Assembly (NCBI GenBank): GCA_963667175.2
Contig: CAXXXF010000015.1
Span: 608,001 to 672,000 of the forward strand
Origin: Candidatus Latescibacterota bacterium
GTDB taxonomy: Bacteria > Latescibacterota > UBA2968 > GCA-2709665
DNA: 64,000 bases
Direction of reading: 5' to 3'
Positions 1 through 64,000 of the stretch are shown here, piece by piece; within the stretch, counting starts at the first letter, position 1, and every line of letters starts with the position of its first letter. The notes beneath the pieces were generated by a model. That model worked only from the letters and a program-made list of their open reading frames with translations. It searched no databases and was not told the origin of the DNA. A program made the translations under genes and the position numbers.

Positions 1-2452
1 ACGCGTCGACAGGATTCGCCCGGGCAGCGCGGGCGACCTGGAGACTCACCGCCAGGAGTACGACGAGGAGCGTGAGCAGGCCTCCCAGCAGAAAGGTCCC
101 GATCCCCGGGTCCACGCGATACGCGAAATCCTGCAGCCAGCGCTCTGCCGCGTAGTACGCTGCCGGCCATGAGGTCAGCGCGGCAATTCCGACCATGATC
201 ACATATTCGCGGGTGAGCAGCGAAACGATACGTGTTGTCGGCGCGCCAAGGACTTTTCGGATCCCGATTTCCTTCGTGCGCCTGGCGACGGTGAGCGACG
301 TCAGACCGAAAGCGCCCAGGCAGGCGATGAATACGGCGAAGAACGTCGCGTATCCTGCGATTCTGAACCACCGGCGTTCCTCCCGGTATTGACGGTCTAT
401 ATCCTCATCCAGGAAATTATGGTGAAACGGAACATCCGGTACGACCTCATCCCACCTCTCTCTCAGGAAATCAAGGGTGTCAAAGACGTTCTCGGGGCGA
501 ATCCGAATCATGAGCAGGTATCGGACGTCCCACGTAGGTCGGCCGGACAACGGCGTCGCCTTTAATTGCAACACCGCGGGTCCAATGGCGTGGTGAAGGG
601 ACCGGAAATGATAATCGCTGACGACCCCTATCACCGTAAGTTCCTTTCTGTCGAGCCAAATCGTCTCGCCGATAGTCGTCTTCCATCCCAATTTCCGCGC
701 CAGAGATTCGTTGACGATAACCGATGTCTTCGCGTCGCTGTCCCGTTCGAAGTTTCGACCCTCCATCAGGCCTATTCCCATGGTATCGAGAAATCGCAGA
801 TCGCAGAATATCCTCTCAACGCCTTCCAGCGTCGTCCCCTTCCAGTTTATGCGCGTATTATTCCGCATCGAATTGCTGAGTCCGTGTGACGTTCTCGTCG
901 TCTTCAAAACAGAATGGTATCTCCGGATCTCCTCCTCAAAGGCATCGGCCAGCTCCATTCGATCCGATATACCAAATAGGCGAACGACGACGACGTGGCT
1001 GGGCTCGAAACCAAGCGGTTTGGACTTCAATTTGCTCATTTGTATGGAAGCGATGGTCATGCATGTCACCAGTGCCGCGGAAATGGCGAGTTGGAATATC
1101 ACGAGCGCACGGCTGAAGAGACCCATTCGATCCACCTTGAACCGCCCTTTCAACGCATCGACCGGAAGAAATCCGGACATGCATAATGCAGGATAGCCGC
1201 CGGCGCCGATGCCTACCAGCAGCACCATCACGAGCAGAAACACAAGCGAGGTGGAATCTTTCAGGTCGGTCAGGGCAAATTCCCTGCTGATCAGACCGTT
1301 GAAACCCGGCAACAACAGTTCCGCCAGCGCCAATCCAAAGGCGAGCGAGATTAAAACCAACAGTGCCGATTCACCCAGAAATTGTCGCGCCAATTGCGTT
1401 CGAAGACCCCCGGACGCTTTTCGCAATCCAACTTCACGGGTACGGGAAAATGACCGGGCCACCGAAATGTTCGTATAATTGACAGCTGCCACGACCAGCA
1501 CGAGTATTGCAATGGCTCCCAGGTGGTGCGAATGGACAGGATTGCCAAAGGGGCGCGACCTCATGCGACGGTTATCAAAGTAAATGTCTCTAATGGGCTG
1601 CAACTTCAACCTGATCGAGAATCCGCTCCCGGAAGGTGGTATCGAAAATTCCTCAAGCCGACGCTCGATTTCCGGTGGGCGATGGTAGTCCGGGAGCAAC
1701 AGGTAAGTGTTAACATCGTTTGTTTTCCGTGCGTGTTTCTGATCATCCGGATTCAAGAGCGAGAGAAAGTCAAAACGAATGGTGGAGTTTTTGGGAATTG
1801 CCCTGATTACGCCGGTTACCGTCAATTCCCGAGTCGGGCGAGCGTCCGAGAATTCATCTCTGGACTCGGGCGTTGGGCCCGATCGTCGGAGGGACTTCAC
1901 GTTCAATCCCGATGATGCGCGTGTACGGGCAACCGGTATTTCGACGTCCTGGACTGAAATCGTCTTGCCGATCGGGTCGTCCCCCTGGAAGAGTCTTTCA
2001 GCAATCGTATCGGTAATGACCACATAGTTCGGATCCTCCAGCGCGGTGACCGGATCTCCTTTGATAAGAGGGAAGGAGAATACGTCCAGAATTGCCGGAT
2101 CTGCGAAGAGAAAAGATTCTTTGGTCGTCTGACCTCCATGGCGGACCAATCGCGATCCAGGATCCAATCGAACGGAACGGACCTCCGGAAGTGCTTCCGA
2201 CAACGCCGGCGCCAGAGTAAACGCCGTCCGATCCGTCAACATAACCGATTCACCGAACGATATTTCTCTGCCGACCCTGTAGATCCGATCCGCGTTCTCA
2301 TGAAACCCGTCGTAGGTCCACTCGTATCGCACATAGAGGAACGCCAAAACGCAGAACGCTATCGCGATGCCCAGGCTCACCACGTTGATCGCGGCATACA
2401 GCGGGTGTCGCAGCAGATTGCGATACGCGACCTTGAGATAATTCCAGAACAT
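1..2452 (-). CDS. ABC transporter permease, MacB/FtsX-like duplicated type (3' end runs off the window)
   Basis: Not in the ORF track because no stop falls inside the window. ATG at 2452 follows AAGGAG. Translates MFWNYLKVAYRNLLRHPLYAAINVVSLGIAIAFC...TYDGFHENADRIYRV and ends in the same frame at ...RAARANPVDA at the window edge. Has the REVGLRKASG and RTKEIGIRKVLGA motifs. Confidence 0.9.
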   Translation of the reverse strand, partial: MFWNYLKVAYRNLLRHPLYAAINVVSLGIAIAFCVLAFLYVRYEWTYDGFHENADRIYRVGREISFGESVMLTDRTAFTLAPALSEALPEVRSVRLDPGSRLVRHGGQTTKESFLFADPAILDVFSFPLIKGDPVTALEDPNYVVITDTIAERLFQGDDPIGKTISVQDVEIPVARTRASSGLNVKSLRRSGPTPESRDEFSDARPTRELTVTGVIRAIPKNSTIRFDFLSLLNPDDQKHARKTNDVNTYLLLPDYHRPPEIERRLEEFSIPPSGSGFSIRLKLQPIRDIYFDNRRMRSRPFGNPVHSHHLGAIAILVLVVAAVNYTNISVARSFSRTREVGLRKASGGLRTQLARQFLGESALLVLISLAFGLALAELLLPGFNGLISREFALTDLKDSTSLVFLLVMVLLVGIGAGGYPALCMSGFLPVDALKGRFKVDRMGLFSRALVIFQLAISAALVTCMTIASIQMSKLKSKPLGFEPSHVVVVRLFGISDRMELADAFEEEIRRYHSVLKTTRTSHGLSNSMRNNTRINWKGTTLEGVERIFCDLRFLDTMGIGLMEGRNFERDSDAKTSVIVNESLARKLGWKTTIGETIWLDRKELTVIGVVSDYHFRSLHHAIGPAVLQLKATPLSGRPTWDVRYLLMIRIRPENVFDTLDFLRERWDEVVPDVPFHHNFLDEDIDRQYREERRWFRIAGYATFFAVFIACLGAFGLTSLTVARRTKEIGIRKVLGAPTTRIVSLLTREYVIMVGIAALTSWPAAYYAAERWLQDFAYRVDPGIGTFLLGGLLTLLVVLLAVSLQVARAARANPVDA

Positions 2453-2567
2453 CGACTGACTCCTTATGGAAAGTACCATTCACTTCAATCTGCCAAGGCT
2501 GCGCTCAGTATGAATGGGCGCCCGACCGCCAAAACAGTCATGTTGGGAAATCCGATTTGAGGGTGGG

Positions 2568-2745
2568 GCCTGCCTGCGCCAAGCGGAGCGCCTGCCTGCC
2601 GCGGGAAGCGAAGCGGCGCAGGCAGGCGGACATTCCTGTCTGCCCACGTCCGTGTCGTTCTGTCAATTGAAGCAGATGGACGAGGCCGCCAGGCTGCTCC
2701 CCTCCCCGCGCCGGGGAGGGGCTGGGCTGGGGGAGGGGTCGCCGT
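2568..2745. repeat. Stack of GC-rich palindromic repeats (CCTGCCTG/CAGGCAGG units and a CCCTCCCC/GGGGAGGG hairpin)
   Basis: The same motifs recur near 9335-9365, 25268-25297, 49652-49675, 49900-49930, 50033-50073, 53681-53726 and 55343-55371. Confidence 0.7.
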
Positions 2746-2799
2746 GCCCGGGACGGGCGCATTGGGCCCACGACGATCATCGATTCGATGGTACACTGA

Positions 2800-2814
2800 G
2801 CAACAGCCGTGCCA
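2800..2814 (-). promoter_or_regulatory. sigma54 -24/-12 promoter for the ABC permease
   Basis: The reverse complement reads TGGCACGGCTGTTGC, a full match to TGGCACG-N4-TTGC. Confidence 0.85.
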
Positions 2815-2878
2815 TGCGTTTTCGGCTCGATTTTACAGGTACTTAGCGATGCGGCGGCGAAGGAGCCTGCCTTGCAGA

Positions 2879-2915
2879 TGTCCGAAAACGATACAGCAGT
2901 GTCCGAAAACGCACA
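2879..2915. promoter_or_regulatory. Tandem enhancer (UAS) sites for a sigma54 activator
   Basis: TGTCCGAAAACGATACA (2879-2895) and TGTCCGAAAACGCACA (2900-2915) form a direct repeat with a 21-bp period, in TGT-N10/11-ACA form. Confidence 0.7.
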
Positions 2916-3003
2916 GGGGCGGGGCGCCGGTCTTCGAACCGCTTGACAGGATAAGTCTCTGTGATCATTATGGTTGTGCGTTATTTCGGCTCAAGAGGCG
3001 TAT

Positions 3004-3018
3004 TGGCACGAAAAATGC
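3004..3018 (+). promoter_or_regulatory. sigma54 -24/-12 promoter upstream of the response regulator
   Basis: TGGCACGAAAAATGC, with GG-N10-GC spacing intact. Confidence 0.7.
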
Positions 3019-3129
3019 GCCTCTTGTCAGGGAATGAAACATCTCCGGCATGATGGGCTGCCGATCCCGTCTCGTCTTCGGGACGCGGGTTTCGTCCGCA
3101 GATTCATGCTCGAACGCTCCGGGGCGCCG

Positions 3130-4506
3130 ATGAAATCACTCGATAACGTCCTCATCGTCGACGACGACCACGACGTGCTTCTGGCCGCGCAACTCTTTCT
3201 CAAGCAGCACGCCGGGCGCGTGGACACCGAAGCCGATCCCGAACGCATTCCCGAACTGCTGCAGAATGACTCCTACGACGTGATCCTGCTGGATATGAAC
3301 TTCGCCCAGGACGCCACGTCGGGCAGAGAAGGGTTCCACTGGCTGCGGCGCATTCTCGATATCGATCCTTCCGCCGTGGTCGTCCTCATCACGGCGTTCG
3401 GCGACGTCAATACCGCCGTGCAGGCCATCAGAGAGGGCGCCACGGACTTTGTCCTCAAACCCTGGCAGAACGAGAAACTGCTCGCCACGCTGTCCGCGGC
3501 GGCCAGACTCCGCCAATCGCGCCTCGACGTCGCCCGGCTCCGCTCGCGGCAGAAGCAACTCCACGCCGACCTGGACCGGCAGTTTCCCGGCATCGTGGCC
3601 GTCTCTCCGGTCATGCGCGACGTCTTCGAAACCATACGGAAGGTCTCCGCCACCGACGCCAACGTCCTCATCCTGGGCGACAACGGAACGGGAAAGGACG
3701 CGGTGGCGCGCGCCATTCATCGAAACTCCAGCCGCGCGGACCAGGTCTTCATCCACGTCGACCTCGGCGCCGTCCCCGAGACCCTCTTCGAAAGCGAGCT
3801 CTTCGGGCACAAAAAAGGCGCCTTTACAGACGCCAGGGAAGACCGTGCGGGGCGGTTTGAAACGGCGTCGGGCGGGACGCTCTTCCTGGATGAGATCGGC
3901 AACCTCTCGCTGACGCTTCAGGCGAAACTGCTCACCGTACTCGAAAAGCGCACGGTGTTCCGTCTGGGCGCCAACAAGCCCGTCCCCATCGACATCCGGC
4001 TCGTGTGCGCCACGAATACGCCCATCCACGAACTTGCCGCCCGGAACGATTTCCGCCAGGACCTGCTCTACCGCGTCAACACCGTTGAAATCAGGCTGCC
4101 GCCGCTCCGGAACCGCCGCGAGGACCTCCCGCTCCTCGTCGGCAGTTTCCTGGACAGGTATTGCAGGAAATACAAGAAGCCCCGTATCGGCCTGCATCCC
4201 CGCACCCTCGAAAAACTCAAAGGATACGCCTGGCCCGGAAACGTCCGCGAACTCCAGCACGCCATCGAACGCGCGGTCATCATGAACGAGAACGGCACGC
4301 TGCAACCGGCGGACTTCCCCCTCACCTCGTCTGAATCCGTTCAGGGAGACCACATTCACTGCGAAGACTTCAATCTCGAACGCATCGAGAAAACCGCCAT
4401 CCGCAAAGCCATCGAGAAGCACGAGGGCAACATCAGCCACACGGCCCGGGAACTGGGCATCACGCGCAGCGCCCTCTACCGAAGGCTGGAAAAACATGGT
4501 CTATAG
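3130..4506 (+). CDS. sigma54-dependent response regulator, NtrC family (REC-AAA+-Fis HTH)
   Basis: VLIVDDD...LLDMNF receiver, GDNGTGKD Walker A, ESELFGH.KGAFTDA, LFLDEIG, WPGNVREL and a C-terminal HTH. An alternative start lies at 3106. Confidence 0.95.
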   Translation: MKSLDNVLIVDDDHDVLLAAQLFLKQHAGRVDTEADPERIPELLQNDSYDVILLDMNFAQDATSGREGFHWLRRILDIDPSAVVVLITAFGDVNTAVQAIREGATDFVLKPWQNEKLLATLSAAARLRQSRLDVARLRSRQKQLHADLDRQFPGIVAVSPVMRDVFETIRKVSATDANVLILGDNGTGKDAVARAIHRNSSRADQVFIHVDLGAVPETLFESELFGHKKGAFTDAREDRAGRFETASGGTLFLDEIGNLSLTLQAKLLTVLEKRTVFRLGANKPVPIDIRLVCATNTPIHELAARNDFRQDLLYRVNTVEIRLPPLRNRREDLPLLVGSFLDRYCRKYKKPRIGLHPRTLEKLKGYAWPGNVRELQHAIERAVIMNENGTLQPADFPLTSSESVQGDHIHCEDFNLERIEKTAIRKAIEKHEGNISHTARELGITRSALYRRLEKHGL

Positions 4507-5839
4507 ACACTTTCGGACGCTGTGCGTCGTGCGGGTGGCGTTCCTGTGCGCCACCATCTGCGCCCTTGTGTTCGTGCTCTTTCAGACGTCCTACTACACC
4601 ACCGTCTTCATTCTCGCCGGCATTGTACTCTATCAGGCCTGGGCCCTCATCCACTTCGTGGAGCGCGCGAACCGGGACCTCACCCGCTTTCTGCAGGCCA
4701 TCCGGTACGAAGACTTCTCCCAATCCTTCAGCGGCCGGGGACTCGGGTCCGCATTCGATGACCTGAAAGAGGCGTTCAACGAGGTGCTGAACGCCTTTCG
4801 GAAGACACGCGCGGAAAAAGAGGAGAACTTCCAATACCTGCAGACGGTGGTCCAGCACGTTGGCGTGGGCCTGGTGTGTTACGACGTCGGCGGACGCATC
4901 GAACTCATGAACACCGCCGCCCGGCGCCTGCTTCGCAGACCCCACGTCCACAACGTGCGCGAGCTGCGGACGGTGAGCGAGTCCCTTTCCGACACCCTTC
5001 TCGCCCTGCGGCCGGGCGACAGGACCCTGGTTAAAGTCCAGGACGAAGACGAACTCCTTCAGATTGTCATCCACGCCACCGAAATCCGAATGCGCGGCGA
5101 GTCGTTCATCCTCGCCTCCGTGCAGGACATCCAGAGCGAACTCGAAGAACAGGAAATGGAAGCGTGGCAGAAGCTCATCCGGGTGCTCATCCACGAAATC
5201 ATGAACTCCATCACCCCCATTTCGTCGCTGGCCTCCACCGTGCGCGGTCACTTTCCCGAATCGGACCGCCCGCAGTCGCTCGACCCCCACGTCGTGACCG
5301 ACGTGCACGCGGCGCTGGAGACCATTCAGTCCCGGAGCGAAGGCCTGCAGCAGTTCGTCGATACCTACCGCCAACTTACGCGGGTCCCCCGTCCCGACTT
5401 TCAGATCTGCCCGGTCGGCGAACTCTTCGCCCGCGTTGTAAACCTGATGCGACCGGAATGTGAAAAGGAGCGCATCGGACTCCGCACGCGGGTCGAACCC
5501 GAGACCCTGGAAGTCACGGCCGACCCCCACCTGGTGGAGCAGGTCCTCATCAATCTGGTGCGGAACGCGCTGCAGGCCCTCGCCGGACGCGATCAGGCCC
5601 GCGTCGAACTCGCCGCGGGCCTGGACCGAAGAGGCCGGGTCCTCATCCGCGTGCGGGACAATGGACCCGGCATCCTCGAAGACGTGCAGGAACGTATTTT
5701 CATCCCGTTCTTCACCACCAGACAGGAGGGTTCGGGCATCGGTCTGTCGCTCTGCCGGCAGATCATGCGCCAGCACCGCGGCGCCATCAGCGTTCAGTCC
5801 ACGCCCGACGAAGAAACCGTATTCACCCTCCGGTTCTGA
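4496..5839 (+). CDS. Membrane sensor histidine kinase
   Basis: Two N-terminal TM helices, HEIMNS H-box, QVLINLVRNA N-box, DNGPGI, FIPFFTT and GSGIGL. Overlaps the regulator stop. Confidence 0.95.
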   Translation: MVYRHFRTLCVVRVAFLCATICALVFVLFQTSYYTTVFILAGIVLYQAWALIHFVERANRDLTRFLQAIRYEDFSQSFSGRGLGSAFDDLKEAFNEVLNAFRKTRAEKEENFQYLQTVVQHVGVGLVCYDVGGRIELMNTAARRLLRRPHVHNVRELRTVSESLSDTLLALRPGDRTLVKVQDEDELLQIVIHATEIRMRGESFILASVQDIQSELEEQEMEAWQKLIRVLIHEIMNSITPISSLASTVRGHFPESDRPQSLDPHVVTDVHAALETIQSRSEGLQQFVDTYRQLTRVPRPDFQICPVGELFARVVNLMRPECEKERIGLRTRVEPETLEVTADPHLVEQVLINLVRNALQALAGRDQARVELAAGLDRRGRVLIRVRDNGPGILEDVQERIFIPFFTTRQEGSGIGLSLCRQIMRQHRGAISVQSTPDEETVFTLRF

Positions 5840-5855
5840 TCGCAGAAGTCAACGC

Positions 5856-7394
5856 CTACCCCCATTCCGCCAGGATGGCCTTCGCGGCGTTGTGCCCCGG
5901 CGCCCCGGTCACTTCGCCGCCGGGGTGCGTGCCCGCGCCGCACAGATAGAGGTTCTCGATCGGCGTCGCATAATGCGACCATCCGCCAAGGGGCCGTTGC
6001 GCGAGGAACTGGTCCGGCACGATATCCAGATGCCGTATATTTCCGTCCGTAAGGCCCACCCGCTCCTCCAGGTCGCGCGGCGTGAACAGCGACCAGTCCA
6101 CCAGGATGTCCCGGAGGTTCGGGGCGTAGATCGACAGCGTATCGATCAGGCGTTCGCCCACCTCTTCCCGCCGCTCATCCCACGTGCCGGCTCGCGGGCG
6201 AACCGGCGCATACAGGGCCCAGACGGACATCACGTGGTGGCCGTCCGGCGCCATCGTGTCGTCATAGACGGATGGGATCTGTACTTCGATCACCGGTTCC
6301 CTGGCGGGGTCTCCTCGGCGCGCGTCGTCCCAGGCGCGCGCGAAATAGTCGATGGACGGGCAGATCTTGATCTCCGCAAACCAGCGGGGATCGTAACCCG
6401 ATTCGCCCCTCGCGAAGTCCGGCAGGCCGGAAAGCGCGGCGTGGAACTTCAGGTAGGCCGCCCGGGTCTTCAGGCGATTCGCCCTCGCAAGAAATCCCGC
6501 ATCCAGCGCATCGGGCGGCAGCAGCTTCAGGAACGTGCGCTTCGGGTCGGCGTTCGAAACCACGATCCTGCTGCGGATCTCCGTGCCGTCGGCAAGCGCC
6601 GCGCCGCACGCGCTTCCATTCGACAACAGAATCCGCTTGACTTCGGCGCCCGTCTGCAAGACCGCCCCACGCGCCCTCGCCGCCCTCGCAAGGGCGTTGG
6701 CGATGCCGCCCATCCCGCCCTTGACGATCCCCACGTTCTCCGACCGCCCGAACACGCCGCATTTGATGTACGTGTAAACCCACGCGCTACCCGGCGCCGC
6801 CGGATCGCCCGCGTCCTGCGCCTGGATGAACGCGCCCCGGGCCGCGTCGGACTCGAAGAAATCGGTCACCAGGTCGGTCATGCTCGTCGTGAGCAGGCGG
6901 TCCAGAAGCGCTTCGTCGTCCGTTCCGCGCACGCGCGCGGCAATCTCGCTGATTGTAGGCGGCGGCGTCAGGAAGTACGGGTAGACGATGCCCGCCGCAC
7001 GTTTCCAGAAAGAGAGCCACTCGGGATAGGCTTCCGCGTCCTTTTGCGAAAAACGCGCGAGTTCCTCCTGGCTGCGTTCCACGTCGTCCCAGAGCCGGAG
7101 GGCGGCGCCGTCCGGGAAGGGTTGGAACCTGGACGGGTCCAGATGATAGACGTCGAATCCGTGCTCCCGCAGGCCCAGCTCGTCGATCACCCGGTCCTGC
7201 AACAGGTGGCAGATGTACGAGCACGACGAAAACCGGTACCCCGGAAAGAGCTCCTCGGTCGCACAGGCGCCGCCCAGGATGTCCCTGCGTTCCAGCAGCA
7301 GTACGTCCAATCCGGCCTCCGCCAGGTAGGCCGCCGCAACCAGCCCGTTGTGTCCGCCACCCAGGATCAGCGTATCGCAATCAACCGTGGCCAT
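5856..7394 (-). CDS. Phytoene desaturase-family FAD-dependent oxidoreductase
   Basis: GGGHNGLVAAAYLA...LLERR..GG, and C-terminal LYLCGAGTHPGGEVTGAPGHNAA. Confidence 0.9.
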   Translation of the reverse strand: MATVDCDTLILGGGHNGLVAAAYLAEAGLDVLLLERRDILGGACATEELFPGYRFSSCSYICHLLQDRVIDELGLREHGFDVYHLDPSRFQPFPDGAALRLWDDVERSQEELARFSQKDAEAYPEWLSFWKRAAGIVYPYFLTPPPTISEIAARVRGTDDEALLDRLLTTSMTDLVTDFFESDAARGAFIQAQDAGDPAAPGSAWVYTYIKCGVFGRSENVGIVKGGMGGIANALARAARARGAVLQTGAEVKRILLSNGSACGAALADGTEIRSRIVVSNADPKRTFLKLLPPDALDAGFLARANRLKTRAAYLKFHAALSGLPDFARGESGYDPRWFAEIKICPSIDYFARAWDDARRGDPAREPVIEVQIPSVYDDTMAPDGHHVMSVWALYAPVRPRAGTWDERREEVGERLIDTLSIYAPNLRDILVDWSLFTPRDLEERVGLTDGNIRHLDIVPDQFLAQRPLGGWSHYATPIENLYLCGAGTHPGGEVTGAPGHNAAKAILAEWG

Positions 7395-7427
7395 TGTAAT
7401 CTCTCCATACAGTACTTGCCGATTCCA

Positions 7428-7748
7428 CTACCGAAGCCCCCAGCCATTCTTCATCAACCAGTCGCGGACCTGCTGACGGCAATCCCCCTGCAGTTCAATC
7501 GTATTCTCCCGGAACGTCCCTCCCGTTCCGCACGCTTGCCGCAGGGACCGCGCCAGGTCCTTCATATCTCCCTTCGCCAGCACCAGGCCGCCGGCCAGCG
7601 TTACGACCTTGCCCCGCTTCCGTTTCTCCAGCGAAATCCGAATCCGCTGCTCCTCCGGCGCACGGGAGACCAGCACTTCCACGTCAACGTCAGGCACGTC
7701 GTCGGAAACAAACGCCCAACCCTCTCCTGAAGTTCGCTTAACCGCCAT
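7428..7748 (-). CDS. yciH: SUI1/YciH translation initiation factor
   Basis: KRGKVVTL...LRQACGTGGT...IELQGD signature. Confidence 0.88.
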   Translation of the reverse strand: MAVKRTSGEGWAFVSDDVPDVDVEVLVSRAPEEQRIRISLEKRKRGKVVTLAGGLVLAKGDMKDLARSLRQACGTGGTFRENTIELQGDCRQQVRDWLMKNGWGLR

Positions 7749-7804
7749 ATTTCTCCCCTAAAGACAGCCGGGTAACAGAACCATGCGTTTTTCTGATGGT
7801 CACT

Positions 7805-9013
7805 TCAGTTCACGGCTTTCTTTTCCCCGTCTCCAAAATCGGGCACGGCCGTTAACGCGCCACCGTTCATCGCGGACTGGTGCGCGATCAGCCCCGGAAC
7901 CAGGTACCGCGCCGCCTGCCAAACGCTGTTCGGCGGCGTTTCGCCCGTCACACACGCAGTCACGAAATCGTGTACCAGAAACTGGTGGGCGCCCTTGTGC
8001 CCGTTGCTCAGGCCGATAAATTCTCTCGGCAGGAGATGGACAGGATGCACTCGCGACACGCCCTGGTGCGTGCCGTCGTCCCCCGTCACCGCGCCCATCG
8101 GGTCGTCGGCAGGGCCGGCCGGCACGCCCTCGCAGGACAATTCCGCGGTCAGGTCCACGCAGGTCTTCCGGTCCTTGTTGATCCACACCTGACCGCCCAC
8201 CTGCTCCTCGTAACCGGCGTCCGTTCCATACAGACTCATCCCGACCGTGCCGGGATGTCCGATCCGGCGGAACTCGTTGAAGCGCGCCACGCTCCCGTCC
8301 GACATCCTGCACAACATGGTTTCGTTGCTGAACGGGTTCTTCCAGACATTGTCCTCGCGCGCATACAGATTGTCTTCATGGCGATCGACGAAGCCCATGC
8401 CGCTCACGCGCGTGGCATGCGCTCCTGTAACCGAAACGATCATACTTGTCGAATGCGTCGGATAAAACATAGGGGGCGACCCGAAATACCGCTTCCACTC
8501 TTCGCCGTGGCGCCACTGGGACACCGCGTACAGTCCGTGGGAGTAATCGTGGCAATACTCCGCCTCCCCGTACACGATATGGCCGAAGTCTCCCTTCCGA
8601 AAGCGGTCGCGGCAGTAGATCGTACACGGGTAATAGTAACTCGTCTCCCCGATCATATACGTCAACCCCGTCTCCTCCACGGCCTTGACGAGATCGGATA
8701 TTTCCTCCAGGCTGACGGCTGACGGCACCGCGGAATACACGTGCTTGCCGCTGCGCAGCGCCTGTACCGCCTGCGGCCCATGCAGGTGATGCTGGGTGAT
8801 GATCGCGATCGCGTCCACGTCGGATTCACACAGCGCATCAAGCGACAGATAGGTGTCCGGCACGTCGAAGCGCGCCGATTTCTCGGCCAGTTTCCTCGCG
8901 TCCAGATCCGACAGCACCAGGTGGTCCACGTCCGGATGCGCTTTGAAGAGCGGGATGAACGAATTTGCAAACGCTCCGGTTCCGCAGATCCCTAGACGGA
9001 TACCCATCTTCAC
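7805..9013 (-). CDS. Gfo/Idh/MocA family oxidoreductase
   Basis: Rossmann GICGTGAF and ALRSGKHVYSAVP. Confidence 0.88.
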   Translation of the reverse strand: MKMGIRLGICGTGAFANSFIPLFKAHPDVDHLVLSDLDARKLAEKSARFDVPDTYLSLDALCESDVDAIAIITQHHLHGPQAVQALRSGKHVYSAVPSAVSLEEISDLVKAVEETGLTYMIGETSYYYPCTIYCRDRFRKGDFGHIVYGEAEYCHDYSHGLYAVSQWRHGEEWKRYFGSPPMFYPTHSTSMIVSVTGAHATRVSGMGFVDRHEDNLYAREDNVWKNPFSNETMLCRMSDGSVARFNEFRRIGHPGTVGMSLYGTDAGYEEQVGGQVWINKDRKTCVDLTAELSCEGVPAGPADDPMGAVTGDDGTHQGVSRVHPVHLLPREFIGLSNGHKGAHQFLVHDFVTACVTGETPPNSVWQAARYLVPGLIAHQSAMNGGALTAVPDFGDGEKKAVN

Positions 9014-9030
9014 CTCGCAAAAAAACCTGA

Positions 9031-9412
9031 CTCACACGAAGGCACAAAGACTCAAAGGAAACCATCGAAACGCGGGCAACCACAAGGGTTGCCCCTACAG
9101 ATACAAAAAGGAAACGTGCGGACGAAGTTTCCGCGCTATAAGGTACAACGTCAATTTAGTTTCGAACATCGCCAGGTGCTATCCAGCGGACGGTCGTGGA
9201 GTGCGGGGTTTTTCCGTGCTATTCCGTCTGGCAACATCGCTCGGGATGGGCTGGTCAGGTGACAGGGCGCCCAACCTCCATCTGCGCCACTGAGGTGGTT
9301 CACGGAAAAACCGGCCCCGCGGCGTTTGAGCGGCCTGCCTGCGCCTGCCTGGCCGGCAGGCAGGCGCCGTTCTTTTTGGTCCTTTTTCTTGGGCGTACAA
9401 GAAAAAGGACTT
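9031..9412 (-). repeat. Composite modular repeat, copy 1 (inverted relative to the 49.5 and 53.4 kb copies)
   Basis: Contains the CTT(T/C)GTGT-type array (9031-9057, reversed), a REP-like hairpin (9074-9098) and a ~220-bp segment nearly matching the reverse complement of 53640-53860. Confidence 0.85.
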
Positions 9413-9684
9413 AAATAAATAAAAATAATAGGTTTATTCGAAATTTATCGACGTTTCCGTTGAGATACGTACCATTCGCCATTACCGTCTCTACCCTGTC
9501 ATCAACGTTAAACGATAAGAAATACCCGAATAGCGTAATGCGCAAGCCAGAAAACCTTTCGCCCGGTAAGCCGGTCAGCTGAATCGGCCGCCAATGCGGA
9601 AGCAGGGCTTCGCTGTGGCGCACCTGTTGATTCTTGAACACCGGACCCGCATTTCGTAAATTGTCCCTATCGAAAGGAGGCGCT

Positions 9685-12009
9685 ATGGATCTCTCGAAGT
9701 TTCAGGACGACGCCATCGAAACCGAATGGCTGCTCGCGGAATCGGAGCAGGTTGGACCCGTCAGTCTCCCCCTGGACGTCGGCGACTGGGGTCTGGCCAA
9801 CGAAATCCGCGCCGATATCTTCCTCACCGAGGGGGTGGACGACCAGATCTACTGCACCCTCACCTCGGGACATCGCACCGAAGGCATGAGCGAGGACGAC
9901 GGCTATTGGTTCAACGCCATCGTTTCCCCTCGCGGCGGCAACGTCTGGCGGGGCTGGCGGGAATTCCGTTTCCCCGCCGAGTGTTTCTACACCCGGGGCA
10001 TCCCGTCCTCAGGGTGGGGCGACATGTCCTCGGGCGATATCCGTCTGCCGTCCGGAAGCCGCGTCCGGAATATCCGCCTGGTCCGGCGCCGTATCGTAAC
10101 GGGCCCGCGAATGACGGATGATGCCCTCGTCGCCGCGGTCGATCCGAGCTTCCCGGGACTCGAATCCGCGGCTCGGGCTGCGACGAAGAAAGCCCGGCTT
10201 GCGGCAATCGCGGCGCACTTCCGGTCCAGCACCTTCGACCGGAGGCACACGACGCCCGGCCCCGGAACCGACGCAAACATTGAAGAGGCGGACCGGATCC
10301 TGGCCGGTTACATCATGGACCACCATTGGCCCGACGGCGTGGACTGGGACGCCAACCCCTACGGATATATCGAATGGTCCATCATCATCCACGCTTTCTA
10401 CTACTTCAAATCGCTTGAACAGGCATGGGCAACAACCCTCGACCCGAAATACGCAAAGGGAATCGAATCCATCCTGCGCGACTGGCTGCGCAAAACACCC
10501 GTGCCCTTCGGCGTCCGCGCGGGCGGCCTGGCCTGGGGACATTCGCTGATCGTCAGCATGCGGTCGTTCAATACGCTCGTCGATGCCTTCACGGTGCTGT
10601 GCGACTGTCCCGAAACCGAAGACCGGACGATCCTGGACCTGCTCAAATCCATCTACGAACACGCCGTCTACCTTTTGAAATTCGAGTCCTTCCCGCCCTC
10701 CAACAAAACCATATCGGAAGGCAGGTCCCTGCTCGCGACCGCCTGCTCCTTCCCGGAATTCAACGTATCCGAATCCTGGTACGAGGCCGCCAGCCGGCGG
10801 CTTCTGGACGATATGAACATCCAGGTGATGCCGGACGGCGCATCATACGAACTCACCCCGGGCTATCAGATCTCGATCGCCTCCTGGTTCCTCGACGCTT
10901 ATAACGTGGCTGGAAAGTTCGACCGGCAGCTCGATCCCGAACTGGAAGCCGGCATCCGGCGCATGTACGACTGGTGCGTCTCCATCAACCGGCCCGACTT
11001 CACCTTCCCATCCGTCTCCGACGCCGGCAGCCTGGATGGAAAGTTCGGCGACGCGCTCGCCCGTCCGGGCGGCATTCTCAACGACGAACACGCCACCTGG
11101 ATCGGTAGCGAGGGCGAAGAAGGCAACCCGCCGGAGTACGCCTCCATCGCACACCCGGACTCCGGTTACTTCGTCATGCGCAGCGGCTGGGATCGGGACG
11201 CCCGCTACATGCTGTTCGAAGGAGGGCCATACGGTCGTTTTCACCAGCACGAAGATATGCTTTCGTTCGATCTGTACTCCCACGGCCTGCCCTTTATCGT
11301 AGACCCGGGAATCACCTCGTACTACCCGAACCCGTGGACGTCGTTCTACCGGACAACCGAAGCGCACAACACGGTGCTCGTGGACGGCTGCGGGCAGAAC
11401 CGCCGGGCCCAGTCCATCGCCGAATGGGTGGAATCCGCCCGGGAACGGACGGTGTGGCGCTCCGACGACCGCTGCGACGTGGCCATGGCGACGTACGACG
11501 CGGGTTATGCCGGGCTGGACGCGGCCGTCGCCCATCGCCGGGTTGTCATGTTCGTCAAGCCCGATTACTTCCTGATCTTCGACGAACTCGCGGGCGAAGG
11601 CCGCCATACGTACGAGGCGCTCTTCCACTTCATGCCCTACCGCGTGCTGATCGACCCCGACACCGGCGCCGCCCGGACGGGGCGCATGCATCCGCCGAAC
11701 CTGGAAGTGGTGCCCCTCGTCAAAATGACCCCGCGCCTGGTCTGCGGCAGCAACGATCCGGTCCAGGGCTGGCTCGCCATCAGCGAGCAGGACGTTCCAG
11801 CGCCGGTCGTCATCTACAAAAAAAGGGCGACACTGCCCTTACGGACCGGGTACGCTCTCGTGCCCTTTACCGAAGGCGTCAGCGCGCGCCTCACGCCACG
11901 GATAACGCGTCGCGGCGACACCTGGAACGTGCGCATCGCGCGGCCGGACGGGACGATCGATCGGATCAACATGGACTGGCCCGACAGCAATGGTCCTGTG
12001 CTTGTGTAA
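9685..12009 (+). CDS. Heparinase II/III-family polysaccharide lyase-like protein
   Basis: AGGAGG RBS before ATG 9685. DGASYELTPGY, SGYFVMRSGW, HQHEDMLSF, IVDPG and TEAHNTVLVDG motifs. Candidate promoter TTGAAC-17-TAAATT at 9634-9662. Confidence 0.88.
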   Translation: MDLSKFQDDAIETEWLLAESEQVGPVSLPLDVGDWGLANEIRADIFLTEGVDDQIYCTLTSGHRTEGMSEDDGYWFNAIVSPRGGNVWRGWREFRFPAECFYTRGIPSSGWGDMSSGDIRLPSGSRVRNIRLVRRRIVTGPRMTDDALVAAVDPSFPGLESAARAATKKARLAAIAAHFRSSTFDRRHTTPGPGTDANIEEADRILAGYIMDHHWPDGVDWDANPYGYIEWSIIIHAFYYFKSLEQAWATTLDPKYAKGIESILRDWLRKTPVPFGVRAGGLAWGHSLIVSMRSFNTLVDAFTVLCDCPETEDRTILDLLKSIYEHAVYLLKFESFPPSNKTISEGRSLLATACSFPEFNVSESWYEAASRRLLDDMNIQVMPDGASYELTPGYQISIASWFLDAYNVAGKFDRQLDPELEAGIRRMYDWCVSINRPDFTFPSVSDAGSLDGKFGDALARPGGILNDEHATWIGSEGEEGNPPEYASIAHPDSGYFVMRSGWDRDARYMLFEGGPYGRFHQHEDMLSFDLYSHGLPFIVDPGITSYYPNPWTSFYRTTEAHNTVLVDGCGQNRRAQSIAEWVESARERTVWRSDDRCDVAMATYDAGYAGLDAAVAHRRVVMFVKPDYFLIFDELAGEGRHTYEALFHFMPYRVLIDPDTGAARTGRMHPPNLEVVPLVKMTPRLVCGSNDPVQGWLAISEQDVPAPVVIYKKRATLPLRTGYALVPFTEGVSARLTPRITRRGDTWNVRIARPDGTIDRINMDWPDSNGPVLV

Positions 12010-12053
12010 GCTCCCCAACCCACAGAGCATCAAGACCCCGAGTAAGGAGGTTG

Positions 12054-12236
12054 ATGGTGAAAATGCCAGAATACACCTTCTGGCAGGACGGTCCGATGTA
12101 TGTCGGATATCTTGATGAGTATCCCGACTATCGGACACAGGGCGAGACTACGGATGAATTGAAGGGGAATTTGATCGACATCTACAATGAACTGACAGGC
12201 GGCGCCATTCCATGCGTGCGGGGGCTTGCCGGCTGA
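12054..12236 (+). CDS. HicB-family antitoxin-like protein (no adjacent hicA)
   Basis: TAAGGAGG RBS; YTFWQDGPMYVGYLDEYPDYRTQGETTDELKGNLIDIY. The exact start (12054, 12057 or 12063) is uncertain. Confidence 0.75.
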   Translation: MVKMPEYTFWQDGPMYVGYLDEYPDYRTQGETTDELKGNLIDIYNELTGGAIPCVRGLAG

Positions 12237-12270
12237 ACGAATCTCGTAACTCCCTCTTTTGGAGAAACCA

Positions 12271-13947
12271 ATGCAGCCCAACTATGACGTTGACATGAGC
12301 CTGGACGTAAAGGTCCCCATGCGCGATGGAGTAAATCTCTCGGCGGACGTTTACCTGCCGCGTACACGCGGGAGATTCCCCACTGTCCTCATGCGTACTC
12401 CCTATAGCAATAACGCCGATCCGATGGTCGAAAAGGCCAGGCGGCTCGCGAACGACGGATACGCCTGCGTCCTGCAGGATTGCCGCGGGCGCTGGGACTC
12501 CGAAGGCGCCTATTATGCGTTCCGGGAAGGAGAAGACGGGTACGATACCCAGGAGTGGATCGGGGCCCGGGAATGGTGCGACGGCAACGTCGGCATGGCC
12601 GGAAGTTCCTACGGCGGGACGGTGCAGTGGCGCAGCGCGCCGTACCGGAGCCGCTATCTGAAATGCATCGCACCCAGGGTGATCTGCACCGATTATTACA
12701 CGGGTCTCGTCCACCCCGGCGGCGCCTTCCAGCTCAACGTGCTGCTGACCTGGGGCATGCGTACCAACGCCCGCACCGGCCAGACCATCGAGTTTCACAA
12801 CTGGACCGAAGCCTTCCGGGCGCTACCGCTCGAGAAAATGGACGAACACGCAGGCCGCAATCTGGCCTTCTGGAAAGACTGGGTCGAACACGACGCGTAC
12901 GACGACTACTGGGAGGAATTCAACGACGAAACCCGGTGGCGCGACATTGCAGCCCCCGCGTTCAATATGGGCGGCTGGTACGACCTCTATGCCGCGCAGA
13001 CGTTCAGCAACTACAACGGGCTTCGCCTGAACGGCGGGTCGGAAGAGGCAAGGAAGAGCAAACTCATTGTCGGTCCGTGGCCGCATGCGCTCAGCGCGTC
13101 GCCGAAGACAGGCGACGTCGATTTCGGGGCGCCTTCCATGGTCGATCTCGAAAGCCTGGAACAGCGCTGGTTCGACTATTGGCTCAAGGGCATCGACAAC
13201 GGCATTGCGGACGAACCGCCGTTGCGGCTGTTCATCATGGGCGTCAACCGGTGGCGCGACGAATTCGAGTGGCCCCTCGCGCGGACCCAATGGCAAAAGT
13301 GGCGCCTGCATTCCGCCGGGCAGGCCAACACGTTGCTTGGCGACGGCTGCCTGTCAGTCGAATCGCCGGCGCAGGAATCCCCGGACCGCTTCACGTACGA
13401 TCCCCGCTACCCGGTACCGACCATGGGCGGCAACAACTGCTGCTCTCCACATATCGTGCCATGGGGGCCGCAGGACCAGCGGCCGGTGGAAATGCGGAGC
13501 GACGTGCTCTGCTATACCAGCGACCCTATGCAAGCTGACCTGGAGGTCACGGGACCCGTTAAAGCGGTCGTTTACGCCGCCACAGACTGTACGGACACGG
13601 ACTGGACCGCCAAGCTGGTGGACGTGTCGCCATCCGGGTACGCAATGAACCTCTGCGACGGCATCCTGAGAGCCCGCTTCCGGGAAAGCCTTACAGACCC
13701 GACTCTGCTAGAACCCGGCAACGTCTACGCCTATGAGATCGACCTGGGCGTCACCGGAAACGTCTTCAGGAAAGGCCACCGCATCCGCCTCGAGGTCTCG
13801 TCGTCGAACTTCCCGCGGTTCGACCGGAATCTCAACACGGGCGGTTCCCTCGGCAGCGAGACCGGGATGCGCCAGGCCCATCAAACCGTCCATCACTCCC
13901 GACAATATCCATCCCATATTGTCCTGCCGGTAATCCCCGCAACGTAG
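12271..13947 (+). CDS. CocE/NonD family hydrolase (peptidase S15)
   Basis: MRDGVNLSADVYLP, RTPY, QDCRGRWDSEG, GSSYGG nucleophile, GGWYD, GPWPH and SSNFPRFDRN. Confidence 0.95.
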   Translation: MQPNYDVDMSLDVKVPMRDGVNLSADVYLPRTRGRFPTVLMRTPYSNNADPMVEKARRLANDGYACVLQDCRGRWDSEGAYYAFREGEDGYDTQEWIGAREWCDGNVGMAGSSYGGTVQWRSAPYRSRYLKCIAPRVICTDYYTGLVHPGGAFQLNVLLTWGMRTNARTGQTIEFHNWTEAFRALPLEKMDEHAGRNLAFWKDWVEHDAYDDYWEEFNDETRWRDIAAPAFNMGGWYDLYAAQTFSNYNGLRLNGGSEEARKSKLIVGPWPHALSASPKTGDVDFGAPSMVDLESLEQRWFDYWLKGIDNGIADEPPLRLFIMGVNRWRDEFEWPLARTQWQKWRLHSAGQANTLLGDGCLSVESPAQESPDRFTYDPRYPVPTMGGNNCCSPHIVPWGPQDQRPVEMRSDVLCYTSDPMQADLEVTGPVKAVVYAATDCTDTDWTAKLVDVSPSGYAMNLCDGILRARFRESLTDPTLLEPGNVYAYEIDLGVTGNVFRKGHRIRLEVSSSNFPRFDRNLNTGGSLGSETGMRQAHQTVHHSRQYPSHIVLPVIPAT

Positions 13948-14020
13948 CGTTAAAGACCCACCGAGACGCCTGCGAGGTGCTGCCGGCCCGACCCGTTCCG
14001 AACGAAGAGGACTTCCGGAC

Positions 14021-15409
14021 ATGCCCGAACCCCATCTGGTCATTGCCATCCCGGACAAGAGCTTCGGTTTCGTTCCCGGCCAGCGGGTCTCCATCGACGT
14101 CCACGTGATCGGGCTCGATAAGCAGACGGTCCGCGTCCGGTTCGCGGTCAACGATCCCCTGGGCGCGACGCGGTTTTCATTTCGGGAAGTGGAACGGGAC
14201 CTCGACGGTGGGCACACGGTACTCCCGTTCGAATGCGACCTCGAATCCGACTTTCCGCCTGGCGCCTATCTCGTCACCGCGCATGTCCTTTCCAGTGCAC
14301 AGAATTTCAGAGCCATCGCCACCGAGTCCTTCGAGGTGGTCGCGCCCGGGCGCCGCCTGCCCGACGGCTTTCCGGTTGCGCCGCGAGACCGCATCATCGA
14401 TGCGAGCTACGTGTTCGACTCGACAGGTCCGGAAACACTGGCGAGGGCTTTCCAGACGGCGCATACGGCGTGTGAAGCGTGCCGCAATCCGGACGGCGGA
14501 TGGGGCCGGAGCCCGGATGCGGAAAAACCCGCGTACCGCTCGCCGGCGAATGTCACCCTGGGTTATCTGTACGGTTACGAGGCACTCGGCGACGAGCAAT
14601 ATGGAAAGCTCGCTCTGGGCGGCCTGGACTATCTCCTTTCGGAGCAGGAAGAGAACGGCGCCTTCCGATGGTGGTACAAAGCTGTCCCCGGCGGCGTGAT
14701 GAACCAGCGCGACAACTTCTATGACACGGGCTGGGCCGGGCTGGCGCTCGCCGAGGGATTTCGCGTTACGGGCGAGGCGAAATACCTCGATGCCGTTCGA
14801 AGGGCCGCTGACTGGACGATGACCTGCCCGTTTACGGGAAACAACAACTACGATGCATTCGCCCTCTGGTTTCTCTCCCTGCTGTATGACGTTACAGGAG
14901 AAGAAAAATACCTGGACACGGCCGTCTGGCGGACAAATGGCGGTGTTTTCTTCGCGCAGCTTCCCAGGGGCGGATGGCCGGGTCATAACTTCCATATCGG
15001 CTATCAATCCATTACCGCCAACGGCCTTGCGTCCCTGTTCGACGTGCTCCCCCGGGACCATCCGTTCTCCGATCCGCTCAGGGATCGCCTCTGCGCGGCC
15101 CTCAATTTCGCCACATTCCTGCAGACGGAGACGGGGGACTATTGCATGGGTTGGGAATATGACCGTGACTTCCGTCTCGACGGCGCGGGACGGCCCGCGG
15201 GAAACACGGTACCCGCCCGGGCCGAGCTCGTTCGCGCCTTTTACAAGACCCGCGCCCGCCTGGATGTGCCGGTCAATATCCTCAACGGGCTCTGCCGTTC
15301 CACCATCGCCAGAATCGAATCCCTTGAGGATCGCTCCGAAGACGGCCGGACCGAGCACACCTGCCTGATGGATATCGGCACGCTCCTCAAATGGCGCCAC
15401 AACAAATGA
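14021..15409 (+). CDS. Hypothetical protein: N-terminal beta-sandwich plus alpha/alpha-toroid-like domain
   Basis: GAGG RBS. Repeated LLSEQEENGAF, AQLPRGGW, FLQTETGDY and TGEAKYLDA-type helical repeats. Confidence 0.65.
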   Translation: MPEPHLVIAIPDKSFGFVPGQRVSIDVHVIGLDKQTVRVRFAVNDPLGATRFSFREVERDLDGGHTVLPFECDLESDFPPGAYLVTAHVLSSAQNFRAIATESFEVVAPGRRLPDGFPVAPRDRIIDASYVFDSTGPETLARAFQTAHTACEACRNPDGGWGRSPDAEKPAYRSPANVTLGYLYGYEALGDEQYGKLALGGLDYLLSEQEENGAFRWWYKAVPGGVMNQRDNFYDTGWAGLALAEGFRVTGEAKYLDAVRRAADWTMTCPFTGNNNYDAFALWFLSLLYDVTGEEKYLDTAVWRTNGGVFFAQLPRGGWPGHNFHIGYQSITANGLASLFDVLPRDHPFSDPLRDRLCAALNFATFLQTETGDYCMGWEYDRDFRLDGAGRPAGNTVPARAELVRAFYKTRARLDVPVNILNGLCRSTIARIESLEDRSEDGRTEHTCLMDIGTLLKWRHNK

Positions 15410-15483
15410 GGCACGGCTCGCGCCGTGCCTTGAATTTCTCCGATTGGACCCGTGAGCCCGTGCTCCCAACAGCCCGGTCGGCG

Positions 15484-16371
15484 TCACCTCGGCGCCACTT
15501 CAATCTCGAACAGCTTCGGCCATCGCTTCCCGGTCACGAACAGGCGCTTCCCTCCCGGATCGTAGGCGATTCCGTTCAGCGCGGCATCCGCGCCGAGCCG
15601 TTCCCGCCCTGCCATTAATCCGGTCAGATCGATCCAGCCCAACACCCGGCCGGACTCAGGGTCGATTCTGGCGATCAAATCCGATTCCCAGACGTTCGCA
15701 TAGACCTCGCCGTCAACGTATTCCAGTTCATTCAGGCGGGTCACGGGTCCCCTATCGTCCCGCACCTCCACCCGCCCGACCTCCTGAAACGTCTCCGGAT
15801 CCCTGAAAGACAGCGTGGGCGTTCCATCGCTGACGATCAGCCGCCGGCCGTCGTGCGTAATTCCCCACCCCTCGGTGGTATAGGTGAATGACCGAATGCG
15901 TTCGAATGTTTCCTTGTTGTAGACAAATCCGGTCCTCGCCACCCAGGTCAGCTGAATGACGTGGTTTCCGAAGATCGTAATCCCTTCGCCGAAATAGCGG
16001 GATTCCATCGGCTGGAACCGGATGACACGGCCTGTTTCCAGCACGACCTTGCGCAAGGAGGACCGCCCGTAGAGCCCGGTTCCCTCGAACAGGAAGCCGT
16101 TCTCATAGACGAGACCCTGGGTAAACGCGCCGGGATCGTGAGGGTAGGTATGTCTTACGCGGAACGTGTATTGTCGCGGCTTCCCGATCGAATCCTGATG
16201 GGAAGAAACGACCCTGTGTCCGGATGCGGCGTGGAGGGCGCTCGAATCCGCCCCCCGCACTTCCACCACGGCGGACGCGACGAAAACAAACAGAATAATT
16301 CCATGCAAATGGAAAATGCCTGGAAATCGGGAATGCGAGTGCTGTGTTTTGCTTCGAGACTGCGAGGTCAT
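15484..16371 (-). CDS. Glutaminyl-peptide cyclotransferase
   Basis: PHDPGAFTQGL, FGEGIT, EGWGIT, LNELEY, LNGIAYD and VTGKRWP. N-terminal hydrophobic segment. Confidence 0.95.
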   Translation of the reverse strand: MTSQSRSKTQHSHSRFPGIFHLHGIILFVFVASAVVEVRGADSSALHAASGHRVVSSHQDSIGKPRQYTFRVRHTYPHDPGAFTQGLVYENGFLFEGTGLYGRSSLRKVVLETGRVIRFQPMESRYFGEGITIFGNHVIQLTWVARTGFVYNKETFERIRSFTYTTEGWGITHDGRRLIVSDGTPTLSFRDPETFQEVGRVEVRDDRGPVTRLNELEYVDGEVYANVWESDLIARIDPESGRVLGWIDLTGLMAGRERLGADAALNGIAYDPGGKRLFVTGKRWPKLFEIEVAPR

Positions 16372-16395
16372 TTCTATCTGTGTTTTTCTTGATTT

Positions 16396-16842
16396 TCATT
16401 TTTTACTTTGCTGCGATGCCGAGGGATCGCCCTCGATCCACTCTTCGCCGTCCGTCCACACTTCCTTCTTCCAGATCGGCACGGTTTCCTTCAATCGGTC
16501 AATCGCGTAGTGACAGGCTTCCAGAGCGGCTTTGCGGTGCGGCGCCGAGATCGCAATCAACACGCTGGTCTCGCCAATTTCCAATCGCCCAACCCGATGC
16601 AGCATCCCCACCCGGTCCACCTCCCACTTCTCTTTCACCTCGCCGCCGATTTCCGCCATCTTCATTTCGGCCATCTCCCTGTAGGCGTCGTAAACCAGGT
16701 ATCTGGTCCGCCGGCCCTGCGACTGGTTCCGCACCACCCCGGCGAAGGTCGCCACCGCGCCGTCCGATTCTCTCAACACGGTATCGTGCAGCGCGTCGGG
16801 CTGTATGGCCTCTCCCTGAATGCGATACAGATCAGCGGACAT
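16396..16842 (-). CDS. moaE: Molybdopterin synthase catalytic subunit
   Basis: GAVATFAGVVRN, HRVGRLEIGE, SAPHR and LKETVPIWKKE. GGAGG lies upstream of ATG 16842. Confidence 0.95.
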   Translation of the reverse strand: MSADLYRIQGEAIQPDALHDTVLRESDGAVATFAGVVRNQSQGRRTRYLVYDAYREMAEMKMAEIGGEVKEKWEVDRVGMLHRVGRLEIGETSVLIAISAPHRKAALEACHYAIDRLKETVPIWKKEVWTDGEEWIEGDPSASQQSKK

Positions 16843-17134
16843 GGGACCTTCCTCCCCGCGATTCGCCTGTCGCAACGCCGCCCGCGGCCGCTCCCCCGCT
16901 TACCGGCGGGATGAGCGCCGCCTCATCCCCGTCTTGGAGCGGCTGCGACCGGTCCACGTACGCCTGGTTAACCGACACCATCAGACTGGCTTCCATCTCC
17001 GTAAAGCGGGGGTGATCCGCCGCCAGCCGCGCCAGCAGATCGGACACACTTGCGCCATCGGACATGGTAATCGACGTCTGGCTTTTTCCGACAAGGTCTC
17101 TGCACGACGCGAAAAACAAGACTTTAATCTCCAT
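16832..17134 (-). CDS. moaD: MoaD/ThiS-family sulfur carrier with C-terminal extension
   Basis: IKVLFFAS...SVNQAYV...DGDEAALIPPVSGG, followed by 19 extra residues. Confidence 0.88.
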   Translation of the reverse strand: MEIKVLFFASCRDLVGKSQTSITMSDGASVSDLLARLAADHPRFTEMEASLMVSVNQAYVDRSQPLQDGDEAALIPPVSGGAAAGGVATGESRGGRSHVR

Positions 17135-17184
17135 CGGCCGTCCTCTGACCCGCACCGCTGGAAGCATACGACAAGATCGATCCG

Positions 17185-18165
17185 TTAACGCACCCGGCTC
17201 AGCCTGTCATTTTCCGTCACCCCGGGCCTTCGCCCCCGCTTGGCCACGGGCCGGGAATCGACTGCCTTGATATCGCACGTAAAGTCGATGGGGGACGCGC
17301 CGCTGATCGCGCTGCCCACGCCGAACCCGTCCACCGCGGATCCTGCCGCAACGAACTCCCGGATGCGTTCCGGCGTCATTCCGCCGCTTACGTAGATCTT
17401 CACGTCCGGATGCCCGGCGCGGTCCAGCCTGCTTCGAACCCGACTCACGAGACCGGGGGTCACGCCGCCCAGTTCGGAGGGTGTATCCAGGCGCACGCCC
17501 AGCAGCCGTTCTCCCATGGCTCCGGCCAACCGAACGCTTTCCTCCGCTTCATCCTTGAAGGTATCCACCAGCACAATCCGATGGATCGACCCGGGCATGT
17601 GCCGGTCGAAGGCTTGTGCCGCCGTCAATGTGTCTCCCATGATCAACATCAGGGCATGCGGCATCGTACCCGTTGCTTCCTGACCTGCCAGCCGCGCCCC
17701 CGCGGGAGTGGCGCAACCCGAGCAGCCTCCAACCAGAGCCGAATATTCCATCACATCCGAAATCGCAGGATGGACGTGCCTCGCGCCGAAGCTGATCACG
17801 GGAATGCCCGCCGCCGCGGCCACGCATGCCCGGGCCGCCGTTGCCCACCCGCTCTTCTGCGCGAGCGTACCGAGATAGGCGGTCTCATAGATGCCGAAGC
17901 TGCTGTACCGCGCCTGAATCCGAAGCACGACTTCCTTGCGGAACATCGGCTGACCCTCGCCCAGCGCCCAAACGGACGCGTTATCGGGCCACGCCGCTTC
18001 GAGGTTTTCCAGGACCTCGGTCATGCCGCAAAGGATACCGTCCCCGGTCGGAAACACCTCCATCGTCACAACGGGATCGATCGCTTCCCGCGCCAGAACC
18101 TCGCGGGTATTCAGAAAGTAGAGATCGGACCGATCTTCGTCGAAAAACGCCCTCTTCGGCAGCAT
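17185..18165 (-). CDS. pncB: Nicotinate phosphoribosyltransferase
   Basis: SDLYF, SFGARHVHP, GTMPHAL, LVDTFKDE, VRLDTP, YVSGG, GFGVGS and AKRGR. An alternative start lies at 18198. Confidence 0.88.
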   Translation of the reverse strand: MLPKRAFFDEDRSDLYFLNTREVLAREAIDPVVTMEVFPTGDGILCGMTEVLENLEAAWPDNASVWALGEGQPMFRKEVVLRIQARYSSFGIYETAYLGTLAQKSGWATAARACVAAAAGIPVISFGARHVHPAISDVMEYSALVGGCSGCATPAGARLAGQEATGTMPHALMLIMGDTLTAAQAFDRHMPGSIHRIVLVDTFKDEAEESVRLAGAMGERLLGVRLDTPSELGGVTPGLVSRVRSRLDRAGHPDVKIYVSGGMTPERIREFVAAGSAVDGFGVGSAISGASPIDFTCDIKAVDSRPVAKRGRRPGVTENDRLSRVR

Positions 18166-18227
18166 GGGTTCGTCCCGTGAGGACTCAGCAGTCGTCATTC
18201 CGGCACAAGCGGCGCCGCGCGGCACGC

Positions 18228-19058
18228 TCAGTTTTTCCCGGCTTTCAGCCGCTCCTGCATCGCTTCCACGTATGAGAGCGGGACGTCCACACTGCCGATC
18301 ATCGGATCCCCTCTGCCGTCGCCGTGGCAGTCCGAACCCCCCGTACACAAGAGGTCGTTCTCCGCTGCAATCCTGGAATAACGGGCGACGTGCGACGCAT
18401 CATGCTTGGTGTGGCGCACCTCGATGCCATCGAGTCCGTCGGACACCATGCCCGCAATCAGGTCGTCTCTTCGGTACAGTCCGGGGTGCGCAAGACAGGC
18501 CAGCCCGCCCGCAGCCCTGATGACCTGGATAGCACTGAACGGCGACTGCGAATACTTGCCTGCATACGCCGGTTTCGAGTACCCCAGGTACCTGTGAAAC
18601 GCTTCGTCGACCGAAGAGACCATGCCTTCTTCCACCATCACGTCGGCGATATGCGGACGTCCGATCGCGCCGGGCCCCGCCCTGGTCAGGACCTTTTCCA
18701 GGGGCACCCGGAGCCCCATACGGTTCAACTTCCCCACCATCCGTTCCGCACGTTGCAACCTCGCCTGTCGAAACGTGTCAAGCCATGCGATCAGGTCCGG
18801 ATGACCGGCGTCGATGAAATATCCCAGGATATGCACGTCGGTATTTCCGATCCTGGCACTCAACTCAGTTCCCGGCACGACCTCGACACCCAGCCGCGCG
18901 CCTTCCTCCTGCGCCGCTGCAACACCCTCTGTCGAGTCGTGATCCGTCAGGCTGATCACGCTGAGTCCGGCGGCCGCGGCCCGGCGCGCAACGTCTCGTG
19001 GCGTGAATGTCCCGTCGGAGCACGTCGAGTGCAGATGCAGGTCGATGCGCCCCGTCAT
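18228..19058 (-). CDS. PHP-domain phosphoesterase (TrpH/YciV-like)
   Basis: DLHLHSTCSDG, LTDHD, HILGY, GRPHIA, LAHPG and GGSDCHG. Confidence 0.93.
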   Translation of the reverse strand: MTGRIDLHLHSTCSDGTFTPRDVARRAAAAGLSVISLTDHDSTEGVAAAQEEGARLGVEVVPGTELSARIGNTDVHILGYFIDAGHPDLIAWLDTFRQARLQRAERMVGKLNRMGLRVPLEKVLTRAGPGAIGRPHIADVMVEEGMVSSVDEAFHRYLGYSKPAYAGKYSQSPFSAIQVIRAAGGLACLAHPGLYRRDDLIAGMVSDGLDGIEVRHTKHDASHVARYSRIAAENDLLCTGGSDCHGDGRGDPMIGSVDVPLSYVEAMQERLKAGKN

Positions 19059-19627
19059 GGTCCGGCCTTCGGATTGCCCGCTGGCGCCGGGTCCAAATAG
19101 ATCAACCCGCGCCGCTGGCGGCTGCCCTCACGCTTCAAGGCGACGAGTTGGCTTCGTAGAAGATTCCGTTTGATTGCGCTGAAATGGTCCGTCACCAGAA
19201 CGCCGTTCAGATGATCGACCTCGTGCTGAACCGCACGGGCGGAAATATCCGTCATCTCTACGCAGACGACGTTGCCGTTTCGATCACGGGCATCGACACG
19301 GACCTGCGCCCGGCGGGTTACGTCTCCGACCACCCCCGGCAGGCTCAGGCATCCCTCTTCACCCTCGACCTCGACCTCGCCCTGACTCAATTCGGGATTG
19401 ATCAACACCGCCGGTTCGGCTTCCGGATCGGTGGGGCTCACGTCCAGCACCACCACGCGCAGGCTTACGCCAACCTGGGGCGCCGCGAGCCCGATACCCT
19501 CCGCCGCGTACATCGTCTCGAACATATCGTCCACGAGGATCCGGATCTCTTCCGTAACGGCTTCAACCGGCTGCGCTTTCTTTCTCAGCGTTGGGCATCC
19601 GAATTTCTTGATCTCTAGCAGCGCCAC
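19055..19627 (-). CDS. def: Peptide deformylase
   Basis: GIGLAAPQVG, EGCLS and QHEVDHLNG. Confidence 0.97.
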   Translation of the reverse strand: MALLEIKKFGCPTLRKKAQPVEAVTEEIRILVDDMFETMYAAEGIGLAAPQVGVSLRVVVLDVSPTDPEAEPAVLINPELSQGEVEVEGEEGCLSLPGVVGDVTRRAQVRVDARDRNGNVVCVEMTDISARAVQHEVDHLNGVLVTDHFSAIKRNLLRSQLVALKREGSRQRRGLIYLDPAPAGNPKAGP

Positions 19628-19659
19628 TGTTCAGGTTCCGTATTGTTGAGCGTCGGCGC

Positions 19660-20538
19660 TCAATTGCGCCGTATGGTCAGCAGGGTTTCGTTCAGACTCC
19701 CGGTTCGGTATCCCTGCATATCGACGGTGACGTACCGATATCCGATTTCCTTCAAGCGCGCGACAACCCGGTCGACGAGTCCCTCCTCGAAGAATCGTCC
19801 GATTTCCTCGGCCGGAACTTCAATGCGGGCGACGTCGTCATGGTGCCTCACCCGGACGAGGCTGAATCCCAGCGTCTTGAGAAAAGCCTCGGCCCGGTCG
19901 ACCATCGAAAGGGCTTCCTCGGTCACGGGCGTCCCATAGGAAATGCGGGATGACAGGCACGCCGATGCGGGATGGTCCCAGGTGGGCAGGCCCCACGTTC
20001 TGGACAACAACCGGATTTCCTCTTTCGTCATGCCCACCTCGACCATCGGCGCCCGCACCCCCCGGTCCCTGGCCGCCTTCATACCCGGCCTGAAGTCACC
20101 CACGTCGTCCGCGATGGCCCCGTAGATCAGAAATCGATAGCGTCCCCCATGTTTTTCGAGGACGCCATCCAATTCGTCCGCCAGCGCCGTCTTGCAGTGG
20201 TAGCATCGGTCGGACTCGTTCTTCACGTAGTCGGGATTCTCCATTTCCCGTGTATGCACCACTTCCATCGCGATGCCGATCCTGGCCGCGAGAGACCGCG
20301 CGTTCTCGAGTTCACCCGTCGCATAGCTGGCCGAAACCGCGGTCACCGCCAGCGCGTTCGATCCCAGCACCCTGTGTGCCGCCGCGGCGAGAAACGTGCT
20401 GTCCACGCCGCCCGAAAACGCCACGACCACACTCCCCAACCCCCCGAGAAGGTCTTCCAGCCGCCGCAATTTTTCTTCGGCCTGCAGAATCCCTGCCCGC
20501 GTGTCCACTATCGTCTGGCGTTCAACAGGAGACGTCAC
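19660..20538 (-). CDS. larE: LarE-family ATP-dependent sulfur transferase
   Basis: PP-loop AFSGGVDS, RCYHCK, DFRPG, SACLSSRI, RVRHH and GYRTGSLN. Confidence 0.92.
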   Translation of the reverse strand: MTSPVERQTIVDTRAGILQAEEKLRRLEDLLGGLGSVVVAFSGGVDSTFLAAAAHRVLGSNALAVTAVSASYATGELENARSLAARIGIAMEVVHTREMENPDYVKNESDRCYHCKTALADELDGVLEKHGGRYRFLIYGAIADDVGDFRPGMKAARDRGVRAPMVEVGMTKEEIRLLSRTWGLPTWDHPASACLSSRISYGTPVTEEALSMVDRAEAFLKTLGFSLVRVRHHDDVARIEVPAEEIGRFFEEGLVDRVVARLKEIGYRYVTVDMQGYRTGSLNETLLTIRRN

Positions 20539-21983
20539 TTGCGATCCTCCACTGCGCCAGGCATCACGACCGCATCGACCATCCCGTGCAAAACTTTCTT
20601 ATCCGGCGGACAAACCGTGGCCTGCACACCGGACAACACGGGCTGACCGTCCTGAATGAAGTAGTATGGCTGAATGCGCACCCGCCCTTTGAGGCGCATG
20701 ATGCGGTCCGTCTCGAAATCATAGTACCTCACCGGGAAACGGGAACCCGTGTGGAACTCCTGCAAAACGTGTGGCGACCTGTGAAAATCGGCAAGCGCGG
20801 ACTCGATCGTCGTCCGCCAGTCCGCCTCTGACATATCGTGGCCGACCGATACACCCCGGCTGCCCCAGGCCCGGTCCGAGAACCCTGACGGTTTGATCAC
20901 GAAATGGCGCTGTTTCTGCTTCAGGCTGCCGAGGGCGCGCCAATCTCCGAACGCCTGGCCGTCCACGTTCAATCGCGGTATTACGCCGTACGGCGGCACG
21001 GGACGCGGGTCCAGAATCCAGGTCTTCGGAAAGGTCCGCATCAGGAACGCCACGCCCTCTTCTCCCAGTTCGCGAATCCAGAACGATTGCAACATGGGAT
21101 GGTGAAAGAGAGCCATTAACATCTTTTCTTCCAGCTGGGCCTTCAGCGGCGGCGTTGCTTTTACCGTTCCCTTGCGAATGGCATAGAGAATCAGATCCAT
21201 CTTCGGAATGTTTTTCAGATCGAACAATTCAAAGAAACGATAGAGCACATCGATCTGCCGCCTTCCTCCCGTGCCGTTCACGAACAGTCCGGCTTCGCTG
21301 AAAAACACCTCCTCAGGGCGCGCCACGTAGGTTTCCAGACCCGCACGATTCAGGGACTCGCCCAGCCAGGTCATTTCAGGACGGTAGCCCGAAGATTCCT
21401 CCGAAACCACAACGCCGAGAACCGGCTCTTCCAACCCGGCAATCGACCGCACCATCCCCATGAATCCGTTCAGCATTCCGTCGGCGCCACCCACAATGTC
21501 GAATCCGAATCGGCCGTACCGTTCCGCCAGGCTGGCCGTAAACCCGATGCCGCCCGGTATCGAATCCAGTTCGGATGCGATCGTTCCGTTGGGGGTCGGG
21601 ATCAAATCCGGTCGGATCACCAGGGGCAGATGCTGTTTGAATCGGTTCATCCGGCCGTATCCGATTACGGTTTCCGGCTTTCCCTGGTCCAGGTATGCCG
21701 ATACCCATGCGGGCTGAACGTTGCGGACGCTCTGAGAATACAGTAGGTTGCAGGCTCGGTAAAATTCGTACAGATGGACGCCCAGGCATTTCAGATGATC
21801 AATCACCCGCGGTGGCATCCAGAACGGCTCGGGTGACACCCGCCACGGGCTGTTCGAATTCGGATGCACCGTGCGCTGCACGTCCGTATAAAGGCCGCCG
21901 GAGGGCGTCATGCTGTCAATATGAAGGCTGCGCGCCTTCGCGTCCGTCAATTCAACCGGTTCTTGCTGCGCACAGATTCCCAT
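20535..21983 (-). CDS. Uncharacterised circularly permuted ATP-grasp / glutathionylspermidine-synthase-like protein
   Basis: IRPDLI...SELDSIPGG, LYRFFELFD, LEEKM, VIKPSGFS..AWGSRGV and VLQEF. The start is uncertain. Confidence 0.65.
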   Translation of the reverse strand: MGICAQQEPVELTDAKARSLHIDSMTPSGGLYTDVQRTVHPNSNSPWRVSPEPFWMPPRVIDHLKCLGVHLYEFYRACNLLYSQSVRNVQPAWVSAYLDQGKPETVIGYGRMNRFKQHLPLVIRPDLIPTPNGTIASELDSIPGGIGFTASLAERYGRFGFDIVGGADGMLNGFMGMVRSIAGLEEPVLGVVVSEESSGYRPEMTWLGESLNRAGLETYVARPEEVFFSEAGLFVNGTGGRRQIDVLYRFFELFDLKNIPKMDLILYAIRKGTVKATPPLKAQLEEKMLMALFHHPMLQSFWIRELGEEGVAFLMRTFPKTWILDPRPVPPYGVIPRLNVDGQAFGDWRALGSLKQKQRHFVIKPSGFSDRAWGSRGVSVGHDMSEADWRTTIESALADFHRSPHVLQEFHTGSRFPVRYYDFETDRIMRLKGRVRIQPYYFIQDGQPVLSGVQATVCPPDKKVLHGMVDAVVMPGAVEDRK

Positions 21984-22052
21984 GCCTCGCACCTGACCTG
22001 TTTCGGTAAAGAAGCAGCCCGCCTAACAGTGCCCTCTTCCAAAAGCGAATGC

Positions 22053-22529
22053 TCACGAACCGCGTCCCTCACTCCGTCCCTGACGTCGTTTCGGCCTCCT
22101 GACTCTTTTCCACACCACGGTGGACCCGCCGATCTGCAGTCGCCGCCAGGGTTTGCCGGTGTCGCCGGGCTCACCGCTCTGCTTGCCGGGCTCCGAACCG
22201 GCGTCCTGGCGGTTTCGGGCCCGGGGACGCGGTATCGCGGATTCCTCAGCCGACAGGAGTGCCGGAACGGACGACAGCGTGTCCGAAACGGAAAGCCCCT
22301 GGCCATCCGATTCATCCTGAAGATTCAGGCGCGCGGCAGCGGCCTCGTATACCGCCTTCGCCGCCTCAACGCGAGCTTCGAGCAGGCCGAGCGTGCGTCT
22401 GAGTTCATCAACCTGAGAGGCGGAGGCCTCAATTTCGCGTCGGGCGTGCTCAAGCACCTGCTCGTAGACGTCGTTCCGTTCATCCGTTGATTCTTCCATC
22501 ATCTCCACCAATGTGCTTATTGTGGCCAA
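22053..22529 (-). CDS. Hypothetical coiled-coil protein
   Basis: Fills the gap in the operon. Acidic heptad-like N-terminal half and low-complexity basic C-terminus. Confidence 0.6.
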   Translation of the reverse strand: MATISTLVEMMEESTDERNDVYEQVLEHARREIEASASQVDELRRTLGLLEARVEAAKAVYEAAAARLNLQDESDGQGLSVSDTLSSVPALLSAEESAIPRPRARNRQDAGSEPGKQSGEPGDTGKPWRRLQIGGSTVVWKRVRRPKRRQGRSEGRGS

Positions 22530-22558
22530 ATTAACGGTTATCTTCCTTCAAATTGAGG

Positions 22559-24481
22559 TCAATGCCCGTTCCCTTCGACAAGCGCCAACTTCAACCTCTG
22601 TCTGTATCGATCGGGATCCTTGAGAATCCGCACGGCCTCCTGAAACTGTTCATCGCCGCTCAGCCGCGCCAGAATACGCCCTTTCTTGCCCCAGACCCGG
22701 TTTCCCAGTTCCCTCCCGATCTCCAGCCTGATAAACGGTTCGGCCTTTTCGAACTCCGCCTCCCGCTCCGTTTCAACGACGTTTCGCAGGACGTCCAGTG
22801 CCTGGTCCGCCTTCGCCTCGAGTCCTGCCGCCGTCAGTGCGCGACTCAGACTCTCCAGTTCGTTTCCTGACGGCGTACGGTATCGCTTGAAGTTTCCGAT
22901 CTTTGACGTATCCGCGAGGAACGCCCGGAACGCGGCGATTTCGGCATCTCCCACCTCAAATTCCTCCGGACGCTCGGGAAACGCGTTCCGCGCGGCGTAT
23001 TCAACCGCGAAATCGAAAAAGAGGCCGGATCGGTACATTTCGAGAATCAACCGCGGCCTGCGCTTTGGCTTCACAACCACGTCGGGGGTAATTCCGCCGC
23101 CGCCGTAAACCGTGCGTCCACCAGCGGTTTTAAAGGCCCTGGCCGAGTCCGGGGCATCGGAAGCGAGGCCTTCCTCTCTCAACGCCTTCCCCAGCATCTG
23201 CCCCAGTTCCATCTCGAAAAGCTGCTCCGCCTGCTTCGAGGATTCCAGGTCAAACTGCTCGAAAAGCCGTGTGATCGCGTCCTCCCGCGTCTCTTCCCCG
23301 GCAATCGTCGCGACCGTCTGGTACAGCGGCACCTGCACGTCCCCAACGTTCAAGGCAAGGTTGCCCAGCCTGCCGAATCGTCTGTTTTTGTGGATGCTGC
23401 GCCCGCTGGGGGTGTAGTAAAGCGCCGTTGTCCACTTCAGTGCCTTGTCGTCGCCAACTTGCTGGAAGGATTGCACCGATCCCTTTCCAAAGGTCGGCAC
23501 GCCCAGAATCAACCCGCGGTCCGAGTCCTGAATGGCGCCGGCGACGATCTCCGAAGCGCTGGCGCTGTGCGCGTTGACCAGTACCACAAGTGGGATATCC
23601 CTGACCCGGGAACTCTCCCTGGTACGATATTCCTTATTCTGGGATTCCACGCGACCCCGGGTGGTGACGACCAGCAGATCGGGTCCAAGAAACACGTCGG
23701 CGACGGCGACGGCCTGTGTCAGCAGTCCGCCCGGATTTCCCCGCAGATCCAGTATAATGCCCTCCACGTTCTTCGCTTTCAATTCGTCAACTGCGGCCGC
23801 CAATTCATCGGGCGTGGTTTCCGAGAACCGGCTGTTGATCAAGCCGGACATGGCGATATAACCGATGCCTTCTTCTATTCCTGCAATGCTCGCCACGCTC
23901 TTTACGCGAATGCGCGCCCGGATTATCTCCTGGTCGAACGGCGCCGGCCGACCCGTCCGGTCGATTGTAATCACAACCCGATTGCCCGGCGTCCCCCGCA
24001 GCACGTCCACGACTTCCTCCAGCTTCCTGTTGAGCGTGGGGTCGCCATCCACCGCGACGATCCGATCGCCGACCACGAGTCCGGACGTGTCCGCGGGCGT
24101 ACCCTCGATCACACTCAGAACGACGGGCGCCTCGACACCTTTCCTCTTCATGGTGCTGATCGTGATGCCCAGGCCGCCGAATTTCCCCTGGGTATCGATC
24201 ATAAGGTCTTCGAAGGTGCGCCGATTGAGGAATTGGGTATACGGGTCCAGTTCATCCAGCATGCCTTCGATGGCCGAGGTCGTGAGCGAGTCGGATGCCA
24301 GGGGTTTAAAGTAGCTCGTGGTCAGCAATTTCAGCGTTTCGGCGTATTCGTCTATACTCCGACCGACCGTGGCGTACGCGTCTTCCCCGTTGACGAGACG
24401 CGAGTCCAGGAACACGCAGGTTGCCAGAATGACGACAAGCGACGCCCCAACCCATATTCGTCTGCGATTCCGTCCGATCAT
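22559..24481 (-). CDS. ctpA: Carboxyl-terminal processing protease, S41A
   Basis: Signal or TM segment, LDPYT, GKFGGLGI PDZ, LDLRGNPGG, SASASEIVAGAIQD, TFGKGSVQ and GGGGITPD. Confidence 0.93.
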   Translation of the reverse strand: MIGRNRRRIWVGASLVVILATCVFLDSRLVNGEDAYATVGRSIDEYAETLKLLTTSYFKPLASDSLTTSAIEGMLDELDPYTQFLNRRTFEDLMIDTQGKFGGLGITISTMKRKGVEAPVVLSVIEGTPADTSGLVVGDRIVAVDGDPTLNRKLEEVVDVLRGTPGNRVVITIDRTGRPAPFDQEIIRARIRVKSVASIAGIEEGIGYIAMSGLINSRFSETTPDELAAAVDELKAKNVEGIILDLRGNPGGLLTQAVAVADVFLGPDLLVVTTRGRVESQNKEYRTRESSRVRDIPLVVLVNAHSASASEIVAGAIQDSDRGLILGVPTFGKGSVQSFQQVGDDKALKWTTALYYTPSGRSIHKNRRFGRLGNLALNVGDVQVPLYQTVATIAGEETREDAITRLFEQFDLESSKQAEQLFEMELGQMLGKALREEGLASDAPDSARAFKTAGGRTVYGGGGITPDVVVKPKRRPRLILEMYRSGLFFDFAVEYAARNAFPERPEEFEVGDAEIAAFRAFLADTSKIGNFKRYRTPSGNELESLSRALTAAGLEAKADQALDVLRNVVETEREAEFEKAEPFIRLEIGRELGNRVWGKKGRILARLSGDEQFQEAVRILKDPDRYRQRLKLALVEGNGH

Positions 24482-24576
24482 ATTCCGCCTCCGCTTTGTC
24501 CGGTCCCGATACTCTGCGGCGCCGTCGGAAGCGCTCCGCCCCGGTAAGCCGTCGTCCTCTGCCCCCGTGCGCCCGA

Positions 24577-25212
24577 TCATGCGCCTGGGCGATCCACGTC
24601 GTCCATCCGTTTGTGTGTCTCGTTGTAAATCAGGAATGACTGATCCTCGACGGACAGCCGGCCGTCAATCCGAAAAACGCGCTCGGGTTCCTCCTGCCAG
24701 GTCCTGAGATACCCGCCTCGTACCCGTTCAAAAAAAGCATCGCCGGCCGCTTCAAGCCTGTCGGCATCTGCCGACGTGGACCGCCGTCTGGCGGTTTCGA
24801 GATCCATATCGATCCAAACGGTCAGATCCGGCCTGAGCCCCCCTGTGGCCACCTCCTGCGCCGCCTGAATGCGGTCCAGATCCAACCCGCGCCCGTAGCC
24901 CTGATAGACGATCGTCGAATCAGCATAGCGGTCTGAAACAACCACTTTGCCCTGCAACAATGCGGGCCGGATCAGCATATTGACGTGCTGGGCCCGATCC
25001 GCCGAGAATAACAGCATCTCGGCGGAGGGGTCCACCTCCGCACGCCGCGCGAGCAAGAGACTGCGAACCCTTCGGCCCAGCCCGGTTCCCCCCGGCTCCA
25101 GGGTGAACACCACGTCGCGGCCCTCCCCGCGAAGCCTCTCGACCAGCCGCTCTGCCTGTGTGGTCTTCCCGCACCCGTCGATACCTTCAAACGTAATAAA
25201 CAGTCCGGCCAC
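24577..25212 (-). CDS. tmk: Thymidylate kinase
   Basis: GTG start after GGAGG. FITFEGIDGCGKTTQ, EPGGT and SDRYADST.YQG. Confidence 0.96.
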   Translation of the reverse strand: MAGLFITFEGIDGCGKTTQAERLVERLRGEGRDVVFTLEPGGTGLGRRVRSLLLARRAEVDPSAEMLLFSADRAQHVNMLIRPALLQGKVVVSDRYADSTIVYQGYGRGLDLDRIQAAQEVATGGLRPDLTVWIDMDLETARRRSTSADADRLEAAGDAFFERVRGGYLRTWQEEPERVFRIDGRLSVEDQSFLIYNETHKRMDDVDRPGA

Positions 25213-25239
25213 GCCGAACGAACCTCCCGTGCCACCTAT

Positions 25240-25298
25240 CAGCCCGTTGATAAAGTCCATCCGGGCTGCCTGCCTGTGCGTTCGCACGCAGACAGGCG
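25240..25298 (-). mobile_element. MITE fragment (one end) carrying a CCTGCCTG hairpin insert
   Basis: Begins CAGCCCGTTGATAAAGTCCATCCGG, the reverse complement of the right end of the 27268-27427 element. Confidence 0.75.
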
Positions 25299-25314
25299 CT
25301 GCAGGCAAGCGCCG

Positions 25315-26223
25315 TTATCCGAGCAACTGCGTCAGGATCGCCTTTTGGACGTGCATCCTGTTTTCCGCCTGATCCACCGCCACGCATCTGGGACTTGCCA
25401 TCACTTCGGCCGTCAATTCGTACCCTTTGTGCGCGGGAAGGCAATGCATGACCAGCGCTCCGGTCTTTTCCAGGAGGTCCATCGTTATCCGATACGGAGC
25501 AAATGCCTCAACGCGCCGTTTCTTTTCCGCTTCATATGCGGGATCTTCGAAAAACTCCATGTCGATCCATGTATCCGTATAGAGAAAGTCGGCCTCGGCC
25601 GCCGCCGCCGCCAGGTCGAGGGTTTCCTGAAAGAGACCGGTCGTCCGTGCCTGATTGGTAAGGTCTTCGTCTTCGGAGGGTTTGTTTACCTCCGGCGTCA
25701 CGGTCGTGATCCTCACTCCGGCCCTGGTACATCCGGCAATCAGAGAATTGCACACATTGTTCCGAATGCCCACGTAAACCACGTGAGCGCCCTCGAGTTT
25801 TCCCAGGATTTCTCGGACCGTCATCAGATCGCCAAGCGCCTGACAGGGATGGTACCGGTTACAGCACCCGTTAATCACTGGCACCTCGGCCCCGGCGGCA
25901 AGTTTCTTCAGGTCGCGATGGTTCAACATCCTCGCCATAATGACGTCAGAGTACCGGGAAAGCACCTGGGCCTCGTCTCCAAGGTCCGCCAGCTGGAAAT
26001 TGGTGGCGCGCCAGTCCAGATTCATCGCATACCCGCCCAATTGGTTCATGCCCGTCTCAAACGAACACCGGGTACGCGTCGACGGCTTCTGAAACAGCAT
26101 CGCCAGCGTCCGCCCCTGCAGTGCGCCCGAAAATCGTCTCGGGTCTGCCTTCATCAACAGACCCGCTTCTACCGTTTCCAGGATATCCGCTTCCGACCAC
26201 GTCTTGAGCGTAATCAAATCCAT
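25315..26223 (-). CDS. argF: Ornithine carbamoyltransferase
   Basis: FQKPSTRTR, HPCQALGD, HCLP and DQAENR. Confidence 0.92.
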   Translation of the reverse strand: MDLITLKTWSEADILETVEAGLLMKADPRRFSGALQGRTLAMLFQKPSTRTRCSFETGMNQLGGYAMNLDWRATNFQLADLGDEAQVLSRYSDVIMARMLNHRDLKKLAAGAEVPVINGCCNRYHPCQALGDLMTVREILGKLEGAHVVYVGIRNNVCNSLIAGCTRAGVRITTVTPEVNKPSEDEDLTNQARTTGLFQETLDLAAAAAEADFLYTDTWIDMEFFEDPAYEAEKKRRVEAFAPYRITMDLLEKTGALVMHCLPAHKGYELTAEVMASPRCVAVDQAENRMHVQKAILTQLLG

Positions 26224-26305
26224 GGGCGAAACACGCTCCCACTCGACCGTTCGCGCGATCGATGGCCGACCGCCGACCGTTTCAGTTCAATCCGATCGCC
26301 GGAAA

Positions 26306-27265
26306 TCATTGCAAATGCTTCCTTACTTCGTCCAGCAACGTCCGTTTCGCCTCGTCTATGCGCTTTTCAATCCTGCAGCCCGAGGCCCGCGTGTGCCCGC
26401 CTCCGCCAAACGCCGCCGCGACGCGGTTCACATCGACTGCGCCGCGAGAACGAAGGCTGACGCGGAACCGTCCCGGGGCCTCTTCCTTGAAAAACAACGC
26501 CGCCTGAATCCCGTCGATCGCCATCGCGTGGTCTACCACAGGATCCGGATCGCCGCCCTTGCGGTACGTTTCGTGGTCCACAACGAGTGTGCTCACTCGA
26601 GCGTCGAAATGAAGTTCCAGGGTACTTAAGGCGGCCGCCAGCGTCACCATGGTCTGGTAACTCTCCCGGGCAAACAGCGCATCGGCGATCGCCTCCGGGT
26701 TGGCGCCGAATTCCGCCAGTTCGCCGCAGACCTTTAACGCCCGTTCCGGATGGGAAACCCTGAAAAGCTTGGTATCGAACGCGATTCCCGTGTAAATCTG
26801 GGTGGCGACCGCCGGATTGATTGCCGTTCCGGCAGCCCGAAGCAGTCCATAGACCAGTTCGCTGGCGGAACTAGCCGAACGGTCCACGATGCGGACGTCG
26901 CCCTCCGGCTTGCGGAAAGCGTGATGATCGATGATCATCGTGCGTGCGTCCTCACGGAGAAGGCGCCCCACGTCGCCCACTCGTTGCGGGTCCAGCGTTG
27001 GCGTGTCCACCAATACCGCCCGGCCAAACGCCGGCGGATCCACAAGCGACCTGTACAGTTCAATATGGTTAAATCCCGGCAGAAAAGCAAATTTCGGATT
27101 CAACGTCTCATCGCTGACGACGAGTCGGCACGCCCGCTCTTTCTGGACGAGCATTTCCCTCAACGCCAGCAGGCATCCAATCCCATCCCCGTCTGCATTG
27201 ACGTGGGTTGAGACCAGATACGGTTCGTCGGGGTCGAAAAAGGACAACGCCGCGGTATAGTCCAT
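26306..27265 (-). CDS. nrnA: DHH/DHHA1 phosphoesterase (oligoribonuclease/pAp phosphatase)
   Basis: HVNADGD, IIDHH, VSLRS and GGGGH. Confidence 0.9.
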   Translation of the reverse strand: MDYTAALSFFDPDEPYLVSTHVNADGDGIGCLLALREMLVQKERACRLVVSDETLNPKFAFLPGFNHIELYRSLVDPPAFGRAVLVDTPTLDPQRVGDVGRLLREDARTMIIDHHAFRKPEGDVRIVDRSASSASELVYGLLRAAGTAINPAVATQIYTGIAFDTKLFRVSHPERALKVCGELAEFGANPEAIADALFARESYQTMVTLAAALSTLELHFDARVSTLVVDHETYRKGGDPDPVVDHAMAIDGIQAALFFKEEAPGRFRVSLRSRGAVDVNRVAAAFGGGGHTRASGCRIEKRIDEAKRTLLDEVRKHLQ

Positions 27266-27267
27266 AG

Positions 27268-27427
27268 CAGTCCGTTGAAAAAGTCGCTCTGCAGGCGAGG
27301 CCGAGTCATTGTGGCCGAAGACAAGGCGCGCGACCGACGCGAATCCCTGGATTCGGGGAGGGAGCGCAACGCCGTATTTCGGTCACAAGGGCCGGACGCA
27401 GACCGGATGGACTTTATCAACGGGCTG
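27268..27427 (+). mobile_element. Complete 160-bp MITE with 18-bp TIRs and 6-bp target duplication
   Basis: TIRs CAGTCCGTTGAAAAAGTC / GACTTTATCAACGGGCTG (16/18 match), flanked on both sides by CCATAG (27262-27267 and 27428-27433). Confidence 0.88.
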
Positions 27428-27454
27428 CCATAGTCCGGCTTCGAAACCGTCCCT

Positions 27455-28294
27455 TCAGTGTTCTGTTCCGGAAACAGGTTGACTGACTTCGTCCGTCGAG
27501 CCGCGCGTTCGATGCCGCGCGGCCCCACGCTCTTCGATTTTCCGCAATACGAAATGGACCCGATCCGACCCCTCGTCGGGCGCGCGGAAGCCGAATCCGC
27601 CGTAAGCCGCTTCCAGGGAAAACGGAGACTGCTCCAGCGCGGCCTGCATATCCGGCAGTGCGTATATCCGCTGACGATGCACCTCTTCCACGGCTTCGTC
27701 GGTCCGCTCGAACCGGATCTTGAAGCGGTTGAACTGAATCCCGTTCCTGTAAAAGCTCTCGCGGACGTACCTGAACCCGTCTCCGCGGTCTCTATCGGTC
27801 AACTTGCGAAAGTACCTCAGCGAGTTCGCTTCGGTGCAAACGTCGAATATAAAAAGACCGTGCGGCAGCAGAATGGCGTGGACTTCCTTCAATGCCCGGA
27901 CGACGTCATCGAGCGTCATCAGATAATTCATGCTGTCGTACAGACACAGTGCAGCCTCGTATCTCGGCAGCCCGGTCAGGTCAAGCAGGTTTCTGTGGAA
28001 GAACTCCACGCTGTGCCCGGACCTTCGCGTCTTGTCTTCCGCCACGTCCAGCATTTCCCGGCAACTGTCCGCCCCGGAGGCGAGAAAGGCCCGTTTTCGC
28101 AATTCCAACGCCATACTGCCAGTGCCGCATGCGAGATCCAGCACCCGTGACGGCGTGGCGTTGTGTCGCGCGAAGACCGCTTCTATATAGTCCGCCCACT
28201 GCACATAGTCCACGTGCCGCATCACGTAGTCATAGATCTCCGAAAGCCGGGTGTACGGTTGGACGGTAGACGGATTTTTCTTTCGTCCGAGCAT
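27455..28294 (-). CDS. Class I SAM-dependent methyltransferase
   Basis: VLDLACGTG, CLYDSMNYL and GLFIFD. Confidence 0.92.
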   Translation of the reverse strand: MLGRKKNPSTVQPYTRLSEIYDYVMRHVDYVQWADYIEAVFARHNATPSRVLDLACGTGSMALELRKRAFLASGADSCREMLDVAEDKTRRSGHSVEFFHRNLLDLTGLPRYEAALCLYDSMNYLMTLDDVVRALKEVHAILLPHGLFIFDVCTEANSLRYFRKLTDRDRGDGFRYVRESFYRNGIQFNRFKIRFERTDEAVEEVHRQRIYALPDMQAALEQSPFSLEAAYGGFGFRAPDEGSDRVHFVLRKIEERGAARHRTRGSTDEVSQPVSGTEH

Positions 28295-28300
28295 AAATCC

Positions 28301-28329
28301 AATATAAACAGGACACAGGGAAAGGGCAA
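28301..28329 (-). promoter_or_regulatory. sigma70-type promoter, probably leaderless
   Basis: TTGCCC-17 bp-TATATT, with the -10 ending 6 nt before ATG 28294. Confidence 0.65.
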
Positions 28330-28370
28330 ACGCCAAGCCCGCGCACCTTCGGCTTCCGGTCTGCGCGCAC

Positions 28371-28393
28371 AAAAAACCAGCCCCGGGGGCTGG
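28371..28393 (-). terminator. Rho-independent terminator
   Basis: CCAGCCCCCGGGGCTGG hairpin followed by T6 on the minus strand. Confidence 0.75.
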
Positions 28394-28521
28394 ACTCCTT
28401 CGACCTATTCATCAGGAAGCGGCTACGCCCTGGAGCCGCTCCAGGAACACACGATCAGCGAAGCCATCGCGGCGAGACGGGATGAATCGCCGCCCGAATA
28501 GAGAGGTGATTTTGGGGCAGG

Positions 28522-28794
28522 CTAAAAGTCAGTCGCTTCACGGGATTCGTCGCGCAGCACCTGGTAATACGATCTGGCATCCGCACGGGAGACGTTTCCC
28601 GCGGGCAACTCCAGAATTTCCAGTTCCAGGTACCGATCCAGAAACGAGATGCTCACGCGTCTGCCTGGCCGGACGGCCTGTCCCGGCTTCGCCCGCCGTC
28701 CGTCAAGCGTCACGATTCCGTTCTCGCAGGCGCGTTTTGCCTCGGACCGCCGCCGCGTCAAACAACATCGTTTCAGGTATAGATCCAGCCGCAT
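28522..28794 (-). CDS. S4-domain RNA-binding protein (YabO/RqcP/Hsp15-like)
   Basis: MRLDLYLK...RRRSEAKRACENG...AKPG. Confidence 0.9.
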   Translation of the reverse strand: MRLDLYLKRCCLTRRRSEAKRACENGIVTLDGRRAKPGQAVRPGRRVSISFLDRYLELEILELPAGNVSRADARSYYQVLRDESREATDF

Positions 28795-28899
28795 GTTGAA
28801 TTGAACGCCCGTTGTCGACTCTGTTTCGGGAATTTCGCGCTACCGGATCCGTCCAGGGACAACAGACCGGCGGCGGTGGAACCGGGACGCGCCGTGAAC

Positions 28900-30204
28900 T
28901 CACTCCTGCGGCCGGCTACCGTACCCCAGATCGTAGGGACGAACTTCCACGTAGAGACGCGCCCGTGTTTCCGCGATTACCTCGTCAAACCGCTCTTGCA
29001 GGCGTACCTGTTGGATGATTCCCTCTATGGCTTCCTGGTCGTCGTTCACCTTTACGACATGCCATCCGTACTCCGTCTGTACCGGGGCGCTCACTTCGCC
29101 CATGCGCATGGTTTTCACGACGGCCGAGAATTCTGACGGTAAATTTTCCGTCGTGAACGGTCCGGGAAGCCGCCCGCCCTTCTTGGCGGTCTCCTCGTGC
29201 ACGGAATGTTTTCTGGCCAATTCCGCGAAGTCAGCCCCAGCCTGAACCTTCTTTGCCAGTTCGAGCGCCTTGTCGTAGGCCTTCTTCACGTCCCGCGTCG
29301 AGGGTTGCAGCGGGATGAGTATGTGCCGCGCCCTTACCTGGTCGCCGGCCGCCGCCTCAACCTTGATGACGTGGTAACCGAACTTCGTCTTGACCGGCGC
29401 GCTGACCTCCCCGGGCCGCAGCGCAAAGGCAGCCTCCTCGAACGCCGGAACCATCCGTCCTCGCGGGAAATATCCCAGGTCGCCGCCATCCTCCCTGCTG
29501 CCGACGTCGCTGGAAACCTGCCGGGCCAGCGTTGCGAAGTCTTCACCCTTTTTCAAGCGGTCGATGATCTCGTTCGCCTGCGCTCTGACTTCCGCGTCGC
29601 GATCGTCGGAGGCTTCGATCGCCAGCAGAATATGACTGATACTCAACAACGGTGGCAGTTCGTCCTTATATCGGGCCTTATAGTCCTGAACGTCCTTGAA
29701 TGACACTTCGACCTGTTCGCTCAGGCGCGTGTACATCTGGTGGCGCAGGAAATCCTTTCGCGTCTTCTGACGATACTGGTCACGCAGATCCCGTTCCGTC
29801 ACACCCCCTTCGGCAAGCTGGCCTGCAAACGCCTCTTCGCCATGTTCCGCCTTGAGTTCCCGAATCTGGGACCGAACCGCGCGTTCGATGACCTCCTCGT
29901 CTACCTCGATGCTGTCCTCTTCCGCCCTGGCCAGCAGCAGTTTTTCCTGGATCATGTTCTCCAGGATAACCTCGAACAATTCGCTCACCCTGTCCGGCGT
30001 GAGATCCTCCCTGCTCATCCCCTGCTGCATGGCAACCAGCGCCATGTTCGACATCACGTCGGAGCGCAGGACGATCTGATCGTCCACTACCGCCACAATC
30101 TGGTCGAGTAGCTGCGGCTTTGCCGAGGCGCTCGCGGCGAACATCGTCGCCAGAGCCGCCGCCAGGATGACACGCACGCGCCTTGAACAAGCTGTTGTCA
30201 TCAT
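28900..30204 (-). CDS. surA: SurA-like peptidyl-prolyl isomerase chaperone
   Basis: Signal peptide, LDQIVAVVD and two parvulin domains (SHILL...GGDLG...FGYHVIK; ARHIL...YGWHVVK). The longer ORF-track start reads through a MITE fragment. Confidence 0.9.
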   Translation of the reverse strand: MMTTACSRRVRVILAAALATMFAASASAKPQLLDQIVAVVDDQIVLRSDVMSNMALVAMQQGMSREDLTPDRVSELFEVILENMIQEKLLLARAEEDSIEVDEEVIERAVRSQIRELKAEHGEEAFAGQLAEGGVTERDLRDQYRQKTRKDFLRHQMYTRLSEQVEVSFKDVQDYKARYKDELPPLLSISHILLAIEASDDRDAEVRAQANEIIDRLKKGEDFATLARQVSSDVGSREDGGDLGYFPRGRMVPAFEEAAFALRPGEVSAPVKTKFGYHVIKVEAAAGDQVRARHILIPLQPSTRDVKKAYDKALELAKKVQAGADFAELARKHSVHEETAKKGGRLPGPFTTENLPSEFSAVVKTMRMGEVSAPVQTEYGWHVVKVNDDQEAIEGIIQQVRLQERFDEVIAETRARLYVEVRPYDLGYGSRPQE

Positions 30205-30265
30205 GCCTTTTCTCCGAATGTCGGACAGATGCCCACCGCCGTGCACGGAATGCGCTGCAATGATC

Positions 30266-30334
30266 CGGTCGCGCGCCTTGTCTTCGGCCACAATGACTCG
30301 GCCTCGCCTGCAGAGCGACTTTATAAACGGACTG
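30266..30334 (-). mobile_element. MITE fragment (other end)
   Basis: Nearly identical to the reverse complement of 27268-27336. Confidence 0.8.
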
Positions 30335-30418
30335 TTAGCTGACGGCCCGCGCATCGTATGGTTCCAAATGAACCGCCCAGGAAAAAGACTGCCGGAAGTC
30401 GGCCGGGAATATATGCGC

Positions 30419-33400
30419 TCAAACGAGGCTATGCAACACCATTTTGGCATTTGCAAGGCGTTCGCCGGGGCTCTGGCCATCCAACTCGGCCTCGATAAGC
30501 ACCTGTTCGCCCAGGGAAAAATGCAGCGGGACAGGCGCAGCCGCCACCCAGTCCTCCACCTGCTTCCGCGTCAGCGTGCGGTCCTTCGGAAACGCGACCG
30601 CCAACATCCGACCCGTCCTTACCGTGCGCGCGCGAAGCTGCCGCGCCAGCAGCCGCACGGTTATTTTGTCAAGCAGCGCCGCAACGGGCGCCGGCAACCG
30701 GCCGAACCGGTCCGTCATCTCCTCTTCCAGCGCCAGGACCTCCACCGTCTGCAGGCACTCGCCCAGCCGCTGGTAAAACTGCATCTTCAGATCTTCATCA
30801 GAAATATACGCTTCCGGAATATAGGCGGAGACGGCCACCTGCACCTCCGGCTCGGCCGCAGGTTCGGCCTCATTGCCGTGAACCTGAGCGATGGCTTCAT
30901 CCAGCAGCCGGCAGTAGAGTTCGAATCCTACCGCCGCGATATGCCCGTGCTGCTGCGCCCCCAGCAGATTGCCCGTCCCACGGATCTCCATGTCCCGCAT
31001 TGAAATGTTGAAGCCGGAACCCAGATCCGCGAATTCCTCGATGGCGCGCAGACGACGGACCGCGGGCTTTTTCAGTGATTTCCACGAAGGAATCAGAAGA
31101 TACGCATACGCCTGCCGCGCGGAACGTCCCACGCGGCCGCGAAGCTGGTAGAGTTGTGCGAGTCCCATCCGGTCGGCGCGGTTCACAATCAGCGTATTCA
31201 CACTCGGAATATCCAGCCCCGACTCGATAATCATCGTGGAAACCAGACAGTCGTACCGGCCTTCGAGAAAATCCATCATCACCTTTTCAAGTTGTCTTTC
31301 CGGCATCTGACCATGGGCGACCCCAAAACGCACCTGCGGGACGAGCCGCTCGAGGAAATTTACAATGGCGGGCATCGACTGCACCCTGTTGTGGACAAAA
31401 TACACCTGCCCGTCCCGGTCTATCTCCCGCAGGATGGCCTCCGCAACCCTCTCTTCGTCAAACGGGAGGACTTCGGTCGTAATCGGCAGGCGGTCTTTCG
31501 GAGGCGTACGGATAATCGACATATCCCGGGCCCCCATCAGGGACATATGGAGCGTCCTGGGAATCGGAGTCGCCGTCAGCGTCAGGACGTCCACCTGCCG
31601 CCGTATCTGCTTCAGCCGCTCCTTATGGCGAACGCCGAACCTGTGCTCTTCGTCTATCACGAGCAATCCCAGATCCCTGAACCGAACGTCCTGCGACAAC
31701 AGGCGGTGTGTGCCCACCGCAACGTCCACCCGTCCGGCCGTCAGGCCTTCGAGAGCCGTCCGCTGCTCTCGTGGCGTTCGAAACCGGCTCAACACGTCGA
31801 CGGTAACGGGCAAGCCGTCCATTCGTTCCAGGAACGTCCGGAAATGCTGCTGCGCCAGAATGGTGGTTGGCGCCAGCACCGCAACCTGCTTTCCATCGGC
31901 CACGGCCTTGAATGCGGCGCGTACCGCCACTTCGGTCTTCCCGTATCCAACGTCGCCGCACACCAGGCGGTCCATCGGCGCCGACTGTTCCATGTCCTTT
32001 TTGACTTCATGAATCGTCTGGAGTTGATCCCGCGTCTCCTGGAACGGAAACGAGGCTTCGAGCGCTCCCTGGAGCGCCGTGTCGTCCGAAAACCTGATGC
32101 CGGGCGTTGCCTTTCGCTCCGCGTAAAGGGACAGCAACTCCGCCGCCATTTTGAAGACCTCTTTTTTGGCCTTCTCCTTTACGCGTTCCCAGGTCCCCGT
32201 ACCCAGTTTGCTCAATGCCGGGACGACACTGTCCTGTCCCGCGTACTTCTGCACGCGGTCCATCTGGTCCACCGGCACGTACACCCGGTCGCCGCCGCGA
32301 TAGAACATCGTCAGACAGTCCTGCCGCACGCCGTCGACCGTAAGGTGCTCGATCCCTTCGTATCGCCCGATGCCGTGGTCCACGTGGACGACGAAATCTC
32401 CCGCTCTGAGGCTCGAAATGCTGCGGATCGGCGTCGCGTCCTTGAACCGCCGGTAGCGGCGGCGACGGCGCGCGCGGGTATAAATCTCGTGGTCGTTCAG
32501 CACGAGCACCCGCGCCGCTGGAGACGGGTAGGCGAAGCCGCTGCGCAGGGTGCCCACGGCTATCGAGATCAGGTGCTCCTCTTCTTCCAGCAGTTCTTCA
32601 AACCGGGCTTTCTGGCCCTGGCTCTCGCACAACAGCACCACCTCGTAATCCGCCTGCCAGTGGCTCCTCAGATCCTCTCTCAGTGTCTCCAGATGCCCCT
32701 CGTACCGCCGTCCGCCGACGCCCGAAAAGTGGACGCCATCCTCCGAACGTCCGCCCAGCGGCCAGTTCAGGACCCTGCGCATACCGGCCAGCCGCTTCAG
32801 AACCGTCTCCGGACGCCGGGCCACGGCGTCCGCCGGAAGCGGCTCCGGCTCTCCGCGCCTCTTCTTCTGGCGCCGGGCCGCCACCTCCACCCGCGCCCAC
32901 GCGTCCACCGCGGCGGTTTCGACGGCGGCGGGGTCGTCCACCACGACGTAACCTTCCGAAACGTGGTCCAGGAGACAGGTCCCGTCTCTGTACAGAACAC
33001 CCAGGTAATGCTCCAGTCCGTCAAATGCGCCCTGGGTCTCCATCAGTTCACGCACGCCTTCCAGGTTCATCCCAAGCCGCTGTTCCGCTTCGGCCAGGTG
33101 CGCCGCGAACACGTCGTCCAGCGTCTCTGCCAGGACGGCCTCGCGGCACGGCAGCACCCGCACCGTCTCGTGCGCGTCCACCGACCGCTGCGTACCCAGA
33201 TCGAACGCTCGAATGGATTCCACCTCATCGCCAAAAAACTCGATTCGGACCGGATGGGCGCTGCCGAACGAGCACACGTCCAGAATTCCGCCCCGCACGC
33301 TGAACTGCCCCACCCCGCCCACCAGCGTCACCCGCTCAAAGCCGATATCCACCAGATGTTCAGCCAGTGAATCCGGCGCAACCTCTTCCCCGACCCGTAG

Positions 33401-33829
33401 TTCCCGAATCGCGAGATCATACAGGTCCGGCGGCAACGTGTGGCTCAGCAGGGCCTCCACCGGAACGACCACGACCCCGTTCCGTGCCGCCTGCAGCTGA
33501 TCCAGCGCCTCCAGCCGAAGCCCCATCACGTCGAGATGGGGCGACCGACGGTCGTAAGGCGATCCGCCCCAGGCGGGGAAAATCCCGACGCGGCTCGAAC
33601 CCAGCACGCGCTCCAGATCGTCGCGCACTTCTTCCGCTCGATCCTCGGAAGCGCACACCACCAGCACCGGCGCCGTCGCCTTCTCCTCCACCCACGCAAT
33701 ACCGAACGCCGCAAGCGAACCCGGCAGCCCGCGCACGGGAATCTCAGGCGCGCGGGACTCGATCAGACGCGCCAATTCCTCAAACGGCTGAGACTTGACC
33801 ATCCTGTCGTATATCCGCCTGATCGACAC
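30419..33829 (-). CDS. mfd: Transcription-repair coupling factor
   Basis: VVHVDHGIGRY, GDVGYGKTEVA, DEEHRFG, QLRGRVGR and RDMEIRGTGNLLG. Confidence 0.98.
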   Translation of the reverse strand: MSIRRIYDRMVKSQPFEELARLIESRAPEIPVRGLPGSLAAFGIAWVEEKATAPVLVVCASEDRAEEVRDDLERVLGSSRVGIFPAWGGSPYDRRSPHLDVMGLRLEALDQLQAARNGVVVVPVEALLSHTLPPDLYDLAIRELRVGEEVAPDSLAEHLVDIGFERVTLVGGVGQFSVRGGILDVCSFGSAHPVRIEFFGDEVESIRAFDLGTQRSVDAHETVRVLPCREAVLAETLDDVFAAHLAEAEQRLGMNLEGVRELMETQGAFDGLEHYLGVLYRDGTCLLDHVSEGYVVVDDPAAVETAAVDAWARVEVAARRQKKRRGEPEPLPADAVARRPETVLKRLAGMRRVLNWPLGGRSEDGVHFSGVGGRRYEGHLETLREDLRSHWQADYEVVLLCESQGQKARFEELLEEEEHLISIAVGTLRSGFAYPSPAARVLVLNDHEIYTRARRRRRYRRFKDATPIRSISSLRAGDFVVHVDHGIGRYEGIEHLTVDGVRQDCLTMFYRGGDRVYVPVDQMDRVQKYAGQDSVVPALSKLGTGTWERVKEKAKKEVFKMAAELLSLYAERKATPGIRFSDDTALQGALEASFPFQETRDQLQTIHEVKKDMEQSAPMDRLVCGDVGYGKTEVAVRAAFKAVADGKQVAVLAPTTILAQQHFRTFLERMDGLPVTVDVLSRFRTPREQRTALEGLTAGRVDVAVGTHRLLSQDVRFRDLGLLVIDEEHRFGVRHKERLKQIRRQVDVLTLTATPIPRTLHMSLMGARDMSIIRTPPKDRLPITTEVLPFDEERVAEAILREIDRDGQVYFVHNRVQSMPAIVNFLERLVPQVRFGVAHGQMPERQLEKVMMDFLEGRYDCLVSTMIIESGLDIPSVNTLIVNRADRMGLAQLYQLRGRVGRSARQAYAYLLIPSWKSLKKPAVRRLRAIEEFADLGSGFNISMRDMEIRGTGNLLGAQQHGHIAAVGFELYCRLLDEAIAQVHGNEAEPAAEPEVQVAVSAYIPEAYISDEDLKMQFYQRLGECLQTVEVLALEEEMTDRFGRLPAPVAALLDKITVRLLARQLRARTVRTGRMLAVAFPKDRTLTRKQVEDWVAAAPVPLHFSLGEQVLIEAELDGQSPGERLANAKMVLHSLV

Positions 33830-33930
33830 TCAAATCCCCTCACGTGTCCCGTCCGACGCCACCCGTACGCATGATTTTGGCCAAAAAAAGAAATAACCCG
33901 ACCCCATTTGCGGGGATCAGCCAAAACGCC

Positions 33931-33960
33931 AAAACGCCCGACCCTGGTTTGAGTCGGGCA
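33931..33960 (-). terminator. Hairpin terminator downstream of the tRNA
   Basis: GCCCGAC/GTCGGGC stem followed by a short T run on the minus strand. Confidence 0.55.
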
Positions 33961-33976
33961 TTTCCTCATGTTTAAA

Positions 33977-34055
33977 TGGCGGGGTAGACGGGACTCGAAC
34001 CCGCGACCTCAGGCTTGACAGGCCTGCACTCTCACCAATACTGAGCTACTACCCC
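33977..34055 (-). tRNA. tRNA-Asp (GTC)
   Basis: GGGGTAG/CTACCCC acceptor stem plus G-CCA, anticodon arm CAGGC-CTGTCAA-GCCTG and GGTTCGAGTCC T-arm. Confidence 0.96.
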
Positions 34056-34093
34056 GCATTGTGCTCAAATCTGCTGTCATTTGAGCGGGCGTA

Positions 34094-34122
34094 AAGATAA
34101 CACAGCCCCCTGAAGCTGTCAA
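34094..34122 (-). promoter_or_regulatory. sigma70 promoter of tRNA-Asp
   Basis: TTGACA-17-TATCTT with a TGn extension. Confidence 0.75.
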
Positions 34123-34164
34123 GTCCTTTCAGGTACATTCTGCTGCGTCAGGGGGTGTCCCTCC

Positions 34165-34193
34165 TTGCCTCGCTCTCCCCTTTGTCTTATATT
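34165..34193 (+). promoter_or_regulatory. sigma70 promoter of hom
   Basis: TTGCCT-17-TATATT. Confidence 0.6.
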
Positions 34194-34298
34194 GGTCCCT
34201 CGCCTCGGTTCCGTCCATATTTCAGGGTCATTTCCTCCGCGGCGGTAACAACCTCTGGGAATACGCGGCCAACCACTTTCCGGACCATGGATTCCAGC

Positions 34299-35606
34299 AT
34301 GTCCAATCGCCGACCCATCGGTATCGGTCTCATCGGCATGGGCGTCGTCGGCGCCGGCGTCGTCCGTTTACTCAGAGAACGTGCGGGCTATTTCAGGTCC
34401 ATACGCGGCGTGCCGCTTGACCTGAGGCGCATCGCCGTGAAGGATGTCTCCAGGCCGCGCGATCGGGATCTGCCCTCTGATATCCTCACCGGGAACCCCC
34501 GTGAGGTCGTTGAAGATCCCGAAGTCCAGATTGTCGTTGAAGTGATGGGAGGGTTGGATCCTGCCCGGGAACTCTGCCTCAATGCGCTAAAGAACGGAAA
34601 AGACCTGGCAACCGCGAACAAAGCCCTGCTCGCGGAACAGGGCGACGACCTCTTCAGCGCCGCGGCGCGCAACGGCGCAAACATCGGCTTCGAAGCCAGC
34701 GTCTGCGGCGGCATCCCCATCATCCGATCGCTGACGGACGGTCTGGCGGCAAACCGAATTCAGTCCATTTACGGTATTCTCAATGGCACGACCAACTACA
34801 TTCTCACCCGGATGACCGACGATGGAGGAGACTTTCAGGCCATGCTGCGCCGGGCGCAGGAAAAGGGATTTGCCGAGGCGGATCCGACCATGGACGTCGA
34901 CGGCACGGACGTCGCCCAGAAACTCGCCCTTCTGTGCCGCATCGCGTTCCGTGTCGGCCTGGATCCCTCCCACATCCTCAAAGAGGGCATCTCGCACGTT
35001 TCTTCGCTGGATATCGACTTTGCGGGAGAACTCGGATATACCATCAAGCTCCTGGCCATAGCGAAGGCGATCGGAACCCGCATTGAAGCCCGCGTCCACC
35101 CGTGCCTTGTGCCCTCCGGCGCACTGCTGGCGAATATCAAGGACGAATTCAACGCCGTGGAGATCGTGGGCAATGCAGCCGGTCCACAGGTTCTGTATGG
35201 CCGCGGCGCCGGGCAGATGCCCACGGCGAGCGCCGTCGTTTCCGATCTGATCGACCTGGCGGAACGCCGTCTGACGGGCCGCGCCTCGGGTCGCGCCGCT
35301 TTTGCGAACCTGCCCCGTGCCGACGCCATTCCGCCGGAAGAGGTCGAAACCAGCTTCTACTGCCGCTTTACGGTATTTGACCGGCCCGGGGTCCTCGCCA
35401 GGATCGCCCGTATCTTTTCAGAGCAGGACATCAGCATCGCGACCGTTATCCAGCACGGCCGGTCTGAAACCGAACAGGGCGCCGTACCGCTCATCATGAC
35501 GACCCACGAAGCCCGCGAAGCCAGCATGCGCACGGCGGTTCAGCAAATCGACCGGCTTTCCGTAATTACCGAGCCTTCGCAGATCCTTCGCGTCGAAGCG
35601 CTTTAG
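34299..35606 (+). CDS. hom: Homoserine dehydrogenase with ACT domain
   Basis: GMGVVGAG, TANKAL, FEASVCGGIP, GILNGTTNYIL, GRGAG..PTASAV and DRPGVLA. An alternative start lies at 34287. Confidence 0.97.
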   Translation: MSNRRPIGIGLIGMGVVGAGVVRLLRERAGYFRSIRGVPLDLRRIAVKDVSRPRDRDLPSDILTGNPREVVEDPEVQIVVEVMGGLDPARELCLNALKNGKDLATANKALLAEQGDDLFSAAARNGANIGFEASVCGGIPIIRSLTDGLAANRIQSIYGILNGTTNYILTRMTDDGGDFQAMLRRAQEKGFAEADPTMDVDGTDVAQKLALLCRIAFRVGLDPSHILKEGISHVSSLDIDFAGELGYTIKLLAIAKAIGTRIEARVHPCLVPSGALLANIKDEFNAVEIVGNAAGPQVLYGRGAGQMPTASAVVSDLIDLAERRLTGRASGRAAFANLPRADAIPPEEVETSFYCRFTVFDRPGVLARIARIFSEQDISIATVIQHGRSETEQGAVPLIMTTHEAREASMRTAVQQIDRLSVITEPSQILRVEAL

Positions 35607-35625
35607 AAGAACACCGCCGAAACGT

Positions 35626-38112
35626 CTATTTCGAGTCTCCGTTCGGGCCGGTATCCGGCGGAAGGCCCGCGGACCCGTCCCCGTTGTTCTGGGAAACCAC
35701 GCGGGCAACGTCCATCACCTCGTCGTCCTCGTCGAGATTGATGAGACGCACGCCCTGTGTATTCCTGCCGATCGAACTGATTTCACCGATCGGCTGCCGG
35801 ATCAGGATGCCGTTCAGGGTCACGATCATCAGTTCATCTTCATCCACCACGCCTCTCACAGCTACCACCATGCCGTTGCGCTCGGAGGTCCTGATGTTGA
35901 TCACCCCCTTGCCGCCGCGGCGAGTCAGCCTGTAATCCGAGACCCCTGTCCGTTTGCCGTATCCCTTTGCCGAGACCGTCAGCAGGGTGCTTTCGGCGTC
36001 CTGAACCACCACCATGCACACCACTTCATCGCCTTCGTCAAGGGAGATGCCCCGCACTCCCCGCGTTCCCCGGCCCATGTCGCGCACGTCCTGTTCATGA
36101 AACCGGATGGCCTGCCCATTTCGGGTTGCCAGCACAATTTCCTGTGACCCGCTGGTAACTTCGGCCCCGATCAACCGGTCGTCATCCAAAACGTTCATGG
36201 CTATGATCCCGCCGCGCCTCGGCCGGCTGTACGCGGGCAGGACCGTCTTTTTGACCAGCCCGTTTCGCGTCACTTTCATCAGATGCCGCCCGTCTTCAAA
36301 CGCCTTTACCGGGACGATCGCGGCCACCTTGTGACCCTCGTCGATCTCGATCAGGTTGACCACTGGCCGCCCGCGCGAAACACGCCCGCCTTCGGGAATC
36401 TCGTGGACCTTCAACCCGTGGCAGTGACCCCTATCCGTCAGAAACAGAATGTAGCTGTGGGTGGACGCGATGAACAGATGCTCCACGAAATCCTCTTCCC
36501 TGGTCCGCATTCCCGTCACACCGCGCCCGCCCCTGTGCTGTTGCCGGTAGGTGTCCACCGGAATTCGTTTGATATATCCCTGGTGGGAAATGGTGATGAC
36601 CATGTCCTCGTCGGCGATCAGATCTTCGATGTTGAATTCCGATGCCGATAAAACAACGTCGGTCCGTCGGTCATCTCCGTACTTCGCCTCGACCTCCCGC
36701 AGTTCCGACCTTACAAGTTCCATCCGCTCCGGCCTGCTGTTGAGAATCGACTTGAGCCGTTCGATCTCTTTGACCAGGGCTTCGTATTCCTCTTCGATTT
36801 TACGGTGTTCGAGTCCCGTCAGCCGCTGTATGGTCATCGTCAGAACCGCCTGCGCCTGTTTTTCGGACAGGGACAGCCGTTCCATCAGGATCGTCCGGGC
36901 GGAATCCGGATCCTCGGCCCTCCGGACGATTTGAATCACCTCTTCAATCGCATCCAGCGCAATTCGCAATCCTTCCAGGATATGCGCGCGATCTTCCGCG
37001 ACCCGGAGCTCGTAGGAGGTCCGCCGCACCACGACGTCGTGCCGGTGATCGATATAGTGCTGAAGCAGTTGTTTCAGATTCAACTGCCTGGGCTGCCTGT
37101 CGACCAGTGCGATCATATTCGCGCCGAACGTGCTTTCCAGCTGCGTATGTTTGTAGAGCTGGTTCAGGACCACCTCGCTGTAGGCATCCGGTTTCAACTC
37201 CACCACCACCCGCATCCCCTTGCGGTCGGACTCGTCCCGGATATTCGAAATCCCTTCAACCCGCTTCTCCCGAACCAGATCGGCCATCTTCTCCAGCAAC
37301 GTGGCCTTGGCCACCATATAGGGGATTTCGCTAATGACAATGTTTTCGCGCCCGTTCTTCAAGGACTCCACGGTGGCGGTCGCCCGCACCCGGATCAGCC
37401 CGCGGCCGGTGCGGTAGGCGTCCAGCACGCCGCTCATTCCGTAAATCACCCCGCCGGTGGGAAAATCAGGACACGTAATGTATTCCATGAGATCCATGAC
37501 GTCCAGGTCGGGGTTGTCGATTAACGCCACCAGACCGGCGACCACTTCGCGGAGGTTGTGCGGGGGAATCGCCGTGGCCATGGTTACGGCAATCCCAACC
37601 GCGCCGTTGCAGAGCATATTCGGAAAGCGGGAGGGCAGGACGCCTGGTTCCTCGAGCCGTTCGTCGTAATTCGGGTGGAAATCCACCGTATCCTTGTCGA
37701 GGTCCTGCAACATCTCGCTGCCCGCGCCAGCCATTCTCGCCTCGGTATACCGCATCGCCGCCGGGGGATATCCGTCTATTGAGCCGAAATTGCCCTGTCC
37801 GTCAACGAGCGGATAGCGCAGCTTGAAGTCCTGCGCGAGATTGACCAGCGTCGGGTAGACGATTTCCTCGCCGTGAGGATGGTAGTTGCCGGATGTATGC
37901 CCGGCAATGTTGGCGCACTTCCTGTGCTGCCGGGCGGGACCCAGGCCCAGGTCGTTCATGGCGATGAGGATGCGCCGTTGCGAGGGCTTGAGCCCGTCGC
38001 GCACGTCCGGCAACGCGCGATTCACCAGCGTGCTCATGGAGTAGTCCAGCATGGACTTCTTCAGTTCGTCGCCGACGTCCATCGGGACAATCCGCTGCCG
38101 CGCGCTCAACAT
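35626..38112 (-). CDS. gyrA: DNA gyrase subunit A
   Basis: RALPDVRDGLKP, YHPHG, AAMRYTE and the GyrA-box QHRGGRG. Confidence 0.98.
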   Translation of the reverse strand: MLSARQRIVPMDVGDELKKSMLDYSMSTLVNRALPDVRDGLKPSQRRILIAMNDLGLGPARQHRKCANIAGHTSGNYHPHGEEIVYPTLVNLAQDFKLRYPLVDGQGNFGSIDGYPPAAMRYTEARMAGAGSEMLQDLDKDTVDFHPNYDERLEEPGVLPSRFPNMLCNGAVGIAVTMATAIPPHNLREVVAGLVALIDNPDLDVMDLMEYITCPDFPTGGVIYGMSGVLDAYRTGRGLIRVRATATVESLKNGRENIVISEIPYMVAKATLLEKMADLVREKRVEGISNIRDESDRKGMRVVVELKPDAYSEVVLNQLYKHTQLESTFGANMIALVDRQPRQLNLKQLLQHYIDHRHDVVVRRTSYELRVAEDRAHILEGLRIALDAIEEVIQIVRRAEDPDSARTILMERLSLSEKQAQAVLTMTIQRLTGLEHRKIEEEYEALVKEIERLKSILNSRPERMELVRSELREVEAKYGDDRRTDVVLSASEFNIEDLIADEDMVITISHQGYIKRIPVDTYRQQHRGGRGVTGMRTREEDFVEHLFIASTHSYILFLTDRGHCHGLKVHEIPEGGRVSRGRPVVNLIEIDEGHKVAAIVPVKAFEDGRHLMKVTRNGLVKKTVLPAYSRPRRGGIIAMNVLDDDRLIGAEVTSGSQEIVLATRNGQAIRFHEQDVRDMGRGTRGVRGISLDEGDEVVCMVVVQDAESTLLTVSAKGYGKRTGVSDYRLTRRGGKGVINIRTSERNGMVVAVRGVVDEDELMIVTLNGILIRQPIGEISSIGRNTQGVRLINLDEDDEVMDVARVVSQNNGDGSAGLPPDTGPNGDSK

Positions 38113-38183
38113 GCTCCGTATCCCCCGTGTTTGTCAGTTCGCTGCCCGATCCCGCGAGGCGGCAGGACAGCATGCATACGACG

Positions 38184-40127
<1,944 letters not shown>

Positions 40128-40196
40128 TCAACTCCTTGTTCGGATCGTTGTGAATCCCGGCTGTTGCAAACAAACCGCTACCGCGGCGGCAGTCGT

Positions 40197-40544
40197 TCAT
40201 CTCCCGAAGCGAATCGAGGTTACGACGTCGCGCCCCAGCGCCTCGTTCAATCCGGCCTGTATCCGATGCCGCTCGAACAGCAGACGGTGCCGTACGGCGT
40301 GCTGGCCGATCCAGATGACCAACTCGCCCCGGTGAATCTCTGCCGGACGCGCCATCGCATCCGGCAGACCGGTGATTTCGTCGATCATCTCCGGCAACAG
40401 CATCAGCGCACGCTGCTCCAGGAGCTTCGCGTCAATGCCGAGCCCCCGTATGCCGGCCTCCAGGGCCGCTCCCAGGGCAACGACGCCGGCATCTGTGCGA
40501 CCGGACAGACGCGGCCGGCTTCCGGATTCCTCGACGCGTCGCAA
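40197..40544 (-). CDS. DUF721 / DciA-family protein
   Basis: Conserved position between recF and gyrB; size and C-terminal VTSIRF fit the family. Confidence 0.75.
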   Translation of the reverse strand: MRRVEESGSRPRLSGRTDAGVVALGAALEAGIRGLGIDAKLLEQRALMLLPEMIDEITGLPDAMARPAEIHRGELVIWIGQHAVRHRLLFERHRIQAGLNEALGRDVVTSIRFGR

Positions 40545-40571
40545 TTCTCACTCCTGGCGGCGCCATCCCGA

Positions 40572-41654
40572 TTACAGCGACAACAGTTGAAATCCCCGGT
40601 CCTTGAAATTCACATCCGGTTCGCGCGCGGACGTTATGAGGACCTGTCCGAACGACGCAACAAGATCCATGGCCGCCTCTGCCCTGTGTTGATCCAGTTC
40701 GGCGAAAACGTCGTCCATCAGCAGCACCGGCGAACGGCCGGTGTGCGACGCAAGATAGACTGCTTCGGCGAGTTTCCAGGACAGCAGAATGCTCTTGAGC
40801 TGGCCTTTCGAGGCAAACTTGTGCGCGCTTCGGCCATCCAGCGTGAAAACCAGATTGTCCCTGTGCGGGCCGACCAGCGTATAACCCAGACCCGCTTCAT
40901 CTCCCCGCCGACGCCTGAGTTCCGCCTCCAGTATCTCCTGCCCGCGTTCTCGTTCGTCGGCCTTTACGGGACTCTGGTAGACGGATGCGATCTGCTCTCT
41001 GCTTCGCGAAATCTGTTGGTAAACCGCATCGATCGTGGGCCGCATCGCGTCCAGCGCGTCCATCCTGTCTCGAATAATCCGGCCGCCAAGCTCCGCCAGC
41101 TGTACGTCCCAGGGGACCAGATGACGCACATCCAGCGCATGCTCCCGGCCTTCTTTCAGCAACCGGTTCCTCTGGGCCAGCACACGCCGGTACTGATCCA
41201 GATCGGACAGATAGGAGGTCTGGCACTGAGAAACAAGGATGTCCAGGAGACGGCGGCGTTGGGGGGGGTCCCGCAAGACCAGGTCCACGTCTTCCGGGAA
41301 GAACAGAACAGCGTTAAAGGCGCCGATCAGACTCGAAAGTCGGGGGAGTGGGGATGCATCCAGAAGCGCTCTTTTTTTGCCGACGCGCCGGTCGAAGGCG
41401 ATTCGAATCGATCTCGCGCGGTCTTCGAAGGCAACCGACGCATCGATGCTGAAATAATCCGTCCCCCACCGAACGACGTCCCTGTCTCTCGATCCGCGCC
41501 CGGACCTGGCTATGGCAAGGAAATAGATGGCTTCCAGCAGGTTCGACTTGCCCGCGCCGTTTTCCGCGCAAACCGCTGTCTTCCGGGCCGGAAATTCAAA
41601 ATCGGCGGCATCGAAATTTCGATAGTTGACAAGCTTGAGCGCCGTAAGGTACAA
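40572..41654 (-). CDS. recF: DNA replication/repair protein RecF
   Basis: NYRN, NGAGKSNLLEAI, GPHRD, SKGQ and LLMDDVFAELD. Confidence 0.97.
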   Translation of the reverse strand: MYLTALKLVNYRNFDAADFEFPARKTAVCAENGAGKSNLLEAIYFLAIARSGRGSRDRDVVRWGTDYFSIDASVAFEDRARSIRIAFDRRVGKKRALLDASPLPRLSSLIGAFNAVLFFPEDVDLVLRDPPQRRRLLDILVSQCQTSYLSDLDQYRRVLAQRNRLLKEGREHALDVRHLVPWDVQLAELGGRIIRDRMDALDAMRPTIDAVYQQISRSREQIASVYQSPVKADERERGQEILEAELRRRRGDEAGLGYTLVGPHRDNLVFTLDGRSAHKFASKGQLKSILLSWKLAEAVYLASHTGRSPVLLMDDVFAELDQHRAEAAMDLVASFGQVLITSAREPDVNFKDRGFQLLSL

Positions 41655-41667
41655 AACCCGTTGCCCA

Positions 41668-42867
41668 TCAGTCGTTTATCCGAAGCGGCATCAGCAGACA
41701 CAGGTAGTCTTCGCCTTCCGGCTGCTCCGCCGGTCGTATGATCCCAGCAGCCATAGGACCGTCCAGTTCGAACATTACTTCCTCGGAGTCGATACGTCTG
41801 ATAATATCCAGGAGATAATTCGAATTGTAACCGACCACCATTTCGTCGCCGCTGTATTCGGCTTCGAGCTCCTCACGGGCCTCGCCGCCAATTTCCTGGC
41901 TTGAGGCCGAGAGTACGACGCGGTTGTCGTTCATTTCCAGGCGAACCTGGTGGGTCTGCGCGCTTGAAAGAATGGAAACCCGCCGGACAGCCGGCATGAA
42001 TTGGACGTTGGCAACCTTCATTGTTGTTCCGTTGTCCTGGGGGATTACCTGCTCGTAGTCGACGTATGGGCCCTCCACCACGCGGGAAAACAGACGGATG
42101 GACCCGCGGGCGCTTGTTTCGGCGCCGTTGGCCGCCTGCAGGTCGAACACCACGTGGTTCTGGCCGAACTGCACGCGGCCCAGGCTGCAGCCGGCGGAAG
42201 CCAGCTTGACCACGTGGTTCAGCGCCCGGGTGGGAACGATGGCCTCCGTTGAGACGTCATGTCCCTCCGATCGAGAAAGTGTCCTGGAGTATCTGACCAG
42301 TCTTGCGCCGTCCGTGGCGACCATCGTCATCCGGCCGTCGCCAACCTTCCAGAACACGCCGTTCAGGACAGGCCTGGTCTCATCTCTGGACACGGCAAAT
42401 GCCGTCTTTGAAATCATATCCCGCATTATCCGGCCCTCGCCGCCATCTTCAGGGGACTCGTCCTGCGACTCGAAGACCATCTCGGGACCGTCGACTTCCG
42501 CGGGCAACTCAGGGAAGTCTTCCGCGGGCGCCGCCATAAGCGCATACGTTCCTTCCAGACCCGATTCGCACTGGAGTGTCACGCGCCCTGAATCTTCGGT
42601 CAGAACAAGGGGGCCTTCGGGCAGTTCCCGCACGATCTCGGCGAATTTTCGGGCGGGGACCGTGGTCGACCCGGGAGACTCCACCGTGCCGGAAAGCATA
42701 CAGTTGATGGAAATATCGAGATCCGTGGCCGTCAGACACACTTCACCGGTCTCGTTGGTTCCGACGAGTATATTTGACAGCACAGGCAAGGCTGTCTTCG
42801 ACGGGACGATATCCAGCACCGAATTGATGCCCCAGATGAGCAGATCCTGCTCAATAACCACCTTCAT
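41668..42867 (-). CDS. dnaN: DNA polymerase III beta sliding clamp
   Basis: LPVLSNIL, ATDLD, DETRPVLNG, VATDG and LLMPLR. Confidence 0.97.
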   Translation of the reverse strand: MKVVIEQDLLIWGINSVLDIVPSKTALPVLSNILVGTNETGEVCLTATDLDISINCMLSGTVESPGSTTVPARKFAEIVRELPEGPLVLTEDSGRVTLQCESGLEGTYALMAAPAEDFPELPAEVDGPEMVFESQDESPEDGGEGRIMRDMISKTAFAVSRDETRPVLNGVFWKVGDGRMTMVATDGARLVRYSRTLSRSEGHDVSTEAIVPTRALNHVVKLASAGCSLGRVQFGQNHVVFDLQAANGAETSARGSIRLFSRVVEGPYVDYEQVIPQDNGTTMKVANVQFMPAVRRVSILSSAQTHQVRLEMNDNRVVLSASSQEIGGEAREELEAEYSGDEMVVGYNSNYLLDIIRRIDSEEVMFELDGPMAAGIIRPAEQPEGEDYLCLLMPLRIND

Positions 42868-42985
42868 TTCACTGTCTCCCGGTAACACGTGCTTCAACGA
42901 CGTCGTTCCACCAGATTCCGGTTGAAATTTCGGGATCGTATTCGTCAATTAAAACGGCCTGTTCGGCCGTTGTGGACCATGACGT

Positions 42986-43014
42986 AATATACTGATTTTT
43001 ATCGAATTTGTCAA
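42986..43014 (-). promoter_or_regulatory. sigma70 promoter of dnaN
   Basis: TTGACA-17-TATATT. Confidence 0.8.
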
Positions 43015-43284
43015 CGACTATTGTCTCTTTCCCGGTCCTGCGAAAGACCCCTCCGGAAGCGCCATTTACGGGTTCCCGGGAACGGCGGATTCAACGGCCT
43101 CGATCACACCTTCCAGGCGCCGCGAAAAGCGACTGCCGTCTTCAATAATTATCGGAAGCGCTCTCGGTCGCCTCGACGTCGTTTCCCCCGGCTCGGACGC
43201 TCGCAAAAAGCGCGTGTCGGACGCGCATGACACGCATCGCCGTATGTCCGCAATATTCGTGGTCCTGCCCGGGAGCTGCGGCAT

Positions 43285-43680
43285 CTGTCAACATTCCCGA
43301 TTGTGAATAACTCTTGCGAACTCCCGACGGATTTCGCGCGAACGACGTCCTTAACTATCCATTCATGTGACAGATACGTGGATCCGTCGTGCCTGCGCTC
43401 CGGAGAAGTCGAATTGTGGGTTATTTTCCGAAAAACACGTGGACAAAGTCTGGCGAGCGCTACCTTGCCCGGGCGGAGGTGAATAAGCCTTGGGTTACGC
43501 ACAGGTTATCCATAGCGAAACGACAATTCCAGGATCCCGTTTTCGCTTCCAGTTTGCGGTCCACTGCCGTTTTTCCACCTTTCCACCGGGCTTATTGTTA
43601 TTGTTTCTTAATTCATCATTCCTGAAAGAATAAATGTACAAATAATGCCGGGCCGCATTTCCTGTGGATAATTTGCATAC
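43285..43680. other. oriC: Chromosomal replication origin oriC
   Basis: Lies between dnaA and dnaN. Perfect DnaA box TGTGGATAA (43663-43671) and near-matches at 43302, 43415, 43478, 43506, 43571 and 43579. AT-rich tract 43591-43646. Predominant gene orientation switches in this neighbourhood. Confidence 0.88.
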
Positions 43681-43709
43681 TCCGAAAGAAACGACCGCGG
43701 AAGAAGGGT

Positions 43710-45119
43710 TCAGGCCGACGAGAACTGCTGGACCGTGTTCTGGATGCGGCTGACAAGCGCCTCGAAATCGGGATCGGCAGAAAGCCTGGTGGCGATATTT
43801 TTGCATGCGTGAATGACGGTTGTGTGATCACGATTTCCGAATTCAGTGCCGATTGACTTGAGGGGCGCCTCCGTAAGCCGTCTGCAAAGGTACATGCAGA
43901 TGTGCCGAGCCGTGGCGATATCCTGCTTTCGGGTGGAACCCGTCAGCATTGCCACGGGGATGTTAAAGAAGCCGGCCGTTCCCTTCTGGATCTCCTCGAT
44001 GCTGATTGCGGGTGACGCGATGGCATTGGCGCGACCCATACTCTTTATGGTATGTCTGGCGATATCGAGGGAAACGGGAGCGCCTTTATATACCGAAAAA
44101 GTAATGAGATGGGTCAGGGCGCCTTCCAGTTCCCGGATATTCGAATCTACCTGTTCGGCCATGAAACGCGCGACGTCGGGGGGGATCCTGACGCCATGGC
44201 TTCCCGCCTTCTGATTGACGATTGCCATTCGGGTTTCCAGATCCGGTCGGTCGATATCCGAAACAAGCCCCCACTGAAACCTTGAAATCAGTCTGTCTTC
44301 AAATCCTTTCAGGGTTGACGGCGGCCGGTCGGAACTCAGGACGATCTGTTTGTTGAGTTGATACAGTGCGTTGAAGGTGTGAATGAGCTGGCGCTGGCAG
44401 GCTTCGGTCGTTGCGTGGAACTGAATGTCGTCGATGAGAAGAATGTCGGCGTTTCGATAAATCTCGGTAAATGCGGATGAATCCTTTTTTTGGATGGCTT
44501 TCAAATAGTCGGTAAAAAACCTCTCGCCCGTCGTATACACAACGCGCCCGGCCGTGTTGTTGCGAACGCAATGGTCGGCGATCGCCTGGAGCAAGTGCGT
44601 TTTCCCGAGGCCCACGCCGCTATAGATGAACAGCGGGTTGTAGGACGTTGTGCCGGGCGACTCCGCGACGGATTTCGCCGCAGTGTATGAGAACTGATTG
44701 CTCTCGCCAACGACGAAGTCTTCAAACCGATATCTGGGATTCAGCGGAAAAACGGCTTCGGATACAACGGCGGGAACGGGGTCTTCCCTGTTTGGCTGAA
44801 GATTCGGCGGAGGCGGGGAAGCGTCGGCCATGGTGAAGTCGGGTGGCGACCCCGATGCGGACCGGATGTCTTTCTTGATGGCAAACCGAATTTCCGGCGT
44901 CCAGGAAGTGATTTCTTCTATTACAGACTTGATTAAATGGAGCCAATGTTCTTCAAGCCAGTCTCCGAAAAAGGAAGTTGGCGCTTCAATAACCGCCAAC
45001 TCCGCGTCCAGTCGTGGTGACAATGTCTCGGCGAACCATGTACTGTAGGCATCCGCCTCGATTTTCCCCTCGATTTTCCGCAGACACCTGCCCCAGAGGA
45101 CGGAAGGATTTTCAACCAT
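43710..45119 (-). CDS. dnaA: Chromosomal replication initiator
   Basis: YNPLFIYSGVGLGKTHL, LLIDDIQF, RLISRF.WGL, NIRELEGAL and RDHTTV. An alternative start lies at 45137. Confidence 0.98.
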   Translation of the reverse strand: MVENPSVLWGRCLRKIEGKIEADAYSTWFAETLSPRLDAELAVIEAPTSFFGDWLEEHWLHLIKSVIEEITSWTPEIRFAIKKDIRSASGSPPDFTMADASPPPPNLQPNREDPVPAVVSEAVFPLNPRYRFEDFVVGESNQFSYTAAKSVAESPGTTSYNPLFIYSGVGLGKTHLLQAIADHCVRNNTAGRVVYTTGERFFTDYLKAIQKKDSSAFTEIYRNADILLIDDIQFHATTEACQRQLIHTFNALYQLNKQIVLSSDRPPSTLKGFEDRLISRFQWGLVSDIDRPDLETRMAIVNQKAGSHGVRIPPDVARFMAEQVDSNIRELEGALTHLITFSVYKGAPVSLDIARHTIKSMGRANAIASPAISIEEIQKGTAGFFNIPVAMLTGSTRKQDIATARHICMYLCRRLTEAPLKSIGTEFGNRDHTTVIHACKNIATRLSADPDFEALVSRIQNTVQQFSSA

Positions 45120-45603
45120 AAAGACAAAGCCACCCATACGTTAGCGAGGGACGTGCGCCGTCGCTAAGCTCTATTTGCAATAATAAAAGAGAATTGGCGG
45201 GGAAGAATGCCGAGCCCTGCCAGAAGCCAGAAGATCATCTATGGAGGGAGTGTTGCAGAAGATATTCTGGGGGGATGGAATTCACGGCGGAGAAAGAGGT
45301 GAATTCCTTGCAAACGGACAATACAAAGGCCTGCCGGTTGCAGACCGGTCTTTGGAAAAAGCGGGAACAAGAAAATCAATCATTAGGATGCGGGGGAGTC
45401 CGCCGAAGGTACTGCCTCGGCAAAAACGACGGCGCCAAACTAAAGAAGAGATCTGCAAAAGTCAAGCCCTTTCTGGCAGAAAATTCTCCCTGATTTTCGG
45501 CCATCGACCTGCGACATCGATATACCAATTATTGTATATTCATTCCATTAAATACACCATGTAGTGGATTTTTTCGTGATCGCATGGAGACCTATGAAAT
45601 CCC

Positions 45604-45632
45604 TTGACAAAGGTTCCTTCCCCATCTATATT
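45604..45632 (+). promoter_or_regulatory. sigma70 promoter of the rpmH operon
   Basis: TTGACA-17-TATATT. Confidence 0.8.
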
Positions 45633-45699
45633 CATAAGTTCCTACAATTCATTTAGATACAACAACGGCTGTTCTCTGCGCAACGCACGGACAAGGGTC

Positions 45700-45834
45700 A
45701 TGAAGCGGACGTTCCAGCCCAGCAACCGGAAACGAAAAAACAAACACGGCTTTCGCCACCGCATGCGAACCCCGGGCGGGCGTCAGATATTCTCCAGGCG
45801 TCGGCGCAAGGGCCGCGTACGGATCTCACTCTAG
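45700..45834 (+). CDS. rpmH: 50S ribosomal protein L34
   Basis: [22 protein letters not shown]...RRRKGR. Confidence 0.98.
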
Positions 45835-45838
45835 AACG

Positions 45839-46198
45839 ATGAGGCCAGGCGCCGGATTGCGCAGCGAGGTTCACAATCTCCGGCGGATCGGATCGTTGTT
45901 CCGGGGTCGCTGGTTGCATGTCCGTTCGGGTAAGTCCTCAGAAGATCGCATTATCATCTCCGTGCGCAAGCGGTTTGGCAAGGCCGTCGCGCGGAATCGC
46001 GCACGGCGGCGAATTCGCGCCATCTGCAGGGAAATGGCGCCTCACCTCAGCACGGGTCATCTGGTCCTCATATCCGTCGGCGACGGATCGGCCGCTGCAG
46101 GGTTCCGGGATCTGCGCAGAGACTTGATCGCTGCGTTTGGAAGACTGGGTCTTCTCCACGGGTCGGCCATCCCGCCGTTGGGATTGCGTCCTCGTTGA
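45839..46198 (+). CDS. rnpA: Ribonuclease P protein component
   Basis: SVRKRFGKAVARNRARRRIR (RNR motif); directly follows rpmH. Confidence 0.92.
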   Translation: MRPGAGLRSEVHNLRRIGSLFRGRWLHVRSGKSSEDRIIISVRKRFGKAVARNRARRRIRAICREMAPHLSTGHLVLISVGDGSAAAGFRDLRRDLIAAFGRLGLLHGSAIPPLGLRPR

Positions 46199-46381
46199 AT
46201 CGCCCTCCGCTTTTTCTTCGGATGCGTGTTGCCCCCCGTACCATGCCCCCGTCAGTGTTCCGACCCGGAAACAGATTGCGGAAATCCGGTCGATGAGTCG
46301 CCCGGCTCTCATAGCGGGCACTTCCGCAGACTCACGTTCCCGTCTGCATCCTGCAGGCCCGCGACATCACAGGTCTGACGA

Positions 46382-48079
46382 ATGGACAAGCGTACTATCC
46401 TCGCCTTTATCTTGATCGGTCTGATCATCATTCTCTATCCCCATTACATGGAGTGGATCATGGGCGATCCGCCACCGGTCCCACCCCCGGAACGGATCCC
46501 CTCCGAAAGCCTGAGAACGCCCCCCATTCCGCCGCCTGAACAACCCGTCCGCCAACGCGGGAGCCGGCAGCCCGAGATCGCGCGGGAGACCTTGGACGAC
46601 GTCTCCTCCGGAGAGCGGCGCGGCCGGAGTTCCCCAGAAGTATTCACCCCGAAAGACGTCGTCATAGAGACCGACCTGTTTAGTGCCACGTTCAGTACGC
46701 GGGGCGGGGTACTGACCCGCCTTCGGCTGAAGGCGTATGAACATCCGGACGGCGGAGAGTTGGATCTGATCGCGCCCGGGAGCGCCGCGCTGGGCCTTTC
46801 TCTGGCCGGCGAATCACTGGACGCATACGAGTTTGCCACGGACACGCCAGGGCTCACGTTGGTCGGGGCGGAACAGGCCGAGTTAATCTTCAGGGGTCAG
46901 GCGGAAACGCGCACGATTGAAAAGCGGGTCCGCTTTCAGGGCAACCGGTACCGGATGGACGTGGCGGTGGCCGTTTCCAACCTGGATCCGCAGGAGAAGC
47001 TGGGCGTGACATGGTCGGGCAGTCTGGCCGATACGGAGAACAACCCTGAAGAGAACGCAGCCTATATGTCGGTGGTCACGCGCGCGGGCGGCGAAGTCGA
47101 GACCTGGAACGTGGAGGACCTTGGACCCGACGGCGACCCCCCGCCCGGCGGCAGGATCTCCTGGGTCGGGATAAGGAATAAATATTTCCTGGTTGCGCTG
47201 ATTCCTCCGGAAGGCAGTTATGGCCTGAATCTGGGTGGCGAGAAGCCCGATATCGCCGAATGGTACGACGTCGAAATCCAGGCAAAGGACATCGATCCGG
47301 GTCAACGGTACGGTGTTTATTTCGGTCCGATTTCCTACGATCGCCTCCGGCGGCAGAATCAGGACTTGTCAGGCAATTACCGGGAACTCGAGATGGAAGA
47401 GTTCATGGAATATGGCTTCGCCATCTTCCGGCCGATCATCAAGCCCATCACCAATCTGAATCTCCGGGCGTTCCTGGCGCTTCATCCCCTCATCCCGAAC
47501 TACGGCCTGGTGATCATCGTATTCTCCGTACTGATCAAAATCGTGGTGTTTCCACTGACGCACAAGAGTCTCGAGGCTGCCGCGAAGATGCAGCAGTTTC
47601 AGCCCAGGATCGCCGCGCTGCGCGAGAAATACCCGGACGACCAGCAAAAAGTCCAGCGGGAGATGATGAAGCTCTATAAGGAGGAGGGGGTAAACCCGCT
47701 GGGCGGCTGCCTTCCAATGGTCGTCCAGATGCCCATCCTCTTTTCGCTGTTCAATGTGTTCCGCGGCGCGATCGAACTCCGGCAGTCCGAGTTCGTGTTC
47801 TGGATCACGGACCTGTCCCAGCCTGACCGATTGTACATCGGGGGATTTGAAGTCCACCTCCTGCCGCTGCTGATGGCCGTCTCGACGTTCGTGCAGTCGA
47901 AAATGACGATGAAAGACCCAAAGCAGGCGTTCATGGTCTACATCATGCCCGTATTTATGATCTGGATATTCTGGAGTATGTCCTCGGGCCTGGTGCTATA
48001 CTGGACCATGTTCAACGTGCTCACCATTTTACAGCAGCAAGTCATGGAACGTGTGAAACGCGTGCTGGGCACGCGCTGA
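46382..48079 (+). CDS. yidC: Membrane protein insertase YidC
   Basis: MDKRTILA, NYGLVII, NPLGGCLP..VQMP and WITDLSQPD. Confidence 0.97.
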   Translation: MDKRTILAFILIGLIIILYPHYMEWIMGDPPPVPPPERIPSESLRTPPIPPPEQPVRQRGSRQPEIARETLDDVSSGERRGRSSPEVFTPKDVVIETDLFSATFSTRGGVLTRLRLKAYEHPDGGELDLIAPGSAALGLSLAGESLDAYEFATDTPGLTLVGAEQAELIFRGQAETRTIEKRVRFQGNRYRMDVAVAVSNLDPQEKLGVTWSGSLADTENNPEENAAYMSVVTRAGGEVETWNVEDLGPDGDPPPGGRISWVGIRNKYFLVALIPPEGSYGLNLGGEKPDIAEWYDVEIQAKDIDPGQRYGVYFGPISYDRLRRQNQDLSGNYRELEMEEFMEYGFAIFRPIIKPITNLNLRAFLALHPLIPNYGLVIIVFSVLIKIVVFPLTHKSLEAAAKMQQFQPRIAALREKYPDDQQKVQREMMKLYKEEGVNPLGGCLPMVVQMPILFSLFNVFRGAIELRQSEFVFWITDLSQPDRLYIGGFEVHLLPLLMAVSTFVQSKMTMKDPKQAFMVYIMPVFMIWIFWSMSSGLVLYWTMFNVLTILQQQVMERVKRVLGTR

Positions 48080-48091
48080 GGATTTGCCCCG

Positions 48092-49447
48092 ATGAGGCCA
48101 TCGGACCGCGATACCATTGTCGCAATCGCCACCGGTCCCGGCGAGGCAGCGATCGGCATCGTGCGGCTTACAGGACCGGAGGCGGTGGAAATCGCCTCCG
48201 GTTTCTTTTGTGGATCCCTTGCATTAAACCGCGTTGAGGACCGCCGCCTGACGTATGGAAGGTTTGTGGTCGGTGACGAGGTCCTGGACGAGGTCCTGGT
48301 CGCCGTCATGAGGGGTTCCCGGTCGTTTACGGGCGAAGACACGGTCGAGTTCAACTGCCACGGCGGCCCTCTTCTTCTGCGGCGGGCGATGGAGGCGATG
48401 GTCTCGGCGGGCGCGCGTCCCGCCGAGCCGGGCGAATTCACGCGGCGGGCGTTTCTCAACGGCCGAATCGACCTCACCCAGGCGGAAGCGATTTCTGATT
48501 TGATCACCGCCCGGGCCGACCGGGGTCTTCGGTCGGCCTATTTCCAGTTGCGCGGCGGGTTGAGGGCCCGGTTCGAAGATCTGGCGGAGGCCCTGCGGGA
48601 TTCGCTGACGTTGCTTGAGGCGGGACTGGATTTTTACGAAGACGCGGACGTCGAGCAGGACGCCGTACGTCCGTCGATTGTGCGGGCGGCGGAGGAAATC
48701 GAGCGGCTGATCGCCTCCTATCAACACGGAAAAATCATACGCGAGGGTGCCCTCGTGGCCCTCGCCGGCCCCCCGAACGCCGGCAAATCGAGCCTGCTCA
48801 ACCGGCTGCTGGAAGAGGACCGCGCCATCGTCTCGCCGGTTTCCGGCACCACGCGGGATACGATCGAAGAGTCGATCACGCTGGACGGCATTCGCGTCAC
48901 GCTGGTCGACACGGCCGGGATTGCGAAGCCGCGTGACGACGTTGAGCGAGAAGGCGCGCGACGGTCGCGAAGGGCGATTGCCCGGGCCGGCCTTGTGCTC
49001 CTGATCGTGGACGGGTCCGTCCCCGCGGCCGCCGGGCTGGAGGCGATGGTTGAGGGCGTGACGCCCGGAAACGTGCTTCTCGTCAAGAACAAGAAGGACC
49101 TCGGCCTCCACGCCGACTGGCGGAGGGGCCACGTGTTTCAGGATCTCTCCACCTCCGCCCTCACGGGGGAGGGCCTCGACAGCCTCAGGAAACGGATCCG
49201 CGGGCGCGTGATTGCGGCATCCGATCCCGAACCCGGCGTGGTAACGCACGCGCGGCACGTGGAGGCGTTGCGGCGGGCGGGAGACGCGCTCGGCCGGGCA
49301 ACCGGGGCGCTTGGCGAGCGACTTCCCGGAGAGGTGGTGGCGATGGAACTGCGCGAGGCAACCGCCGCGCTGGGCGAGATTGTCGGCGAGACCACGTCGG
49401 AGGACATCCTGGACCGGATTTTCAGTACTTTCTGTATAGGCAAATAG
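48092..49447 (+). CDS. mnmE: tRNA modification GTPase MnmE
   Basis: DTIVAIAT, GEFTRRAFLNG, GPPNAGKSS, GTTRD, DTAG and FCIGK. Confidence 0.98.
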   Translation: MRPSDRDTIVAIATGPGEAAIGIVRLTGPEAVEIASGFFCGSLALNRVEDRRLTYGRFVVGDEVLDEVLVAVMRGSRSFTGEDTVEFNCHGGPLLLRRAMEAMVSAGARPAEPGEFTRRAFLNGRIDLTQAEAISDLITARADRGLRSAYFQLRGGLRARFEDLAEALRDSLTLLEAGLDFYEDADVEQDAVRPSIVRAAEEIERLIASYQHGKIIREGALVALAGPPNAGKSSLLNRLLEEDRAIVSPVSGTTRDTIEESITLDGIRVTLVDTAGIAKPRDDVEREGARRSRRAIARAGLVLLIVDGSVPAAAGLEAMVEGVTPGNVLLVKNKKDLGLHADWRRGHVFQDLSTSALTGEGLDSLRKRIRGRVIAASDPEPGVVTHARHVEALRRAGDALGRATGALGERLPGEVVAMELREATAALGEIVGETTSEDILDRIFSTFCIGK

Positions 49448-49449
49448 CC

Positions 49450-50320
49450 AAAAGGCGGTGAGACGTGAGACGGTAGACGAGTTGGTACGCCTGCGGTTTA
49501 TCCATTGCGTCCTGAGAGGTCGCCTGTCGGTGGAAAAACACCCACTGGAACAGCGTTCCGGGCGGTCCCAAACTTCACATCTCTAATTTACTTTTTTCTT
49601 CTTCGTCCTTATTTCTTATCCGCCGTAAGAAAAAGGACCAAAAAGAAGCGCGCCTGTCTGCCGGCCAGGCAGGCCGCTCAAACGCCGCGGGCTGCTTTTC
49701 CGCGAATCGCCTTTGTGGAAGGAACGAGAGCCGTTGGCCTGAAACCCTTGCAGGCGTTCCCGGACGACGTTGCTGGACGGACTCGCGCGGAAAAGCCCCT
49801 TCACCACCACCATTCGCTTGATAGGATCCCGCGGAGATCCGATAGAGATGTCCTTATACGACGGAGCGCTTACAGCCCCCCAACACCCCCACCAACCTAC
49901 CCCCTATCCCCCTTCCCGGGGGGAAGGGGGAACGGCGAGGGGTCGATGGACTGGGCATGCAGATGTGCCGGGCTGGCGATTTCCTGTCAATCAGAAGTAT
50001 CTATAGATGACCGGCACGCGATGCCTGTCTTTTCTCCCCCTCTCCTCACAGGAGAGGGGGCAGGGGGGAGAGGTCTGCGGGGCTGGGGGTGGTTCGCTCC
50101 TGGCTGACTGCTGGTTTGGTTTTCTTTGTGTCTTCGTGTCTTTGTGTGAGCTGATTTTCGCTTCAAGCTGACGGCTGAAAGCTGATCGCTGCTTGTCGAC
50201 GGCAGGGAATTTGGGGCGATGTGGATGTGGAAGTTGATTTTAGCTGATTGCTTTGGTTTTCTTTGTGTCTTCGTGTCTTCGTGTGAGCGGTTTTCATTTT
50301 TGCTATAAGCTGACAGCTGG
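49450..50320 (+). repeat. Composite modular repeat, copy 2
   Basis: 49521-49690 is nearly identical to 53550-53742, and the modules continue in the same order as in 53430-54342. Confidence 0.88.
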
Positions 50321-50336
50321 TGTTCCACGTGAAACA
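50321..50336. promoter_or_regulatory. parS: parS centromere-like site
   Basis: TGTTCCACGTGAAACA matches the TGTTNCACGTGAAACA consensus and is origin-proximal. Confidence 0.92.
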
Positions 50337-50393
50337 TGGCATCCAATACAAGGAATCGGCGCGTTGCTTCCGGCGGACGCGTACGGAGGAACG

Positions 50394-51038
50394 GTGACGG
50401 ATCGGGAATTCCTGACGGCCGCTGAAGCGCTGTCCGTCCCTCTGTCTGAAGAACAGGCCTCGCTGTTTGTTCGATATGAGGCGTTGCTCCGGTCGTGGGC
50501 CGAACGGGTGAGACTGGTGTCCCGGGGAGACCGGGACAGGATCAGGGAGCGCCACTTTATCGAGAGTCTGCGGGTGGTTCGCTTTCTTCCGGGAGGGCCG
50601 ATTTCGCTCCTGGACCTGGGATCGGGCGCGGGTTTTCCCGGTGTTCCGGTCAAAATCGCCCGGCCGGAAGTGGACATCGTGCTCCTGGAATCGACAAGAA
50701 TGAAGGCGCTCTTCCTGAAACGCCTGGTCGGTGAACTCGAAATGGACGGGCTGTCCGTTTTGCCCGAGCGTGCGGAGGTTGCCTGCGAACGCGACGAACT
50801 TCGCGGGAGGTTCGATATTGTAACTGCGCGAGCCGTGGGTTCGCTGCGGGACCTGTGGCGCCTGTCGTCAGGCTTCCTCAGGAAGGGTGGCGAGCTGTTT
50901 GCGATCAAGGGCCCCGGCGCACGCCGGGAGGCGGATGGATTCGGCGCCGATGGCCCGGTCGTGACCATCGAAGCCGGGGCGTCAGGTGTCCGGCGAAGGG
51001 ACACGGTTCTTGTCAGGGCTTCCGCCCGGCGCGAGTGA
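50394..51038 (+). CDS. rsmG: 16S rRNA m7G527 methyltransferase
   Basis: GTG after GGAGG. RHFIESL, LDLGSGAGFPG, RAE and VTARAV. Confidence 0.95.
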   Translation: MTDREFLTAAEALSVPLSEEQASLFVRYEALLRSWAERVRLVSRGDRDRIRERHFIESLRVVRFLPGGPISLLDLGSGAGFPGVPVKIARPEVDIVLLESTRMKALFLKRLVGELEMDGLSVLPERAEVACERDELRGRFDIVTARAVGSLRDLWRLSSGFLRKGGELFAIKGPGARREADGFGADGPVVTIEAGASGVRRRDTVLVRASARRE

Positions 51039-51437
51039 TCAATCGGTCTGAACGAGTTCGATCAGGACGCCCGATGCGCTCCGGGGATGGACGAAAGCCA
51101 CCCGCCGGCCGAGCGCGCCCGTCCGGATTCCGCCGGCGATCGCGAGCCCCTGGTTCTTACAGGCTGAGACGGCGGCATCGATATCCGGTACGCGGACGGC
51201 GATATGGTGAAGACCCTGGCCCTTTCCGGAGAGGAACCGTGCCAGAGAACTCCCTTCGTGCGTTGGTTCCAGGAGTTCGAGCCGGGTCAGGCCGGTTCCG
51301 CCAAGAAATACCACCCGGACGCCTTCCGCTTCCACGGTTTCTTCTTCCATTGTTTCAAACCCGAGCATCGCATAGACGGCCAGTGCCCGGTCGACCCTCT
51401 CCACCGCGATGCCCACATGGTCCACGTGTCCGTCCAC
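51039..51437 (-). CDS. mce: Methylmalonyl-CoA epimerase
   Basis: DHVGIAV, LELLEP, GLHHIA and AFVHPRSASGVLIEL. Confidence 0.93.
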   Translation of the reverse strand: MDGHVDHVGIAVERVDRALAVYAMLGFETMEEETVEAEGVRVVFLGGTGLTRLELLEPTHEGSSLARFLSGKGQGLHHIAVRVPDIDAAVSACKNQGLAIAGGIRTGALGRRVAFVHPRSASGVLIELVQTD

Positions 51438-51439
51438 GG

Positions 51440-53296
51440 TTACCCTCCCGGCCTGTAGGATCCAAAAGCCGAACGCAGCCTGTCCGATATCTCGCCAACC
51501 GTGGCGCCGGCCAATCCGGCCGCCACGACCGCTTCCGTAATCGACCCCGCGCGCCGCGCCCGCCGTTCGACGTTGTCCAGCGCAGCCTGCAGGGCGTCGG
51601 AATCCCGCAGGCCCCGCGCCCGCGCCAGGCCCAGTTTCTGATTGTGTTCCGAGTCCTGTGTGGGCTGGAACGTCGAAACCGGCGCGTCCGGATCGCCCCG
51701 AAACCGGTTCACCCCCACCACGACGGTCTCGCCGGATTCGATCTTCTTTTGCGCATCGTATGCCGAGTCCGCGATACAGGCCGCCGTAAAGCCGTTTGCG
51801 GCCGCCTGCCCCGCCCCGCCCTCCCGGTCCACCGCCTCCAGTACGGCCATGGCTTCCTCCTCCAGCCTATCGGTCATTTTTTCGACCGCGTACGACCCCC
51901 CCATGGGATCGACGGTATCCGGGATGCCGCTTTCGTAGGCCAGGATTTGCTGGGTGCGTACCGCGAGTTGCGCTCCGGTATCCGACGGCAGGCCCAGCGC
52001 TTCATCGTACGCGTTGACGTGCAATGACTGGGCGCCGCCCAGAACGGCGGCCAACGCCTGCAGGGTGGTCCGCGCGCAGTTGTTCATCGGCTGCTGGGCC
52101 GTGAGGGTCGAGCCGGCGGTCTGGGCGTGGAATCTCAGGCGCCTGCAGCGCGGGTCTCCCACGCCCAGGCGTTCCTGTACGAGGCGGCTCCAGAGTCGCC
52201 TGGCCGCGCGGAATTTGGCGATTTCCTCCAGAAAATGGTTGTGAACGCCGTAAAAAAAGGAGAATTTCGGGAGGAATCGCTCGGGCTCGAGGCCGGCCGC
52301 GCTGGCGGCGTCGGCATACGACAGGGCGTGGGCGAGCGTAAAGCCAAGTTCCTGTGCGGCGGTTGCGCCGGCCTCCCTCATGTGGTAACCGCTGACGCTG
52401 ATTGGATTCCATTTTGGCGCCTCCCTGAGACAATAGTCCATCAGATCGACCACGAGACGCATCGAGTCGGCAATTGGAAAGACATATGTTCCACGTGAAA
52501 CATACTCCTTGAGAATATCATTCTGGACCGTTCCGGTAAGCGCCCGCGCAGGCAGTCCGCGCTTCTTTCCGAGGCCCGCGTAGAACGCGAACAGGATGCA
52601 GGCCGTCGCGTTGATCGTCATCGATGTGCTGATGCGGTCCAGCGGGATTCCATCGAACAGGGCATCCAGGTCCCAGAGGCCGTCTACCGCCACGCCCACC
52701 CGGCCCACCTCGCCGTCGGCGTCGGGATGGTCCGAGTCGTAACCCATCTGGGTGGGCAGGTCGAACGCCACGCTCAAGCCGGTCTGACCCCGGGCAAGCA
52801 GATCGCGAAACCGGGCGTTGGTTTCCGCGGGGGTGGAAAATCCCGCGTACTGGCGGAAGGTCCAGAGGCGGCCGCGATACATGGAGGGATAGGCGCCGCG
52901 GGTGAAAGGGGGTTCGCCCGCGCGTCCGATCCGGTCGGGGACGTCGTCGCCGTTTCCGCCTCCCCTGACCCCTGACCCCACGGAACGTTGTTCGCTATCG
53001 ACGTCGCCGTTGCGCTTTTCCGCGCTTTCGGCGGGGTCGGCAAGTAGTCCCGTCATCCGGTCGAACAGGCGCCTGGCTTCTGCCGAAGTGGCGCGCTGCC
53101 TGTAGGCCTGTAACAGGAGCGTATTGGAGTCCAGGTCAAGGGCGGCCGCCAGGTCCAGGCATCGCTTGTCCGAAGGAATTCGCTTTCCACTCTCGATCTG
53201 TCCGATATAGGTACCCCAGACACCGATCTTTTCACCCAGCCCATGCTGGCTGAACCTGCCCTGGCGCGCCTCCCTGATCAAATCGCCGAAATCCAT
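51440..53296 (-). CDS. XRE-family HTH fused to methylmalonyl-CoA mutase large (substrate-binding) subunit
   Basis: AAGGAGG RBS. N-terminal LIREARQ..SQHGLGEKIGVWGTYIGQIESGKRIPS, then PFTRG...WTFRQYAGF, GLSVAFDLPTQMGYDSD, QNDILKEY and ISVSGYHMREAG. No B12-binding DxHxxG domain. Confidence 0.88.
   Translation of the reverse strand: MDFGDLIREARQGRFSQHGLGEKIGVWGTYIGQIESGKRIPSDKRCLDLAAALDLDSNTLLLQAYRQRATSAEARRLFDRMTGLLADPAESAEKRNGDVDSEQRSVGSGVRGGGNGDDVPDRIGRAGEPPFTRGAYPSMYRGRLWTFRQYAGFSTPAETNARFRDLLARGQTGLSVAFDLPTQMGYDSDHPDADGEVGRVGVAVDGLWDLDALFDGIPLDRISTSMTINATACILFAFYAGLGKKRGLPARALTGTVQNDILKEYVSRGTYVFPIADSMRLVVDLMDYCLREAPKWNPISVSGYHMREAGATAAQELGFTLAHALSYADAASAAGLEPERFLPKFSFFYGVHNHFLEEIAKFRAARRLWSRLVQERLGVGDPRCRRLRFHAQTAGSTLTAQQPMNNCARTTLQALAAVLGGAQSLHVNAYDEALGLPSDTGAQLAVRTQQILAYESGIPDTVDPMGGSYAVEKMTDRLEEEAMAVLEAVDREGGAGQAAANGFTAACIADSAYDAQKKIESGETVVVGVNRFRGDPDAPVSTFQPTQDSEHNQKLGLARARGLRDSDALQAALDNVERRARRAGSITEAVVAAGLAGATVGEISDRLRSAFGSYRPGG
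52487..52502. promoter_or_regulatory. parS: parS site inside the mutase CDS
   Basis: TGTTCCACGTGAAACA, identical to 50321-50336. Confidence 0.85.
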
Positions 53297-53429
53297 CACC
53301 GAAGCCTCCTTCCGGAATCGCGGGACCGGATAATGCGAGCGCAACGCCGCAACCGGATCCACACACGCTTGTGTGTGTGGAGACAAAACATAAAAACCTG
53401 TTTTTAAATCCGCTTATAAAATCCGAAAA

Positions 53430-54342
53430 GCGGGGAGGCGTGAGACGCAAGACGGTAGAGAAAAACCCTGAAAGCGGTGAGACGGGAGAGGCCAGTCGGT
53501 AGACGAAACGACCCGCTGGTTCCGGTCTGCCTATAGCATCCTGACAGGGCGCCTGTCGGTGGAAAAACACCCACTGGAACGGCGTTCCGGGCGGTCCCAA
53601 ACTTCACATCTCTAATTTACTTTTTTTCTTCTTCGTCCTTATTTCTTGTCCGCGTAAGAAAAAGGACCAAAAAGAAGCGCGCCTGCCTGCCGAGCAGGCT
53701 TCGGCCTGTCTGCCGGCCAGGCAGGCCGCTCAAACGCCGCGGGGCCGGTTTTTCCGTGAACCACCTCAGTGGTAACAATGGAAATATGCTGCCCTGTCAC
53801 CGGACCAGCCCTGCCGGAACTATGTTGCTGGACGGACTTGCACGGAAAAACCCCCAGCCACACCACAGTACGCTTGATGGGGCCTCACAAGAAACCGTAC
53901 GCGGATGTTCCTGCGCGCTGGAGCGTTTAAAGACTCACCAACACCCCAACCAACCTACCCCCTATCCCCCTTCCCGGGGGGAGAGGTCTGCGTAAAACCG
54001 GTGAGACGTGAGACGCAAGACGGTAGAGGAAAACGTCACCACAGTGTTTTCACATTAACCGTTCCTGTTTTTTCCTTTATCGTAACGACGAGAAAAACTA
54101 TCGGGCACTCATATCGTCTCCCGTCTCCCCTCTCACCGCCTTTAGGGAATTTGGGGAGATGTGGACGTTGAATTTTATTCTTGGTTTTGATTCTAACTGA
54201 CGGCTGAATTCCGGTTTGTTGGGGCAACCCTTGTGGTTGCCCTCCTTTCGCGTGTTTCCGGGTTTCCTTTGTGTCTTTGTGTCTCCGTGTGAGCTGATTT
54301 TCGCTTCAAGCCGACTGCTGAACGCCGATGGCTGAAAGCTGC
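53430..54342 (+). repeat. Composite modular repeat, copy 3
   Basis: Shares long blocks with 49450-50320, with 9031-9412 (inverted) and with 55661-56095. Confidence 0.88.
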
Positions 54343-54345
54343 CTT

Positions 54346-55203
54346 TCAACCCGAAACGACCGGATTCTCGAGCCGGCCGATGCCGTCGACTTCGCATACG
54401 ACGCTGTCGCCTGCCTTGAGCCAGAGTTGGGGCTCCCGGGCCATGCCGACTCCCGGCGGCGTGCCCGTAAAGATCAGGTCTCCGGGCTGGAGGGTGACAA
54501 CCCGGGACAGGTACGCGATCAGCTGGTCGACCTTGAAAATCAACTGCGCGGTATTCGAGTCCTGTACGGTCTCGCCGTTCAGGATACAGCGAATGTCCAG
54601 GTTATGGGGATCGCCCGCCTCGTCGGGGGTGACAAGTTCCGGGCCCAGCGGCGCGAAGGTCTCGAAGGTTTTGCCCAGCAGCCATTGGCCGCCGGGTTTT
54701 TCCAGCTGAAAGTCGCGCGCGCTCACGTCGTGGCCCACCGTATAGCCCGCGACGTGGCGCATCGCGTCGGATTCCGGGATATCTTTTCCCGCCGTTCCGA
54801 TGACAACGACCAGTTCGACCTCATAGTCGATCGAACGGGTGATCGACGGCAGGCGGATCGCGTCGCCGGGTCCGATGATCGCAGAAGAGAACTTGGAAAA
54901 CACTACGGGCTCGGACGGGATGGGCATATTGCTTTCCGCGGCGTGGTCCGCGTAGTTGAGGCCGATGCAGAGGATCTTTTCCGGGTTCTGGATGGGCGCC
55001 ACCACGCGAACGGCGCCGGCATCGATGCCCTCGCCCCGCACTGCCGCCGCACCCGCTGCGGTCAGAGCAGCCGGCCCCGCCTCCAGCAGAGCGACCATGT
55101 CCGAAGGAACGCCGGGATCGACGCGGCTCACGTCCACGATCGTGTCTCCCGACCGGACGCCAACGCGTCGCGATCCCCGGTGTTCGAAAGTGAGCAATCG
55201 CAT
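54346..55203 (-). CDS. Fumarylacetoacetate hydrolase family protein
   Basis: KILCIGLNYADH, DYEVEL, DVSARD.Q, GKTF and IFTGTPPGVG. Promoter TTGACA-17-TATCCT at 55286-55258. Confidence 0.95.
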   Translation of the reverse strand: MRLLTFEHRGSRRVGVRSGDTIVDVSRVDPGVPSDMVALLEAGPAALTAAGAAAVRGEGIDAGAVRVVAPIQNPEKILCIGLNYADHAAESNMPIPSEPVVFSKFSSAIIGPGDAIRLPSITRSIDYEVELVVVIGTAGKDIPESDAMRHVAGYTVGHDVSARDFQLEKPGGQWLLGKTFETFAPLGPELVTPDEAGDPHNLDIRCILNGETVQDSNTAQLIFKVDQLIAYLSRVVTLQPGDLIFTGTPPGVGMAREPQLWLKAGDSVVCEVDGIGRLENPVVSG

Positions 55204-55293
55204 ATGACGGTTACCTTTCCTGAGTGGGATGGCGTTGTCCTGCGGGACAGCGCGCGAAGGATAACATGCCGGCCGAAACCTGTCAAGGGATAA

Positions 55294-55399
55294 CAGTCCG
55301 TTGGAAAAGTCGCTCCGTTGGCGAGGCCACATGGGCCGGACGCCTGTCTGGGTGCGAACGCACAGGCAGGCAGCCCGGATGGACTTTATTGACGTGCTG
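55294..55399 (+). mobile_element. Internally deleted MITE copy with hairpin insert
   Basis: Ends CAGTCCGTTGGAAAAGTC / GACTTTATTGACGTGCTG match the 27268-27427 element. Confidence 0.78.
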
Positions 55400-55443
55400 A
55401 CAGGCGCGACGAGACGGGCCGTATCCGGTGTCCGAACGATAAG

Positions 55444-55574
55444 CAATCCACAATGTTGAAAACTCGAATGAAAACGACGTGGAGAGTTTAACGATTGTTT
55501 TTATTTTTGTTAAATGAAACAACCCACAGAATTTCACCACGTATGGTTGAGGTCTGTGGAAAACATGTGGAAGA
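55444..55574. promoter_or_regulatory. Candidate secondary DnaA-box cluster
   Basis: CAATCCACA, TGTTGAAAA, CAACCCACA, TGTGGAAAA and TGTGGAAGA around an AT-rich core. Confidence 0.5.
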
Positions 55575-55660
55575 ATCCGGAGGCATTTCCAACCATCAGG
55601 CAAGGCACGGCCTTTCGCAAGTGACACGAGCCCGCGGCCCACGACGATCGTGAGCGGACC

Positions 55661-56095
55661 TGAAAGCGGTGAGACGTCAGACGTGAGACGGTAGATGACA
55701 TCCTTGCCTGGTTGGTTTCTCCTTTATGCCTGCGGCAAGAGATGATACCGAACATGGCAATAAAAGCAGTGAGACCTAAGACGGTAGATGAAAGACCTTG
55801 TCACCCAATGCGGCGCGAAGTCAAAAAGGGAAAGCGCCGGAACGCCATGTTAGACCATGTGGCCATGATCTTGAGATTTACACAACAGTGTTTCGAGGTT
55901 ACCCGTGCCGAGTTTTTCGCCCTCTTCGTTACGGCCAGGAAACCTGGCGGGCACTCATGTCCTCTACCCTCTCCCGTCTCACCGCCTTTCGGTTGTTTCC
56001 GGGACTCCTTTGTGTCTTCGTGTCTCCGTGTGAGCCGATTGTCGCTCTTGTTTCAAGCTGACCGCTGACGGCTGAATGCTGACAGCTGTTTTTTG
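55661..56095 (+). repeat. Composite modular repeat, partial copy 4
   Basis: AAAGCGGTGAGACG... / ...CGTCTCACCGCCTTT inverted ends, a core similar to 54040-54143, then the CTTYGTGT and GCTGANN arrays. Confidence 0.8.
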
Positions 56096-56275
56096 CTGCT
56101 TCCCGACGCGCCCGCATTCCCTGTCAACCCGCGGGACCCGCTCCCTCCGAACCGGGTCCCGCGAACCAAATTTCCCTTGCTCCCCCCCTGCGATTATTCT
56201 ATATTTCGGAACATCTGCGATGGGCGTTTTCGCACCCTGAAAGGCAACAATCCGGGCAATGGAGAGTGCTGGCAC

Positions 56276-56857
56276 GTGATCGAGAAGGTAAAGGAAGACG
56301 TCGCCGAACTGCTCGAACCCTCCGCGCAGTTTCTGGTGAAAAAACGGTTCCGGCCGAACGCGCTGACCTTGGTCGGGTTTCTCCTGAACCTGGTCGCCGC
56401 GCTGCTCTTCGGGTTCGATTATATCCGGTGGGCAGGTCTTGTCGTGCTGCTCGCCGGCGTGTTCGATTTTCTGGATGGACAGGTGGCCCGCGTGGGGCGG
56501 AGCGAAACCACGTTCGGCGCCCTTCTCGACTCTACGGTAGACCGTTATTCAGAGATTTTCATCTGGTTTGGCATGGCGGTCAGCTTCATCAGGTCGGACT
56601 CCCTTTGGACCACGTCCGCCGTGTTTTTCGCGCTTGCCGGCTCGTTGATGGTGAGCTATATCCGGGCGCGCGTAGAGGGTCTGGGCGAAGAATGCAAGGT
56701 CGGTTTCATGCAACGGCCCGAAAGGGTAATCGCCATTGGCGTGGGGGCGCTGGTGGGCGAAATCGGGCTTACGGTAGCGATCTGGGCGATTGCGTTTCTG
56801 GCGAACTACACCGCGTTGCACAGGGTTTTGTATTTCCGCAAGCGGTCCCGGAATTGA
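56276..56857 (+). CDS. CDP-alcohol phosphatidyltransferase
   Basis: PNALT, DFLDGQVAR...FGALLDSTVDRYSE, MVSYIRAR.E and RPER. Promoter TTGCTC-17-TATATT at 56177-56205. Confidence 0.93.
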   Translation: MIEKVKEDVAELLEPSAQFLVKKRFRPNALTLVGFLLNLVAALLFGFDYIRWAGLVVLLAGVFDFLDGQVARVGRSETTFGALLDSTVDRYSEIFIWFGMAVSFIRSDSLWTTSAVFFALAGSLMVSYIRARVEGLGEECKVGFMQRPERVIAIGVGALVGEIGLTVAIWAIAFLANYTALHRVLYFRKRSRN

Positions 56858-56917
56858 ACCAATGGCCGGCAGGACTCGCCTGAACTGAAAGCAAGCCAGA
56901 GGAGCCGCGAGGATAAG

Positions 56918-56941
56918 GGCGCACAGGGGTGCGCCTTTTTT
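56918..56941 (+). terminator. Rho-independent terminator
   Basis: GGCGCAC-AGGG-GTGCGCC followed by T6. Confidence 0.8.
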
Positions 56942-56972
56942 GTGGACGTCTGCCAGGGGATGGAGGCACGGG

Positions 56973-57836
56973 TTGGCGCCGCTGGACGAACGAAGGAACC
57001 TTGCTTTCTTTACTGACCTGGACGGGACGCTGCTGCAAAGCGATCGAAGGGCAAGCGCCAGAAGCCTTGACGCGCTGAATACGCTGGGGAGAAAGAAAAT
57101 CTGCCGGGTCGTGGTCACCGGCCGATCGCACATGTCCGCAAGCACCGTCTTGCCCGATACCTTTCCGATCGATTATCTGATTACCTCGTCGGGGGTCGGT
57201 ATATTCGATTTCCGGGATCAGACGCTGGTGGAGTCCCACTCCCTTTCGAACGGCGTTGTGCGCCGCGTGACGGGATATCTCATCGACAGGGGATTCGACT
57301 TCATGGTTCACGCGCCGGTTCCGGAGAACCATACCTTCGAGTACTGGGAACAGAACGAAGACAATCCCGATTTCTTGCGACGGCGTCAAAACAACGCTGA
57401 ACACTGTCGCCCCTTGAATCCCGGCCTCCCGGGAAACGGCCGGGCCTCTCAATTTCTGGTGGTCTGTCCCGTTGAAGCGGACCCCTGGCGCACGCATAAC
57501 GGGCTCTGTAACGACCTGAAAGACCTGTCTGTGATTCGGACCACGTCGCCTTCGGACCATCGGTCCACGTGGTTCGAGATCTTTCCGCGGCAGGTTTCCA
57601 AGGCCCGGTCCGCCGCCCGGTTGTGCGAGCGGCTGGGTGCGGACGCGGCACGTTCCGCGGCTGTGGGCAACGACTACAACGACCTGGATATGTTACAATG
57701 GTGCGGGTTTCCGTATGTCGTCCGGAACGCGCCGGAACCCTTGAGAACACGGTTCCCGGTGGTTTCCAACCACAACGCGGACGGGTTTTCCGAGGCGGTC
57801 CGGAGGTGGCTCCGAGAGATTGAGACGTCCACATAG
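56973..57836 (+). CDS. HAD-superfamily hydrolase, subfamily IIB (Cof-like)
   Basis: TTG after GGAGG. TDLDGTLL, VTGR, VSKA and GNDYNDLDML. Confidence 0.9.
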   Translation: MAPLDERRNLAFFTDLDGTLLQSDRRASARSLDALNTLGRKKICRVVVTGRSHMSASTVLPDTFPIDYLITSSGVGIFDFRDQTLVESHSLSNGVVRRVTGYLIDRGFDFMVHAPVPENHTFEYWEQNEDNPDFLRRRQNNAEHCRPLNPGLPGNGRASQFLVVCPVEADPWRTHNGLCNDLKDLSVIRTTSPSDHRSTWFEIFPRQVSKARSAARLCERLGADAARSAAVGNDYNDLDMLQWCGFPYVVRNAPEPLRTRFPVVSNHNADGFSEAVRRWLREIETST

Positions 57837-57849
57837 AAGAGGACGTACC

Positions 57850-60183
57850 ATGCCTTTAGAACTTACCGAAGCCGACCTGGCCGACGCATTGCCGGATGTG
57901 ACCGCCACGCTGCGCCTGCCCGGCCTGATCGACAGCGTCGCCATCTATCGCGACCGGTGGGGCATTCCCCACGTCCAGGCGGAGAACGAGCACGATCTCT
58001 TCTTTGCCCAGGGTTTCGCCACGGCCCAGGACCGGCTCTGGCAGATGGACTACGACCGGCGCCGGGCCCAGGGGCGCTGGGCGGAAATCGCCGGCCCGGA
58101 TGGCGTGGATCAGGACCGGCTGTTGCGAGCCGCGGGAATGGGACGCACGGCCAGGCTGGACTACGAGGCGGCCGGCGCGGAGGCGAGGGCGATGGTGGAT
58201 GCGTATACAGCGGGCGTGAACGCGTTCATGGACACGTCGCCGGCGTACCCGGTCGAATATAAGCTCCTGGACAGTACCCCCGAACGCTGGGAGAACTGGC
58301 ACTGTATTGCCGTCTACAAGATGCGCAATACGTTGTTGGGGACGTTCGAGCCGAAACTCTTCCGAACCCGCCTGGCGCTCACCATCGGTCCCGAGAACGC
58401 GGCGCGCCTGATCAAAGGGTATCCCGGCGGCCACCTGCTCACCGTGCCCCCCGGCGAGGTGTATCGGGGACCCGGTGTCGACGGCCTGGAGGATCTCGGC
58501 AGGGCGCTCGATGACCTCAACTGGCTGAAGGAGGCGGACGCGGGTTCCAACGCATGGTCGGTATCGGGCGCGCTGACCCGGTCCGGGTTGCCGCTGATGG
58601 GGGGAGACTCCCACCGGGCGCTGGATACGCCGAGCGTCTACTATCAGGCCCATCTTACCTGTCCCGACCTTTCGATTATCGGCTACTCGGTTCCCGGGAT
58701 GCCTGGAATCCTGCACTTCTGCCACAACGCGCACGTGGGCTGGGGGATGACCTATGGAAATGCGGATACACAGGACCTGTTCGTGGAGCGATTCCGCGAC
58801 AGCGACGGCGGACGGGAGTATGCGTTCGGGGACACGTGGAGAAAGGCCGAAGTCCTGCACGAGACGATCGCGGTCCGGAACGCGGAGCCGGTTGGGATCG
58901 AAGTCACCATCACGCATCATGGCCCGGTCATCACGGGCGATCCCTCCGCGGGGTATGGAATCGCAATCAGCGATCCGGGTCTGATTCAGGGCACGCCATG
59001 GCTGGACGCCGCCCGCGACGCGATGCGCGCGGCCAGCGTTCAGGAACTGCACGATGCATTCAGGAACTGGACCGACCGCGTCAACAACTATGCAGTTGTG
59101 GACGTCCATGGAGACTTCGGATATCTGCACGAGGGCAAGATTCCCATTCGCGCGGAGGCCAACGGATGGCGGGTTGTGCCGGGGTGGACCGGGGAATACG
59201 AGTGGCAGGGTTATATCCCTCAGGACGACCTGCCCCGGGCGATCCGTCCGCGGGCCGGGTACGCGGTGACGTGCAACCAGCGCGTTGCCGGACATGACTA
59301 TCCGTATTACGTGGGGCTGTGCTTCAGCCCTGAATATCGGGCACGGCGGATTCAACTGGATATTCTGGACCTGGATCCGGGGACGGCGACCGTGGACGAT
59401 ATGGCAAGCATGCACGCCGACCGGACCTCCATTCCCGCGCGTATTTTCACAGAAGCGCTCCTCAAGATAAGGGCGCCGGACGAAGCGTCCGGCCGGGCCC
59501 TGGCGCTCCTGCGCGGGTGGGACCATCGCATGGATCGCGACCTTCCGCAGCCGACGATCTACTCGCAGACCCGTCTGCGCGCCACCCGGGCGCTGGCGGA
59601 ACACCTGCTGGGCGATATGGCGGCGCCGGCGCTGGAGGGGGCTTCAGGAGCGGAAGCGCACCTCCGTCTGATCGTTCTGGAGATGACCCTGGGGCTCGAG
59701 CGCGGCGACGAATCGATGTTGCCGGTCGGGTGCGCCTGGGACGATCTGTTGGCGGAGAGCCTGAAGCGGGCCGTCGCGGACCTCGAGGACCGGCTCGGCG
59801 GAGACATGGCGGAATGGCGGTGGGGCCGCGTCCACCATACACGGCCGAGACACCCTCTCTCTCGCGTTTTTCCGGAATGCGCAAGGCTTCTGGATCCGCC
59901 AGGCCTGCCGACGCACGGAGACGGAGACGTGCCGCTTGCCGGCGGCTATGACGTAAGTGAGCCCTTCGTCGCGACGGGCATGTCGGTCAACCGATACATT
60001 CACGACCCGTCGGACTGGAGCAACTCCCGGTGGATTGTGCCGCTTGGGGCTTCGGGGCATCCCGGCAGCGCTCATTATGCGGACCAGGCGCAACTCTGGG
60101 CCGACGTGGGGTATATCCCGCAACTGTGGGACTGGGAGACCATCGTCTCTGAGGCGGAGACACGACAGCGCCTGGAGCCGTAG
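57850..60183 (+). CDS. Penicillin acylase family Ntn-hydrolase (S45)
   Basis: RDRWGIPHV, AQDRLWQMD, GSNAW nucleophile and GASGHPGSAHYADQ. Confidence 0.95.
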   Translation: MPLELTEADLADALPDVTATLRLPGLIDSVAIYRDRWGIPHVQAENEHDLFFAQGFATAQDRLWQMDYDRRRAQGRWAEIAGPDGVDQDRLLRAAGMGRTARLDYEAAGAEARAMVDAYTAGVNAFMDTSPAYPVEYKLLDSTPERWENWHCIAVYKMRNTLLGTFEPKLFRTRLALTIGPENAARLIKGYPGGHLLTVPPGEVYRGPGVDGLEDLGRALDDLNWLKEADAGSNAWSVSGALTRSGLPLMGGDSHRALDTPSVYYQAHLTCPDLSIIGYSVPGMPGILHFCHNAHVGWGMTYGNADTQDLFVERFRDSDGGREYAFGDTWRKAEVLHETIAVRNAEPVGIEVTITHHGPVITGDPSAGYGIAISDPGLIQGTPWLDAARDAMRAASVQELHDAFRNWTDRVNNYAVVDVHGDFGYLHEGKIPIRAEANGWRVVPGWTGEYEWQGYIPQDDLPRAIRPRAGYAVTCNQRVAGHDYPYYVGLCFSPEYRARRIQLDILDLDPGTATVDDMASMHADRTSIPARIFTEALLKIRAPDEASGRALALLRGWDHRMDRDLPQPTIYSQTRLRATRALAEHLLGDMAAPALEGASGAEAHLRLIVLEMTLGLERGDESMLPVGCAWDDLLAESLKRAVADLEDRLGGDMAEWRWGRVHHTRPRHPLSRVFPECARLLDPPGLPTHGDGDVPLAGGYDVSEPFVATGMSVNRYIHDPSDWSNSRWIVPLGASGHPGSAHYADQAQLWADVGYIPQLWDWETIVSEAETRQRLEP

Positions 60184-60204
60184 GCCGGTGTCATCACCGC
60201 TGGT

Positions 60205-60340
60205 CGGGGCCGGGGGGAGAGGTTGCTTCTGCCTGATTGCAGCCAGGTTCTCTTTGTGTCTTCGTGTCTTTGTGTGAGCCGATTGTGATTTTCGCTCTGC
60301 GCTGACGGCTGATAGCTGACAGCTGTTTTGGCTGATGACT
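60205..60340 (+). repeat. Composite modular repeat, short partial copy 5
   Basis: GGGGCCGGGGGGAGAGG, CTTTGTGTCTTCGTGTCTTTGTGTGAG (60252-60278) and GCTGACGGCTGATAGCTGACAGCTG. Confidence 0.8.
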
Positions 60341-60361
60341 GCCCGCGAGAGGAGAGTTGGA

Positions 60362-60697
60362 ATGGTACAGATTGTCAAACCCGACCAGAGGGACATGAAA
60401 CGGTACGATGCGCCGGGCGCAAAGGTACAGGTGTCCGACCCCATTCTTGGGAAGGACGACTGCCTTGCGGCGGGATTCACGGAATATCTCGCACCCAGCC
60501 GTCTGGAGTGGACGTTCGATTACAACGAGGTCTTCTTCATGCTGGAAGGCGCGCTGGAAGTTCACGCGGAGGGACAGGCGCCGGTGTCTTTCGAGGTCGG
60601 CGATCTGGGCTATATCGAAAAGGACACGACCACGCTAATAACGGTATCGGAGGGTGCGCTGCTGTTGCACGTGACGCAGCCGGCGTGGCGGGAATGA
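60362..60697 (+). CDS. Cupin protein, EutQ-like
   Basis: LAAGF...LEWTFDYNEVFFMLEG...GDLGYIEK. Confidence 0.8.
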   Translation: MVQIVKPDQRDMKRYDAPGAKVQVSDPILGKDDCLAAGFTEYLAPSRLEWTFDYNEVFFMLEGALEVHAEGQAPVSFEVGDLGYIEKDTTTLITVSEGALLLHVTQPAWRE

Positions 60698-60724
60698 AGG
60701 AGGACCGGACGCCGCGGGAAGAGT

Positions 60725-61786
60725 TCAATTGAACGCGGGCGCGACGTGTTCGGAGAACATGCGCAGAGACCTGCAGACCAGGTCGGGATGCAGGTCGCCG
60801 ATGCGGGTCCACCCCATAAAGTTCTGCAGTCCCGTGTGTTTCCGGATCCAACTGATTTTGTCGGCGGCAAAGTCGGGATCGCCCACGATGGCGTGTTCCG
60901 CCAGGATTTCGTCGAAGCTGATGTTGGAGAACTTCTGTTTCAGCTCCTGATAGAATTCCATCTGTCCGGGTGGCGCGATTTCCGGCGGGGGCGCGATCAC
61001 CTCGGCCAGCAGGGTGCGGAAGTACCACATGAGCTGGTCGTGACATTCCTCGCGGGCCTTTTCGGTCGTTTCGGCAACGTACAGAAACCTCGCCAGGGGG
61101 AAGTCCAGCTTGCCCGACATCCCGCACGCATCGGCCGTTTTGTGGTACGCCTCGTAGAGTTCAAACACCTGCTCGTAGGGGTGCAGGAACGAAGTCAGGA
61201 CGTTATAGCCGTTCTTGATGACCCACTCATAGGTCGAAGGACTCACCGCCGCCACGTAAACCGGCGGGTGCGGCTGTTGTATGGGTTTCGGGATCACGTT
61301 GACCTTTCGGACCTTGTGGAACTTGCCGTCGTATTCCACGGGTCCCGTCCAGGCCTTCAGGATGATTTCGAGCTCTTCCTGAAAGCGGTCCCGGCTTTCC
61401 TCCAAGTCGATTCCCCAGTTGTGAAATTCCTCGAGCTGATAGCCTCGCCCCACGCCGAAGAGGAGCCTTCCCCTTGACATGATATCCACGGTGGCGAAAT
61501 CTTCCGCCACAATGACCGGGTTGTGGAAGGGCAGCACGACGACCGCGGTGCCGATTTTAATGCGTTCGGTAATGGCCGACGCGTACGCGGCCATCGTATG
61601 GATGGACGGGGTGATCGAGTAATAATTCGCGCCCGGCGATTTGTGGTCGAAGTGATGCTCGGCCAGCCAGATGGCGTCCCAGCCGGTCTCGTCCATGAGC
61701 TTGAACTGTTCGAATGCTTCGTGGTAGACTTGGGCGTGATTCTTGCCGGGCGGGGTCTCCAGCAGATAGAATTGGCCGAATTGCAT
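60725..61786 (-). CDS. LLM-class (luciferase-like) flavin-dependent oxidoreductase
   Basis: IWLAEHHF, IKIGTAV, AEDFATVDIMSRGRLLFGVGRGY and PKPIQQPHPP. Confidence 0.95.
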   Translation of the reverse strand: MQFGQFYLLETPPGKNHAQVYHEAFEQFKLMDETGWDAIWLAEHHFDHKSPGANYYSITPSIHTMAAYASAITERIKIGTAVVVLPFHNPVIVAEDFATVDIMSRGRLLFGVGRGYQLEEFHNWGIDLEESRDRFQEELEIILKAWTGPVEYDGKFHKVRKVNVIPKPIQQPHPPVYVAAVSPSTYEWVIKNGYNVLTSFLHPYEQVFELYEAYHKTADACGMSGKLDFPLARFLYVAETTEKAREECHDQLMWYFRTLLAEVIAPPPEIAPPGQMEFYQELKQKFSNISFDEILAEHAIVGDPDFAADKISWIRKHTGLQNFMGWTRIGDLHPDLVCRSLRMFSEHVAPAFN

Positions 61787-62218
61787 CGGGAGTCTCCTGA
61801 ATGTATGGAACGAGGCGCCGTTTTCGGGCTGTTAAGGTATGGATCGAAGGGATGATGTCAAGCGGTTTTGCGGGTCGACGTCGCGGGCGGAATCGCCATT
61901 GGCGGAAGCGCCGCCGACTCCGTGTCCGCCGGCTGCGGAGGGATTCCACAATGGACCACGGAGGATCGGGAAATGACGCCCAATCGAATTGAACGCTGCC
62001 TGCCGTCGCGGCTATTCCGGGAGATCTCCCGGTATGCCCGCCTCCGCATCGCGACACGGGACTTGAAAACCGGGTCCTTCTTTGCTATCTTGGGATACGG
62101 CGAGATGGAAATGGTCAGACGTATGAAACAGCGGCGGTCCCCTCGCCCGAACCTGTCGTTTCTCCCCCCGGGGCGAAGAGAGAAGGCGACCGCAGACCGC
62201 CGATCGCCGGTTTGAATT

Positions 62219-63199
62219 ATGGACATCAAGAGCGACCCACCGGCCGGACCCGGCACATCAACGCGTGGAACGGTTGACGTTTCCCTCGTGATTCCGCTAC
62301 TGAACGAAGCGGACAGCCTTCGGCCGCTGATGGAAAAGATCGGAAAGACCCTGGCCGCAACCGGGCTCCGTTTCGAAGTGATTTTCGTAGACGATGGCAG
62401 TACCGATGGCTCGATCGCGGTACTGGAGGAACTCCACGGCGTCCACGACGAAGTCCGGATCATTCAGTTTCGCCGCAACTTCGGCAAAGCCGCGGCGTAC
62501 GCCGCGGGATTCGACGTGGCGGCGGGCCGGACGATCATCACGATGGATGCCGACCTTCAGGACGATCCGGCGGAAATCCCTCGTCTGATCGAAGAAATCG
62601 AAAGTGGTCTCGACCTGGTTACCGGGTGGAAGAAGAAGCGCTTCGATCCCCTCAGCAAGACCATCCCGTCCAGGTTCTTCAACTGGGTCACCGGCCGGAT
62701 TTCGGGCATTCCGATACACGATTTCAATTGCGGCCTGAAAGCGTTCCGCCGTGAGGTCGTGGGCGACATCAAGATATACGGCGAACTCCATCGATACATT
62801 CCAGTCCTTGCCCACGTGGAAGGCTATCGCATCGGAGAAGTCGTCGTACAGCATCGCCCCCGCCGCTTCGGCGTCACCAAATACGGATGGACGCGTCTGC
62901 TGAAGGGCTTCTTCGATCTGCTTACCGTCATGTACCTGGGGCGGTACATCGGACGTCCGTTACACCTGTTCGGCACGATAGGCGTCATTCTGAGCGCGTT
63001 GGGCGTTGTGATCAACGCCTTTATCGCATATCTGTGGTTCAGCACCGGAAGCATTCAGAACCGCCACCCGCTTCTTTTCCTTGGAATCCTGCTTTCCGTG
63101 CTGGGTGTGCAGTTCGTGTGTACCGGCCTCCTGGCCGATATGATCACGCGGCAGACGCTTCTCCACGAGAAATACAACATCCGAAGAATTCTCAAGTAG
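62219..63199 (+). CDS. Glycosyltransferase family 2 (ArnC/DPM1-like, two C-terminal TMs)
   Basis: VIPLLNE, VDDGSTD, RNFGKAAA, MDADLQDDP, HDFNCGLK and GELHRYIP. Confidence 0.95.
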   Translation: MDIKSDPPAGPGTSTRGTVDVSLVIPLLNEADSLRPLMEKIGKTLAATGLRFEVIFVDDGSTDGSIAVLEELHGVHDEVRIIQFRRNFGKAAAYAAGFDVAAGRTIITMDADLQDDPAEIPRLIEEIESGLDLVTGWKKKRFDPLSKTIPSRFFNWVTGRISGIPIHDFNCGLKAFRREVVGDIKIYGELHRYIPVLAHVEGYRIGEVVVQHRPRRFGVTKYGWTRLLKGFFDLLTVMYLGRYIGRPLHLFGTIGVILSALGVVINAFIAYLWFSTGSIQNRHPLLFLGILLSVLGVQFVCTGLLADMITRQTLLHEKYNIRRILK

Positions 63200-63243
63200 C
63201 GCCTCCGTTCTCGCCCGGAACTCCAGGGCATGGAGACAGGCAC

Positions 63244-63278
63244 AAAAAAGCGACAGACCCCATTTGATGATCTGTCGC
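63244..63278 (-). terminator. Rho-independent terminator (minus strand)
   Basis: GCGACAGA/TCTGTCGC stem followed by T6 on the minus strand. Confidence 0.7.
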
Positions 63279-63324
63279 GAACGCACAAACGAAGTCGTCA
63301 CGTCACGGGTGTTGGCGCCGTGGC

Positions 63325-63495
63325 TCAAAAGGCCATCGGCATTCCGCGGACCTGCGGGCGGCCCAACACGGCCTGATCGTGCCGGCGTACCACGCGCCTG
63401 AGCTGCTCGGAGCGCGTCTCGTTTCCCTTGATCGCATAATAAAGCGCCAGAAACGCCAGGCGATCGCGCGGATTCAGTGCTGTTTTGAGAGCCAT
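63325..63495 (-). CDS. Putative 56-aa small protein of unknown function
   Basis: GAGG RBS, ATG 63495 (MALKTALNPRDRLAFLALYYAIKG...), an upstream sigma54-like promoter and a downstream terminator. Confidence 0.55.
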   Translation of the reverse strand: MALKTALNPRDRLAFLALYYAIKGNETRSEQLRRVVRRHDQAVLGRPQVRGMPMAF

Positions 63496-63563
63496 TTGGC
63501 GGCCTCGTAAGTGAAGGGGTGACAGAAACACATCGGTCATTATCAATACCTATGGAATATATA

Positions 63564-63578
63564 GCGAATACTGTGCCA
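63564..63578 (-). promoter_or_regulatory. sigma54-like promoter
   Basis: TGGCACAGTATTCGC, GG-N10-GC spacing, in an AT-rich context. Confidence 0.6.
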
Positions 63579-63825
63579 GAAATAACAATCGGCCCGTCAA
63601 TGTTCGTTTTTTTGGGTGATTGCGGGCGTTTTTCGGGCACAAGCTGAACGCTGGACGCGGTCAAGTGCGGTAAAATGTGTTCAAATCCACCACACCGTGT
63701 GAAAAATCAGGTGAAATTCGCCCGCTCGCCGGACGGGGTCGGATGAATCCTGACCATCCGTTCCGGCGGCACGATCTCACCGGACCCACGCCGAAGCATT
63801 ACAGATCGCGGGAGGCGGTAGCCAT

Positions 63826-64000
63826 ATGCTGGATCTGAACCGGATTCGGGAGGATCCCGGGGGCGTCAGGCAGGCGCTGTTGAAACGCATGGACGCGGTG
63901 GATTTTGCGGACTTGCTCCAGTGGGACCGGGACCGGAGAGCACTCATTGCCAGAATCGGGGGCCTGCGCGAACGTCGAAACAAGGTCTCCGCGCAGATCC
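63826..64000 (+). CDS. serS: Seryl-tRNA synthetase (5' part only)
   Basis: GGAGG RBS; MLDLNRIREDP..VRQALLKR...LLQWDRDRR...LRERRNKVSAQI coiled-coil N-terminus. Confidence 0.9.
   Translation, partial: MLDLNRIREDPGGVRQALLKRMDAVDFADLLQWDRDRRALIARIGGLRERRNKVSAQI

Follow-up and report, generated by a model that had tools for sequence, protein, structure and literature searches.

A family of dispersed non-coding intergenic units in Latescibacterota, with a covarying long-range stem and a downstream terminator

The window analysed here is a stretch of 64,000 nucleotides of the Latescibacterota genome G000, corresponding to positions 608001–672000 of contig C15. It contains dnaA (44259–44744, minus strand), mnmE (48092–49447) and rsmG (50253–51038). 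The proximity of dnaA to mnmE and rsmG makes it probable that the window covers the origin region; the minimum of the cumulative GC skew of contig C15 lies near 790 kb, about 140 kb from dnaA. The longest frame for methylmalonyl-CoA mutase, at 51440–53386 (minus strand), has an N-terminal helix-turn-helix match (HTH_3) at residues 37–86, ahead of the mutase domain; this may be a genuine fusion or the result of a start called too far upstream. Three stretches of the window are copies of one structured repeat, the parts of which are as follows.

9188–9328, plus strand: copy 1, subfamily A; match to covariance model R1 at 146.4 bits, with the stem present in the MFE fold
9207–9218 and 9301–9312, plus strand: 5′ arm and 3′ arm of copy 1, enclosing a loop of 82 nt, with a G-rich leader before them and a tail behind
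9341–9377, plus strand: terminator of copy 1, an 11-pair GC hairpin (9341–9367) followed by CGTTCTTTTT, from the terminator scan
9378–9410, plus strand: second hairpin of copy 1 (GGTCCTTTTTCTT...AAGAAAAAGGAC), from sequence reading and repeat pairs I4 and I5
49679–49815, minus strand: copy 2, the flagged copy, subfamily B; match to R1 at 119.9 bits, clustering with the B copies on the tree
49786–49796 and 49694–49704, minus strand: 5′ arm and 3′ arm of copy 2, enclosing a loop of 81 nt
49605–49674, minus strand: terminator module of copy 2, from sequence reading and the direct repeats D10, D11 and D13 with copy 3; GC hairpin at 49652–49674, T-tract (an A-run on the plus strand) at 49638–49648 and second hairpin at 49605–49638
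53731–53871, minus strand: copy 3, subfamily A; match to R1 at 142.2 bits, from the model match and the sequence
53841–53852 and 53747–53758, minus strand: 5′ arm and 3′ arm of copy 3, enclosing a loop of 82 nt
53635–53726, minus strand: terminator module of copy 3, with GC hairpins at 53704–53726 and 53681–53699, a T-tract and a second hairpin at 53635–53667

The orientation of copy 1 is opposite to that of copies 2 and 3. The arms of copies 1 and 3 are GGTTTTTCCGTG/CACGGAAAAACC, and those of copy 2 are GCTTTTCCGCG/CGCGGAAAAGC. The first-pass annotation had flagged the copy at 49694–49796 for two pairs changed on both arms relative to the copies at 9207–9312 and 53747–53852, and the change can be read directly: two U-A stem pairs have become C-G. 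The interior lengths that it gave for the three copies, 82, 82 and 81 nt, are confirmed. Its description of an interior with one conserved end and strong variation elsewhere stands for the conserved end, TCCGTCYRGCAACRT being present in all three copies; the variation was overstated, as AGGSCA and CUGAGG..UUC are also conserved. The flagged copy belongs to a separate subfamily (B) from the other two copies of the window (A).

In the three-way alignment, the similarity reaches well past the arms, into the G-rich leader on one side and the tail on the other. Beyond the tail come one or two hairpins rich in GC, then a run of TTCTTTTT and the second hairpin, an intrinsic-terminator layout on the strand of copy 1. 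For copy 3, the terminator scan called a 7-pair hairpin at 53699–53681 plus GCGCTTCTTT. The terminator of copy 2 was missed by the strict scan because 4 nt separate its stem from the T-run. The second hairpin of copy 1 is part of a terminator cassette that is also found without the core elsewhere. This cassette (GC hairpin, TTCTTTTT and GGTCCTTTTTCTT..AAGAAAAAGGAC) stands alone in G000 at about 748.1k, 356.1k and 90.5k of contig C15 and about 314.8k of contig C3. It also occurs without the core at many sites in the relatives G013, G015 and G016, with dozens of near-identical copies in some relatives.

A BLAST and regular-expression search of the whole 5.5-Mb genome returned ten full copies, six of subfamily A and four of subfamily B, and eight of the ten are located on contig C15. 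A truncated subfamily-B copy is present at about 320.5k of the same contig; it retains the leader, the 5′ arm and some 40 nt of loop before unrelated repeat DNA takes over. In a DNA search of 40 relatives, the core was present in all 14 other genomes of the genus. Covariance model R1 was built on an alignment of 70 sequences, namely 60 copies from relatives together with the own-genome copies. Among 150 sampled genomes of the phylum, with at most 21 candidates scored in each, a number that many of them reached, R1 matched 18 of 18 from the same family, 4 of 30 from a sister family and none of 102 from 12 other families; these genomes are a sample of their groups, several are incomplete, and related copies are not independent observations. 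Deeper scoring of five genomes, with 150 candidates in each, gave at least 48, 4, 8, 53 and 24 copies, which are lower bounds. By genus, the element is present in g1, g2, g3, g7 and g10 and missing in g6, g8 and g9.

Among the sampled genomes, the family is restricted to two families of one Latescibacterota order. At gathering score, Rfam 15 recorded nothing in the whole window except one tRNA. Permissive Rfam scans (E up to 10) around copies 1 and 2 gave only chance hairpin matches, far below gathering score. The Latescibacterota are uncultured, and a full-text literature search found no publication on repeats or non-coding RNA in this phylum. The three stretches are members of an undescribed family of dispersed non-coding intergenic units.

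The stem consists of 11–14 pairs and closes a loop of about 80 nt. In the RNAalifold consensus of 70 copies, this long-range helix alone is predicted; 98.9% of the stem cells of that alignment are paired, with two-sided changes at three pairs. Across 102 copies from 18 genomes in five genera, 98.4% of 1397 stem cells form standard pairs, and two-sided changes are found at 7 of the 14 stem pairs, in 107 cells. The 102-copy alignment was fitted to R1, a procedure which favours structure, and the 70-row MAFFT alignment agrees with it. When the 3′ partner was slid by 1–3 columns as a control, pairing fell to 42–70% and at most two pairs had two-sided changes. A candidate helix extending the stem, CCGUC with GGUGG, was rejected, being 54–93% paired with no two-sided changes.

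The changes were placed on a tree built from the non-stem columns, which has SH-aLRT support only, many unresolved forks and few columns for its number of rows. On this tree the state changes five times at pair 37/125, four times at pair 29/133 and twice at pair 36/126. The C-G state at 37/125 occurs in the B clade, in the orthologous copies L069 and L059 (SH-aLRT 100), and in L076/L055, L056 and L053. One U-G (L063) and one C-A (L052) intermediate are present. The further genera add G-C to A-U switches at two places: the pair adjacent to the U-run, and the innermost pair, where G-U intermediates also occur. The repeated two-sided changes, together with pairing far above that of the slid controls, show that the stem is maintained by selection for complementarity. 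The flagged covariation thus persists beyond chance with more copies. Of the proposal that RNA or ssDNA structure is under selection, the pairing of the stem is well supported, at the level of either RNA or ssDNA.

The orientation of the unit is fixed by its terminator. A terminator-like hairpin with a T-run, the hairpin having a median of −18 kcal/mol, lies downstream in 94 of 101 copies, compared with 15 of 101 when the same rule is applied at the mirror position on the other strand. The rule called for a hairpin of −9 kcal/mol or lower, at most 130 nt downstream, ending within 6 nt of an 8-nt window that starts with T and holds at least six T. A stricter first definition undercounted, giving 34 of 101 against 17 in the mirror control. 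From copy to copy the terminator hairpin varies widely in sequence, and covariation is seen at its base. Direction can also be sought in the mismatches of the stem, as G-U/U-G cells on the terminator strand number 8 against 2 A-C/C-A cells in the 10-pair core and 18 against 10 over all pairs, an asymmetry that is small and whose cells are not independent. The terminator is a stronger argument for the direction of reading than this weak asymmetry.

A promoter scan found no sigma-70-type sites at the three window copies. No shared promoter motif was found upstream of the copies, where the sequence is of several types, and a TATCAA-like motif at −32 to −34 is present in only 18 of 101 copies. Seven of the eight copies on contig C15, and all eight in G020, lie on the same strand. 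In G000, G007, G009 and G015, the points at which copy orientation switches were not consistently aligned with dnaA or GC skew.

The length of the loop is close to constant. Of 73 copies from the home genus, 49 have a loop of 82 nt and 20 a loop of 81 nt. For the four other genera the figures are 81 nt in 7 of 7 copies, 80 nt in 9 of 10, 79 nt in 6 of 6 and 78–80 nt in 6 of 6. The fixed interior length first noticed in three copies is thereby borne out at 78–83 nt across five genera. Three motifs are kept across the genera: UUCCGUYY-GC after the 5′ arm, AGGSCA in the middle of the loop and CUGAGG..UUC before the 3′ arm.

The loop neither folds stably nor codes for protein. It is no more stable than shuffled sequence (mean z of −0.07 for the strand with the terminator and −0.04 for its complement), and three sub-blocks, taken on both strands, have z of +0.1 to +0.6, with no excess stability. 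Stability therefore gives no sign of a folded functional RNA domain. The whole units of the three window copies have z of −1.6, −0.4 and +1.5, and their loops fold differently from one another. Mutual-information and stacked-pair or helix scans of the alignments returned the stem and the terminator as the only covarying helices, and no pseudoknot. The loop motif UCCGU can pair with the 3′ arm in nearly all copies, and both sides of this pairing are invariant. By eye, a short hairpin of some kind follows the first loop motif in each genus, which may be no more than chance.

A small protein gene on the opposite strand, in a frame opening at a GTG in the arm, is a further rival reading, and 40 of 55 subfamily-A copies are free of stops over the first 36 codons. 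Column entropy is, however, flat over the codon positions (0.795, 0.791 and 0.731), and 15 of the 55 copies have stops or shifted frames. In subfamily B the frame is shifted by one base, which places the conserved nucleotides in another frame. No ribosome-binding site was seen by eye. The coding reading was rejected on the flat entropy, the stops and the subfamily-B shift, and is scarcely credible.

The first-pass annotation also suggested that the interior could act as cargo or guide. Trans-acting small RNAs, with a variable loop of fixed length pairing with targets, would fit a largely unstructured loop with a terminator behind it and several loop subfamilies in one genome. Against the genome, the loops of the ten own copies had no match longer than 17 nt (13–17 nt, best E of 0.018, about chance for 5.5 Mb). 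Nothing in phage and plasmid collections matched the whole element (window positions 9150–9430) at E ≤ 0.01. Loop sequences group by subfamily on the tree and are similar within a subfamily. As the variation follows subfamily descent, it is not focused on one hypervariable block, and the loop has conserved motifs. The flanking genes are unrelated and no associated effector gene is known. A guide or cargo function is unlikely on these grounds, and the earlier suggestion is left unsupported. A more elaborate version, in which tens of small-RNA genes per genome would load an exact-length loop of about 80 nt on a dedicated putative protein, is decidedly improbable. The loop subfamilies would then form a specificity library of an RNA-guided or RNA-scaffolded system peculiar to this Latescibacterota order.

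The genes beside the ten own copies encode heparinase II/III, methylmalonyl-CoA mutase, MnmE/RsmG, oxidoreductases, among them a GFO/IDH/MocA member, an ABC transporter, a Kelch protein and proteins of no recognised kind. The downstream gene is co-oriented in seven of the ten and convergent in three, and the flagged copy lies antisense between mnmE and rsmG. These contexts bear on a reading as a cis-acting leader, similar to a riboswitch or attenuator, in which the stem would act as the helix that closes a sensor, with the terminator as its expression platform. The layout of closing helix, conserved loop nucleotides and terminator is in keeping with it, as are the seven co-oriented genes; in copies that do not have the extra GC hairpin, pairing is also possible between the leader and the 5′ half of the terminator. 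This antiterminator-like pairing of leader and tail shows no covariation, however, and the leader is absent in two genera. A cis-acting role also sits badly with downstream genes of unrelated function, with three convergent genes and an antisense copy, and with at least 53 copies in one genome. The cis-leader reading is very improbable, and close to refuted by the gene contexts.

Comparison of orthologous spacers indicates that the units are not fixed in place. In the mnmE–rsmG spacer, the element is present in 5 of 12 orthologues (the window and 4 of 11 relatives), always antisense to mnmE and as different subfamilies. Of the seven spacers without it, at least five (L099, L102, L103, L105 and L108) are built of other small repeats. 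The oxidoreductase/heparinase spacer of copy 1 contains the element in 3 of 14 genomes, as three different subfamilies. At this site G013 and G007 differ by a clean indel: about 210 nt, beginning with the 5′ arm and ending shortly after the terminator, are present in G007 and missing in G013. The indel lies between similar G-rich segments of 7–9 nt, and a deletion between short repeats fits as well as an insertion. In the orthologous pair L069 and L059, the core is identical at 135 of 141 positions, the terminator modules have been swapped and the upstream DNA is unrelated. Over four orthologous pairs, the core differs at 0–6 of about 141 positions and the sequence beyond the terminator at 3–22 of about 80–150 aligned positions, so that the core is as conserved as the flanks or more so. 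Units are gained and lost at orthologous spacers, where they also exchange subfamily and terminator modules, and they form mosaics with other small repeats.

Such turnover is better explained by a mobile element acting at the level of DNA, and this is the serious rival. In such an element the arms would be terminal or sub-terminal inverted repeats, or an ssDNA hairpin, recognised by a transposase or recombinase; the covariation would result from that recognition or from ssDNA pairing. Presence or absence at orthologous sites, different subfamilies at one site, the clean 210-nt indel between short G-rich direct repeats and copy numbers ranging from at least 4 to at least 53 are all consistent with it. 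In the most distant genus, the R1 match extends from arm to arm only (positions 21–126) and the upstream flank is not conserved. A loop with no stable fold is also compatible, and G-T is the least bad mismatch in DNA as well.

Other observations fit this reading less well. Conservation in the home genus runs past both arms, into a 20-nt leader on one side and the tail and terminator on the other, and in all genera the 3′ boundary is found downstream of the terminator. In the G000 assembly, which is 95% complete, A-type arm words are present at the six A copies and at two other sites, and the B-type words have about 6–7 further single hits each. Subfamilies A and B, with different arms, share one genome, which pairing explains more simply than one enzyme reading a sequence. 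The Y1 transposase (PF01797) has no match in 7 of the 14 genus genomes and weak partial matches in the other seven, although the element is present in all 14; in genomes without the element, this transposase family is abundant. The strict link of the terminator to one strand would be left unexplained. A DNA-level element is possible rather than probable, and it is not exclusive with a reading as RNA.

Several other repeats share the intergenic DNA of the window. A GTAG-headed REP-like hairpin, TGTAGGGGCAACCCTTGTGGTTGCCC, forms a separate module at 9057–9099 and 54217–54259 (repeat pair I6). It is often found about 110 nt upstream of the element, and occurs also in the relatives' spacers L101, L103, L104, L107, L153 and L163. 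A further repeat, with the arms AAAGGCGGTGAGACGTGAGACGGTAGACG / CGTCT..CGTCTCACCGCCTTT (D1, I7, I8 and I12), is present at 49441–49491, 53426–53510, 53994–54034, 54114–54153, 55662–55702 and 55960–55998. In relatives, its two arms flank a segment of about 110 nt in the mnmE–rsmG spacer of L099, L102, L103, L105 and L108, and the repeat looks like a separate inverted-repeat element.

A repeat of 72–74 nt occurs in both orientations (I2, I3, I9 and I10) at 25225–25298, 27265–27336, 30266–30337 and 55291–55414. The 72-nt inverted repeats at 27.3 and 30.3 kb, 2.9 kb apart, were considered as the ends of an insertion sequence; this was rejected, as they flank a methyltransferase and a SurA-like gene. 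Downstream of mnmE in two relatives (L100 and L106), a long insert that starts with GTGCGCC...GAAAAGGCGCGGA stands in place of the usual spacer; judged by eye, this start is similar to that of a group II intron at its 5′ end. Simple-sequence spacer modules, CTTTGTGTCTTCGTGTCTTTGTGTGAGC and heptamer runs of the GCTGACGGCTGA / CAGCTATCAGC type (D2, D3, D6 and D8), are present in the window and in relatives; in the window they lie at 50112–50334, 54255–54334, 55996–56081, 60240–60325 and 8692–8722.

The reading preferred here is that the family consists of dispersed, terminator-coupled intergenic units, with a stem selected for pairing, which would be transcribed toward the terminator and would present the loop as a platform. 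A probability of roughly 0.55 is given to this reading as a whole. An RNA reading in the terminator direction is the most economical because it accounts at once for the compensatory changes, a loop of exact length and a terminator that is nearly always present, and the dispersed modular unit is probably transcribed. The product may be a small RNA of about 190–230 nt or the end of a neighbour's transcript. In such an RNA, the stem would clamp a mostly single-stranded loop, whose motifs, at fixed spacing, may form a platform to which a protein or a second RNA binds. Spread may occur by recombination between shared modules or through a putative enzyme acting in trans. Against this transcribed unit stand the missing shared promoter, the small wobble asymmetry and a loop no more stable than its shuffles. 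High and variable copy number with presence and absence fits a selfish DNA repeat equally well.

The family combines two sets of features in one repeat. It behaves like mobile DNA in its variable copy number, its turnover at fixed spacers and its module swapping, and it has the marks of a selected nucleic-acid structure in its compensatory changes, its exact loop length in five genera and its near-obligate terminator. Should the family be transcribed, it would add to each genome tens of RNA modules with terminators that shape transcript ends near housekeeping genes, including those of the dnaA–mnmE–rsmG region. If it is a DNA element, a mobilising activity other than the Y1 transposase is implied. 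Under either reading, model R1 can be used by annotators for masking or labelling sites.

Of the known systems, the bacterial interspersed mosaic elements and REP clusters (BIME/REP) of enterobacteria and pseudomonads are among the closest. REPs are palindromes of 20–40 nt with a GTAG head, associated with the RAYT (Y1) transposase. The Latescibacterota units are similar to these in having many intergenic copies in mosaics with small modules, in gain, loss and module swapping, and in a frequent location at transcript ends. They differ in their 100-nt stem-closed loop with a non-palindromic interior.

ERIC/IRU, Correia (CREE), RUP and BOX elements are imperfect palindromes over their full length, or are bounded by long terminal inverted repeats and defined target duplications. 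They too are multi-copy, lineage-restricted, structured repeats of about 100–150 nt; they are transcribed with their neighbours, and some have terminators or promoters. In the present units, only 11–14 bp pair, the 80-nt interior is not self-complementary and conservation continues beyond the arms. MITEs differ likewise, as the inverted repeats here are not at the ends of the unit, with the 20-nt leader and the tail and terminator conserved outside the arms in the home genus. In genus g10, the 5′ border of the element coincides with the arm and the 3′ border lies after the terminator. Integron attC sites were compared by eye: the opposite strand has a conserved GTTGCTG, which is at odds with GTTRRRY, and the copies lie dispersed among housekeeping genes.

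Among RNA systems, the Qrr, csRNA and Yfr2-type families number from a few to about ten copies, which lie at fixed loci and share a recognisable promoter. The present units resemble them as short non-coding units, each with its own intrinsic terminator, with several diverged paralogues per genome, and differ in the copy number of at least 53 in one genome, the absence of a shared promoter motif and the presence or absence at orthologous sites. The intrinsic terminator on the RNA strand (94 of 101, against 15 of 101 in the mirror control) is a feature shared with stand-alone small-RNA genes. Riboswitches and other cis-leaders differ in their conserved position upstream of functionally related genes, which the units do not have. 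The element is of the general kind of BIME/REP, ERIC, Correia and BOX, and it departs from each of these families in the defining features that were tested.
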